Assembly (NCBI GenBank): GCA_951406725.2 | Contig: OX597823.1 | Coordinates: 7,440,001-7,504,000, forward strand | Direction: 5' to 3' | Source of the DNA: Octopus vulgaris | Taxonomy: Eukaryota | Length of the DNA stretch: 64,000 bases | Shown: piece after piece, positions 1-64,000 of the stretch | How the letters are laid out: every line of letters starts with the position of its first letter | How positions within the stretch are numbered: position 1 is the first letter of the stretch | Notes under the pieces: model-generated | Seen by the model: only the letters and a program-made list of their open reading frames with translations | The model's database searches: none | Told to the model about the DNA's origin: nothing | Program-made: the position numbers and the translations under genes

Positions 1-76
1 GTATCAGTTACGCACTGAAGTCGATGCAATTGGCTTAATTCCCTCCACCAAGCTGCTCCTGTGGCAAAAATTTGAA

Positions 77-129
<53 letters not shown>

Positions 130-338
130 GGCGGCGAACTGGCAAAACAGTTAGTACGCCGGGCAAAATGCTTAGCGGTATTTCGTCCGTCTTTACGTTC
201 TGAGTTCAAACTCCGCCGAGGTTGACTTTGCCGTTCATCCTTTCGGGATCGATGAATTAAGTAACAGTAAAACACTAGGGATGATGTAATTGACTTAATC
301 TTTGCCCCCAAACTACCCTTGTGACAAATTTGAAACCC
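130..338 (+). mobile_element. tRNA-derived SINE, family A (GGCGGCGAGCTGGCAGAA head)
   Basis: Box A/B-like head (GAGTTCAAA) and central GACTTTGCC(T/G)TTCATCCTTTCGGG..GAT..A.TAAGTA domain; many copies in the window. Resembles Octopus OK/OR-type SINEs, but the family name is not verified. Confidence 0.85.
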
Positions 339-487
339 TTATTATTATTATCATTATTATTATTATCATTATTATTATTATTATTATTGTTATTATTATT
401 ATCATTATCATTATTATTATTATCATTATTATTATTATCAATATTATCATTATTATTATTGTTATTATTATTATCATTATCATTATT

Positions 488-519
<32 letters not shown>

Positions 520-652
520 CATTATTATTATTATCATTATTATTATTATTATTATTGTTATTATTATTATCATTATCATTATTATTATCATTATTATTAT
601 TATCAATATTATCATTATTATTATTGTTATTATTATTATCATTATCATTATT

Positions 653-684
<32 letters not shown>

Positions 685-708
685 CATTATTATTATTATT
701 ATTGTTAT

Positions 709-740
<32 letters not shown>

Positions 741-814
741 CATTATTATTATTATTATTATTGTTATCATTATCATTATTATTATTATTATTGTTATCAT
801 TATTATTATTGTTA

Positions 815-861
<47 letters not shown>
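339..861. repeat. (ATT)n/(ATC)n compound microsatellite with higher-order duplication
   Basis: Direct reading; the variant block ATCAATATTATC recurs near 438 and 603. Confidence 0.95.
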
Positions 862-862
<1 letters not shown>

Positions 863-863
<1 letters not shown>

Positions 864-1078
864 GACGGCGAGCTGGTAGAACCGTTAGCACACTGGACGA
901 AATGCTTAGCAGTATTTCATCCGACTTTGCGTTCTGAGTTCAAATTCCGCCGAGGTGGACTTTGACTTTAATCCTTTCGAGCTCGATAAAATAAGTACCA
1001 GTTGAACACTGGGGTCGATGTAATCTACTTACCCTCTCCCCACGAAATTTTAAGCATTGTTCTCAGAGAAGAAACGAT
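863..1078 (+). mobile_element. SINE family A
   Basis: Same head and central domain as 130-338. Confidence 0.85.
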
Positions 1079-1199
1079 TATTTATTTATTCACCAGATTT
1101 GATAAATTATACATCGGTCAAAAACGGAAGTACATTCAATTGACTACAGATACATTACCAACTTTTCTGGTGTGGCTAAAATTCAGAATTGCAATGTGC

Positions 1200-1251
<52 letters not shown>

Positions 1252-1390
1252 ATCACATAGTAATCGTATATTAGGGAAGCCACAATTTAAGAACGAACTC
1301 AATACATTTAGAATGCAGAATATACAAATATATCAGGAGAGTTCTGAAAAGACTGAAATAGGTGGGCAGCCTGTAAGATCCAATAACATA

Positions 1391-1439
<49 letters not shown>

Positions 1440-1454
1440 AACGTACGCACATAT

Positions 1455-2068
1455 TCTAGGCACAAGGCCCGAAATTTTTGTGGGGAGGGGTTCAGTCGAA
1501 TACATCGACTCCAGTACGCAACTGGTACTTAATTTATCGATCCCGAAAAGGATGAAAGGCAAAGTCGACTTCGGCGGAATTTGAACTCAGAACATAAAGA
1601 CAGGCGAAATATTGCTAAGCATTTCGACCGGCGTGCTAAAGTTTCTTATTTCTTTATAGATCAAAAGGGGCTAAACATAGAGGGGTCAAACAAGGACAGA
1701 CAAAGGGATTAAGCCGATTACATCGACCCCAGTGCGTAACTGGTACTTAATTTATCGACTCCGAAAGGATGAAAGGCAAAGACGACCTCGGCGGAATTTG
1801 AACTCAGAACGTAACGGCAGACGAAATACCTATTTCTATTTCTTTACTACCCACAAGGGGCTAAACATAGAGAGGACAAACAAGGACAGACAAACGGATT
1901 AAGTAGATTATATTGACCCCAGTGCGTAACTGGTACTTAATTTATCGACCCCGAAAGGATGAAAGGCAAAGTCAACCTCGGCGGAATTTGAACTCAGAAC
2001 GTAACGGCTGACGAAATACGGCTACGCATTTCGCCCGGCGCGCTAACGGTTCTGCCAGCTCGCCGCCT
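1455..2068 (-). mobile_element. SINE family A multimer (three tandem or partial units)
   Basis: GGATGAAAGGCAAAG..GACCTCGGCGGAATTTGAACTCAGAAC occurs three times; head at 2068. Confidence 0.85.
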
Positions 2069-2492
2069 TAACGCACACACATATTGTGAGAAAATTGGGA
2101 GATAGAACAATAAAAGATGGAGGAAGGAGGGAGCTATTAACTTCCTAATTTTTTTTGATGCAATGTTAATGACCGCTTCCACTATCTCCAGTAGCACTGA
2201 TAAAACCACCGTTATTATCATCACTGACACCATCAAGATCATCATCATCATCATCATCATTGTTGTTGTTGTTGTCGACGTCGCCAACGAAGCTGTCAAA
2301 ACCACATCCAACGACAACCTCGGGCACGTCGCAGTCGTCATCATCAACGTTGTCGTTGTCGACGCCGTCGTCAGTAGCAGCAGTAATCGGAACGATTTGC
2401 CTGTTTAAACAAAGCACGGCGTTTGTGTTCGGATGCAAAAAGCATCTCTCCATGCGTTACGATCCAGTCCCACGAATTAGGAAATATTTTAG

Positions 2493-2685
2493 GCATCTTT
2501 TCGGTTTGAACGGCAGTTTTTAACATGTGGCTGTGTGGTAAGTAGCTTGCTAAACCAACCACACGGTTCCGGGTTCAGTCCCACTGCGTGGCATCTTGGG
2601 CAAGTGTCTTCTGCTATAGCCCCGGGCCGACCAATGCCTTGTGAGTGGATTTTGTAGACGGAAACTGAAAGAAGCCTGTCGTATA

Positions 2686-2775
<90 letters not shown>

Positions 2776-3350
2776 TGTTTGTTCCCCTAGCATTGCTTGA
2801 CAACCGATGCTGGTGTGTTTACGTCCCTGTCACTTAGCGGTTCGGCAAAAGAGACCGATAGAATCAGTAATGGGCTTACAAAGAATAAGTCCCGGGGTCG
2901 ATTTGCTCGACTAAAGGCGGTGCTCCAGCATGGCCGCAGTCAAATGACTGAAACAAGTAAAAGAGTAAAAGAGAGAGTAACTGAAAAAATTTATACTTCG
3001 TATACTGGTAGAATGTGTTTATAAAACATCTTTTTCTTATGGCTTCATTGAGAAAATTCTATAGTTTGTAAGATATTTGTTGTTTTTTCTTCAATTTCTG
3101 CAATTTCAACCAATCAATGACATCTATTGAGGTAAAAAAAACATTCTGTGCTGTATGAATATGTCCCTCGTTTAAGAAACAGATTGGGTTTATTTACATT
3201 TGTGAAGAAAAAAAGATACCCTTCCCCCCACCCCTAACACTAACCCTAAAACAGATTGAAATGCAATAGATCGATACTAGGGTCATAATTATGGGTGATA
3301 ATTTCATATGACACCGCTAGAAAAAACTGCCGTTCAAACCGAAAAGATCC
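2493..3350. mobile_element. Non-autonomous DNA transposon (Merlin-like MITE) with a nested SINE
   Basis: TIRs of about 28 bp, G(G/C)ATCTTTTCGGTTTGAACGGCAGTTTTT, and an 8-bp TSD TATTTTAG (2485-2492 and 3351-3358). GG-starting TIRs with an 8-bp TSD fit Merlin. Internal CCCTAA-like motifs near 3231-3248. Confidence 0.75.
2527..2975 (+). mobile_element. tRNA-derived CORE-like SINE, family B (GTGGCTGTGTGGTAAG head)
   Basis: Box A/B head, CTTGGGCAAGTGTCTTCT CORE-like segment, internal (TA)/(TG) microsatellite and GACTGAAACAAGTAAAAGAG tail. Confidence 0.9.
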
Positions 3351-3577
3351 TATTTTAGAATGGAAACTACTTTCTAATGTCAATATTTTCTGAAACTATT
3401 ATAACTTCACACACGCAAAAGCACATGTATGTGAGTGTGTGGTAAGAAGTTTGCTTCCCAACCACGCGGTTCCAGGTTCAGTCCCACCGTGCAGCATCTT
3501 GGCTAAGTACCTTCTTCTACTAAAGCACCACGCCGACCAAAGCCCTGTGAGTGAATTTGGAAATAGGAAATAGCTTG

Positions 3578-3628
<51 letters not shown>

Positions 3629-3755
3629 AACACATACATATATACATACATACACACACACACATATATGTATGTATATGCGTGTATGTGTGTGTATACA
3701 TATATATAATATAATATAATATATATATTATGCATATGTATGTATACATACATAT

Positions 3756-3826
<71 letters not shown>

Positions 3827-3831
3827 ACATA

Positions 3832-4230
3832 TGGCTGTGTGGCAAGTAGCTTGCTAACCAACCACATGGTTCCTGGTTCAGTCCCACTGCGTGGCATCTT
3901 GGGCAAGTGTCTTCTGCTATAGCCACGGGCCGACCAATGCCTTGTGAGTGGATTTGGAAGACAGAAACTGAAAGAAGCCTGTCGTATATATGTATATATA
4001 TATATATGTGCGTGTATGTTTGTGTGTCTGTGTTTGTCCCCCTAGCATTGCTTGACAACCGATGCTGGTGTGTTTACGTCCCCGTAACTTAGCGGTTCGG
4101 CAAAAGAGACCGATAGAATAAGTACTGGGCTTACAACGAATAAGTCCCGGGGTTGATTTGCTCAACTAAAGGCGGTGCTCCAGCATGGCCGCAGTCAAAT
4201 GACTGAAACAAATAAAAGAGTAAAAGAGTA
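3832..4230 (+). mobile_element. SINE family B (a further head-only copy lies at about 3433-3582)
   Basis: Near-identical to 2527-2975. Confidence 0.9.
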
Positions 4231-4373
4231 TATAATACATACATACATATATATATATGCATATATATATATATATATGAATTTCTATATAAATAAGGAT
4301 AAGATCGTTTTTTTTAAATAACAATCAGATCAAGTGACAGCATGGGAAGAAAAACCTTATAGGTTATAATTAT

Positions 4374-4596
4374 CATTAAAATTATAAATAAGGGCATCTA
4401 AGAGATATTACCATGCTTGAAATAGCAGTCAAAACCTGACTCTAAAAACCACACCAAGTTTTCAATGAAGCACAAGGTGAAAAGGCAAATAGATAAACCG
4501 AAACTACACCTGATTATACAAACACTTTAGATGAGTTGTAGTGCACCTGAGCACTGTACACAATGTTTTATTATTATTTTTTAAACTAGTAAAAAT

Positions 4597-4637
<41 letters not shown>

Positions 4638-4874
4638 CTGAAGATGCCTACAATGCTAGAAATAAAGGCTAAAGTGCTCTGTAACAATTTAGCTCTTATT
4701 ATATCTAGCATTGTAGGTGTCCTAACACCTGTCATATCCAATTTTTACTAGTTTATTTATCTATTTGTCTTTTCCTCTTGTGCTCTATTGAACAAATTGA
4801 TGTGGTTATTAAAGTCAGGTTTTGACTGTTATTTCAAGCATGGTGGTATATCCCTTAGATACCCTTATTTATAA

Positions 4875-4882
<8 letters not shown>
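4374..4882. repeat. About 65-bp inverted repeats (about 4374-4440 and 4813-4882) enclosing a CR1 3'-UTR fragment and a hairpin
   Basis: AATAAGGGCATCTAAGAGATATTACCATGCTTGAAATAGCAGTCAAAACCTGACT and its reverse complement. GTGCACCTGAGCACTGTA near 4540 matches the CR1 tail near 44070. Confidence 0.7.
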
Positions 4883-4916
<34 letters not shown>

Positions 4917-4926
4917 GCATATTATA

Positions 4927-4995
<69 letters not shown>

Positions 4996-5490
4996 CAATA
5001 AAAAACAATAATAATAATATAAATAATAATATAAATAATAATAATAACAATAATAAAAAACAATAATAACAATAATGATAATAACAACAACAATAATATG
5101 ACAACGAAAGAATGAATGAGACTTCGATATTATGTAAATAGAGAAATTAATCAATAAATTTATTATATAGGACAATCAGCTGGTTTTCATAAAAATACTG
5201 TGAGTTTGGGCATCTGAAACTCTGAGTATTATTATAACAACCAACTGATTGTCCTATATTATATATATATATATATGTGTATAATTTTAATTATATATAT
5301 ATTATATATACATTAGGTGCAGGTGTATCTGTTTGGCTATAGGTTACTACCCAACCGCATGGCACTGGTTTTAGTCTCACTGCGTGGCATCTTGAGCAAG
5401 TGTTTTCTACTATAGCCTCGGGCCAACCAAAGCCTTTTGAGTGGATGTGGTAGATGGAAACCGAGAGAGGTCCATCATATATATATATAA

Positions 5491-5728
5491 CGAGCAAAAC
5501 GCCCCCCACCATCCAATGGACGGTGCTGATGTACTTACGTGTACAAATGCACGTTCCCATGGCTTTATCAATCGCATTCTCACCTGGAATTGATTGTTGT
5601 AATTTTTTCAAGACTTATACACGCCCTGATACCATCAGTATCTACATATCAACTTTGAGTGCAATCGGATGGAGGATGCCTGAGATCCTAGAAGACACAC
5701 ACACACACAACGGATTTTATATAAGAGA
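5491..5728 (-). mobile_element. Putative non-autonomous Helitron
   Basis: On the minus strand A|TCTCTTATATAAAA ... GGGGGCGTTTTGCTCG|T; the 3' end is CTCG rather than the canonical CTRR. Confidence 0.5.
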
Positions 5729-5899
5729 TTAAATTAGGCAGCTGTTTAGTAATGTACCACCAAAAATAAAAACTATAATTGTCATTAAATATGATAGAAG
5801 GTGTAGAAGGTCTACAATGCTAGAAATAAGAGCTAAACTGTCACAGAGCACTTTAGCCCTTATTTCTAGCATTGTAGGTGTTCTAACATCTTTAATCAT

Positions 5900-5950
<51 letters not shown>

Positions 5951-5954
<4 letters not shown>

Positions 5955-6434
5955 GCTTCGATTCCTTGCCTCTGCAGCGAGTTCAGCACTGCGTTGGTTT
6001 CGACGCTATCGAAGGCCTTCTCATAATCTATGAACGCAACGCAAAGAGGCAGCTTGTACTCATTTGCTCGCTCAAGCAGTTGCGTTTGGGCAAATATATG
6101 GTCCATTGTGCTGTAGTTCTTCCGGAAGCCTGCTTGCTCCCTCGGTTGTTGTTCGTCGAGACGACTTGACAACCTGTTCAGAATTATCTTCGTGAACAGC
6201 TTGTACACGTGAGACAGCAGGCATATGGGTCGGTAGGTCTTTAGATCTTCTCTGTCACCCTTCTTATACAGCAGGATGGTATTTGACTCTTTCCACTGCG
6301 AGGGAATTCTTCCCTCGTCTAGATAGTGCGTAAATCGCTCAGCGAGGATTTTCCAGAGCTGCTCTCTGTCTGACTTTAGCACCTCCGATGTTATACCGTC
6401 TTTCCCCGGAGCCTTTCCGTTTTTCATCGAGCCG
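5951..6434 (-). pseudogene. RTE-clade LINE reverse transcriptase, inverted 5' segment
   Basis: GKAPGKDGI...YRPICLLSHVYKLFTKII...QAGFR..YSTMDHIF...AFIDYEKAFDSV, the RT N-terminal motifs. Confidence 0.93.
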
Positions 6435-7444
6435 AGAGGCAAGGAATCGAAGCGCAATATGTGCAGCTGCTCAGAGAGGCAAATTCCGGATGCACCACAG
6501 ACATAGCTCTACTGTCATCACCCATACGAGTGCCGGTTGAGAAGGGAGTGAAGCAAGGAGATACAATCTCCCCAAAACTTTTCACTGCATGTCTCGAACA
6601 GATCATCAGAGGCATCGAATGGCAAGGTGGTGTCAACATCAATGGCGAGCTCCTCACTCACCTCCGTTTCGCTGACGACATCGTACTCATCGCTGAAAAC
6701 ATGGATCAGCTTCAGACCATGCTGACATCAAAAGTTCTGCAGTAGGTCTCAAGATGAACCGCATGAAAACAAAGTTCATGCGGTCAGACAATGTACCAAC
6801 AGGTCGAATGGTGATCGGCAGTGATGAAATAGAGGAGGTGAGAGAATACGTCTACCTGGGACAGGAAGTAAATATGTGCCGGGATATCAAAAAGGAGATC
6901 TCACGGAGAGTAAGGGCCGGATGGAAGGCGTTCAATGGCATAAGGGATGTGCTCAAGGGAAGGTTGGACAGGACCACCCGCGCCAACCTCATTAACAGTG
7001 CAGTTCTGCCTGCAATGTTATATGGTAGTGAAACATGGGCTACCACAAAGAGAGAAGAGCAAAGACTGGTAACGGCTCAAAGAGCCATGGAAAGGTCAAT
7101 GCTTGGTATCTCGTTGTGAGAGCACATAAGTAGCAAGATCATCAGAAAGAAGTCCGGCGTGAGAGATGTCATCGCAGAGTATACACGCAGCAAGTATAGA
7201 TGGGCTGGACACGTCGCCCGGCTCACCGATAATCGGTGGACGCACGCAGTTTTCGAGTGGTACCCGCGCGAGCGGAAAAGACCACGCGGAAGACCTCCAC
7301 GACGATGGAGTGAAAATTTCAGGAGGACGATTGGGATCACGTGGATGAGAAAGGCGCGATCCAGAGAGGAGTGGACAGCGTGCTGTGACCAGCAGTGTCA
7401 AATGGACGCCTGACGGACTGGTCGGTCAAAGTGATCAAAGTGAT
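6435..7444 (+). mobile_element. RTE-clade LINE 3' segment (RT C-terminal half, disrupted) with a (TCAAAGTGA)2 tail
   Basis: GVKQGDTISPKLF, LRFADDIVL, YVYLGQ, MLYGSETW and RWAGHVAR motifs; frameshift near 6727, premature stop at 7117-7119 and true stop at 7413. Confidence 0.93.
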
Positions 7445-7466
7445 ATATATATATATATATATACAC

Positions 7467-8315
7467 ACAGGTTGCAATGGGTAAATTGTTACAATTTTAT
7501 ATTCTTAATTTCGTGCATGCGCGTTGTTTGTTTTGAATTTTGTCAACTACACAGTATAGTATGGTGAGAAAATCAGCACCAGGACACAATTCATTCTGCC
7601 AGAAATTTGGGAATGACATGCCGTACTGCTAGGCATTCATGCCAGAAGCTCCAATACGAACATTTCAGAGTGTTTGGGTGTCAATCTGAGGAAATGTACA
7701 GAGAGTGATAAAAATCAAATATCCACTCAACATCATGGCGTTTGGAGTGATCACAAGTGATGGCAACGTTAAGCCTCCATTCATCTTCCTACACGACCTC
7801 AAACTCAACAAGGAGGCCTACATTAAGTGCCTGAAGGATATAGTGCTGCCCTGGGTCAAGAGGGTGGCTGCTGGAAGACCCTATGTTTGACAACAGGACT
7901 CTGTACCATGCCGCACAAGCAGAAGAACCCAGTCATGGGTGTCAGACAATTCCTGTGACCACACCACCCCTAACATCTGGCCACCTAACTCCCCAGACTG
8001 CAACCCCCTTGATTAGTATGTGTGGGGCACAGTTAAGTGAGAGACCGACAAAACTCCTTGTTACACCAAAGATGAACTGAAAGCAAGGATTATAGCAACA
8101 TTGATTAACTTAAACAAGGAGACTGTCCAAAAGAGATACAGGAGATTCTGAAGAGTTTCAGGAGATTCCTGGAGATTCTAGAGGCCATGATTGAAGCCAA
8201 TGGCGATTTTCAACATATTTTTATGTAATTTTGGTGAATATATCTGTTAAAATGAGATATCAGTGTTATTTGCATTCCTGTGTAATTTAGACGGCAATAT
8301 TTTCATGGCACCCGG
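7467..8315 (+). mobile_element. Tc1/mariner-superfamily maT (DD37D) transposase fossil
   Basis: QQD-SVPCRTSRRTQSWVSDNSCDHTTPNIWPPNSPDCNPL-D gives 37 residues between the 2nd and 3rd Asp; several stops; degenerate TIR-like ends. Confidence 0.8.
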
Positions 8316-8714
8316 TCTATGTAGTCAACTTATATAATAAACAAACAATTGAATAAATGAATAAAAACAGACAACATGAGGATATGCAAAAGAAATGCAT
8401 TAGCTTGATGTTTGGTGAAAGGAGAGAGTTTGACATATTGAGCATAGCTCTTTGTCGGAAAGGAGAAAAGGAAAAGTTCAAACAAGGAAAAGAGGTCAAT
8501 AACAGCATGCTTGTAGTTGCATTGCTGAAGTCATCAATATATATACATGTATATGTGTGTGTGTATGTGCCTCTGTGTCTGTGTTTGTACCCCACCAATG
8601 GTTGACAACTGGTGTTGGTTTGTTTATATCCCCGTAAATTAGCAGTTTCGCAAAAGAGACTGACGGAATAAGTACTAGACTTGAAAGAAAAAAGTACTAG
8701 GGTCACTTCATTCG

Positions 8715-8767
<53 letters not shown>

Positions 8768-9804
8768 ATCATATATGATATGCAAAGAGAAGCTGTAGAT
8801 GAGGAAGACACAGAAGACATGGGATGAAGTAGTGAAAGGTAACCATAGAACCTTGAGCCCCACAGAAGATATAACAAAGGGCTAAGGTGTCTGGCAATAT
8901 AAGTATCTCATGAACCCCTGTCCATCATGGTGAAACTGACTTCTGGAAACACTGCATGGGTATATGCATAGAATCATTTAGAAAGAGAAGAATTATTTGC
9001 ATTAAATTAATTTTTAAGATGTGTAACTCTCCATTCTTAATTATTATGTCTTAATGAAATATGCATATGTATATATATATATATGTACACACATATTTAT
9101 ACACATGTATATTTATATACACACACACATATATATATACATATATATATGTATACACATATCTATATACACATACATATACACACATATATATATACAT
9201 ATATCTATTTATATATATATAATGTATGTATATACATATATATGTATATATGTGTGTTTGTGTGTGAATGTGTGTGTGTTTGTGTATATATATATGTATA
9301 TATAAAAGTAATTTTAGAGACAGGACCACCGTCAACTCAATCAACACTGAAATATTTTATACCCAACTACTCCATAAAATATTAAAAATTGAATCCTATA
9401 CTAACTATATTTATTCTGAATCCTGTATTTTCCGTTTATAAGCCTACACGTGTTTCATGAAAGTACGTTGGTATTGATTAGATACAAGGTATCTAGTTTC
9501 AATACTTACTTGGGTCGACATACTCCCAATCTTCAGGTCTGGATTCCTCAACATTTTTCACTACCTCTACCTCTTATATACTTCCATGATACTCTATATC
9601 TTCAATATACTCTTACTTAACATGTACAAATGAATAGAAATACAAATAATAAATAAAAATAATAACTGAATATTCACTTGGGACTCAAAGGCCCACAGCT
9701 TACAAAGGTTCACAAAGGTCCACAGCTATCTTGCAAAAAAGCCTGAGCAATCAGCATGGAGTTGGGGTATATGTTCTCAAGAAGCACCTTAATTTCACAA
9801 GCAG

Positions 9805-10052
9805 GCATGAGAGAGTCTTCCTAACATAAACTTGACAGAGAGTCCAGCTTGTTGACAGGAATGTTATAGATAAAGCGATTAAGAATATGAAGACTTGAAA
9901 AGCTCCTGGTCCATCAGTAATTATTCTTGAAATACTTAAAATATCTGGTGGTGATGAATACAGCCTAGTTACATATACAGTTAAATAGGTTGTACAGGAA
10001 GGTATTGTACCCTATAATTGGTGTAGTAGCATCATAGTCAATTTCTACAAGC
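9805..10052 (+). pseudogene. Old RTE-type LINE RT fragment
   Basis: Manual translation: IDKAIKNMKT*KAPGPSVIILEILK...EGIVPYNWCSSIIVNFYK. Confidence 0.7.
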
Positions 10053-10076
10053 TATAGAAAACCTCTTAGAAAGAAG

Positions 10077-10129
<53 letters not shown>

Positions 10130-10691
10130 TTACATGTCTAATAATTTTGGGATACATATAAGATAAAACTATATATATATATGTATAAATATATACATGA
10201 TTTATATCATATATTCGTTCTATATGTGTATCATATATATGTATATTTATACATATAATGCCTCGACTGGTTTAGTTCATGTTTTCTACCAAAAAACTTC
10301 GCTTGAAACTTGGTACGTAATCTATTGGTCCGTTTTCCTGTACCGGTAAATTTCGACGATGTAACCAAACCAACATTGGGTGTGAAGCTGTGGAGGGACC
10401 CACAAACACACACACACATAGCAGATACATGAAATATAGGCTTCTACATATTTCTCTTTTCCTAATTCACTCACACGTCAACGGTCGACCAAGGGGTATT
10501 GCGTAAGACACTTGCCGAATGTGTCGCTTGGTGTCACTGAAACCGAAACTACGTGGTTGCCATGCGCGAATCCTAAACATACTGCCAGGCTTTCGCCCAT
10601 ATCGATATAAGCAAAATTTGACAGTCAGCTGGCTATCTTGGCATAGGCTTGACAGTTACCTGCTACCTTTAGCAACCTAGCCTGGGACGAA

Positions 10692-11105
10692 GGCGGTGAG
10701 CTGGCAGAAACGTTAGCACGCCGGGTGAAATGCGTAGTGGTATTTCGTCTGCCGTTACGTTCTGAGTTCAAATTCCGCCGAGGTCGACTTTGCCTTTCAT
10801 CCTTTCGGGGTCGATTAAATAAGTACCAGTTACGCACCAGGGTCGATATGATCGACTTAATCCGTTTGTCTGTCCCTGTTTGTCCTCTCTGTGTTTAGCC
10901 CCTTGTGGGTAGTAAAGAAATAGGTATTTCGTCTGCCGTTACGTTCTGAGTTCAAATTTCGCCGACGTCGGCTTTGCCTTTCATCCTTTTGGGGTCGATA
11001 AATTAAGTACCAGTTACGCACTGGGGTGAATGTAATCGACTTAATCCGTGTGTCTCTCCTTGTTTGTCATCTCTGTGTTTCGCCCCTTGAGGGTAGCAAA
11101 GAAAT
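10692..11105 (+). mobile_element. Dimeric SINE family A flanked by 86-bp direct repeats
   Basis: Head at 10692 and a second partial unit from about 10923; flanks 10606-10691 and 11109-11194 are nearly identical. Confidence 0.88.
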
Positions 11106-11288
11106 ATGTATAAGCAAAATTTGACAGTCAGCTGGCAATCTTGGCATAGGCTTGACAGTTCCCGGCTATCTTTAGCAACCTAGCCTGGGACGAAACAGAG
11201 TCGGCTGTTAACTTCCAGTATAACGAACACACGAGATAATGTTTCAAGTAGATAAAATATTATCTTCAATATGTTTTTTCAACTCTAT

Positions 11289-11505
11289 GGCGGCGAGCTG
11301 GCAGAATCGATAGCAGTCCGGGCAAAAGTTTTTAGCGGCCTTTCGTCCGTCTTAATGCTCAGAGTTCAAATTCCGCCGAGGTTGACTTTGCCTTTCATCC
11401 TTTCGGACTCGATAAAATAAGTACCATTTAAGTCCTGGGGTTGATGTAATCGTCTTACATTATCCCCCAAAATTGCTGGCCTTGTGCCAAAATTTGAAAT
11501 CAATA
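11289..11505 (+). mobile_element. SINE family A
   Basis: Head plus central domain. Confidence 0.85.
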
Positions 11506-11569
11506 TATTTTACACTCTTACATTAACTTATACACGCACCCGTGTTTCTAAATATGAGTGCGTATGCAC

Positions 11570-11971
11570 ATATACACGTGTTTGTCGATCTACATGTACT
11601 AAATGATGCTCGTGAGGGTCTAATAAATTGTATTTAAGACAAACCTCTGCCGATGATTTATAGATGTCTATGTAAGTAAAATTACATATTACATTAGTAA
11701 TGAAACAATTGTTCAGGGTCAATCTATTTTTTCGTTATATTTCACTTTCCTTCCGTTAAATGTAGTGTTATTTCTTCTTGGAAATATCTTCCTGTGGCTA
11801 TACTAGTAACGGAGCTATTTTTAGCACTAGAGCTATCCACATAGTGGTAACTCTCTTATAATTTATGTATAAATTTGTATTATCTCCCTAGTTTTATGTG
11901 CTAAGCCACTTGGTGTTAAATTGATGGTATTATTAAATTAATATCAAATTTTTCACCCTCATTTATAAATC
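11570..11971 (+). mobile_element. Retrozyme/Penelope-like small repeat, diverged homologue of 48462-49173
   Basis: Colinear with about 48770-49173, has the same 3' end (CACCCTCATTTAT.AAT) and contains a hammerhead-like motif. Confidence 0.7.
11645..11718 (+). ncRNA. Degenerate type I hammerhead ribozyme motif
   Basis: CTCTG-CCGATGA-[long stem II]-GAAA-CAATTG-TT-CAGGG; the core carries a U4C change. Confidence 0.55.
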
Positions 11972-12279
11972 TGTATATCTATATGCACAGAGAGAGAAAG
12001 AGAAGATTTTTGAAGCGGTCTTAGGTCAACAGATTTGGGGTCTGACGATACGCCGTAAGGCCAAACTCTTTATGGGCTGGAAACCCAGGGTAACCCCATA
12101 GACCGGCCTCCTCTATTATAATATTAACTGCTCTACATCTTAGAGTGTGCTTCTTATCCGGATATATGTTTCTCTACAAACGATGTGTGTGTGTGTGTGT
12201 GTGTTGGCGTAAATTCAATATGTATATATGCGCAAACGAATGCGTATGCATACATAAAAATAACAACAATCAAAACAAA

Positions 12280-12670
12280 TCTTTATATATAAAAGTGAGG
12301 TTGTTTGCTGTCTGTCTCCTACGATTTAGATTCCAAACTACACCTACATTTTGCGGTGCAGTTTAACCAAAACCGGGTATCTTATAGTCGTGATTCATAT
12401 CGAGCCCTTCTGGGTAATAGCGCGCGTCTACGATTAATTTAAAAAAAATTTATCATTTTTTCCATTTTAATGCATTTTTGGCTATTATATAAGGGAAGTA
12501 ACTCTCTAAAAATGTCTATTATTAAATCTCAGAACGATTTAAAAAAAACAGTTACCATCATTTTTTTTAGCCATTTTTAATGATTTTTTGCTATTATACT
12601 TTACATCTCTAAAAATGCTTATATAGTTATTTCCCTTACAAACCCGAGAAACGCCGGGGGATACTGCTAG
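12280..12670 (+). mobile_element. Non-autonomous Helitron
   Basis: A|TCTTTATATATAAAA ... GC-rich CCCG..CGGG subterminal hairpin ... CTAG|T; inserted between A and T with no TSD. Confidence 0.85.
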
Positions 12671-13059
12671 TATTTTATATAACTTTTAATTTTTTTTGTC
12701 ACTGTTTATGAATCGAGTGAAATCCCTTAAGTTTGTTCCATGCTGACAACGCATGGAACTCACACTCACATCAACACAGTGTCCAAATCATAGCAAATGG
12801 ATTTGTTGACAGGAAGAGAACGAAGCCCTTATTTTATATTCTTTTTCTTTTTTTTTTTTTTTGCCTCAGTCATTGGACCGCAGATATGCTGGAACGCCGT
12901 CTTGGCGGGGTTTAGTCGACCCAGGACTTATTTCTAAGGGCATACCCACACAGTTTTGTACCACCGACTTTGTTTTCTCATAATTCTGAGAAGACATACT
13001 TTTCAATGAAATGTTTTACAAATATCCTTGAAATGATGTAGTTAACGATTATATTGGAA

Positions 13060-13361
13060 CTAGCAGTATCGCCCGGCGTTGCTCGGGTTTGTAAGGGAAA
13101 TAACTATATAAGCATTTTTAGAGAGTTATAGCCAAAAAATAGCAAAAAAATGCATTAAAAATGGAAAAAAAATGATGGTAATTTTTTTTTTAATCGTAGA
13201 CTCATCGTAGACGCGCGCTAATACTCAGAAGGGCTCGATATGAATCACGACTATAAGATACCCGGTTTTGGTTAAACTGCACCGCAAAATGTGGGAGTAG
13301 TTAGGAATCTAAATCGTAGGAGACAGACACGACACAACCTCACTTTTATATATAAAGAAGA
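13060..13361 (-). mobile_element. Non-autonomous Helitron (same family as 12280-12670, opposite orientation)
   Basis: TC...CTAG termini on the minus strand; removing it restores GGAA|TATCTTGTG, which matches GGAATTTCTTGTG in the MITE near 31363. Confidence 0.85.
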
Positions 13362-13705
13362 TATCTTGTGAAAAAAAATTCGTGGAGCGGCGGGGAGAGG
13401 AGTTTCGAGTAATCCATAGAAATCGACTTCATAACTTCCAGAAAAACGGGTATTTCTGTAGTTAAATTTTCTACTAATAACTTTAAGATGGTGTACATTA
13501 CAATCAAATCGGAATTTAACGTGGAAAAATTAAGAACAGGGCGTGCAAAAATACACACTGATACACATCACACAAGTTTTACAAAATTTCAAGTTTCATT
13601 TTGTAGACAAATATGTGATGTGATGTGCGCGCTCACCGCTTTTTATTTTACATTTTTAGACATTAAATTTCGATGTAATCGTAACCCACACTACCTGAAA
13701 GGTAT

Positions 13706-14124
13706 ACTCTTTACTTGTTTCAGTCATTTGACTGTGGCCATGCTGGAGCACCGCTTTTAATCGAGCAATTCGACCCCGGGACTTATTCTTTTTTTTTTTT
13801 TGTAAGCCCTGTACTTATTCTATCGGTCTCTTTTGCCGAACCGCTAAGTAACGGGGACATAAACACACCAGCATCGGTTGTCAAGCAATGCTAGGGGGAC
13901 AAACACAGACACACAAACATATACACACATACATTTACATATATATATATATACATATATACGACAGGCTTCTTTCAGTTTCCGTCTACCAAATCCACTC
14001 ACAAGGCATTGGTCAGCCCGAGGCTATAGTAGAAGACATTTGCCCAAGATGCTACGCAGTGGGACTGAACCCGGAACCATGTGGTTGGTAAACAAGCTAC
14101 TTACCACACAGTCACTCCTGCGCC
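13706..14124 (-). mobile_element. SINE family B
   Basis: Full-length reverse complement of family B. Confidence 0.9.
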
Positions 14125-14419
14125 TGTAAAAAAATCTGCGCCTGTAAAAAAATTCATTAAAAATAATGATTTTTTTTCTGAAAGTTACGAAGAAACAAAG
14201 TTGGGTGTGGGCCACACACTTGTGTAAGTATGCAATAAGTTACTAGTACTTATTCTATCGTTCTCATACCAAAATGGTAAGTTACGGAGATGTAAACCAA
14301 CCACAACCTGTTGTCGAGCACCTGTGGGGCACCAACACCTACAGAAATACATACTTGCATACATTTGCGCAAGGAGCTTTCTGTGTCCGTCTACCAAATT
14401 CACTCTCATGACACTTTGT

Positions 14420-14714
14420 TCCTTCTCGAGCCATGTCTGGCTCATAAGGGCCGGTTTCCCGGTTTCTTTGGTGTATGGGTTCCCCACCTGGACGGGGCGC
14501 CGGTCCGTCGCAGGTGAACTGCAAGGTGTAGGAGGAAAGAGTGAGAGAAAGTTGTAGCGAAAGTGTCAGCAGAAGTTTGCCATTACCTTCTGCCGGAGCC
14601 GCGTGGAGCTTAGGTGTTTTGCTCATAAACACACACATCGCCTGGTCTGAGATTCGAACCCGCTATCCCTCGACCGTGAGTCAGCTGCTCTGACCACTAG
14701 GCCATGTGCCTCCA
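14420..14714 (-). mobile_element. tRNA-derived SINE, family C (GTGGAGGCRCA.TGGCC head)
   Basis: Minus-strand TGGCCTAGTGG box A and GGTTCGAATC box B; related copies near 41.5, 43.1 and 62.1 kb. Confidence 0.8.
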
Positions 14715-14939
14715 CTCATGACACTTACCCAAAGAGCAGCGCAGTGAGACTGAAGACGGTTGCAAACTAAGTTCCATAACTACTCGGTCATGCCTGCATG
14801 CGGTTTCGGGTTCAGTTTTACGGTGCAGTTTCTTGGCCAAGTAGCTTATACTATAGCTTGGACTGACCAGTACCTGGCGAGAGAATTTGATAGGGGGTGA
14901 ACTGCAAACCCGTCGTGTGTATGTGTAAGTGTATGTAAA

Positions 14940-15168
14940 GGCGGCGAGCTGGCAGAAACGTTAGCACGCCGGGCGAAATGCGTAGCCGTATTTAGTCTGC
15001 CGTTACGTTCTGGGTTCAAATTCCGCCGCGGTCGACTTTGCCTTTCATCCTTTCGGGGTCGATAAATTAAGTACCAGTTACGCACTGGGGGTCGATGTAA
15101 TCGACTTAATCCCTTTGTCTGTCCTTGTTTGTCCCCTCTGTGTTTAGCCCCTTGTGGGTAGCAAAGAG
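14940..15168 (+). mobile_element. SINE family A
   Basis: Near-consensus copy with CpGs intact. Confidence 0.88.
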
Positions 15169-16058
15169 ATATATAAGTGCATGTGTGTGTCTGTGTGTGT
15201 GTGCGAGTGTGTGTATATACTCACACGTGTGTTGAACGTGTTTGTGCGCGCACGCGCATATGAGATGTCCACGTGTGCAAAGTGTTCATTGCGTGTTTGT
15301 CCCTTTCTCTGAAAACAGTCAGTCACCCAGACATACGTGCAAACATGTCCGGATGATGAGAGAATAAGCACCCTGCTTGCAAACAGGTGGTAGTTGGCGA
15401 GAACAAAGCCATTCGGTGATAGCAAGTCTATCTTATCGGAATTCCGTCTGACTCATACAAACATAGGAAAGCGAGCACTTTCCCAGCCTTGCATGGAAAA
15501 GCGTATATATATATACATATATATATTTACATTTTCTATAGCACCATCTCAAATGAAAGTGATGACAATGCACATACATATATCAATTACGATTGCATAT
15601 AATATATATTATATCATATACCAATGTATATATATGGATGCATACATACATACATACATACATACATACAACTATATATTTAGTATTTATGCACACATGT
15701 ATGTATGTGTGCGTGTGTGTGTGTGTATGTATGTATGTATGTATGTATGTATGTATGTATGTATGTATGTATGTATGTATGTATGTATGTATGTATGTAT
15801 GTATGTATGTATGTATGTATGTATGTATGTATGTATGTATGTATATTCTTTCTTTTACGTTTTTATACGCTTCAGTCCAAAGGCTGCGACTATTCTGGGC
15901 ACCGTGAGTGTTATCACCATTTCAGTAGCCATATTTTTGTGATTGGCTTTTGGTGAATCATGGAGTTCGATGGTTCATTAGGGACCTTGGACATCAGGAG
16001 ATCGACTTGTATCTTGGATATATATAATGCATATTTCTTAGATATTATAGAATGTGTA

Positions 16059-16161
<103 letters not shown>

Positions 16162-16477
16162 CAAAGAGAGAGAGAGAGAGTTATATATATATTGTGTGTG
16201 CGTATATATATATATACATACATTGTATATACATATATATATATATTGTGTATATATATATATATTGCATATATATATATTGTATATATATGTATATATA
16301 TATTATATATATGTAATTATACATATATATATATATATATATATAACATATACATATTATATTATATATATTATGTATGTATGTGTATGTATAGTTAGAT
16401 AGATACATAGATAGATAGATACAAAGAGAGAGAGAGACAGAGACAGCCTATATATAGTTATATATATACTGTGTGTT

Positions 16478-16510
<33 letters not shown>

Positions 16511-17257
16511 ATATTCTATATATATATATTGCATATATATATATATATTGTATATATATTATATATATGTAATGGATACATATGTATATATATATATATT
16601 ATATTATACATATATTAAGTATGTATGTATAGATAGATAGATAGATACATACATACATACATACATACATACATACATACATACATAATATATACTTAGT
16701 ATTCTATACCGATGTTTATAGATACATGCACCCATGTACAAATACATTTATATTTGTGCGCACGCGTATGTATATATATATACACACACACGCGCGCGCG
16801 CTACGGACTGGGTCTAAAAATATTGATTGCCAGGACACTAAGGGCGCCCACCCACAACTACAATGCTATCATTTAATTCTTAGTTTCTTTTTTGTTAAAA
16901 GTATTCTTTTCAACTGTCTACAAACACACAAACACAGCCAGGCTGAAATAATTCATGCATTCTTCCAGGAGTGAATAAAAAATTATCAAACTTGAGGGAA
17001 TGGGCCCCTTAGATACTAACATGAGCCCACTTGCCATCGGGCAAGCTGGCAAGCTGACCAGTCCGCCACTGCATATATATATATATATATATATATAAAG
17101 TTTTTAGTTTTCAATTACTTCGAAAATTGCTATAAAATTGTGGTTTTGGTCGTGTTGGCTGCTATTTCTAGCATGTAAAAATTACCTGTTAAAGGGTAAT
17201 TTTCTTTTGTGTTTAAATGCACACTATTTTAATATATATATATACATACACACATAC

Positions 17258-17322
<65 letters not shown>

Positions 17323-17502
17323 AAATGGGACAAGAACGCAAAACATCAGACGACTAGGTGATACAAAAAGGAACAAAAAACATCCAGATAGACGATATAA
17401 AGAAAACAAGGACGGGTCATTCGAAGCCCTCTATCCTCAGTCAAGCACCAGATTATCCTCGCAATTTCGGCTGATTATACATATATGGAAATAAACTACC
17501 TC

Positions 17503-17548
<46 letters not shown>

Positions 17549-17628
17549 TCTTGATCACAACTGCCCGACGAACGGGACAGTGAAAGTCTGAGTAGCAGTT
17601 CTGAGGTTTTTGCAGCTTTAAAAAACAC

Positions 17629-17691
<63 letters not shown>

Positions 17692-17692
<1 letters not shown>

Positions 17693-17851
17693 GCGCAGGA
17701 GTGGCTGTGTGGTAAGTAGCTTCCTTACCAACCACATGGTTCCGGGTTCATTCCCATTGCGTGGCATCTTGGGCAAGTGTCTTCTGCTATAACCTCGGGC
17801 CGACCAGTGGATTTGGTAGACGGAAACTGAAAGAAGCCTGTCGTATATGTG

Positions 17852-17892
<41 letters not shown>

Positions 17893-18057
17893 ATATGTTT
17901 GTGTGTCTGTATTTGTCCCCCTAGCATTGCTTGACAACCGATAGAATAAGTACTGGGCTTACAAAGAATAAGTCCCGGGGTCGATTTGCTCGACTAAAGG
18001 CGGTGCTCCAGCATGGCCGCAGTCAAATGACTGAAACAAGTAAAAGAGTAAAAGAGT
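17692..18057 (+). mobile_element. SINE family B (with internal deletions)
   Basis: GGCGCAGGAGTGGCTGTGTGG head through to the AAAGAGTA tail. Confidence 0.88.
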
Positions 18058-18060
18058 ATA

Positions 18061-18130
<70 letters not shown>

Positions 18131-18132
18131 TG

Positions 18133-18435
18133 AAGGCACATAGCTTCGTGGTTAGGATGTGTAGCACTCACGAATGCGAGATAGTTGGTTCGATTCCCAG
18201 AACGGGCGTTGCGTTGCGTTGCGTTCCTGAGCAAAGCACTTCATTTCTCGTTGCTCTGCGGTCATTTCGTCATCTGGCACGTGGCACCCAGTTGCACCTG
18301 TACAGGTAATGCCGATTTGATGGAGGGATTGAGCTTATGTAAACGCAAGCATTTGATCACTATAAACGAATCCTCTTGTGGTTGTTCGGCAAGAAACTGC
18401 CGGACCCTCATACGTCGTCTAACGGCAGGAGAGTC
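18133..18435 (+). mobile_element. tRNA-derived CORE-like SINE of another family
   Basis: GGTTCGATTCC box B followed by CCTGAGCAAAGCACTTCATTTC; related to the minus-strand copy at about 49210-49452. Confidence 0.65.
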
Positions 18436-19434
18436 CATGATATGTGTGTGTGTGTGTGTTTGTGTGTGAGTGTGTGTGTGTTTGTGTGAGTGCGTGTGCG
18501 TGCGTGTGTGTGTGTGTATGTATCTATAGATCTATGATTGCATATAAACCTTTGTGTATGTGTGTATATATAAACATACATAACCGCTTATATGCAATCA
18601 TAGATCTACACACACACTCACAAGCACACACACATATATGCACTACATAAATATTTACAAATATATATACATATATAGATGTAGTACATATATATATACA
18701 CAAATATATATACATTTCTTTATATATAATACATTCATAAATACATAATCTACATATATTAAACATATCCACATATATTTATATATATATGTTTTTTTTA
18801 ATTTTCTCCTGGTTTACGGAATTAATGTTGATTTGCGGTTGAAGCCTTGGCTGTTATTTCTAGTGGGTGAATGGCCTATTATGGCCGTTCCTTGATTTTG
18901 CTGCTATATACAATTATATGTATATACATATAAATATACATATACATATATATATTCATCTGTTTACATATGTATTCATATGTATGTATCTATATATATG
19001 TGTATACATATAATTGTATATATGTATGAATATATATGTATATAAATGTTTATCTATGGAGATATATATATATATATATAAATTTACTATATATATATAT
19101 TTATAAATTTACCATATATATATATCCATAAATAAACATTTATATGCATATATATTCATACATATACATGCATATAATTATATATATATATGCGTGCATG
19201 TATATGCACTTTGGGATAGATTTTGTTCGATTAAACACTTCAAGGCTGTATCACAGCATGGCCGCATTCCAATGAGTGAAATAAGAGACAAATGTTTAAT
19301 ATGTATACATATGTGTATATATGTACATATTTGTAAACATTGATGTGTTTATGTATGTATGCATGTATGTTTATATGTATGTGTCTGTCTGTCTGTCTAT
19401 CTATCTATATATCTACCTATCTATCTATCTATTA

Positions 19435-19484
<50 letters not shown>

Positions 19485-19547
19485 CCTATGATATATAGAT
19501 ACATATATAGGAGAGAGAAAGAGATATTATAAATGTATATAAACAAG

Positions 19548-19698
19548 GCGTAGGAGTGGCTGTGTGGTAAGAAACTTGCTTAACAACCACATGGTTCCGG
19601 GTTCAGTCCCACTACGTGGCACTTGAGCAAACGTCTTCTACTATATCCTTGTGCGGTGGATTTGGTAGACGGAAACTGAAAGAAGCCCATCGTATATA

Positions 19699-19767
<69 letters not shown>

Positions 19768-19962
19768 GTGTCTGTGTTTGGCCCCTCACCATCGTTTGAG
19801 AACCGATGTTCATGTATTTGCGTCCCCGTAACTTGGCGGTTCGGCAAGAGTAACCGATAGGATAAGTACTAGTCTTACAGGGAATAAGTCCTGGGGTTAA
19901 TTTGTTCGACTAAAGGCGGTGCTCCATCATGGCCGCAGTCAAATGACTGAAATGAATAAAGG
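19548..19962 (+). mobile_element. SINE family B
   Basis: Head, internal (GA)n tract and tail. Confidence 0.87.
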
Positions 19963-20189
19963 AATACATACAAACACACATACACACACACATACATGCA
20001 TACACACATACACATACATACACATACACACACATACACACACGCATACACACATGCATACATACATACACACATACACATACACACACACATACATACA
20101 TACATACACACACACATACACACATACATACATACATACATACATACATACATACATACATACATACATACATACATACATACATACAT

Positions 20190-20222
<33 letters not shown>

Positions 20223-20940
20223 TACACACATACATACATACATACATACATACATACATGCATGCATGCATGCATACATACATACATACATACATACATA
20301 CAAACATACATACATACATACATACAAATACACATACATACATACATACACACACACATACATACATACACACATACATACATACATACAAATACACATA
20401 CATACACACATACATACATACATACATACATACATACACACATACATACATACATACACACACACATACATACATACATGCATGCATGCATACATACATA
20501 CATACATACATACACACACACATACACACATACATAATACATACATACATACATACATACATGCATGCATGCATGCATACATACATACATACATACAAAC
20601 ATACATACATACATACATACATACATACACACATACATACATACATACACACACACATACATACATACACACATACATACATACATAGAAATACACATAC
20701 ATACACACATACATACATACATACACACATACATACATACATACACACACACATACATACATACACACATACATACACACATACATACATACATACAAAT
20801 ACATACATACACACACACACAGATACATACATACATACATACATACATACACACACACATACACACATACATACATACATACATACATACACCAACATAC
20901 ACACACACACACATACATAATACATACATACATACATACA
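19963..20940. repeat. About 1 kb (CATA)n/(CA)n compound microsatellite
   Basis: Direct reading; source of the spurious 330-360 aa ORFs. Confidence 0.95.
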
Positions 20941-21147
20941 TATGTGTGACTTTGTTTCCTCACCGCTTGTCCATTGGTGTTAGTTCATTCACGTCCCCAT
21001 AACTTAGCGGTTCGGTAAACTGAACTAAAGGAATAAGTACCAATCTTTATAGAGTAAGGCCTGGAATGGATTTTGTTCGATGAAACACTTCAAGGTGTCC
21101 CACGACTGAAACAAGAGACAAAGGTTTAATATATTTTCTTTAATTCT

Positions 21148-21369
21148 ATTACTTGCTTCAGTCATTTGACTGCGACCATGCTGGAGCACCGCCTTTAGTC
21201 GAGCAAATCGAGCCCAGGACTTATTCTTTGGAAGCCTAGTATTTACTCTATAGGTATCCTTTGCCGAACCGCTAAGTTATGGGGGACGTTAACGCACCAG
21301 CATCGGTTGTCAAGCGATGTTGGGGGTACAAACTCACACACACAAACATATACATACATACATACATAC

Positions 21370-21434
<65 letters not shown>

Positions 21435-21596
21435 TGTGTGAGCATACAATATATACGACGGGCTTCTTTCAGTTTCCATCTTCCAAATTCATTCACAAGG
21501 CTTTGGTCAGTCCGAGGCTATAGTAGAAGACACTTGGCCCAAGGTGCCAAGCAGCGGGACTGAACCCGGAACCATGTGGTTGGTAAGCAAGCTACT
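21148..21596 (-). mobile_element. SINE family B
   Basis: Reverse complement of family B. Confidence 0.87.
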
Positions 21597-21775
21597 CCTA
21601 CGTGTGAATGTGTGTGCGTGCGTGCGTGCATGAGTGCGTGTGTGCATGTGTATGTATACACGCACAGCACACAGACCCTCCTAAGAAATCGTTGTCCCTG
21701 AACAAACACGTTTCCTTTTGTTGTTATCTATTGATACCTTCGTCAGTCTATCTTTCTATCAAGCTATTTTCTTAG

Positions 21776-21826
<51 letters not shown>

Positions 21827-22088
21827 CACGCACACACACAGACGCACACACAAGCACACACACACACATACACATATATGCACGTGTGCGCATCACATAT
21901 TCGCACGCGTGAAAATTATACTTCATTTACATATATTGCCTTTTAGAATGGATAATACGATGGTGTTTTGTTTTAACTATTGTATCTTCGTGCATGTGTG
22001 TGTGTGTGTGTGTGTGTGTGCATATATATAAGTACACAGATAGATTGACAGATAGATAGGTAGACAGGTAGGTAGAAAGGTAGAAAGG

Positions 22089-22204
<116 letters not shown>

Positions 22205-22307
22205 CAGGTAGATGGATGGATGGATGGATGGATAGATAAAGTAATGGTTGAGATATTGGGATATATTCGTCAGTTATATGTATACACACACGTATATACA
22301 CATACAA

Positions 22308-22382
<75 letters not shown>

Positions 22383-22937
22383 CACCTATGTGTGCTCCAG
22401 CATGGCCACAGCCGCACGGCTGAAACGACCAAAAGAGTAAAAGTGTGTGTGCGTATGTGTGTATGTGTGTGCGCGTGCATATATGTGTATATACGCACAC
22501 AAACACACACACACACACACATACTGCAGTCGGCGGTGTAATTACGTTTACATATACACTTATTAGCAATTAAAATATTATTTGGAATATTTCTAATACA
22601 TAACTTTTAAAAATTTTTCTTCGCTCCGTTTCCCAGTATAGAGTTTGCATAAACCCAGTATCCCCTACAGTCCCACTCTTTATTCACATTTTCTATTACA
22701 AATGATCAATTTGCGATCTAAAACTTATGGTAATATTTAGTTTAGCAAGAAAAATGCTATAATAACAGTGTAAGACTGTAGGAGAAAATAGAATCGCTTT
22801 TCATCTTTTAGTATGTATCAATTAGTGAATGACATAAAAATTATGGATAAAAATGTTATCTCTCTTTTCAGACATGTTGTACATATGTTGCTAATATATA
22901 AATAACTCTCTCTCTCTCTCTCTCCCACTTTTTCTCA

Positions 22938-23035
<98 letters not shown>

Positions 23036-23036
23036 A

Positions 23037-23099
<63 letters not shown>

Positions 23100-23177
23100 T
23101 TGTCTGTCTGTCTATCTATCTATTTGTCTGTCTGTCTGTCTATCTATCTATTTGTCTGTCTGTCTGTCTATCTATCT

Positions 23178-23219
<42 letters not shown>

Positions 23220-23222
23220 GTA

Positions 23223-23259
<37 letters not shown>

Positions 23260-23360
23260 GTCTGTCTGTCTGTCTGTCTGTCTATTTATCTATCTGCCTA
23301 CTTACCAATGTATGTATGTATGTATGTATGTATGTATGTATGTATGTATGTATGTATAAG
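22938..23360. repeat. (CTAT)n/(CTGT)n/(GTAT)n microsatellite
   Basis: Direct reading. Confidence 0.95.
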
Positions 23361-23925
23361 TGCATGCATGTATGTAACTATATCTTTCTACGTATGTGTG
23401 TATTTATGTATGTACGTATTACCTACCTACCTAACTCCCCACATACCTACCTACCTACCTACCACCTGCCTACCCCTTCCCACCCTCCCTCTCTCCCTCC
23501 CTCCCTCCCTACCTACGTATGGATGCATGCATGCATGTATGTATCTGTCTATCCATTTATAGACACACACACACACACATGGAGCTATGTCTTTATTTTT
23601 ATAGAAATATATGCAGTCTTTTTAAGAATAATGATGTGTTAAAGATTTATATACACACTCAGTAATATATACGGCTATATAATGTGTGTTTGTGTATTTG
23701 CACGTGTACATAATTACGTCGGTGCGCGCTTACACGTATGTGGGTGTGTATTTATATTTTTTAATCATTCCTTGTATTTCACAAATATCAACAATATTTA
23801 TAAACTAAGGTAATTACATATGTAAAGATATTTGCTTTAGTTTTTTTTTTTACTGCATATACATGCACACTCATGCACATACGTACATACATATACACGT
23901 ACATATATTTATATATATAAATATA

Positions 23926-23974
<49 letters not shown>

Positions 23975-24383
23975 CTTTAGAAATAGAATTTGCACAGATT
24001 TCATTTAGTTTTCTTTATAAATTTATTAACAAGAACAGATATGTTGGTCTGTGTGTTGTCTGCATATTACCTCTGTATTCCAAAGGGTAAAATAGTTTTG
24101 CTTATTATTTTTTTTATTTTGTTTTTGCTTTTTATAAAGTAAAATATGTGTAAAACTAAAAATTTTCCCCTAGTAAAATATTAATAATATAATTAATTCT
24201 GTAATTTTGTTTTATTCTGATAAATAAATCTGCTGAAAGTTACCTGAGAATTTTGTTTACAACTTTCTCAAAATCTCAAACTATTTAAATAAATTTTAAA
24301 TTGACTGTTTTTGTTTTATCTACAGAAATAGTTATTTAAAACAAATAACAACAACAACAACAACAATAATAATGATAATGATG

Positions 24384-24429
<46 letters not shown>

Positions 24430-26522
24430 TAATAAAAATAATAATGAAGGACTTATGAAATAAGCTAAATATTCAAGATTTTCTGTTTCTTTTCAATTTA
24501 CATATTTGTCCTTTTTTAAAAAAAAAATCTTAATATTTCCACTGAGTAACTTGCACCATAATTAATAAATTTATACTGATGAGCCGTATGCCATCAATAT
24601 TTAGAAAAAAAATCTTTCACACCAAAGATATTTTCAAAATGTCACAGAGAAGAGTTAATTCTATTTTATTATAGGTAAGAATACTAACAAAAGTTTTTTT
24701 TTTCACCTGAGAAATATAGCAATATCGTTCAAGCTCCCTAAATGCATAAAGATGTTAAATACATGTTTAACATTCACAATTAAGAAACTTTCTTCTTGAA
24801 ATTAACCAATTCTTATTATCACTTTCCCTCAAAATATACCATAAAAAAACTAGGTTGCAAGCAGTTACACAACTGTAAGGTATTTGACAAATGAAAGCTA
24901 CACATCCATGAATTTAACCCTTTTATAACTCTGTTAGCACAAACTTTACTATTCAGTTAATTTTCAAAATAATCAAGAATTTTGGAAGGGTTTCGTTAAA
25001 ATACTTTGTATTTATCTAGTGATGTATTAAGTTGGTATTTGAAACACACAGAACACAAAGTTCTTGAATACAATTTTGATGGAGCCCCCTAAAAACCTCA
25101 CACTCTTCATCACTCATTTAATTACAAGGCTTTTGAGGTGATTCTAATTTAAATATGAACAGGTGGTTTCAAGCAGATTAATAGCTGTATGATTAATGGC
25201 TGTATGATTAAGAAGTCACTTAACAATTCTGGGATTTGGGGCTTGATTCTACTTTGCAACACTTTGAGCAAGTGTCTTCTGCTATAACTTCAGCGTTACC
25301 AAAGCCTTTTTCAATGAAATTTGGTAGATGTTACCATTTTGATAGTATTTTCTCCATTTCAAAGGCAAAACATGTCTATTCTTTTTAAAAGAATTATAAA
25401 GTAAACAAAGTAAAATTTGCTCATATTCTAGTTTTAAAGTCTCTCACACACACACACACAATGCACATAAACTGCGTTTTTGCTTAACTCTGTCACTCAG
25501 TTTGACACCTTCCATGACCTTTGAACTTTCCCTTCTCTTCTTCCGACAAGTCTTGATGACCCTTGAATAAAGTCATGAATATTATCTTTAAACCACTTCT
25601 GACTATGTTTATAAAATTATGCATCAATGTTTTTGGTACACGCTGTCTTAGCCATCTCGATACAGATAAGATTAAAAATGCCATACGTGAAGCACCTTAT
25701 TCTGTTGCCGTTTATCATTGAATCATTGATATTATGTAAAATATGAAATTGTAAAGCAAATGTATCAGTACTTCACCAACTTAACAACCATTTAGAACTA
25801 CTAACTGGCAAAATATGTATAAGTGCTAAACAATTATTCTGACAGAAATTTCACCTTTTGTCTGTTCATATTTTGATATTACATTATAAATATCTTATTA
25901 ATTGTATATCTGAGAAACATTAGAAATACTATAAATTATTAATTAAGAATTATTGCTACTATTTGTGTGCGAAATATTTACTTCATCATTGATTCATATT
26001 CCGTTATGAAATTTCTGCTGTGAAAAATGTTGATCATAGAATTATTAAAGAAAAGCATTTTATTTATTAATATTTATTTCAATACATAAAATGGTGAGCT
26101 GAGAGAATCATTAGCATGCTAGCAAAGCATTTAGTGGATCTTCGCTCATCTTTATGCTCTTGCCTTTTATCCTTTTGGGTCGATAAATTAAGTACCAGTT
26201 GAACGCTGAGGTCAATGTAATCGACTTACCTAGCTGCCCGAAATTACTGGCCTTGTGCCTAAATTTGAAACCAATATTATATTTCAATACTACTACACTT
26301 ATTCTCTTGACAAATGAAAGAAATAAATATAAACTTTAAACTAACTCAGAGTAACATTAAAAGATGTAATTTTTTTTTATTATCTAGTGATTATTTTATC
26401 AAATGATAAATGAATAAAATGTTTTTGAACTTTTCTCACTTTTGATACTCTTTCAGTCTGGCCCTAAAATGCCCACCAATTAACCATAGCAGAAGGTAGA
26501 AATATATATTAATTCATACATA

Positions 26523-26562
<40 letters not shown>

Positions 26563-26674
26563 CATATATAAATATATAAATACATATATATATATATATA
26601 TATATATTTTATTTTATAGAAGGAGCTTCTACAGGACTAGAATTTACTGTGGTTAACCCCGACTCAAACTGGGA

Positions 26675-26722
<48 letters not shown>

Positions 26723-26955
26723 AATACACACATACATACATATATACATATGTATGTATGTGCGCGTGCGTGAGTGTGTAGGTTTGTTGATGCAAAAGAG
26801 AAAACAGAACTCCAAAAGCAAGTGTATATATACTTGTTTTTATTACTAATAATCAACAGAGTTACTTAAGAAGCAAGAGTTTTGTGCACGAATGCACGAA
26901 ACTTCTGGCCCTTGAGTCACTCAGTAACTTCTGCAGATTATTAATAATAAATATG

Positions 26956-27006
<51 letters not shown>

Positions 27007-27122
27007 AATGTATATATGTATATATATAAATGTATATATATATATATATGTATATCATAATCATCATCATCATTTAGCGTCCGTTTTCCATGCAAGTATA
27101 TATATATGTATATATATATGCA

Positions 27123-27186
<64 letters not shown>

Positions 27187-27934
27187 TATATATATATATA
27201 TATATATGATAGATATACATACATACGTTTGCATATGTGCATATGTGCATATTGTTCCTAGTCTCCGGAGAATTCTACTTTGGATATTGTAGGGAAAGAA
27301 GCAAAATTCATATATTGATTTTTTTTTTTTTTTTCAATGTCAACATAAGAGAAAGAATTAGATCTCGTAAGAATAAAACATTCCATCTGACAGGCACATC
27401 CCATCCCCTTGTGAGTTTAACAAGCTAAGGAAAAATGCCGACTAAGAGATTGAAAGCAAGTCCAGTAAGAACGGTGTTTAAAATTGTTACTTTTGTGAGG
27501 GTGGAGATAAAGGGGAGATCAACAAGTTTGATGTTGTAGGTGACAGATTTCTAGGTAAAAATGAAATGAGTGTTACGTCTTGTGTGTTGCAACTATATGA
27601 CAGATAGAGAGAAATCTGCCAAGGCATAGAGTGGGAAATACATTGCATATGAAGTAGCTGTCACTTCCCTTATCATTTATTTAAGCAATAGGATGGACAA
27701 CTATTACAAACCCTTAAAAATTGCTAAAAACACTTGTTTTATGTATTGTTTTTTTTTTTTTTTGTTTGTTTTTTAAAGATGTCTCTGTAATCTTAGTGGT
27801 TAAAGTTTTAATATGCAGGATTGAAAAATAGTCCTTCTTCAATTTTATATTGTTCTTTATTTACAATTAACAGTGTGCAGTGTGTGCATGTATGCGTGTA
27901 TGTGTGTGCACGCAGGTTTGTATATGCATGCGAT

Positions 27935-27987
<53 letters not shown>

Positions 27988-28478
27988 AATGCAACTCAGA
28001 GTAATGGGATGGAAAACTTCCAAGTTTCTTGAATGAATAAATAAAATGTGTTGACAAATAAACTCCTAAATGTCTGGAAAATATAAAAAAACACCCAATA
28101 AATCGACGACCACAGTTCAACACCATATTTCCATCTTTGACTATCGATCTGTCTCTCTGTCTTTATATGTGTTTATCTCCCTCCCTATTTGTCTGTCTGT
28201 TAGTCCTCTGTTCCTTCATTTCCATTGTATTAAATTATACATTTTGTTTTAATGTTCCCAATTTTACCTTTAACGACTCATATTACCAGCATGTCAGACA
28301 AAATGTTTAGCTGCATTTCTTCCAGTTCTTTGTAATCTGAGTTCAAATTTCACTGGGGCCAACTTTGCCTTTCATCCTCTCAGGGTCGGTGAAATAAGTA
28401 TCAAGTGAGCTCTGCAGTTGATGTAATCAAGTGGCCCCATCCTACAAAATTTCAGGCCTTGGGTTTATAGTAAAAAGG

Positions 28479-28544
<66 letters not shown>

Positions 28545-28806
28545 ACTACTACTACTGCTACTACTGCTGCTGCTGCTTCCAAAGTTCAAATTTTGCTAAG
28601 ATCAACTTTGCCCCTTATCCTTCCTGATATAATCAATTATATCCTCCCCCACCCCACCACCCCAAATTTTCTGACCGAGTGCCTATGTTAAAAATATATT
28701 AGCAACAGATTGCAGAATCATTAGCCATTAGTGTTTTGTTTTATTCTTAATATTCTGAGTTTAAGTTTATCTTTCATCACACGAGGTGTATATACCATAC
28801 ATACCC

Positions 28807-28865
<59 letters not shown>

Positions 28866-29175
28866 GCATTTTGTCCATCTCTGCATTCTGAGTCAGATTC
28901 AGCCAAGGTTCACTTAGTTTTTTCCATTCTTTCGGTGTCGATAAAATAAGAGTCAATTGAACACTGGGATTGATGTAATAGACTTACCCCACTCCCAAGA
29001 ACCTTGCTGGCTTTGTGCCAAAATTTGAAAGCATCATTTTTTTTTTTTTTTTGTAACTTGAATTTTGTTGGAACTCCTGAAGTTTTGCATGCTTAGCAGG
29101 CCTGCTACTTGCAGCCTATGGTACCATGCTATCCGTTCTTTTCAGCTATCTAATACTTTCCCAATTATTCTGGCC

Positions 29176-29279
<104 letters not shown>

Positions 29280-29342
29280 CATCATCTTTCTCTAAAGTAT
29301 GTGGCCTCCACATATATTAGAAATGAATATTTGTAAAAGTCT

Positions 29343-29733
29343 TGGGTGGTAAAAAGTTTGCTTCCCAAATTGTGGTTTCCGGTTCAGTCCCACAGCATGA
29401 CACCTTAGACAAGTGTCTTCTACTATAGTGTTCAGATGGCCAAAGCCATGTCAGTGGATTTGGTATAAGCGAAGCTAAAAGAAGCCTATATATATATATG
29501 TGTGTGTGTGTGTGTACATACATATATATGTGATTATCTATATATAAATATGCATATGTATACATATGTGTGTGTATATATATATATATATAAATTCATA
29601 AATGTATATTTATTCACATGCATACATAGATATATGTGTGTGTGTATGCACACATACATGCATATATATATATATATATATACACACACATAGATGTATA
29701 TATATGAATCTATTCCTCTATTTTCTTATTTTG

Positions 29734-29785
<52 letters not shown>

Positions 29786-30065
29786 CACACATAGATGCAT
29801 ATATATATAATGGTGTATGAATGCATTTGTGTTTGTATCTCCTTGTCTTAACATCACAGGATAGTCGTAAAAGTGAGTGTCACTGTCATACAAGCAGTGT
29901 CAAAGTCTGGCCATGGGTAAAATATTACTTTGCTTGGAAACAGGTAAGTATTGGTGACAGGAAGGGCATCTGGACATCTGCCTTAACAAACTTCATCTGA
30001 TTCATTCATGCATGGAAAAGTGGACATCAAAATGATGATAATGACGACGATGATGATGATGATGA
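29343..30065 (+). mobile_element. Old family-B-headed SINE with an RTE-like tail and (GAT)n end
   Basis: Head at 29343-29490; GGAAGGGCATC...CATGGAAAAGTGGAC...ATGATGAT tail. Confidence 0.6.
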
Positions 30066-30099
30066 TGGTAATGACTTATTTTTTCATCATTCTCATGAC

Positions 30100-30780
30100 T
30101 CATTTTATATAAGAATTGTTTGGCTCTAACATTCTGGTTATCTCTAATTCCAGATCATTATACATGGATAATTTCTTCAATTGCTTGAGAAATACATTGT
30201 CATCTGTGGGGACTGATGCTTGGATTGGTGGAGAAGGGGTCAAATCTATTTCTGGTGATTCTTGACCAACAATAATCCAGTCAATTTGCCTGAATTTTTC
30301 TTTCTGTACACAAATTGACAAGTTTCAGAGTATGGTGTCCTTGTCATTCTCAGATCTTTTTCTATTGTATGTTTATATAAGACCTCCTTTCTGTTAGTAT
30401 TTCACAATGCTGCTGTAACTTCCAGTATATGTAAACCTTAAACTGTGTCATGCCTGTAAATGTATTTGAAGGATGTGGTTGATCTAATCAACTACACTCC
30501 CCAACAACAATTATGATATTTTACTCACGTTATTTCTGAATACTATTTTACTGCTTAATTATTGTGTTTTCATCATTCTCATATTATTTATCATAAAGGG
30601 AAGCTTCAAGAGCTGTTGAAAGTTCGTGATTGCTTCTTAACTGTGGATTCCAATTCTGTTTTGCTTTGTATCACCTTCTATTTATATACAGAATAAGTCA
30701 ACAACTTTCTCAAACTGCCCTATGCAAAGCTATTTCATTCCCTTTTTTCTGATCTATTTCATGTTGCAAATTCATATTTG
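30100..30780 (-). pseudogene. Decayed non-LTR retrotransposon C-terminus with a restriction-like endonuclease (R4/Dong-like)
   Basis: ASVPTDDNVFLKQLKKLSMYNDLELEITRML resembles the RLE motif DVSVP.D.N...KE.EK..KY.DL..EI.RMW; upstream RHDTV/YIYWK-like remnants. Confidence 0.6.
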
Positions 30781-31226
30781 ACTTATTTATATATATACAC
30801 ACATAGATGCATATATATATATAATGGTGTATGAATGTGTTTGTGTTTGTGTCTCCTTGTCTTAACATCGCAGGATAGTCGTAAAAGTGAGTGTCACTGT
30901 CATACAAGCAGTGTCATTTATTTCCAATATTCTGCAAAGAATAAAAAAAAGTCTGGCCATGGGTAAAATATTACTTTGCTTGGAAACAGGTAAGTATTGG
31001 TGACAGGAAGGACATCTGGCCATCTGCCTTAACAAACTTCATCTGATTCATTCATGCATGGAAAGGTGGATTTATAATACATATTCATCAAGCATGATGT
31101 TCCTACCTATTATTTATATAATAGTTAAGTAGTGGCTTGCCATAGTAGTGACTATTTATATAATAGTTAAGCAGTGAATTAGTCACGATTCCATGTAAAA
31201 GTCTACTGTACATTTGTGATTAAATT

Positions 31227-31815
31227 GGTATACCTACACAAGTGTGCACCCCACCTCCGCACCTTGATTTTATTTCCTCATAACTTTTTCAGAAAAATGG
31301 ATATTTCTTTCATGAAATTTTCTACAAATACCTTTCAGGTGGTGTAGATTACGATTTAATCGGAATTTCTTGTGAAAAACTTTTTTAGAATGCTAAATAA
31401 CAGGAGTTTCGGATGATTCACACGAGTCGACTTTGTTTCCTCCTAACTTTAAAAAGTGGATAGTTTTTTAATGAAATTTTCCCCAAATACCTTGCAGATG
31501 GTATAGATTACGATTATATCGGAATTTATGACGAAAAGTTGATAGGCAAGCACACATACATACAAACACATGTCATATATACACCTCTACAAAATGAGAC
31601 TTGAAATTTTGGTAAAAAAAAACTATGTAATATGTATCAGTGTGTATATTGTGTGCATCGACCAATTTTTTTTTTTTTTTTTTACGTTAAATTCCGATAT
31701 AATCGTAATCTGCACTCTCTGAAAGGTGTTTGTAGAAAATTTCATTTAAAAATATCATTTTCAGAAAGTTATGAGTGAACTAAATCGGGGTTTGGGATAC
31801 ATGTGTAGGTTTGCC
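31227..31815. mobile_element. MITE with long imperfect TIRs
   Basis: GGTATACCTACAC ... GTGTAGGTTTGCC termini; inverted arms of about 130 bp containing TTCTACAAATACCTTTCAG / CTGAAAGGTGTTTGTAGAA. Confidence 0.7.
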
Positions 31816-32539
31816 ATAAAGTTTTAATAAATGATCGTGTCTACTTTAGTAGTGTTTTGTTTTTATTTTTTATTCTAGTACTCGCATTTCACCTATGTTA
31901 ATAAACATTTTTATGTATAAATACATGTTTTATATACGGAGTTAGTCAATTTTGTTGTTACTTTAGGAAAGTTTTTTTTTTTTTAATTCAAAACTTTGTT
32001 GAACGGAAATACAACTCACTGAAAAAAAAAGTCTCGATTTTGGTTAGGAAAAATATCACTAGAAAATAGGTAACATTTTAAAGTTATACTAATATATTAG
32101 CATAGCTCGACAATACGTAACTTTTAGGAACACGCGATTCATATAATGTCCTTACATTTACGTGAAAAACTTCTGTTCATTATAATAATTACAATAGTTA
32201 TCCCGACCCAAAGAGGAAAATATAAGTTTACATTTCAATTTTTCCTGGATTCGCCAACAACAAAACTTTTAACCTTATCTCAACAAGCTTGCATCAAATA
32301 TCTGTGTATGCGTGTATGTGTGCGTGCATAACGAAATTTCTCTTTCACTTCCAAAATATTTTTTCAGCTTCAAATGCCTGTGCACGGGACTACTGTAAAC
32401 AACAAACATTTTCGTGTATATTTAGCTGTGTTTCCTGCTTTAATGATCTTCACAGATTTTCGTTTGACCCTACTGTGATACTCAAAGCACGCAAGGACAC
32501 ACAAGTGCATAAGAATGAGTGCAAATGTTTGCTTCATAA

Positions 32540-32656
<117 letters not shown>

Positions 32657-32712
32657 ATATATACATATATGTATATGTGTATATATACGTAGGTATATAT
32701 ATATATAGATGC

Positions 32713-32761
<49 letters not shown>

Positions 32762-33013
32762 CATATATATATATAGGGTGTTGATATATGCATTTACCTA
32801 TGCATACATCCGTGTTTTAATTTTTGGTGTATACAATAGTTACTTGTGTGTGAGTATGTATGCATGTATATTTTACTAAAACACATGTTGCTCTATGAGT
32901 GTATGCGTGTGTGTGCGTATGTGTGTACGTGTGAGTGTGTGTACAGGCACACAGACATGCATACACTGTATACGTTTATGTACAGGTATATGTGTGTATA
33001 TAATGTATATGTT

Positions 33014-33059
<46 letters not shown>

Positions 33060-33075
33060 TAAACATAATTTTAAA

Positions 33076-33484
33076 CGCAGGAGTGGCTGTGTGGTAAGAA
33101 GCTTGCTTCCCAATCACATGGTTCCGGGTTCAGTCCCATTGCGTGGCACCTCGGTCAAGTGTCTTCTGCTATACATAGCTTCAGGCTGACCAAATCCTTC
33201 TGAGTGAATTTGGTAGACGAAAACTGAAAGAAACCCGTCGTGTGTGTGTTTGTGTGTGCGGTCGAGGGATCACGTGTTCGAATTTCAGATTGGGCGATTT
33301 GCGCGTTTATGAGCGAAACACCTAAGGTCCACGTGGCTCCGGCAGAAGGTGACAGGGAACTTCTGCTGTGATAGCGCACTTTCCCTTTCTCTTTCCACCT
33401 GCATCTACCAGCTCAGTTGTGACCTTTCCACTAATAAAACCGGAAACCGACCCTTATGAGCCAGGTATGGCGCGAGATGGAATA

Positions 33485-33529
<45 letters not shown>

Positions 33530-33895
33530 TATTTATATAATAATTGTTTCAGTCGTTAGATTACGGCCATGTTCGAAAGAATTGAGCCCAGTACTTTCGC
33601 TTAAAGCCTGGTATTTATTCTATCGGTCTCTTTTGCAGAGCCGCTACCTATGGAGACGTAAACACACCAACACCGGTCGTCAAGTAGTGGGTGGGAAACT
33701 AACACACACACACGTGTGTGTGTGTATATATATACATATATATATGACGTGTATATATATATACGACGGATTACCGTCTTGCAAATCTACTTTGGTCGGC
33801 ACAAAGCTATTGTAGGAGACATACGCTTAAGGTGACACACAGTGGGACTGAACCCGGAACCATGTGGTTGGGAAGCGGACATCTTACCGCAGACA
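33076..33895. mobile_element. SINE cluster: family B head (+, 33076-33241), family C fragment (+, about 33260-33475), old family B copy (-, about 33545-33895)
   Basis: Similarity to other copies in the window. Confidence 0.75.
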
Positions 33896-33917
33896 CAGAT
33901 AAACATATTATATACGC

Positions 33918-33993
<76 letters not shown>

Positions 33994-34014
33994 CATTTCT
34001 TTTCTTTCTTTTAT

Positions 34015-34211
34015 ATGTTTCAGTCATTTGACTGCGGCCATGCTGGAGCACCGCCTTTAGACGAATCAAATCGACCTCAGGACTTATTCTTTGTAAGCCT
34101 AGTACTTATTCTATCGGACTCTTTTGTCGAACCGCTATCTTAAGGGGACGTAAACACACCGGCATCGGTTGTCAAGCGATGTTGGGTGACAAACACAGAT
34201 ACACAACATAT

Positions 34212-34282
<71 letters not shown>

Positions 34283-34422
34283 TACGACGGGCTTCTTTCA
34301 GTTTCCGTCTACCAAATCCACTCACAAGGCTTGGTCAGCCCGAAGCTATAATAGAAGACACTTGTCCAAGGTGCCACGCAGTGGGACTGAACCCGGAACC
34401 ATGTGGTTGGTAAGCAAGCTAC
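34015..34422 (-). mobile_element. SINE family B
   Basis: Reverse complement of family B. Confidence 0.87.
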
Positions 34423-34477
34423 TTTATCATGTATGCATAATATGAATATATATATGCATAATATAAATTCATATTAC

Positions 34478-34510
<33 letters not shown>

Positions 34511-34955
34511 TATATATATACATTATGTACATATTATATATATTCTATATATATTATATATATTTATATTATATATACCCAATTTATATTCTAGTATGTT
34601 ACATTTTAATAATTACTGGTATCTTTATATATTAATATATTTCATATGTAAAGCGTATGTTATACATGTATGTATATTCTTGTAATTGTCGTTATAGTAA
34701 ATAAATAAGTTGACATAATACAATGTCTAAACGTTGATGAACCACCTTGATAGGTGATTGATCCCTCCATTTTATTATTACTCTATATCATATATATATT
34801 ATATATATTATCTATATATATTATATATTTATCATATATATATATACATATTATATATATATATTATACATATATATTATATATATATATATTATATATA
34901 TAGACATCAACCCATGCTAACATGGAAAGCGGACGTTAAATGATGATGATGATAG

Positions 34956-34986
<31 letters not shown>

Positions 34987-35091
34987 TATATATATCATAT
35001 ATATTTTTTATATACATTATGTATATATATATACATATTATATAATATATATATTATGCATATATATAATATACATAATATATATATTATG

Positions 35092-35128
<37 letters not shown>

Positions 35129-35200
35129 CACCAGGTGTATATTTATCAAAGTTAGTATTATTATCATTATTATTATTAATATTATTATTATTATTATTAA

Positions 35201-35257
<57 letters not shown>

Positions 35258-35269
35258 ATATAATAAGCC

Positions 35270-35419
35270 GTATGGTAAGTAGCTTGCTTACTAAACACAT
35301 GGTTCCGGGTTCAGTTTCACTGTGTAGCACCTTAGGCAAGTGTCTTTTACTATAGCTTCGGACCGACCAAAGCCTTGTGAGTGGATTTGCTAGACGGAAA
35401 CTGAAAGAAGCCCGTCGTA

Positions 35420-35503
<84 letters not shown>

Positions 35504-35745
35504 TGTATGTATGAATGAATGTAAGTGTGCGTGTATACGTTTGTGTGTCTGTGTTTGTCTCCCCCAACATCGCTTGAGTACCGATACTGGTGTGTTTACG
35601 TCCCCGTAAGTTAGCGGTTCGGCAAAAGAGTCCGATAGAATAAGTACTAGGCTTACAAAGAATAAGTCCTGAGGCCGATTTGATTCGACTAAAGGCGATG
35701 CTCCAGTATGGCCGCAGTCAAATGACTGAAACAAGTAAAAGAGTA
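35270..35745 (+). mobile_element. SINE family B
   Basis: Head through to tail. Confidence 0.87.
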
Positions 35746-35858
35746 ATATATATATATATATATATATATATGATATATATTATATATGTATATCATACAC
35801 ACACACACTCACATATATATATACACACATATATATATACATATATATATATATACAC

Positions 35859-35947
<89 letters not shown>

Positions 35948-36091
35948 TTTTTTTTTATTATTATTATTAGCATTATTATTATTAGCATTATTCTGCATTT
36001 GAGAATTTAAAATCACTTCTTTAACTTTCTAAGACATCTCAATGCTTCTCAAGCAAACTTCGTTTGTTTGTTTACATTCATCGTAATTTCC

Positions 36092-36140
<49 letters not shown>

Positions 36141-36638
36141 TTCTATATGGTATCACCCATCGGACAGCATCAATGCTGGATCAGTACCTTGTAGACAACT
36201 AGTGTTTCCCCCACACTTGCTATTCTGCTCATTTTTGTCAACTACACCTGTTTCACTTTGATAGTGAAACTTATGTTTCCCATATGGCTTCTGATGTGTG
36301 CCTTTTTTTAACGGTTCTGACCCTCGGAAATCTCCCGTACACACCATCAAATGTGACCGGAGCATTAGGAAAATTGTAACCGTATTTTCATAATTCTCCG
36401 TCTATCTGTCTCCTTTGTCGAACAGCTAACTTACGGGTATGTCAACAAACTGACAGTGATTGTGAAGCGCATGTGGATAAACGAAGGGTACTACTTGACA
36501 ACAGTGGTCATGACTGGTCGATCCTTACTTTGTGTTTTTGTGTTATTTACTTTGTTTAAAAAATTATTTACTTTGTGTTTTATTTACTTTGCTAAGTATT
36601 CGTTGTAGGATCGACTAGTCACGACTATCTAGCGCGGA

Positions 36639-36756
36639 TGCGCGACTACGCGAGTGCGCGACTACGCGAGTGCGCGACTACGCGAGTGCGCGACTACGCG
36701 AGTGCGCGACTACGCGAGTGCGCGACTACGCGAGTGCGCGACTACGCGAGTGCGCG
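36639..36756. repeat. Perfect 16-bp CpG-rich minisatellite (TGCGCGACTACGCGAG)x7.4
   Basis: Seven identical units from 36639 to 36750, followed by TGCGCG. Confidence 0.95.
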
Positions 36757-36839
36757 CACCGGGACCACTGTTCTCAAGTATTACCTAAACAAAGACCTAT
36801 ACATACATACATACATACATACAAACATATATACATACA

Positions 36840-36876
<37 letters not shown>

Positions 36877-36987
36877 TTTGCGTATATATATATAACTTAG
36901 ACTTAGATAAACTTAGATATGTTTCGACCAAAGATTGGTCCAGGCCATGTCTAACTTAATAGCACCACCTGATAGGATTATTTTAAT

Positions 36988-37038
<51 letters not shown>

Positions 37039-37051
37039 CATACATATTTAT

Positions 37052-37217
<166 letters not shown>

Positions 37218-37263
37218 GTAGGTACGTACATATATGTACATATATATGCATATGTTTTATTTA

Positions 37264-37301
<38 letters not shown>

Positions 37302-37577
37302 AGGTTGAAGGTCTCGCAAGACCTCTCAGTTAAAACTAGCGTATTCACTTAATAGCCTGGCTGCTCAGACAAGAAAAACAACTTGTCAAAACTACGCATA
37401 TTCCTGGACGTGTTTAACTTATCTGCTTTTTGCGGAATAAATCTTGTTTTTCAATTTCGTTTTATATCTACTCCTTGGATGATTGTCATAGCTCTAAAAA
37501 TGTTAAATATTTCAAACAGCACTTTCGAAAAGATTTACCATAATTCTGATGAATCAAGCAGTATGTACTCTTGACTG

Positions 37578-37628
37578 GCATGTGTGTGTGTGTGTGTTGT
37601 GAGTGTGTGTCTGTGTGTGTGTGTGTGC

Positions 37629-37669
<41 letters not shown>

Positions 37670-38003
37670 CATGTGTGTGTCTGTGTGTTTGTGTGTTTGT
37701 GTGTGTGTGTGCGTGTGTGTGTGTGTGTGCATGTGTGTGTGTGCATGTGTGTGTGTGCATGTGCATGTGTGTTTGTGTGTGTGTTGTGTGTGTGTGTGTG
37801 TGCGCGCGTGTGTGCGTGCATGTGTGTGTGTGTGTGTGTGCGTGCATGTGTGTGCGTGTGCGTGTGCATGTGTGTGTGTGTGCATGTGTGTGTGTGTTTG
37901 TGTGTGTGTGTTTGTGTTTGTGTGTGTGTGTGTGCGTGTGTGTGTGTGCATGTGTATGTGTGTGCATGTGTGTGTGTGTTTGTGTGTGTGTGTTTGTGTG
38001 CGC

Positions 38004-38041
<38 letters not shown>

Positions 38042-38075
38042 ATGTGTATGTGTGTTTGTGTGTGTGTGTGTGTGT
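37578..38075. repeat. (GT)n compound microsatellite
   Basis: Direct reading. Confidence 0.95.
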
Positions 38076-38377
38076 TCATTCACATTACCATGTTTGCTTT
38101 CATTAGTGGCCAACAAAGCCAGTAAAGAGACAAAAAATAAATAATGAAGACCCTTTTGTCAAACTCTGTACAACCAGATATTATTATTATTATTATTATT
38201 TGTTGATCTAGTGATTTGACAGCGGCCATGCTGGAGTACCACCTTATAGAAATGGACCCCAGTACATCTTTTACCCAATTTTTTTTTTTAAAGCCTGATT
38301 CTTATCCTGTCGATCTTTTATGCCGAAATGTAAAGTTATCGGGATGTAAAGCAACCAACAACGGTTATCAAGCAGTA

Positions 38378-38436
<59 letters not shown>

Positions 38437-38514
38437 AAACATAAATATTATACATACATGTATAATATTTATACATATATGCGTGTGTGTGCGTGCGCGT
38501 ATAAATATATATAT

Positions 38515-38794
38515 CACCGTGACCGACCAGGCTATCAGATGTTGCTACACATCGCTGGTCACAATGCGCTTCGCATTGTTTTAGCCTTCAAATGACGCCA
38601 CCCCGTTGGCTAAGCGAGCAGGCCAACAGAAGAAAGAGTGAGAGAAAGTTGTGGTGAAAGAGTACAGCAGGGATCGCCACCACCACCCTGCTGGAGCCTC
38701 GTGGAGCTTTAGGTGTTTTCGCTCAATAAACACTCACAACGCCCGGTCTGGGAATCGAAACCGCGATCCTACGACTGGGCCATTGCGCCTCCAC
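38515..38794 (-). mobile_element. SINE family C variant
   Basis: GAGTGAGAGAAAGTTGTGG...GGGAATCGAAACCGCGATCC...CCATTGCGCCTCCAC. Confidence 0.8.
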
Positions 38795-38862
<68 letters not shown>

Positions 38863-38926
38863 CAACAGGTACATTATTTTCATTATTTACATTTGACGGA
38901 TATTTGTCCTCATCTTGATTGTTGAT

Positions 38927-38972
38927 AACACAACGTTTCGGCTGATATACCCTCTAGCCTTCATCAGGTGTT
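38927..38972 (-). ncRNA. Minimal type I hammerhead ribozyme motif
   Basis: AACAC-CUGAUGA-A-GGCU[AGAGGGUAUAUC]AGCC-GAAA-CG-UU-GUGUU; stem I AACAC/GUGUU is perfect and AACGUU at stem III is palindromic. Confidence 0.7.
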
Positions 38973-39045
38973 TTGGGGAAATTTCGAACCTGTGTTCTCA
39001 TTCCTAAGGTATTTTTCGATTTGTTTTTATTATTATTATTATTGA

Positions 39046-39100
<55 letters not shown>

Positions 39101-39256
39101 TATTATTATTATTTCTTTACTACCCACAAGGGGCTAAACACAGAGAGGACAAACAAGGACAGACAAACGGATGTAATCGACTTAATCCGTTTGTCTGTCC
39201 TTGTTTGTCCTCTCTGTGTTTAGCCCCTTGTGGGTAGTAAAGAAATAATAATAATA

Positions 39257-39302
<46 letters not shown>

Positions 39303-39521
39303 TCACTGCCTAGAATCGAACTCGGAATATTGGTGTTAGTAGCCCGTGCTCTTAACCCCTACGCCATATGCCCCGATGGCTACTAACCCCAACATTCCGA
39401 GTTCGATTCCTGGCAGTGACCTGAATACTACTACTACTACTACTACTACTAATAATAATAATAAAAATAATAAATAAAAAAATACCTTAGGAATGAGAAC
39501 CCAGGTTCGAAATTTCCCCAA

Positions 39522-39567
39522 GACACCTGAAGAAGGCTGGAGGGTATATCAACCGAAACGTTGAGTT
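39522..39567 (+). ncRNA. Degenerate copy of the same hammerhead motif
   Basis: GACAC-CUGAAGA-AGGCUGG...CAACC-GAAA-CGUU-GAGUU; one mismatch each in stems I and II. Confidence 0.5.
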
Positions 39568-39759
39568 AACAACAAACAAGATGGGGACAAATTTCCGTCA
39601 AACATGACAATAGAAACGCACACACACACACACACACAGATACACACATCGTATACAAATATATGCACACAATTATATTCCTATATGTACATACATGCTC
39701 ATTATATATATATAAATGTGTGTATGTATATACAAATACATGTATGTATGTATCTCTCT

Positions 39760-40105
39760 CTACTTGTTTCAGTCATTTGACTGTGGCCTTGCTGGAGCAC
39801 CGCCTTTAGTCGAACAAATCGACCCCAGGACTTATTCTTTGTAAGCCTACTACTTATTCTATCGGTCTCCTTTGCTGAACCGCTAAGCTACGAGGACGTA
39901 AACACACCATCGGTTGTCAAGCGATGTTGGAGGTGGTGACAAACAGAAACACATACACTCACATACATATACATATATACAACGGGCTTCTTTCAGTTTC
40001 CGTCTACCAAATCCACTCACAAGGCTTTGGTCAGTCCGAGGCTATAGTAAAAGCCACTTACCCAAAGTGCCACGCAGTGGGACTGAACCCGGAACCATGT
40101 GGTTG
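39760..40105 (-). mobile_element. SINE family B
   Basis: Reverse complement of family B, head truncated. Confidence 0.85.
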
Positions 40106-40298
40106 TATATATATATATATATAGGTATGTTGAAGCAACCAGGAAAAGTAGACTCAAAATGAGTATATGTATATTTTTATTAATATTTAACTGAAGTAAC
40201 AGAGTGACTCAAGGCCCGAGAGTTTCGTATATTGTCACGTGGCATTGTACGAAACTCTCAAACCTTGAGTCACTATTATTTCTGATATATATATATAA

Positions 40299-40353
<55 letters not shown>

Positions 40354-40424
40354 TATATACATATATATATATACATATATATACATATATATACATATAT
40401 ATATATATATACACATATATATAC

Positions 40425-40474
<50 letters not shown>

Positions 40475-40774
40475 GACACCCGCTGTTTTCGTCCTGTTTT
40501 TACCATTATTGTTTTTTGTATTTTATATTCGCGTGGCATCGTCCGTTTTTCTGTCCCTGTTTCGTATACATTCGATCCTTCTTCCAAGAAATCTAATGCT
40601 CGTAGCTTAGTTTTTCCTTGGGGCTGGCCGGATCGGAGCGATCTCAAGATTAATCAGCCGAAATTGCTACGATGATCCGGTTCTTGACTGAAGATTGAAG
40701 GCTTCGAATGTCCCGTCCGTGTTTTTTGTATCGTCTTCTAAATGTTTACATTCTTGTCCCAGTTTTTATTTTTC

Positions 40775-40824
<50 letters not shown>

Positions 40825-41533
40825 TTTTATTAAAGCTGCAAAATTATCATAAAAACTGTTACTCAAAGTTTCACATTCCCGTCTGTCGGACAGTTATGAT
40901 GGAACTCTGTGAAATAGTTTCTGTGATAATTTTGGAGCTTTAATAAAAGCATATCACTCTACCTTTGGTTTTCAAGAACTATTTTTCCACCTTGTTTTCC
41001 ACTCATGAGCTCACCTGTATGTGTGTATATTATTTTTAGGAAGGTAAAAGGTATGTCCTGTCATAGAGTGACCATGGGTTTTGCACCTATAAAGAGCTTA
41101 GCAGTAGAGGCGACTCGTTAGACTCAAATATTTGAAAGGGCGATTCTTTTCCGGATATATGGACTACTGAAAGCTATAAATAACAGAGCATAAATTTTGG
41201 GTTAAAACCCTTAGGCTAGAAAAAGCCGAAGACTGCCCCTAAAACTTGAACCTACATATCCTGTAAACGTGACACAATCATCATCGTTTTAACGTCCACC
41301 TTTCTATAGTTGCACGGTCGGCTAGAATTCGTTGAGGTAGGTTTCCTGCAGCTGAATGGCTTTCTTTTCTTCAACTGTCACCTGTCTCCTGCTTCAAAAG
41401 CAAGATTATATTTTCTCCATTGCCTGACATATTTCCAGGGAGATTGGAGACGAATTGCACCGCTTGTATGAAGGCGATGCTCGTTTACACATATCAACTA
41501 ATATGAAAACAAGGTGACACATGAACACACGCA

Positions 41534-41915
41534 TGGAAGCACTCCGTCGGTTACGACGATGAGGGTTCCGGTTGATCCGATCAACGGAACAGCCTGCTCG
41601 TGAAATTAACGTGTAAGTGGCTGAGCACTCCACAGACACGTGCACCCTTAACGTAGTTCTCGGGGATATTCAGCGTGACACGGAGAGTGACAAGGTCGGC
41701 CCTTTGAAATACAGGTACAACAGAAACAGGAAGTAAGAGTGAGAGAAAGTTGTGGTGAAAGAGTACAGCAGGGATCACCACCATCCCTGCCGGAGCCTCG
41801 TGGAGCTTTAGGTGTTTTCGCTCAATAAACACTCACAATGCCCGGTCTGGGAATCGAAACCGCGATCCTACGACCGCGAGTCCGCTGCCCTAACCACTGG
41901 GCCATTGCGTCTCCA
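41534..41915 (-). mobile_element. SINE family C, full length
   Basis: Minus-strand tRNA-like head TGGCCCAGTGGTTAGGGCAGCGGACTCGCGG..GGTTTCGATTCC. Confidence 0.87.
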
Positions 41916-42535
41916 CACACACGCATACGTATGACTGGCTTCTTTCAGTTTCTGTTTTGCGGATCCTTTCACAAGGCTTTTGTCAGCTCAGGACTATAGT
42001 GTAGAAGACATTTACGCAAAGTCCCACGCAGTAAGAACCAAACCAAAACCATGTGGCCGATAGTTATTTTAGATTTTAATTATTTCTGTGGAAGGTTTTG
42101 GAACGTGATAGTCGAGATATAACTGTACATATATGGGCACAGTGGTCAGTTCTGGGTTGAGAAATAAAAATTAATTTTATGGTTTGTTATTGTTTATATT
42201 TTGAATTATATAATCTTTTATGAGGCACCAAAATCTTTTGTGCTTAGGACCTCGATGGGTCTTAATCCGGCCCTGGAGGTCACACAGTATGTAAGCATGT
42301 TGTTGTTCACAATCTTCCATACAAGGAAAATGTTCAGTTATTGCGAGGTGCTACATGACGAAGTAACATATTACTTGAAAACAAGCGAGTGTAGGCATCA
42401 GGTAGAGCATCCGTCTGTAGGAAATATGCCTTTACTGGACATATGAAAGTATGGAAATGTAGACAAAAAAACAATGTTGATGATATATATGTATGTGTTT
42501 GTGTATATGTATGTGTGTGCTTGCGTGCGTGTATG

Positions 42536-42622
<87 letters not shown>

Positions 42623-42631
42623 GTAGGTAGG

Positions 42632-42716
<85 letters not shown>

Positions 42717-43090
42717 CAAAGTACAGGTGAGGATATAAGCCTCGTAGGGATAAAACATCCAAGATTATACGGGTTGAATACCTAACGATATAGGCTCATA
42801 CATAATTAATATTATTAAAAACCAAAGAGAGAAGATGGAGATAATCTTATCTCCATCTTCTCCCTTGGTTTTTAATATATCAGTGTGTGTGTGTGTTTAG
42901 TGGGCTGTCTTTTATGGTCCGTCGTAGAGTGAACATTGGTTTCGCCCATAACCTCTCGGCCATAACAATCTTCTAAATATATTGTTGCTCTAATGTTTTA
43001 AGAGTGTTCTTTTCCGGATTATATGAACGACTGACGATATAGATTTCAATGTATGTGTATATCATCATCATCATCATCATCATCATCATG

Positions 43091-43528
43091 TGACCGACCA
43101 GACCATCAGATGTTGTTACACATCGCTGGTCACAATGCGTTCGCATTGTTTTGGAATTGTTTTACGACGATGAGGGTTCCGGTTGATCCGATCAACGGAA
43201 CAGCCTGCTCGTGAAATTAACATGTAAGTGGCTGAGCACTCCACAGACACGTGTACCCTTAACGTAGTTCTCGGGGATATTCAGCGTGACACAGAGAGTT
43301 ACAAGGCCGGCCCTTTGAAATACAGGTACAACAGAAACAGGAAGTAAGAGTGAGAGAAAGTTGTGGTGAAAGAGTACAGCAGGGATCACCACCATCCCCT
43401 GCCGGAGCCTCATGGAGCTTTTAGGTGTTTTCGCTCAATAAACACTCACAACGCCCGGTCTGGGAATCGAAACCGCGATCCTATGACCGCGAGTCCACTG
43501 CCCTAACCACTGGGCCATTGCGCCTCCA
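43091..43528 (-). mobile_element. SINE family C
   Basis: Near-identical to 41534-41915, plus the alternative tail seen at 38515. Confidence 0.85.
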
Positions 43529-43546
43529 CGTATGTGTATATATGTG

Positions 43547-43608
<62 letters not shown>

Positions 43609-44054
43609 ATTGGTTTAGGGATTGAAAATGTACCTACAATTCGTTTTCAGATTCAGATGCATTTTCAACCCCAAAAGCAACTCTGTTATTCTCTTACGTG
43701 GAAGTTTTCTGTCTCTATGTCTGTCTGTCTGTTGGTCTGAATGAATGAATGAATGAATGAATGAATGAATGAATGAATAATAATAATAATTCGTTCGTTT
43801 ATTGGCCACAAGGACTAACGAAAATCAATTAAAACATAAAGGGACAAAAACACAGGACGAAGGTTACAAAGGGTTTTGTACGTTTGAAAAAAGTCCGTGT
43901 GCAAAAGCAGGATAACAACGAAATGTAAGTAACAATTAAAACTCCCAATAGGGGGAGCCGCTTCGAAAGGTTACTCATGCAAAAACCTATAAAAGCCACG
44001 GGAGCCTGGTCAAAAGGGGAGTAGAGAGCCCCTTTCTCCTTTTATATTTCCTTT

Positions 44055-44445
44055 TATGAAATTATTGTATACAGTGCTCAGGTGCACCACAACTTGTCAA
44101 AAGTGCGTATAAAGCACATGCAGTAATGTAAAAATGTCTGGAAAGCGAACAATGTATGAGTCAGATACATGCTTGTGTGTGTATGGAGGGGAGAAAATCA
44201 GGTGTAGTGTTGGCGAATCTCAGGAAGCATGGAAGTTTTGAAGGATGCAGTGCTCCGATAACTAACAACTGATGCCGGCAGTTTGTTCCATGCTTCAGCA
44301 ACTCTCAGCGAGAAAAAATGTTTCCGAAAGTCATGGGAGCTGTGCTGTTTTCTGACTTTGTAAACATGTCCACGGGTGTTAGACAGAGGGAGTTTGAAAA
44401 GGTGCTCAGAGTTATTGTTGGTAAGATGGTTAATAATTTTATGGG
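44055..44445 (-). mobile_element. 5'-truncated CR1-clade LINE (ORF2 C-terminus and 3' UTR)
   Basis: TRGHVYKVRKQHSSHDFRKHFFSLRVAEAWNKLPASVV..STASFK matches the CR1 C-terminal signature. Confidence 0.85.
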
Positions 44446-44560
44446 TGAATGTATGTATGTATGTATGTATGTATGTATGTATGTATGTATGTATGCATGT
44501 ATGTATGTATGTATGTACGTACGTATGTATGTATTTATGTATGTATGTATGTATACTACC

Positions 44561-45508
44561 CACCGCTGAATTAACCCATTAAGCAAAATAAGCACATGGT
44601 TAGGGCATCAACGGGCGGGGACACCACAGAAATGAAAATGGTTTACGGCACCAAAGAAATCGCTTTAAACGTGTTAAGAAAATATTCGTAATGGCTTATC
44701 TCTTCAAAGTGTAGAAGCAGAAGTTTTTCGTAAAATTAATTCTAACGATATCATTGAATACTTTGCAATTAAAAAAATGAAAGAGAAAACTTTTCAAATA
44801 TAAATAAAGTGGAAGCATACAAAAATAAACATTGATCTCCATCTTACTGTTAGTTCTGTTTCATTTTGAAAAATAAAAATTTATTATATGGTTTATCATC
44901 GTTTACATTTTGAATTATTTTTGTTTACATTTTGAACTATTTACATACCGTATATCCTCGAGTATAATCCGCATTTTTTCCTCAAAATTTAAAGGTCAAA
45001 ATCCCTAGTGCGTACTATATACGAGGTTAAAATATTTTCTAAGTAATGTCCGAGTCTCAATTTGCTGTCCACCAATGTTTACTCAGATGCATTTTGTGAT
45101 GTCAGGCGCGAAAATACCTTAAGCTAAGCCTGAAAGTAATGAAGTCATAAAAGAATCATCCATAACTTGCAGTAAGCTACATTTATTAAAATAAAAGTAT
45201 TCAGAACACAGAATAACCCGTAACAACAACAATTTGCAAACATATTTACATTCCCATATAACAGTTAAGAACAGCATCATTATTGTATTACGTATGCGCG
45301 GAAGTGTTTGTTCGACTAGGTGCTGCTGGCTTAATTACTCATGACTCAAGTTAGAGAAGAGGTGCATATTATATACAAGGTTTAGGTTTTTCAGATGTAC
45401 AGCCTCCTAAAAATCCCCTGCGTATTATACTCGAGGATTTACGGTATACTTGAAGGCACCAAAACTTTTTAAGTGCTTAGGGCCTCTATGGGTCTTAATC
45501 CGGCCCTG
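44561..45508 (+). mobile_element. hAT deletion derivative with an 8-bp TSD
   Basis: TSD ATACTACC (44553-44560 and 45509-45516); right TIR TTAATCCGGCCCTG; remnant SVEAEVFRKINSNDIIEYFAIKK resembles the hAT dimerisation-domain end. Confidence 0.8.
44948..45444. mobile_element. pogo/Tigger-like MITE nested in the hAT element
   Basis: TIRs CCGTA(T/A)ATCCTCGAGTATAAT and a TA TSD on both sides. Confidence 0.85.
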
Positions 45509-45769
45509 ATACTACCTATGTATACACACGCGAACACAATATTGTGCAGTGACACGTTAACTACAATGTTTAAAGGTTCAAAAAATCACTGATCCGAGAA
45601 ATTTGAAAATATCTCATACAATTTTTGTAGTGCTCACAGATTAGTTGCAAGCAATATCTCCCATAGTTTTCATTAGATCTAAAACTTCAAGAAATCAAAT
45701 ATTGATTCAGTTACAACAGGTGAAACCACCCACAGCGAAAGGCGATTTACACTGGTATATATAACAAAA

Positions 45770-45987
45770 GGGCGGTAGGCTGGCAGAATCGTTAGCACAC
45801 CGGGCGAAATGCTTAGCGGCATTTCGTCTGCCGTTACATTCTGAGTTCAAATTCCGCCGAGGTCGACTTTGCCGTTCATCCTTTCGGGGTCGATTAAATA
45901 AGTACCAGTTACGCACAGGGGTCGATATAATCGACTTAATCCGTTTGTCTGTCCCTGTTTGTCCTCTCTGTGTTTAGCCCCTTGTGG
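45770..45987 (+). mobile_element. SINE family A
   Basis: Near-consensus copy. Confidence 0.87.
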
Positions 45988-47484
45988 CTTTCTTTGATCC
46001 TGTATACTTAGATATTACAAACTCTACAATAGAGTAATGATAAAAATAATATATACATAATCTCCCACATGCAATTCTCATACACAACACGTATATAATT
46101 AACTCAATTAATTTTGCTCGAATTGAAAACGTACGCTCCAATTGCTACATCGTTCAGCCAGTAATATATTACTATGTGTATATAATGTTCTATGTCCGTA
46201 TATAAGCTCCATTCTATATTCACACGTCCTGATGGTTCGTGCTTTCCCCACAGTTTCCTGTCACTTTCTCTCCCTGTCTAATTCTCTTCTTTCTCCCTTT
46301 CCGCATCTCCATCATTCCTCACTCCCTCTCACTCTGGCTTAGATTGTGACTCCACTGAAAATTAAGTGTGCGCATTATATGTCCACGGATGGTTTAGTTG
46401 AGAGCAAACAATTTATTGCTGATCCTTAAAACTACAGGAGAATCTGTGTGTGTGTGTATCGCGCCTGTGTATAAACTTGCATACATTGTATGTATTTATA
46501 CACACTACATACATACAGGTACATCGATTTTCCAAAATTTTGGATTCCAAAGCCTTTCTTGATTATTGATCTTTTCAAACAGGGGGCAGTCACCGCTAAA
46601 TTAAACAAATATTACATTTACCATACATGAATAATTGAATGAAATAGAAGTACCTGTACATTAATATAAATGATGCAAGTTAATCTATTTTGTACCTTGC
46701 AAGGTACTGTGAAACAGAACCGCCCCAGTAAACCAGTCTGGTGGTTGCTGGAATCTGAAGTTCCTGCTTGTAAATTAGTGCGGATTATAAAAGATTCCCA
46801 ACCATCAGTGTTTGGAAACTCAGTGTTGTGTGTGTGTGTGTGTATGTGTGTCTTTATACTTGTACATTATATAATCCCTAAGCTTAATGTCAGTAGCCAT
46901 TCTCTAGTTTATGAAAAAAATACAAAAATCCTTGTATAGCACTGTGCGCTTCACAGTCCCAGCGACACGGTATTTAGTTGTTGTGCGCATGCTCACATGT
47001 CCGAGATAGGACGCTTCACACTAGAGAGAGAGAGAGAGAGAGAGCAGTGCATGAACGACAGTGCCGGGCGAAAGGTAGTGTTATGCTTAAAAACGTGTTT
47101 ATATTCTTGAATGTGATAAAGTGTAGAAATAGATTATCCTGCTTCCAGCTTCAGTGTTGCTGCCAGGATTTGAAAAATAGGGTACGTTTCCCCACCCCCA
47201 TATTTTGTGATTTAGGAGGAGGTTTTGAAAAACAAGGAGGAATTAGCGGCGGTGTTCAGTGAACAAATCAAACACACCACCAGGCAGTAGCTAAAACGCG
47301 AACCAATCAAGTTTATGTATAAATATTCTTTTTATATGTTTGTTTCCTTTTACACATCATTAAAACAACGGCTAAACATTTTTTGAAGCAGCAACCCCCA
47401 CTAATCTTATCTACGAGCCACCACTGCGCAGGAGTAGCTGCGTGGTAAGAAGTTTGCTTCCCAGCCACATGCTTCTGGGTTCAG

Positions 47485-48150
47485 GGGTCTTTACCTTTTG
47501 ACCGACAGATTTAAAAAATAACTTTTTGGAACTAAACACTTTCAAACTTCCTATGCTTGTAGAATGTGTCACATAAAACATCTTTTACGCTTGGCATTGT
47601 TGAGAAAATTCTGTATTTTGGAAGCTATTTCTTGTTAAAGTTGTCATATTTCGGTAATTTCAACCAATCAATAACGGGTATTCAGCTGAATAAAATTACT
47701 GCCGTTGTTTGTCAACAACAACTATCGGCGGTGTATATTTCGTTTGTCACTGTTATTTATGACATCGTTCGTGCATTTGCACTGGTTTAGCTTTAAGGTT
47801 TTAGGGTTAGGGTTAGGGTTTTAGGGTTAGGATTAGAGTTTTAGGATTAGGGCTAGGGTTTTAGGGTTAGGGTTAGGGTTTTAGAGTTACAGTTAAGGTT
47901 AGGGTTTTAGGGTTAGAGTTACGGAAAAACATGAAAAATGAAGCACGAACGATTCTGGTGGTGCCATGAAGTAAACATGCTTCAGATAAACTCGTTTATT
48001 CATACAAACGTAACTGAGATGAAAGATGTCATAAATAACGAAATATTCACCGCCGGAAGTTGTTGTTGACAAACAACAGCAGTAATTTTACACAGCTGAA
48101 TACACGTCATTGATTGGTTGAAATGACCAAAATACGACAACTTTAACAAT
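47485..48150. mobile_element. MITE related to 2493-3350 with internal (TTAGGG)n, right end lost
   Basis: Left end resembles the GGATCTTTTCGGTTTGAACGGCAG TIR and internal sequence is shared; inverted arms of about 140 bp (about 47630-47770 and 48020-48150) surround TTAGGG/TTTTAGGG repeats at about 47795-47920. Confidence 0.7.
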
Positions 48151-48286
48151 CTTATAAGAAACACCGTTGTAATCGTGTGCTGATTTTCAAAACAATAAAG
48201 GTGGCTTATTAGCAATCAGCACATGGTTTCAAAAGTGTTTCTTATAAGAATGACAAAGGAAGTTGAATTTAACCCTAGGTGTTAAG

Positions 48287-48343
48287 AGCTGCTGATGAGA
48301 ATTAAGGTGGTCTGCACCCAAAATTCGAAATTGTGATACAGCT
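48287..48343 (+). ncRNA. Type I hammerhead ribozyme with a fully canonical core
   Basis: AGCUG-CUGAUGA-GAAUU[AA GGUG gucug CACC CAA]AAUUC-GAAA-UUGUGA-UA^CAGCU; stems I and II pair perfectly; predicted cleavage after A48338. Confidence 0.8.
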
Positions 48344-48461
48344 GTGTACACTGGGGACTTACCTTCCTTTGTCAGTCATTAAGTACAGGGCTTTGGTGGC
48401 TTTAGAGTTAATGTAACTCTTATTTTAGCATAAACACTCTCCGCCACTTTATATATATATA

Positions 48462-49173
48462 TACGTTGAAGGTAATGTTATTTCTTTTGTGGAAACAACT
48501 TTGGTGGCTATACCAGAATAAGGAGCTATTTCTTGCACTAGAGTTAACCACTTAACGGTAACTCTCTTATATTTACGTATAAATTTGTATTGTCTCCCTG
48601 GTTTTTATGTGCTAGGCCACTTGGTGTTAAACTGATGGTATTATTAAATTAATATCTAATTTTTCACCCTCATTTATGAATTTATAAATTTAATATACTG
48701 CAGTAAATATTATATGCAGTATTCGTTTCCACTAAGTCTTACCATGCTTTTGGCGGGGAAGCTAAATCACAACTATGTATGCAATCGATTGGACCGCATG
48801 GGTATTTATCACCCGTGAGAGTCTAATAAATTGTATCGAAGTCAAATGCTGCTGATGACTTATAGATAAATATGTGAGTATAATTGCATATTATATTGAT
48901 AAAGAAACAATTGTTCAGCATTAATCTATCTTTTCGTTGTATTTCACTTTCCTTACGTTGAAGGTAATGTTATTTCTTTTGTGGATACAGCTTCGGTGGC
49001 TATACCAGAATAAGGAGCTATTTCTAGCACTAGAGTTAACCACTTAACGGTAACCCTCTTATATTTACGTATAAATTTGTATTTTCTCCCTGGTTTTTAT
49101 GTGCTAGGCCACTTGGTGTTAAACTGATGGTATTATTAAATTAATATCTAATTTTTCACCCTCATTTATGAAT
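48462..49173 (+). mobile_element. Retrozyme/Penelope-like element: a 492-nt unit plus a 220-nt terminal direct repeat
   Basis: 48462-48681 is repeated at 48954-49173; one hammerhead inside; (TA)n on both flanks; no ORF. Confidence 0.75.
48845..48922 (+). ncRNA. Type I hammerhead ribozyme motif
   Basis: AAUGCUG-CUGAUGA-[45-nt stem II]-GAAA-CAAUUG-UU^CAGCAUU; perfect 7-bp stem I and palindromic ACAAUUGU stem III; the first pair of stem II is a C-A mismatch. Confidence 0.72.
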
Positions 49174-49451
49174 GTATATATATATGTATATATAAATAAA
49201 AATAAATGCACCTTTTTAAAGCCTAGCCAGGCTCATGGGCCCAGTTTCCCGGTTTCAATGGCGTATGTGTTCCCTAGCTGAACGGGACGCCAGTCCTTCG
49301 CAGTGTTACTCACTTTTGCCAGCTGAGTGGACTGGAGCAACGTGAAATGAAGTGTTTTGCTCAAGAACACAACGCGTCGCCCAGTCCAGGAACTGAAACC
49401 ACAATCTTACGATCATGATGCTGACACCCTAACCACTAAGCCACGTGCCTC

Positions 49452-49482
<31 letters not shown>

Positions 49483-49503
49483 GGATATATATATAAATAT
49501 ATG

Positions 49504-49536
<33 letters not shown>

Positions 49537-49844
49537 GTGTATATATATATACATATATATATATATACATATATGTGTGTGCATGTATTTATATATTTAT
49601 GTATGTATGTGTATTCTGGTCTAGTCATAATGTGTTGGCTGTAAATGAACATCCCCCTCACAGAAGAAAGTTTGTCCATTTCCAGTCTTCCATGAAAAAT
49701 ATTCTAGGCATGGGAAAATATTTTCTGCTTTGGAAATGTTAAGGATTGGCCTCATCTGTCTATAGAAAATTTGCCTCAACAAAGTATGTCTGTATGGATG
49801 GATGCATGCATGCACGCATATAAGAGTGTATGTGTGTGTATATA

Positions 49845-49904
<60 letters not shown>

Positions 49905-50281
49905 TCATATATATAAAATACAAAATGGACAAGAACGCAAAACATCCGGACAACTATGTGATACAAAACAGGGACGACAAAACATCCAGATAGACGATAC
50001 TAAGAAAACAAAGACGGGTCATTCGAAATTTTCTATCTTCACTCAAGGACCAGATTATCCTTGAAATTTCGGTTGATTATTATATATATATAAATATCAT
50101 CATCATCATCATCATCATCATCGTTTATATATATATAAATTAGAAAAAAACACCTTTTATCAATGCAAATTGATATATATTCTAACTTTTTTATATATAT
50201 TTTATATTGTGTGAAATTTGACTTAGTATTTCACAATTGAATTTTTTTCCTTGTAAGTTTGGATTTTATTCCCTCAAATAA

Positions 50282-50320
<39 letters not shown>

Positions 50321-50755
50321 AGAAATATTTGAATCAAGAAATGGGTAGCCAGAAACCCATAGAGGAGTCTATAGAAATGATATATAGCAGTTGTGCAAAC
50401 CGTATGTTTATTTTACATATGTAATATTTTAGTATAGAAACTCAATTTTCACTTATTTGTATCACCATAATCATCATCATCATGGTAATCACAACCACTT
50501 AACTATGCATGCTTGGATCATTGGACGTTAATTCAAGCAAGTTTTCTAAAGCTGGATGATATAACCTTCCAGTGACCAGCACTCCCTTGTTTTTAAGCAA
50601 GGTACTACTTGAACAGAGGCAGGCATTTTTCATGGGAGATTGAAAGTAAAGACATGTGTTGTACAATGGTAACACTTGTTTACAACTATCACATATTATG
50701 AAAACATAGGAAGAAAAATCACACGCATATTTTCCAAAATGTGTACATTTGTGTA

Positions 50756-50812
<57 letters not shown>

Positions 50813-50908
50813 ATGAGTGTGTATATATATATATATATATATGTGTATATATACATGCATATATATATACACATACATACATATATATATAGATATATAT
50901 ACACATAA

Positions 50909-51120
50909 GGCGGCGAGCTGGCAGAAACGTTAGCATACCGGGCGAAATGCTTAGCGGTATTGCGTCTGTCGTTGCGTTCTGAGTTCATATTCCGCCGAGG
51001 TCGACTTTACCTTTCATCCTTTCGGGGTCGATAAATTAAGTACCAGTTACGCACTGGGGTCGATGTAATCGACTTAATCCATTTGTCTGTCCTTGTTTGT
51101 CCCCTCTATGTGGGCAATAA
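50909..51120 (+). mobile_element. SINE family A
   Basis: Near-consensus copy. Confidence 0.87.
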
Positions 51121-51574
51121 ACAAACAGATATATATACACATACATATATATAAACACACATATATATGCATATATATATACATGTGTATATGTACATAC
51201 ATACATATATGTATGTATGTGTGTGTGTGTGTGTATGCATATATATAAAATGATGATTTCAAAGTTTGATGCAAGGCCAGCAATTTTGGGGGAGGGTTAA
51301 GTCGATTACGTTGCCCCCCAGTACTCAATCTGTACTTATTTTATCAAACCCCAAAAAAAAGAATGAAAAGCAAAATCATACAAGGATGGAAGTTACCATC
51401 CCGTTTTAGTAGTGGTTCACAAAGTACATTTCTGCAGCCCACATCACTTTTATGTTGCTGGGTCCTTATTCATGTAGCTTCATGTAACATTATTCTTAAT
51501 GAGTGCTATGCATTCGAGTAATATTCAATGACTGCCTGTCGCTGCTTCATTGGGTTAACTATGATCAAGAACTC

Positions 51575-51787
51575 TCTTACTCTTTACTCTTTTACTTGTT
51601 TCAGTCACTTGACTGCGGCCATGCTGGAGCACCGCCTTTAGTCGAGCAACTCGACCCCGGGACTCACTCTTTGTATGCCCAGTACTTATTCTATCGGTTT
51701 CTTTTGCCGAACCGCTAAGTGACGGGGACGTAAACACACCAGCATCGGTTGTCAAGCAATGCTAGGGGGACAAACACAGACACACAA

Positions 51788-51834
<47 letters not shown>

Positions 51835-53229
51835 TACGACGGGCTTCTTTCAGTTTCCGTCTACCAAATCCACTCACAAGGCTTTGGTCGGCCCGAGGCT
51901 ATAGTAGAAGACACTTGCCCAAGGTGCCACGCAGTGGGACTGAACCCGGAACCATTTTTCTATATTTTCTATCTCAGAATGAAGAATACTTGTACATGTT
52001 TGTTTATGTTGTTATATATACATATATATATACTATATATTCTTATATTTGTTTCAGTCATTTAACTGCAGCCATGCTGGAGCACCACCTTTAGCTGAAC
52101 AAATCAACCCCAGGACTTATTCTTTGTAAGCCTTGTACTTATTCTATCAGTCTCTTTTGCCAAACTGCTAAGTAAACATACCAACATCAGTCTGTCAAGC
52201 AATGGTGGTGGTGGTGGTGGTGGTGGTGGTGGTGGGGACAAACAGACACACAAACATATATATAAATATATACATATATACAACAGGCTTCTTTCAGTTT
52301 CCATCTACCAAATCCACTCACAAGGCTTTGGTCAGCCCAAGGCTATAGTAGAAGATACTTGCCCAAGGTGCCATGCAGTGGGACTGAACCTGTGACCATG
52401 TGGTCGGTAAGCAGGCTACTTACCACACAGCCACTCCTGCACCTGTTATATATCTTACAATTCAATTTTGTATTTGGTTTGCAACATTCTTGATGTGAAC
52501 TTGTGAGTTGAAGCAAATTTTGTTGGATCTTGGAAAGGTCATTACACCAATAATACTAAATACATGCATTGGCTTTAATGACTCTCCCAAGATACTTGTT
52601 TCAGTTGTGAGAGTATCATATCCTTATTTGTTAATTCTATTTGAATTTATTGGCATCTGATTGTTTGATGTAGTTAACCAAGTTCAATTAGCCATCGAGT
52701 GCTTTCTAAATAATTAATTAAACTAATCCTTTTTACCTCTTGCCACATATATATATTACAGACAAGATAACAAATTTCAAACACAGTATAGTGTGTGTTT
52801 GTATGTCTGAGTTTGTACCCCCGCCAAAGCTTGACAACTGATGTTGGTGTTACGTCACCATAACCCATAACTTAGTACTTTGGCATAAATGACCAATAAA
52901 ATATGTACTAGGCTTACAAACATAAAGTTCTGGGGTCAATTTATTTGACCAAAGGTGGTGCTCCAGCATGGCCACAGTCAAATGAGTGAAACAAATAAAA
53001 CAATATATTCTTTTTACCTTTTTGCTTGTTTCAGTCATTTGATTGGGCCATGCTGGAGTACCGTCTTTTAGTCAAAGAAATCAACCTCTGGACCTATTGT
53101 TTATAAATCTGGTACTTATACTATCAGTCTCTTCTGCCAAACCACTTAGTTACAGGGACATACACACACCAGCATCAGTTGCCAAGCAATGGTGTTGGAG
53201 GCAAACACAGACTCAAAGACACACATAAC

Positions 53230-53278
<49 letters not shown>

Positions 53279-53405
53279 GAGGCCTTCTTTCAGTTTCCAT
53301 TTACCACATCTGCTTACAAGGCTTTGGTCAGCCCAAGGCTATTGTAGATGACACTTGTGCAAGTTACCAGGCAGTGGGACTGAACCTGGAACCATGCGTT
53401 TAGGA
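51575..53405. mobile_element. Cluster of family B SINEs (51575-51955 -, 52048-52445 -, about 52790-53000 +, about 53020-53405 -)
   Basis: Similarity to family B; the later copies show CpG decay. Confidence 0.8.
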
Positions 53406-53628
53406 AGCCTGCACCTATATATGTGTACATATATATATGTGTATGTGTACATATATATATGTGTATGTGTACATATATTATATATATATAACATACATAC
53501 ATACATACATACATGTAAAATCCTGTTGCATGTTTGATATGATGATTAATTTGAAGATACTTTTTCGATACTTAAGGTAAAATAAGCTCTCCTTGTTGCA
53601 TTCTAATGTTTGTTTTTATTTCTTTGCA

Positions 53629-55162
53629 GGTTGCTTCATACGGTAGTGCTTAAATACATATCAATTTTGTCCTTTAAAGTGAGTTTAGACCAGACCCACA
53701 TCATACATTGCATGTTGAATGAGTTCAAAAGGGGCTCTTCAGCAATGTAAGCAGCAAGAAATATTCATTCTGTCATATGGAAAGGAAGTGTTAAGTGTCC
53801 AGATATCCCAGCAATGGTTTGGCCAGTTGCACTTGGGAAATCTTTATGAACAGAGTCCCCTCAATCTGGACGACCAAGTTTTTTCCAGTATTGAGCCTCT
53901 GAAAACTTTAGTTTACAAAAATCCAAAGCAAACTGCACAAGCATTAGCAAAACAGTTCAATTAAAGTCACAATTTGATCATAAAACCCTTTCATGAACAA
54001 GGGAAAGTGTGTAAATTTGGTCAATAAGTCCTTCATCTTCTGACCGCTTCTCTGCTACATGAAAGTGTTGCTCTCTGATATTAATTGAAGACCAGACTTG
54101 CTACCAAAACTTTCCAGGGTAGAATCATCACAAGTGATAAAATGTGAGTTCTCTATAATGATATACAATGAAAACTCTAATAGTTGCCTACCAACAAAAA
54201 AAACAGGATTTAACTGAGAAAGTTATGTTCTGTGTTTAGTGAGATGTGAAGGGTTTTGTCTATCATAAAATGTTAAACCAAAATGTTACAGTTGAGGACA
54301 AGAAGCATTCCACAAAAATTTGCAGAAAAAGCACCCATCATTGGTCAGTCGTAAAAGGGTATTACTCTTGTAACAAGGATGAAAGGTCTGGAACACTTGA
54401 GGGGTGCAGGTCTCATCCCATTACATTAAATTATTTGTCGAAGGAAAACCAAGACTTTGAATATCTTCAACAGCATAAATAATATTTATTTTTCTGGATT
54501 CGCAATAATACATATACATATATTTCCTTCAGGGCGAACTGGTAGCCATGGGAGCTAGTCGCTGTAGCTAAATGGTGTGAACCAAATGCTGTCTTGAACA
54601 AGCGTAGTGTGGCTTCGCCACATGTTGGCAGCTTGAGAGAGATGTGATAACGCGTCCGTTCAATTCGGTGTCTGCTTCGGGAAATCTTGCTGTTGCTAGT
54701 TCTCTGCACATGAGGGAACTTCCGACGGCCTCCCGGAAGAAATCCAATTCTGCTCATGCATGCTGAAAACTTCCAAAATGGTGTCACTACACTCTTATTT
54801 TATAATGCAGGACCATGCATTGTCCAAGTTGCTCAGGAAAAACATTATGGCACTTAATATGGAATTTTTGCTTCATCCTCCTAACTCTGCTGGCCTTGGT
54901 CCATCTGACTATCATCCTTTCAGGTCATTGCAACATTATTTAATGGGAAAACAGTTTATGAATTGTGAAGAAGTTAAAAATGACACTGAGTTTCTTTTGA
55001 AACCTAAAGAATTTGGCACCTTAGGGATGAGCAATTTGCCAAATAGAGGGGATTATGTTAACAACAATGAAGGGAAATATCATCTTGATTAAAGATATCA
55101 ATTAAGTACATAGAAGCATTTGTTCCTTTCTTGAAATTTGACTGTACTTTCAATTCAACCTA
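53629..55162 (+). mobile_element. Mariner (DD34D-type) transposase fossil interrupted by a solo LTR
   Basis: THIIHCMLNEFKRG at the N-terminus, RKRVLL|LFYNAGP across the insert and LHPPNSAGLGPSDYHPFRSLQHYL at the C-terminus; left boundary approximate. Confidence 0.8.
54369..54791 (-). mobile_element. Solo LTR (423 bp), probably Gypsy-type
   Basis: TGTA...TACA termini, a 4-bp TSD CTCT (54365-54368 and 54792-54795) and AATAAA on the minus strand near 54486; removal restores the mariner frame. Confidence 0.8.
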
Positions 55163-55185
55163 AGATACATACATACATAGATACA

Positions 55186-55398
55186 TGCATACATACATGC
55201 ATACATGCATACATACATACATACACATACATACATACATACATACATGCATGCATGCATACATACATACATACATGCATACATACACACACACACACAC
55301 ACACACACATAAATGTTGAACAATGAAAATGAGTGCTCAACACCACATTGGGGGAGACATTCAAACAGCCAGATAGATAGACAGACAGACAAACAGAC

Positions 55399-55453
<55 letters not shown>

Positions 55454-55627
55454 TATACACATACACACAACAGGTTTCTTTCAGTTTCTGCCTACCAAAT
55501 CCATAAATAAGGCCTGGGTCAGCCTGGAGCTGTAGTAGACGACACTTGCTCAGGTGCCTCATAGTGGGACTGAACTGGGAACCATGAGGTTTGGAAGTAA
55601 ACTTCTTACTACACAGTCATGCCTGTG

Positions 55628-55689
<62 letters not shown>

Positions 55690-56409
55690 TTGCTGTGTGG
55701 TAAGTAGCTTGCTTACCAACCACATGGTTCCGGGTTCAGTCCCACTGAGTAGCAACTTGGGCAAGTGTCTTCTACTCTAGCCTCGGGCCAACCAAAGCCT
55801 TGTGAGTGGATTTGGTAGACAGAAACTGAAAGAAGCCCGTCGTATATATGTATATATATATATATGTATGTGTGTGTGTATATGTTTGTGTATCTGTGTT
55901 TGTCGTCCCCCCTCCTCCAACATTGCTTGACAACTGATGCTGGTGTATGTACATCCCCATAACTTAGCGGTTCGGCAAAAGGGACCGATAGAATAAGTAC
56001 TAGGCTTACAAAGAATAAGTCCTGGGGTCGATTTGCTCGACTAAAGGCGGTGTTCCAGCATGGCCACAGTCAAATGACTGAAACAAGTATAGGAGTAAAA
56101 GAATATATATATATATATATATAGCAATTAAGGACAACTACTTAATAAGGAAAACTTAACAAGAAATTGTCAGGTAGATAGCGTGAAAACCTCATACATG
56201 CATACATACATGCATACATACATACATACATGCATACATACATACATACATACATACATGCATGCATGCATACATACATACATACATGCATACATACACA
56301 CACACACACACACACACACATAAATGTTGAACAATGAAAATGAGTGCTCAACACCACATTGGGGGAGACATTCAAACAGCCAGATAGATAGACAGACAGA
56401 CAAACAGAC

Positions 56410-56466
<57 letters not shown>

Positions 56467-56640
56467 TATACACATACACACAACAGGTTTCTTTCAGTTT
56501 CTGCCTACCAAATCCATAAATAAGGCCTGGGTCAGCCTGGAGCTGTAGTAGACGACACTTGCTCAGGTGCCTCATAGTGGGACTGAACTGGGAACCATGA
56601 GGTTTGGAAGTAAACTTCTTACTACACAGTCATGCCTGTG

Positions 56641-56690
<50 letters not shown>

Positions 56691-57114
56691 TTGCTGTGTG
56701 GTAAGTAGCTTGCTTACCAACCACATGGTTCCGGGTTCAGTCCCACTGAGTAGCAACTTGGGCAAGTGTCTTCTACTATAGCCTCGGGCCAACCAAAGCC
56801 TTGTGAGTGGATTTGGTAGACAGAAACTGAAAGAAGCCCGTCGTATATATGTACATACATATATGTATGTGTGTGTGTATATGTTTGTGTATCTGTGTTT
56901 GTCGTCCCCCTCCTCCAACATTGCTTGACAACTGATGCTGGTGTATGTACATCCCCATAACTTAGCGGTTCGGCAAAAGGGACCGATAGAATAAGTACTA
57001 GGCTTACAAAGAATAAGTCCTGGGGTCGATTTGCTCGACTAAAGGCGGTGTTCCAGCATGGCCACAGTCAAATGACTGAAACAAGTATAGGAGTAAAAGA
57101 ATATATATATATAT
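55186..57114. repeat. Tandem duplication of about 930 bp (about 55186-56121 and 56194-57114), each copy with two divergently oriented family B SINEs
   Basis: The unique segment AAATGTTGAACAATGAAAATGAGTGCTCAACACC and the SINE-specific variants are shared by both copies. Confidence 0.9.
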
Positions 57115-57567
57115 AAAGAAATGAGCAAAAAAGGAAGACAAAATGACAAGGACAGGTTTTAAGAGGAAGGGGAAGAGTCTTGCCTTTTCATCAGAATGAG
57201 GTAAAAAATAGAGGAGAAAAGGGTCTTGGAAGGAAAGAAAAAGTCATGGTTTCAGGTTGTAATACAGTTCCTTGATGAGGGGTTAGAAAGAAAGGATGTG
57301 GTGGGGTGGTGTGTACATGTATAGGAGAGGGCATCTAAGTATAGAGATGGGTAGAGGGGGAAGCGTGTATGTATGCGTGTTTCTTGGGAGAGTGTAAGCA
57401 TGTAGAAGCGTGAAAATGTGGGAGTGTAGTGATATGGGATGATGGGAGTGTGGGAAAATGCTGTGTAGGTGTGATTATACTGTAGGTGAGAGGAAGGAGG
57501 CATGTGGGGTGGTGAAAGGGAAAGTAGGAAAAATTTTGAAGAAAACAGTATAAATAGTGAGAAAAAT

Positions 57568-57723
57568 GAGTGGCTGTGTGGTAAGTAGCTTGCTAACCAA
57601 CCACACGGTTCCGGGTTCAGTCCCACTGCGTGGCACCTTGGGCAAGTGTCTTCTACTATAGCCTCGGGCCGACCAATGCCTTGTGAGTGGATTTGGTAGA
57701 CGGAAACTAAAAATAAGCCCGTC

Positions 57724-57766
<43 letters not shown>

Positions 57767-57982
57767 TGCGTGTATGTTTGTATGCCTGTGTTTGTCCCCC
57801 TAGCATTGCTTGACAACCGATGTGTTTATGTCCCCGTTACTTAGCGGTTCGGCAAAAGAGACCGATAGAATAAGTATTGGGCTTACAAAGAAAAAGTCCC
57901 GGGGTCGAGTTGCTCGACTAAAGGCGTTGCTCCAGCATGGCCACAGTCAACTGACTAAAACAAGTAAAAGAGTAAAAGAGTA
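57568..57982 (+). mobile_element. SINE family B
   Basis: Head through to tail. Confidence 0.88.
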
Positions 57983-58055
57983 TACTAAATGGATGCAAGC
58001 CATGCTTTTATCTGAAGTGCAGTAATCTACTTGTTTAGAACATATTCTTCTCTAC

Positions 58056-58444
58056 TCTAGGCACAAGGCCTGAAATTTTGGAGGAGGTGGGGTCAGTCAA
58101 TTAGATTGACTGCAGTGTGTGACTGGTACTTAATTTATCAACCCCGAAAGAATGAAAGGCAAAGTCGACCTTGGCAGAATTTGAACTCAGAATGTAAATC
58201 AGACGAAATACCTATTTCTTTACTACCCACAAGGGGCTAAACACAGAGGGGACAAACAAAGACAGGCAAACAGATTAAGTCGACTTCATCAACCCCAGTG
58301 CATAACTGGTACTTAATTTATCAACCCCGAAAGGATGAAAGGCAAAGTCGACCTTGGTGGAATTTGAACTCAGAATGTAAAGACAGACGAAATACCGCTA
58401 AGCATTTCACCCGGCATGCTAATGTTTCTGCCAACTTGTCGCCT
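58056..58444 (-). mobile_element. Dimeric SINE family A with CpG decay
   Basis: Two central-domain units; same architecture as 1455-2068. Confidence 0.85.
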
Positions 58445-58990
58445 TTTGTTAGGAACATATTGGCAATTTCAATAAAAGAAAATTTGGTTGTGTATACAGT
58501 TTAGTATTTTTCTTTTATTTATTTTCTTTTGTTATTTTTCTTACATTTATTCCACTGTTTTTTAATCATTGGACCATGGATATGGTAGTGTGTTTGTACT
58601 TCCACCCATCCATACAAAAATTCAAACAAACAACCCAAGAATAGGTTCTAGTAGAGATTCTGCCCACCAAATTCTGTTTACAAGGTATTAATCAACCTGA
58701 GGCTATGATACATGATACTTAAGGCCCAAGGTGCCATTATTTGAATGAAATCCAGACACACACACACATATAGGTGATGTCTTCTATATTTGGCTGCATT
58801 AATACATTTCATTACTTGTTTCAGTCATTAGATTCTGGCCATCCTGGGGCAACACCTTGAAGGGTTTTAATCAAACAAATCGTTCCCAGTACTTAATATA
58901 TTTTGCAAAGCCTGGTACTTAATATATTTATTCCTTTTGCCAAACCTTGTATATATATATATACACACACAACCCCACCATTTACCAACT

Positions 58991-59104
<114 letters not shown>

Positions 59105-59117
59105 TTTCATGTTTGCA

Positions 59118-59219
<102 letters not shown>

Positions 59220-61583
59220 TAACATAGATACAAAAACACACACACATACATACATACAAAACCATTTCAAAGTAAATATTGATATGTCAGTGTATGTGCA
59301 TGTTTGTGACTGAGTGTGTGTGTGTGTGTGTGTGTGTGCATGTTTATGACTGAGTGTGTGTGTGATGGGGCATGTATAAATATATCCATTTGTGTATGAG
59401 GTGGGGGTATAATCCTCCTCATTCTCATAAGTTTTAAGTCTGTTTCCCATGAAAGTATAAACTGTTATTTTAAGCTGCAACAAACCCATCACTGCAATTC
59501 CTTACAATCCTCTCTGCATAATACATCCATCATTTATCTGTACACAAACCTTGTAATTTTTTTCTTCTCTTTGATTATGTATACAGATGTAGATTTATTA
59601 AATCAGGCATTCTGTTGTTTTATTTCAAACCTTTTTTGTTTAACTGAAACTAGTGGATTAAGTGTAAAGACATATCTAAAGATCAGTTAAACCATTATAT
59701 ACCCTACTTTTGAAGAAAATAGCCTTTTCGCTTCTCAAGAAGGAATTATTATTGTTTCTTATGTAACCAAGTATTTATATATTTTTGTTAGCTATCTAAA
59801 TTATGTGTGTTTGAGAATATGGATCTCAGTAATTAAGATTTTAATTCTAGTTTAATACTTAGATATTACACTGTGTATTACTTGTGTCTGATTTGGAAAT
59901 GGGTACCGGTTCCACCTTTTTGCATAGCAGTTAATAGTAGAAATCTTATGATGTTGTTAAATATAATTTTATGAATGCATACAAAAATGTCAAGGGTAAA
60001 ACAAAGAAAAGAGGAAATAATTTTACATAGAATTTATTTCCAGCTTCATATTCTCTTGCTTCTTTTGTCTGCTCACATTGGTTTGTTCTTTCAAAGTTGT
60101 CACTTAAATGCAAACTACTTAAAACAGTGGCTGTAATTCAAATGCCAGAGATTTTTGCAGAACTGCTATTTTCTTGCCAGTCTTTGTATTTGACTGCTAG
60201 TAAGATTAATTGCAAAGTCCAGGACAACAGACTGCACAAAAATATGCCCACCACTACCCCACTTATGGAGTTCAGAGTATAAAATGCATTGTAAACTGTT
60301 TTACTTTCATGGCTAATTGAAAGCCTCATTCTATCTCTTCCTAAATTCTTCTTTTGTTGGTTCTTTTTATATATTTTTTTACTCCTTTTTACTTAGCACA
60401 CACTCTGGCTTGGCAGAGCACTTTAGCCACAGTTTGTCTTCTTTCTTCTCCTTTCGTTTCCCTTCTCCAACTTACAGTTCAGTAAATTTATGCATGAGAA
60501 GTTCTAACACATTTATAGCCTGATCTACTGTGTTTTTCTCTATTGTGTTTATCATCCTGTATTTATCATCTCTATTTCTGATCCCTTTCAACATTATTCT
60601 GCTCAAGCATTGACTAAAGCTGCCATGCTGAACATTAACTGGCAATGTCAGTTTTTCTCTACAGCATGTTTCACTTTTAATTCCTTAATTCTGTAAAAGT
60701 GTATTAAGTCACCTATTGAGGCTTAATAAAAAGATCACTAACCTTAGGAGAGTAGGCAACTTAAAATCACTGGGCACTGCAGCATGAAATAAAAGAAATA
60801 TGAGGCTTTGAAATACTGTGGAAGTAATATAAGAGGCAGCTCAATAAATGTATATCATATTGTATAGTATCAGCAAAGAAAGAGATATGGCTTTTTAATC
60901 CATGTAACTGCAGCACATCTAGGAAGATGGACATTTCAAATGAAAACCATCTAGTTTCCACTTTATGTTAGAGTGGTTGGCACTAAGAAGGCTATTTGGC
61001 TGTAAAACTATTGCTTTCATTAAACACATTCTGAGTTAATCAATGTCACCTCACATGTTAGAACAGAAGCTGCCAGGGGTGTGGCTGGACGTAGGCAAAT
61101 GAAAATGTATCAATGTTGGAAGATTGATGCTCAATAACAAAATTTAGGCTGATTATGTACATTTAATAATCTAAAGTACACATACTGTTATTAAAGTTGG
61201 ATAAGTATTCACAAAGTGTTGGAGGGGGGGGGGCATCTAAAGTAACAGGTTATTTAGATGTGAATATTGATTCGGAAATATTTTGAAGTTCCAGAAGTCA
61301 ATAATTTCAAATAGTTTTCTACACTGTTTACTATATACTATTGTATTCAAATATAATTCCATATACTTTAAATAAGTGACTGTATATTATGTTGTATCGT
61401 AACGAAGAGTCAAAAATGTCATCAGCTGAACTTTTGAAACTAAAAATTAGTTAAATTAAATTAAAGTATTTCTCAAAGTTTAAAATTAGTTCCTACTAAT
61501 CAATAAAATATTTGAAACATTTCACAGCCATCTCTTCATATACATGACAAAACATACATACTGGCACAGGCATATACACGCGC

Positions 61584-61647
<64 letters not shown>

Positions 61648-61738
61648 ACACACACACATACACACACATACACACATACACACACACAAATACACACACA
61701 CATACACACACACACACACATACACACACACATACACA

Positions 61739-61793
<55 letters not shown>

Positions 61794-62091
61794 GCATTTA
61801 GTTGTCCAATAAAGTAGTCTTCCATTCAGCCATGTCCAGCATTTGTTAATTTCCATTTCCAAACTTGGAAGGACCCTCAACAGGAAATCATTCAGTAAGA
61901 TACATTGACTGTTATGAGGCAAATTTATAATGTGCTATAAATAAAATATATGTGTACATACATGTTTACATTATATACATTACACTTACATGCATGCAAA
62001 CATACATTGATATAAAAGAAGGATTGTATCTAAGACAATGCAAAAGTGGGCATAACTTCTTTATTAACTGACATTGGCTGTTGTTGTTAGT

Positions 62092-62357
62092 TCCTTCTCG
62101 AGCCATGCCTGGCTCATAAGGGCCGGTTTCCCGGTTTCTTGGCGTATACGTTGCAGGTGAGCTGCAAAATGCAGGGGGAAAGAGTGAGAGAAAGTTGTGG
62201 CGAAAGAGTCAGCAGAAGTTCACCATTACCTTCTGCTGGAGCCGCATGGAGCTTAGGTGTTTCGCTCATAAACACACATATCACCTGGTCTGAGATTCGA
62301 ACCAGTGATCCCTCGACCGCGAGTCTGCTGCTCTAACCACTAGGCCATGTGCCTCCA
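62092..62357 (-). mobile_element. SINE family C variant inserted in a mariner 3' end
   Basis: Matches 14420-14714. Confidence 0.82.
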
Positions 62358-62359
62358 CT

Positions 62360-62835
62360 ACCGACGTCGGTCATTCAAAGTGTGCATGTTGGTAGAGTAA
62401 CTCTTCTTCTATACATATTTACTACTTTCCATTGTTTCCATTACAAGCAGTCATTGAACCCAATTCTCAAATTCTCTTTGAAAATATTCAAATGTGCACT
62501 GTTGTCCCCCTTTCTTCACAGTCACTTTCACCTCATCTGCATTATCAAATCATTGACTCTGAAGACATTGGACTGAACAGACAGAAGCTGGAGGGCACCA
62601 GATCCAAGCTGTATGGTGGATAGGGGGCCAGTGACCACTCTAATTTGCCAACTGCCAAATTTTTTGCCTAAGATATGTGTGGTCAAGCATTGTTGCGAAT
62701 TTGGATTGTTTTCAGATTATTGTTCAATTTCTTTCTTTCACGGGCTTTTTGAGTGTCTCAGTATACAGCTTGCTGTTCATGGTATAGCCATGTTCCAGAA
62801 AATCAAGGAGAATGACACCCTTGTTATCCACCCCA
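62360..62835 (-). pseudogene. Mariner transposase C-terminal fossil
   Basis: Manual translation: DNKGVILLDFLEHGYTMNSKLYTETLKK ... PYPPYSLDLVPSSFCLF ... FDNADEVK. Confidence 0.75.
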
Positions 62836-63215
62836 CATTGTAAAAAAAAAAGAAGAAAAAGAAAAATAATCACTGTGACTTTCTGCACCAGTTGTTGGTC
62901 CTTGAACTTCTTAGATCTTGGAGAAGAGTTTTCCTTGTTTTTAGATCACATTCCATCCCTTACTACCAAATTAAAGAAAGAAAAAAAAATGTTTCCAGCT
63001 AATGCCACTGCCAGGCCATGAGTATATTTAGCACAGTTCATGCTGTTGCAAGTGCCAATTGCTGGTTCTTGAACACCTTAGGTCTTGGAGAAGAGTCTTT
63101 GTTTTCGGATCATAACACATGCCCACATTCCATCCCCTGTCACCATATTAATAAAAGAAACAAAAAGTCTTCATTATCTCCAAATGCTTCCTGCAAATAC
63201 CACTGCCAGGGCCCT

Positions 63216-64000
63216 CAAATCAAATCAAATCAAAATAGACAAAATAGATGAACATCAATGGAATTTGTATCTTGTGGTACCAGTGCCTGTGGCACACAAG
63301 AAATCCATCAGTGCTGTAGTCAGTGCGGTGGGCACATGACAAACACCATCCGATCGTGGCCGTTCGCCAGCCTCATCTAGCACCTGTGTCGGTGGCACAT
63401 AAAAACACCATCCGAAGACCCGGCAAGACTAGTCAGGCCATAACCCATGGCCCCTACCTGGGACGTAGTCAGTCCACCTGTGCATACCTTCCTTCTTGTG
63501 ACACTTGTGAAGACCTGTTGAGGCAAGTGAAAATCAAAACAAATCAAAATAGATGAACATCAATGGAATTTGTATCTTTGTGGTACCAGTGCCGGTGGCA
63601 CGTGGCACACAAGAAAACCATCCGAACGTGGCCGTAGCCAGTACCGCATCGACTGGCCTCCGTGCTGTGGGCACGTAACAAGCACCATCTGATCGTGGCC
63701 GTTTGCCAGCCTCATCTGGCACCTGTGTCGGTGGCACATAAAAACACCATCCGAGCATGGCCGTCTGCCAGCCTCGTCTGGCACCTGTGTCGGTGGCACA
63801 TAAAAACACCATCCGAGCGTGGCCGTCTGCCAGCCTCGTCTGGCACCTGTGTCGGTGGCACATAAAAAACACCATCCGAGCGTGGCCGTTTGCCAGCCTC
63901 GTCTGGCACCTGTGTCGGTGGCACATAAAATCACCCACTACACTCTCGGAGTGGTTGGCGTTAGGAAGGGCATCCAGCTGTAGAAACACTGCCAGATCTG
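63216..64000 (+). repeat. Composite retroposon-like repeat with about 60-bp tandem subunits, running off the window end
   Basis: GTGGCCGT(C/T)TGCCAGCCTCRTCTGGCACCTGTGTCGGTGGCACATAAAAACACCATCCGA occurs four times at about 63690-63930 and once near 63350; it ends in GGTTGGCGTTAGGAAGGGCATCCAGC, an RTE-associated SINE motif. Confidence 0.75.

What the first reader, a model, noticed from the sequence alone, without database searches (positions are those of the whole stretch)
48150..48450. Second hammerhead family: canonical core inside a highly base-paired element of about 300 nt
Seen: 48287-48343 has every conserved core residue (CUGAUGA, G10.1-C11.1, GAAA, UH = UA) with perfect stems I and II. 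It is enclosed by a further 12-bp helix (TGACAAAGGAAG 48251-48262 with CTTCCTTTGTCA 48363-48374) and preceded by an inverted repeat (CTTATAAGAAACAC...GTGTTTCTTATAAG). Stem III ATTGTGAT is what CpG decay of the palindrome ATCGCGAT would give (inference). It shares the downstream motif TTGGTGGCT...TAGAGTTA..GTAACTCT with the otherwise dissimilar neighbouring 492-nt family, which suggests a common cis signal for a helper RT.
Basis: partly seen in the sequence, partly recalled or inferred. Interest (0 to 1): 0.8.

Follow-up and report, generated by a model that had tools for sequence, protein, structure and literature searches.

The report
Penelope-stamped hammerhead retrozyme, decayed copy
This is a worn, partial copy of a 334-base repeat that carries a hammerhead ribozyme motif and is scattered through an animal genome; its copies bear the insertion marks of Penelope-like retrotransposons, which likely copied it from a predicted self-cutting RNA, so it is a new family of a known kind of parasitic element.

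Summary
The hammerhead at 48287-48343 is real: full core, stems I and II. It belongs to an ORF-less 334-nt repeat with likely several hundred dispersed copies, about 12% decayed. Two subfamilies differ by two non-CpG compensatory pairs in stem II. Stem III is ATCGCGAT in 15 of 54 copies; most others are CpG-decay variants. The window's version cannot self-pair (+1.2 vs -10.1 kcal/mol), so this 0.7-unit copy is predicted dead.

The upstream inverted repeat is a 5' inversion found at 1 of 42 sites. The 12-bp helix is perfect only here. The motif shared with the 492-nt family is not significant.

The insertions carry the Penelope-like-element (PLE) signature: inverted arms at 44 of 68 sites, microsatellite flanks at 60 of 91 ends (control 13%), and two fixed 3' ends about 50 nt apart. 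25 of 26 classable inverted insertions have one end of each kind, the PLE 'tail'. No parent pLTR was found. Cleavage, circles and expression are unshown.

The parts
48147..48216 (-). 5' inverted arm: a fragment of the same element (about unit positions 160-250 after the cut site, with a 22-nt deletion).
   Evidence: seen at 1 of 42 sites
48214..48450 (+). Direct arm, about 0.7 of a 334-nt unit (positions ~211-334, then 1 to ~122, with a ~15-nt deletion near the end)
48251..48262 (+). 5' strand of the enclosing helix, pairing with 48363-48374 (11 of 12 positions pair in the family)
48273..48282 (+). 5' strand of the stem I extension, pairing with 48348-48356 across an internal loop (loop 1)
   Evidence: helix 2: 85.8% of cells paired
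48287..48343 (+). Type I hammerhead: stem I, intact core, extended stem II, decayed palindromic stem III 48330-48337, predicted cut after A48338
48363..48374 (+). 3' strand of the enclosing helix
48393..48419 (+). GTGGCT followed by the GAGTTA/TAACTC hairpin; the hairpin is a family feature, but its likeness to the 492-nt family is not significant
48450..48463 (.). (TA)n tract at the 3' end, the likely insertion target; the 492-nt family starts here
48462..49184 (+). Neighbouring, younger, unrelated 492-nt hammerhead repeat (own hammerhead 48847-48920); context, not part of the element

Best explanation
This is a decayed, less-than-unit-length copy of a 334-nt ORF-less repeat with a type I hammerhead motif, whose copies were likely inserted by the RT-endonuclease of a Penelope-like element from an RNA predicted to self-cleave as a dimer and likely to circularise. 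SHOWN: the hammerhead motif, the repeat family, tandem and permuted units, inverted arms, microsatellite flanks, two fixed 3' ends. INFERRED: (1) read-through transcripts of tandem copies bring two hammerheads together, whose 8-nt palindromes form stem III between them; (2) double cleavage frees a 334-nt monomer; (3) a host ligase closes it (from the literature on other animals; about 0.6); (4) a PLE protein nicks both strands of (TA)n-rich DNA and starts reverse transcription at two internal RNA sites about 140 and 190 nt after the cut, one per strand, giving an inverted pair of arms with a 50-nt tail on one side; (5) the RT runs past the cut site, giving 1-2 units. The family looks extinct. 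The window copy has one hammerhead and a broken palindrome and is predicted inactive.
For: Family: 495, 907 and 467 first-look candidates; an 18-nt core motif is exact at 15 places, 47 with up to one mismatch, reversed control 0. Unit 334 nt in natural tandems. Selection on RNA structure: between subfamilies A (39 copies) and B (15), stem II pairs change A-U to G-C (37/2/2/10) and G-C to A-U (28/1/6/15), neither at a CpG, and H17 changes A to C; none of the 9 diagnostic columns in the 124-nt domain breaks a pair of the named structure or touches a fixed core base. Majority circle 57-60% paired, z -5.7/-5.0, stems I and II formed. PLE marks: two orientations at 44 of 68 sites; 90 of 112 outer 3' ends fall at 120-156 or 170-215; of 44 sites with two outward ends, 26 have both ends in a class and 25 of these have one of each, none long-long; microsatellite within about 30 nt at 60 of 91 ends against 13% of random positions. 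Papers describe the inverted arm and tail as PLE features (PMC8557442) and the tail as the span between two RT start sites, unique to PLEs (PMC11167929). Intact candidate helpers exist: many open 899-aa and 781-aa frames.
Against: No cleavage, circle or helper was shown. No pLTR of the PLE loci examined matches the 334-nt unit (68 loci, 20; profile test against one pLTR). Each compensatory change is one event on one subfamily split; the whole-structure shuffle control is mixed (cells with double change 0/500, pairs 316/500, pair types 393/500). RNAalifold on the 54 decayed copies found only 3 pairs, none of the hammerhead. Over the whole unit, 4 of 12 paired diagnostic columns break a pair of the subfamily A fold. 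Single natural monomers fold only at z -0.5 to -2.3. The end classes were drawn, and the sites are best hits, not a random sample. The tail here (~50 nt) is longer than the 30-40 bp in print. No long arrays were seen (at most 666 nt on one strand). In one PLE, hammerhead cleavage was not needed for insertion in vitro.
Confidence: 0.75

Rival explanations
1. Same PLE-driven element, but the template was an uncut linear multimer; no circle is formed and the hammerhead is a carried-over pLTR trait.
For: Insertions reach at most about 2 units, which a linear dimer can supply. For the anole PLE, unprocessed RNA was the main substrate and hammerhead mutants inserted normally (PMC11167929).
Against: Compensatory changes keep stem II and a permitted cut triplet across subfamilies. 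The two ends of the cut monomer pair into a long rod that closes the circle. Circles were shown for such repeats in coral, mussel and axolotl (PMC7229834).
Confidence: 0.3
2. The copies are only 5'-truncated pLTR remnants of an autonomous PLE that was not sampled or is extinct.
For: All the insertion marks are those of PLEs. The 899-aa PLE has a hammerhead of the same build, about 220 nt before its 3' end. Only 40 candidates are scored per search.
Against: 36 of 68 sites hold more than 350 nt on one strand and run upstream into the unit's own 3' part. In 97 loci of the family (67, 30, with repeats) six PLE proteins hit 5 distinct neighbourhoods, none seen to join the unit (L048 read; the others judged by coordinates).
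Confidence: 0.12
3. A DNA-level repeat (MITE, Helitron passenger or satellite) in which the hammerhead-like motif is incidental.
For: A loose hammerhead pattern occurs 3.3 times per shuffled window. One broken copy was amplified secondarily as a passenger with shared flanks. No Rfam hit.
Against: Complete core with three stems, compensatory pairs, no fixed termini, permuted 5' ends, and the tail asymmetry.
Confidence: 0.03
4. This particular copy was co-opted as a working host ribozyme.
For: Core intact (18 of 54 copies have a full core); stems I and II and the enclosing helix are fully paired.
Against: Stem III self-duplex +1.2 kcal/mol; single hammerhead; ordinary divergence, 84-88% to another copy; the paired U-A changes match CpG decay.
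Confidence: 0.03

Closest known systems
Metazoan non-LTR retrozymes (Cervera and de la Pena 2020, PMC7229834; main text parts 1-4 of 6 read, supplement unreadable)
   Same: Type I hammerhead in a 150-450-nt tandem unit, GC under 45%, no ORF, self-paired predicted circle, palindromic weak stem III needing a dimer as in axolotl; 334 nt is close to the amphibian 330-350 and mussel 350-390 nt units.
   Different: Dispersed 0.7-2-unit insertions with inverted arms and a tail rather than long arrays; extended stem II; old and decayed; expression and circles not shown.
Non-LTR retrozymes as non-autonomous PLE derivatives (bioRxiv 10.64898/2026.07.22.740005; parts 1-3 of 5 read, supplements not seen)
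   Same: Same conclusion on the helper; mostly monomers and dimers spread over chromosomes.
   Different: That study argues from co-occurrence and pLTR homology, mainly in vertebrates. Here the argument is insertion anatomy, and no pLTR homologue was found. The window copy fails their 'active' rule of two consecutive hammerheads.
Penelope-like elements and their pLTR hammerheads (PMC4209133 parts 1-2 of 4; PMC8557442 passages; PMC11167929 parts 1-2 of 4)
   Same: Partial tandems, inverted 5' arm, tail on one end, microsatellite targets, type I hammerhead with palindromic stem III.
   Different: No RT or GIY-YIG frame; tail about 50 nt; the hammerhead has a long canonical-type stem I rather than the minimal form.

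Membership tests
Type I hammerhead ribozyme | Core C3UGA6-N7-G8A9, G12AA14, A15.1-U16.1, H17 | tested here: met
   All present in the window copy; each fixed base in 45-54 of 54 copies, C11.1 in 41
Type I hammerhead ribozyme | Stems I and II, open end at stem I | tested here: met
   83% and 93% of cells paired; two compensatory pairs between subfamilies
Type I hammerhead ribozyme | Stem III able to form, alone or as a dimer | tested here: inconclusive
   Family palindrome self-duplex -10.1 kcal/mol (met, predicted); window variant +1.2 (not met)
Type I hammerhead ribozyme | Loop 1-loop 2 tertiary contact | not tested
   Both loops exist in the named structure; contact not modelled
Type I hammerhead ribozyme | Self-cleavage | not testable with these tools
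   Needs an in vitro assay
Rfam hammerhead families | Match to a covariance model at gathering score | tested here: not met
   No hit; the long stem II is a likely cause (inference)
Non-LTR retrozyme | Type I hammerhead in a 150-450-nt tandem unit | tested here: met
   334-nt unit; 36 of 68 sites exceed one unit. The window copy itself is 0.7 unit
Non-LTR retrozyme | GC below 45-50% and no protein coding | tested here: met
   GC 0.38-0.39; no PLE frame joined to the unit
Non-LTR retrozyme | Highly self-paired predicted circle | tested here: met
   z -5.7/-5.0 for column-majority units; -0.5 to -2.3 for 7 natural monomers
Non-LTR retrozyme | Expressed as linear and circular monomer RNA | not testable with these tools
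   Only contigs of runs of uncertain kind were available; see Tried and rejected
Non-LTR retrozyme | No PBS or PPT; target duplications longer than 4 bp when present | not tested
   Microsatellite flanks hide target duplications
Autonomous Penelope-like element | RT plus GIY-YIG frame between pLTRs | tested here: not met
   Tandem units adjoin directly
PLE-mobilised insertion | Inverted 5' arm | tested here: met
   44 of 68 sites
PLE-mobilised insertion | Tail on one end only (two RT start sites) | tested here: met
   25 of 26 classable sites among 44; about 50 nt
PLE-mobilised insertion | Microsatellite or AT-rich target | tested here: met
   60 of 91 ends vs 13% control
PLE-mobilised insertion | Homology to a PLE pLTR | tested here: inconclusive
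   None in the PLE loci examined; the survey covered only some PLE families

The most novel reading that the evidence does not exclude
The 334-nt unit is not a cut-down pLTR but an independent viroid-like hammerhead RNA circle that captured Penelope machinery by structure alone, offering two internal RT start sites. With at least three other ORF-less families in this genome, some with their own two 3' ends, it gives direct genomic proof that PLE proteins insert retrozymes, and a ready map of the RNA element that they recognise.
Probability: 0.25. Interest if true: 0.7.

Novelty: new member of a known kind. Interest (0 to 1): 0.42.

Why it matters
Hammerhead repeats of this kind are known from many animals, so the family itself is an expected addition. 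What it adds bears on an open question: which enzyme moves animal retrozymes. The papers read propose PLEs from shared hammerheads, co-occurrence and pLTR homology. Here the copies carry the inverted arm and the one-sided tail that biochemistry ties to PLE reverse transcription from two internal sites. I did not find that signature reported for retrozymes in the searches, though supplements were not seen. The mapped start sites and the intact PLE frames in the same genome make the helper question testable in vitro.

Tried and rejected
Rfam: no hammerhead hit. RNAalifold on decayed copies: uninformative, 3 pairs. Shared cis motif with the 492-nt family: five natural 3' regions and the whole unit scored within the shuffle range; profiles built from 52, 32, 23, 25 and 13 natural copies linked the 492-nt family to two other small families (0 of 300 shuffles) but not to the 334-nt family or the 899-aa PLE pLTR. 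Parent or helper pLTR: none matched. The 899-aa frame gave no Pfam hit and no useful PDB hit; it is called a PLE from its RT-like motif by eye, its tandem layout and its hammerhead. Expression: no RNA holder listed. Contigs of 4 runs, three of them guessed RNA, gave 3-619 pieces, mostly under 95% alike and none spanning the stretch; this cannot show expression, strand or circles. Same template for both arms of one insertion: rare non-CpG variants are shared at 0.87 and 1.29 per 100 nt within sites against 0.33 between sites, but subfamily structure and two near-identical pairs inflate this, so it is not used. A seeming third subfamily was one broken copy re-amplified with its flanks; these 8 loci were dropped before the count. 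Earlier scan findings: three look-ups, nothing. The supplement of PMC7229834 could not be read and may list similar invertebrate families.

Full report
OBSERVATION. The window lies in a 2.8-Gb animal genome (G000:C10). It looks octopus-like from its repeats; that is my recall and comes from no call. Stems I and II have pair probabilities of 0.77-1.0 and the hammerhead conformer costs 1.3 kcal/mol over the minimum. Rfam finds no hammerhead. A loose pattern alone is weak, with 3.3 matches per shuffled window, so the case rests on homologues.

THE FAMILY. Three DNA searches gave 495, 907 and 467 first-look candidates, 40 scored each. An 18-nt core motif occurs exactly at 15 places, and at 47 with up to one mismatch; the reversed control gave 0. 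Several hundred copies is my estimate. Natural tandems give a unit of 334 nt from cut site to cut site. Segments differ by 12% on average from the column-commonest letter, 26% at CpG columns and 11% elsewhere. The best whole-unit hit to an intact unit at another site is 85%, so the family looks old and inactive.

STRUCTURE. Among 54 copies that span the hammerhead and its enclosing helix, stem III is ATCGCGAT in 15, and most of the rest are CpG-decay variants; 18 have a full core and 6 have both. The named 43-pair structure is 85.6% paired, against 28-43% when partners are slid. The shuffle control is mixed: cells with double change 0 of 500, pairs 316 of 500, pair types 393 of 500. The informative signal is a split into subfamilies A (39) and B (15). 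Two stem II pairs change on both sides (A-U to G-C, table 37/2/2/10; G-C to A-U, 28/1/6/15), neither at a CpG, and H17 changes from A to C. None of the nine diagnostic columns in this domain breaks a named pair or a fixed core base. These are single events on one split, not independent repeats. Column-majority units folded as circles give z -5.7 and -5.0 (40 shuffles), with stems I and II formed; over the whole unit 4 of 12 paired diagnostic columns break a pair of the A fold. Seven natural monomers give only -0.5 to -2.3. RNAalifold recovered nothing useful.

CORRECTIONS. The upstream inverted repeat is an inverted piece of the element (48147-48216, minus strand) joined to the direct arm (48214-48450) over a 3-nt overlap. 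Only the window has it, 1 of 42 sites, and it accounts for most of the folding score (z -5.9 with it, -2.3 without). The enclosing helix has one unpaired position in 53 of 54 copies. The window's stem III forms no stable self-duplex (+1.2 against -10.1 kcal/mol). With one hammerhead in 0.7 of a unit, this copy is predicted inactive.

THE SHARED MOTIF. TTGGTGGCT arises in both window copies from different family norms, TTAGTGGCT and TCGGTGGCT. The GAGTTA/TAACTC hairpin is real in both families. But local alignments of natural copies fall within the shuffle range (23 of 300 at best), and so do profiles (128 and 108 of 300). The same profile test does link the 492-nt family to two other small families (0 of 300), so it has power. 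A shared sequence signal is therefore not supported. A structural or very short signal is not excluded; a CACCC-like motif before the longer 3' end of four families was seen by eye and not tested.

INSERTION ANATOMY. Of 68 distinct sites (54; 14 after dropping repeated sites and 8 passenger loci), 44 hold both orientations and 36 hold more than 350 nt on one strand. Of 112 outward 3' ends, 44 fall 120-156 nt and 46 fall 170-215 nt after the cut site. Among the 44 sites with two outward ends, 26 have both ends in these classes; 25 have one of each, one is short-short and none is long-long (p 4e-7 against 0.5). The other 18 have an end outside both classes, the window among them. The class limits were set, and the sites are best hits. 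A microsatellite follows 60 of 91 ends, against 13% of random positions in the same loci. PMC8557442 (passages) describes partial tandems, an inverted 5' copy, a 30-40-bp tail on one end and microsatellite bias as PLE features. PMC11167929 (parts 1-2 of 4) shows that a PLE protein cuts and extends both strands of AT-rich DNA and starts at two internal RNA sites, whose interval is the tail, a mark it calls unique to PLEs.

HELPER. The genome holds intact PLE-like families: 899-aa frames in 3.62-kb tandems with a hammerhead of the same build in the pLTR, and 781-aa frames with a GIY-YIG domain. No pLTR among 68 and 20 PLE loci matched the 334-nt unit. No PLE frame was seen to join the unit in 97 family loci. 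The helper class is thus inferred and the helper family unknown.

MECHANISM. Shown: motif, family, permuted tandem units, inverted arms, two end classes, microsatellite flanks. Inferred: dimeric cleavage through the palindrome (PMC4209133, parts 1-2 of 4); release and ligation of a 334-nt monomer (by analogy with PMC7229834, parts 1-4 of 6); PLE-driven insertion from two start sites. Overall confidence is 0.75, with the circle step near 0.6. An uncut linear multimer explains the same insertions and is the main rival.

COMPARISON AND NOVELTY. It works like, and meets the testable features of, a metazoan non-LTR retrozyme; expression as a circle and cleavage could not be tested. It is not an autonomous PLE. 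A 2026 preprint (10.64898/2026.07.22.740005, parts 1-3 of 5) already proposes retrozymes as non-autonomous PLE derivatives, from co-occurrence and pLTR homology. A squid genome paper lists 235 hammerhead 1 matches without analysis (PMC6962438, passages). The searches showed no description of this family or of the tail signature in retrozymes; supplements were not seen and repeat databases were not available. Verdict: new member of a known kind, interest 0.42, lifted above routine by the insertion evidence for a PLE helper.

Noticed in passing
window 48462-49184: Younger 492-nt hammerhead repeat (1701 first-look candidates, best hits 84-98%); stem III ACAATTGT in 27 of the 29 copies read by the tally (34 aligned), with a UU cut site; two preferred 3' ends 107 nt apart (unit positions 129 and 236).
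   Followed up: partly
L173:1-1953, L217:1460-2700, L184:1380-1756: Two more ORF-less small families (about 520-594-nt tandem unit with a hammerhead; and an L184-type element) whose 3' regions are homologous to the 492-nt family; 2429 and 2643 first-look candidates.
   Followed up: partly
3' ends of the 334-, 492-, ~525-nt and L184-type families: By eye, the longer 3' end of all four families lies about 10-20 nt after a CACCC or TACCC motif. This may be what remains of a shared start signal (PMC11167929 reports initiation in an AC-rich stem-loop). No statistic was run.
   Followed up: no
L116, L118 (G000:C1:119513500-119528000 and others): Young PLE-like family with many intact 899-aa frames in 3.62-kb tandems; its pLTR has a type I hammerhead with an 8-nt palindromic stem III and ends on (TA)n.
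   Followed up: partly
L161-L164, L173: PLE with a 781-aa RT/GIY-YIG frame behind a second upstream frame; by eye its pLTR has a U3-A8 hammerhead variant.
   Followed up: partly
L165:3043 and 3290, L168:3534, L169:1923 and 2418, L184:1219, L216:171: Further hammerhead families, several with 8-nt palindromic stem III, some in inverted pairs or a 495-nt tandem.
   Followed up: no
L229, L232, L235, L238, L241, L243, L246, L250: One decayed subfamily B copy with G10.1 changed to A was re-amplified with shared flanks, apparently as a passenger of another element or a duplication (6 of the 8 aligned).
   Followed up: partly
window 47632-48149: Element with 113-nt terminal inverted repeats around a (TTAGGG)-like array; it abuts the inverted arm and may have truncated it.
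   Followed up: no
window 38924-38967 (-), 39527-39568 (+), 21700-21746 (-), 12042-12092 (+): Matches to the hammerhead pattern that look like minimal PLE-type hammerheads; the first two form an inverted pair.
   Followed up: no
window 5729-7119: Broken RT frames of a LINE (RTE-like by recall).
   Followed up: no

Follow-up and report, generated by a model that had tools for sequence, protein, structure and literature searches.

What kind of sequence is a non-coding insertion that repeats its own beginning at its end and carries a ribozyme-like motif, and how did it come to be copied into its present site? The question is raised by positions 48462-49173 (plus strand) of a 64,000-nucleotide stretch of the Octopus vulgaris genome (assembly GCA_951406725.2, contig OX597823.1, positions 7,440,001 to 7,504,000), hereafter termed the window. 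An original prediction made from the letters alone had described a circularly permuted 1.45-mer of a 492-nt unit with a hammerhead, either a retrozyme or a Penelope derivative. Our analysis leads us to read the window copy, with a probability of roughly 0.6, as a 5'-truncated member of a dispersed, protein-free family of 492-nt units that carries a covarying hammerhead motif and is likely a retrozyme moved by Penelope-like elements (PLEs).

Structure of the window insertion

The insertion is 712 nt long, corresponding to 1.45 units of a 492-nt non-coding cycle, and consists of a single arm that ends at a 3' end typical of the family (end B, see below). The near-identical direct repeats of 220 bp predicted at a distance of 492 bp were recovered: the 5' partial repeat (48462-48681) and the 3' repeat (48954-49173), both unit positions 1-220 on the plus strand, differ at 6 of 220 nt with an offset of 492, and the identity stops at unit position 221. 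The unit has a GC content of 32% and, as the prediction had it, no ORF, the longest ATG-initiated frames within the insertion being 32-34 aa. Both flanks are (TA)n tracts, again as predicted: a left target at 48450-48463 and a (TA)n-like target remnant at 49174-49196, both read on the plus strand. It had escaped the prediction that the left tract is also the 3' tail of an adjoining second hammerhead element (48150-48449). The 5' end of the insertion is a truncation point showing TA microhomology to the flank. At 49032-49069 (plus strand; second copy at 48540-48577), a hairpin, which folds in both young and old subfamilies, precedes a second family 3' end (end A, unit about 108-116) that is read through in this copy, and the tail of about 105 nt leading from end A to end B, delimited by the arm-end counts given below, occupies 49070-49173 on the plus strand. 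The term 'circularly permuted' thus applies to the 5' end, which is free, and has to be withdrawn for the 3' end, which is a fixed end of the family.

A dispersed family of 492-nt units

The 2.8-Gb assembly was searched for relatives of the unit. A whole-unit search returned 1701 first-look candidates; the 40 that were scored aligned over long stretches at 84-97% identity and were spread across more than 20 contigs. Exact matches to a 27-nt motif from the 3' half of the hammerhead numbered 193 and those to a 20-nt tail motif of the young subfamily 120, implying a few hundred arms. From these searches 90 and then 9 loci were fetched and 27 same-place duplicates removed, leaving 72 loci for analysis (29 from the whole-unit, 21 from the hammerhead-motif, 20 from the tail-motif and 2 from the tandem-motif search). 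The existence of other genomic copies with the same terminal redundancy, proposed as a check of the original prediction, was thereby established many times over. Non-LTR retrozymes as a class are known from molluscs as well as from other animals, and the 492-nt family is likely new within it: the literature searched held no description of this family, with Repbase, Dfam and supplementary files (e.g. Craig 2021 file S1, Octopus PLEs) lying outside that search and possibly holding one. A putative splice donor at unit positions 9-14 is not claimed, being lost in the old subfamily.

Insertion ends carry a Penelope-like footprint

The 72 loci comprise 112 arms, the 3' ends of which fall at two sites about 105 nt apart, 59 at site B (unit about 220) and 46 at site A (unit about 108-116), with 7 at other positions; the A ends and the B ends are followed by (TA)n. 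The 5' ends in the 72 loci are scattered over the whole unit. Two arms lie head-to-head in 35 of the 72 loci and, where both ends could be classified, an A end was paired with a B end in 29 of 32 cases (p 1.3e-6), a proportion of 23/25 being found in loci that had not been selected by the tail motif. One two-hammerhead copy (L011, 1368-1973) has its 3' end just past the second hammerhead, at unit position 471, which is neither A nor B.

In their account of PLEs, Craig 2021 (PMC8557442) report 5' truncation, partial tandems, an inverted arm and (TA)n targets, together with a tail of 30-40 nt that is often present at one end only. The octopus family displays fixed 3' ends, 5' truncation, partial tandems, an inverted 5'-truncated arm and a preference for (TA)n as in Neptune and Naiad, and judged by sequence its end pattern is a PLE footprint.

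A variant hammerhead motif maintained across the family

The type I hammerhead motif lies at 48845-48922 (plus strand throughout) and is composed of stem I, AAUGCUG at 48845-48851 pairing with CAGCAUU at 48916-48922, the core segment CUGAUGA at 48852-48858, a long stem II at 48860-48902, GAA at 48904-48906 and a palindromic stem III, ACAAUUGU, at 48907-48914, which is predicted to form a helix in a dimer; cleavage is predicted after U48915 (U17). The single hammerhead with its 7-bp stem I and palindromic stem III stands as originally predicted, confirmed by the sequence and by covariation in the family, with one oversight: C48859 faces A48903 in the window copy at the position usually held by the pair G10.1-C11.1. 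This pair is the standard one in hammerheads (PMC544870, PMC11300833) and highly conserved in those of PLEs (Cervera 2014, PMC4209133).

Taken alone, the window motif is unconvincing. Scanning it with the Rfam hammerhead models, as had been proposed, gave no hammerhead match at E<=5 or E<=10, shuffled sequences fold just as well (z -0.13), and a generic hammerhead pattern missed it because stem II exceeds the gap allowed. An 18-nt pattern taken from the window's own hammerhead matches only the window copy, owing to a private base. The reality of the motif therefore rests on family evidence. RNAalifold recovered the three-way junction unaided from the family alignment. A covariation set was assembled from 64 hammerhead extracts by removing 11 partial and 10 further ones (8 identical, 2 rearranged), and in the resulting 43 distinct rows 96.8% of the hammerhead stem cells are able to pair, compared to 28-50% in slid controls. 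Two-sided compensatory changes are found in 23 cells against 5.1 in shuffles, a value reached by 0/500, with the reservation that relatedness among copies inflates cell counts; counted by pairs, 4 show two-sided change, which is not exceptional (reached by 34/500 shuffles). Compensated stem I variants in the family include UGCUG/CAGCA, UACUG/CAGUA and UGCCG/CGGCA, as well as bulged forms such as CCUCUG/CAGGG.

The conservation of the core relative to its flanks, another check proposed at the outset, was borne out in the 29 loci of the whole-unit search: variation amounts to 2.1% at 16 core and palindrome positions and to 5.3% elsewhere (Fisher p 1e-4; U4 and N7 excluded, cells not independent). 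Core and palindrome are also kept across subfamilies that are only about 80% alike. The 72 loci contain 63 complete motifs, among them 39 with CUGAUGA, 12 with CCGAUGA (U4C) and 3 with CUGAAGA. When these are set against the minimal PLE hammerhead as outlined by Cervera 2014 (PMC4209133), the palindromic 15.2-16.2 segment and loop 3 are found in 62/63, ACAAUUGU being intact in that number, and G10.1-C11.1 in 0/63. Positions 10.1/11.1 are instead U-A in 20 motifs, U.U in 20, C.A in 13, A.A in 5 and A.G in 5, and the C.A of the window copy is a subfamily trait and not damage. The calculated stability of stem III is -6.4 kcal/mol as a self-duplex and +2.4 kcal/mol as a 2-bp hairpin, so that, according to this model, the palindrome favours a dimer. 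For PLE hammerheads, Cervera 2014 (PMC4209133) report low activity in vitro, by dimers only. From its pattern of change, the octopus hammerhead motif appears to be under selection across the family.

These data bear directly on the most trivial account of the locus, a tandem duplication at the DNA level or a minisatellite in which a hammerhead-like motif arose by chance. The failure of the Rfam models and the ordinary folding of the isolated motif are what such an origin would give; the dispersal over more than 20 contigs, the fixed 3' ends, the pairing of A and B arms, the covariation and the conservation of the core are at odds with it, and we consider it refuted by the family-wide end pattern.

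A non-autonomous family and its probable PLE relatives

All 25 tandem pairs pass without interruption from end B into the segment preceding the hammerhead, which closes a cycle of 492 nt, and no shared sequence was found among the 5' flanks of 33 single arms. No contiguous PLE ORF (RT plus GIY-YIG) was present in the 72 loci with flanks of about 1.5 kb. Three tblastn matches to PLEs were obtained in these loci, none contiguous with the element; L021 and L108 gave weak matches more than 1 kb away, and L164, initially considered as a PLE-linked copy, carries a separate facing insertion in the same (TA)n. The 492-nt family accordingly reads as non-autonomous, and its assignment to the non-autonomous PLE derivatives, i.e. 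to the non-LTR retrozymes, is very likely correct. The original choice of a retrozyme or a Penelope-derived element is hence supported, by the dispersed copies, the terminal redundancy, the conserved core and the covarying stems. The two routes offered with it, reverse transcription around a circle and pLTR formation, fared differently: PLE-type integration and a closed, ORF-free unit were found, and the routes turn out not to exclude each other.

The unit could alternatively be a pLTR that has become detached from an autonomous PLE, the loci representing 5'-truncated copies of that element. PLEs leave the identical footprint, and some copies of a sister family have GIY-YIG fragments nearby. 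This origin is nevertheless largely refuted and in our view highly improbable, given that end B runs straight into pre-hammerhead sequence in 25/25 tandem pairs within an ORF-free 492-nt cycle, that the 33 flanks have no 5' extension in common, and that the GIY-YIG fragments are separate insertions divided by a microsatellite. The sister family is itself non-coding (L161, L142 and L128-L157; 708 exact motif matches) and is 72-75% alike over unit positions 61-232, with a period of 540 in L161; it has a homologous hammerhead with CCGAUGA, U.U at 10.1/11.1 and ACAUGU as stem III, and shares end B with the 492-nt family. A candidate junction between this family and a GIY-YIG ORF was rejected, as longer regions revealed separate insertions split by microsatellite.

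A search for an autonomous partner gave no nucleotide match of the unit to 36 PLE loci, the best hit (E 0.017) lying in AT-rich DNA; the loci compared were 30 with GIY-YIG, fetched after scoring 150 of 6136 candidates, and 6 longer Neptune-like ones. Among the Neptune-like PLEs, one at L062 (352-5170), also seen in L063-L065, is near-intact with a period of about 4.8 kb. Its 781-aa frames are open in many copies and encode a CxxxxCxxC linker, and the ORF matches RT and GIY-YIG (the RT just below the Pfam cut-off). This element carries a U3-A8 variant of the hammerhead with a palindromic stem III, has (TA)n ends, and shows two 3' ends that are 38 nt apart, the 38-nt tail being present at 4/15 of its 3' ends. 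It is a candidate helper of the 492-nt family, which, to judge from the mapped ends, is likewise built with two alternative ends, its tail measuring about 105 nt.

Circular or linear template

In the 492-nt family, the predicted cut site is read through a single time in 65 arms and twice in 11. 5' ends do not pile up at this site (2 seen, 2.5 expected). The median difference between tandem repeats is 2.9% inside one locus and 6.4% relative to other loci, and the nearest other copy differs by 1.6%, closer than the within-locus repeat, as expected from independent decay of copies from shared sources. No position-specific variant distinguishing the 5' turn from the 3' turn recurs more than twice in 50 loci. 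Together, the similarity within loci and the lack of recurrent differences between turns indicate that the repeats of any one tandem were regenerated from a single monomer sequence. Folded as a circle, the monomer reaches -117 kcal/mol, compared to -93.5 +/- 6.2 in shuffles (z -3.8; 0/60 reach it).

The longest of the 112 arms has about 1.85 units, without long arrays, and an exact tandem-motif search that detected 9 pairs found no trimer. The lack of trimers is weak evidence, since by our estimate less than one would be expected where some 200 or more motifs contain 9 pairs. In assembled contigs from five presumed-RNA and three unlabelled public runs, family sequence occurs with loose ends into (TA)n, which can reveal neither a circle nor an empty site; the same contigs contain no within-unit joints in one comparison and no piece spanning the window locus. 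Of the public runs that contain the family, none is recorded as RNA. The two tandem hammerheads of one locus, L005 (1526-1611 and 2020-2105), each have C3G, a change expected to disable the core, so that at least one round of copying may not have needed an active core of its own; in L004, both arms share one stem I mismatch. These two loci suggest copying from one template without such a need. A chimeric monomer of 577 nt, cut at 48338 in the neighbouring element and at 48915, was also considered and judged unlikely, as the stem III palindromes are not complementary.

A non-autonomous PLE derivative could instead be copied from a linear template. This might be a monomer released by cleavage or a transcript longer than one unit that had stayed uncut; the partial tandem would be rebuilt by template jumping of the PLE RT, and the hammerhead would be weak or serve only in end trimming. 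Template jumping of this kind would result in a very similar pattern, and Naiad PLEs make partial tandems without canonical hammerheads (PMC8557442). No arm beyond about 1.85 units and no trimer were seen, positions 10.1/11.1 are non-standard, and the C3G changes in both L005 motifs point the same way. Over-unit copying should, however, shorten the copies at each round and leave position-specific variants, none of which recurs more than two times; a cleaved monomer should give 5' ends at unit position 455, which were not observed; and the core and palindrome are conserved across subfamilies about 80% alike. On balance we regard a linear template as possible though unlikely, and, granted the class, favor a circular one with modest confidence.

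With a circular template, copying would proceed as follows. Transcription would start from a locus of the rare kind that has two hammerheads in tandem; pairing of the two motifs via the palindromic stem III would excise a 492-nt monomer; and a host ligase would close it into a circle. A PLE GIY-YIG endonuclease would then nick the (TA)n target, and the RT of the PLE would prime on the RNA at a UAUA-containing site, A or B. Synthesis would proceed backwards across the hammerhead junction and cover at most about 1.9 turns; an inverted arm would arise if the other site were primed as well. For the window copy, priming would have been at B and the RT would have stopped after 712 nt. We consider this entire chain, circular template included, to stand at slightly better than even odds.

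Two tandem hammerheads were found in 9 loci by the tandem-motif search, and in L003, L011 and L015 both motifs are complete with CUGAUGA. Li 2026 (bioRxiv 10.64898/2026.07.22.740005) takes two hammerheads as the mark of an 'active' copy; the 9 loci have two, the window copy only one. Having a single hammerhead, the window copy is probably a dead end rather than a source of circles, and could free a monomer only with complementation in trans; L003, L011, L015 and similar loci are the likely donors. The family thus supplies three natural two-hammerhead loci that are directly testable. In Li 2026, of nine predicted Xenopus dimers, 8/9 were without cleavage in vitro and 1/9 was active.

A more specific reading, which we advance tentatively, is that the family combines an active hammerhead variant, tolerating a free 10.1/11.1 mismatch above a long stem II, with a circle bearing two priming sites 105 nt apart, one for each DNA strand, such that two-armed insertions would record the priming by a PLE RT of both nicked (TA)n strands on one small circular RNA. 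If so, the family would be a compact test system for the way in which PLEs build pLTRs, tails and inverted arms, and if its hammerhead cleaves, the range of hammerhead cores would be extended. The way in which PLEs make partial tandems, tails and inverted arms, and the transport of retrozymes by PLE enzymes by way of circles, have so far been proposals, for which this family offers clean genomic statistics.

Relation to known retrozymes and Penelope-like elements

Circular RNAs of non-LTR retrozymes are reported from coral, mussel and axolotl by Cervera and de la Pena 2020 (PMC7229834), who also define this class and name PLEs as likely helpers, and Li, Clavereau and Pollet 2026 (bioRxiv 10.64898/2026.07.22.740005) tie retrozymes to the pLTRs of PLEs. 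The octopus family shares with metazoan non-LTR retrozymes a non-coding unit of low GC content, one type I hammerhead per unit and, at the level of the family, tandems exceeding one unit, as well as a well-folded predicted circle and coexistence with PLEs, from which retrozymes are proposed to derive and by which they are proposed to be mobilised. It differs from them in the length of its unit, 492 nt as against about 170-400 nt in the invertebrate examples given in those sources (PMC7229834; Li 2026), and in its hammerhead, which has a long stem II and lacks G10.1-C11.1. Its copies are dispersed and partial, the largest being 1.85-mers, and no arrays were seen, whereas arrays are common, albeit not universal, among retrozymes; its circular RNA is a prediction.

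The hammerhead resembles those in the pLTRs of EN+ PLEs such as Neptune and Poseidon (PMC4209133, PMC8557442) in being of type I, with a short palindromic stem III, a predicted dimer and a larger-than-usual helix II, and the insertions resemble EN+ PLEs (PMC8557442) in their 5' truncation, partial tandems, inverted arms, one-end tail and (TA)n targets. Unlike EN+ PLEs, the family has no RT-EN ORF, a tail of about 105 nt instead of 30-40 nt, a free 10.1/11.1 position and no sequence match to the 36 PLE loci compared. The closest parallel in organisation is provided by non-autonomous Chlamys PLEs such as MRC1 (Craig 2021, PMC8557442), which are likewise ORF-less, form pLTRs and insert head-to-tail. 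As described there, the Chlamys elements generally match an autonomous partner at their 3' end and most are without hammerheads, whereas the octopus family bears hammerheads and has so far been matched to no partner.

Neighbouring elements in the window

The element adjoining the insertion on its left (48150-48449, plus strand) is a copy of a second hammerhead family and lies outside the 492-nt unit; it comprises a hammerhead at 48287-48343 and a short inverted arm at 48150-48214. A total of 490 candidates of this family were found, with a period of about 322-334 at other loci. Its motif at 48287-48343 contains G10.1-C11.1 and a wobble palindrome, and the family has a hairpin and TTTGGTGGCT in common with the 492-nt family. 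The window copy sits in the (TA)n tail of this older, different element. Other repeats are present nearby. At 38860-39600, two hammerhead-like motifs with palindromic stem III lie head-to-head (38924-38967 on the minus strand, 39527-39568 on the plus strand) with adjoining microsatellites, representing a third family of PLE type. The segment 47632-48149 has 113-nt inverted termini (90%) around a TTAGGG-like tract (47790-47921); it is MITE-like and of high depth in the public contigs. Finally, a SINE-like repeat of very high copy number follows directly after the element at 49200-49445, with a depth in the public contigs about 1000-fold above that of the unit.
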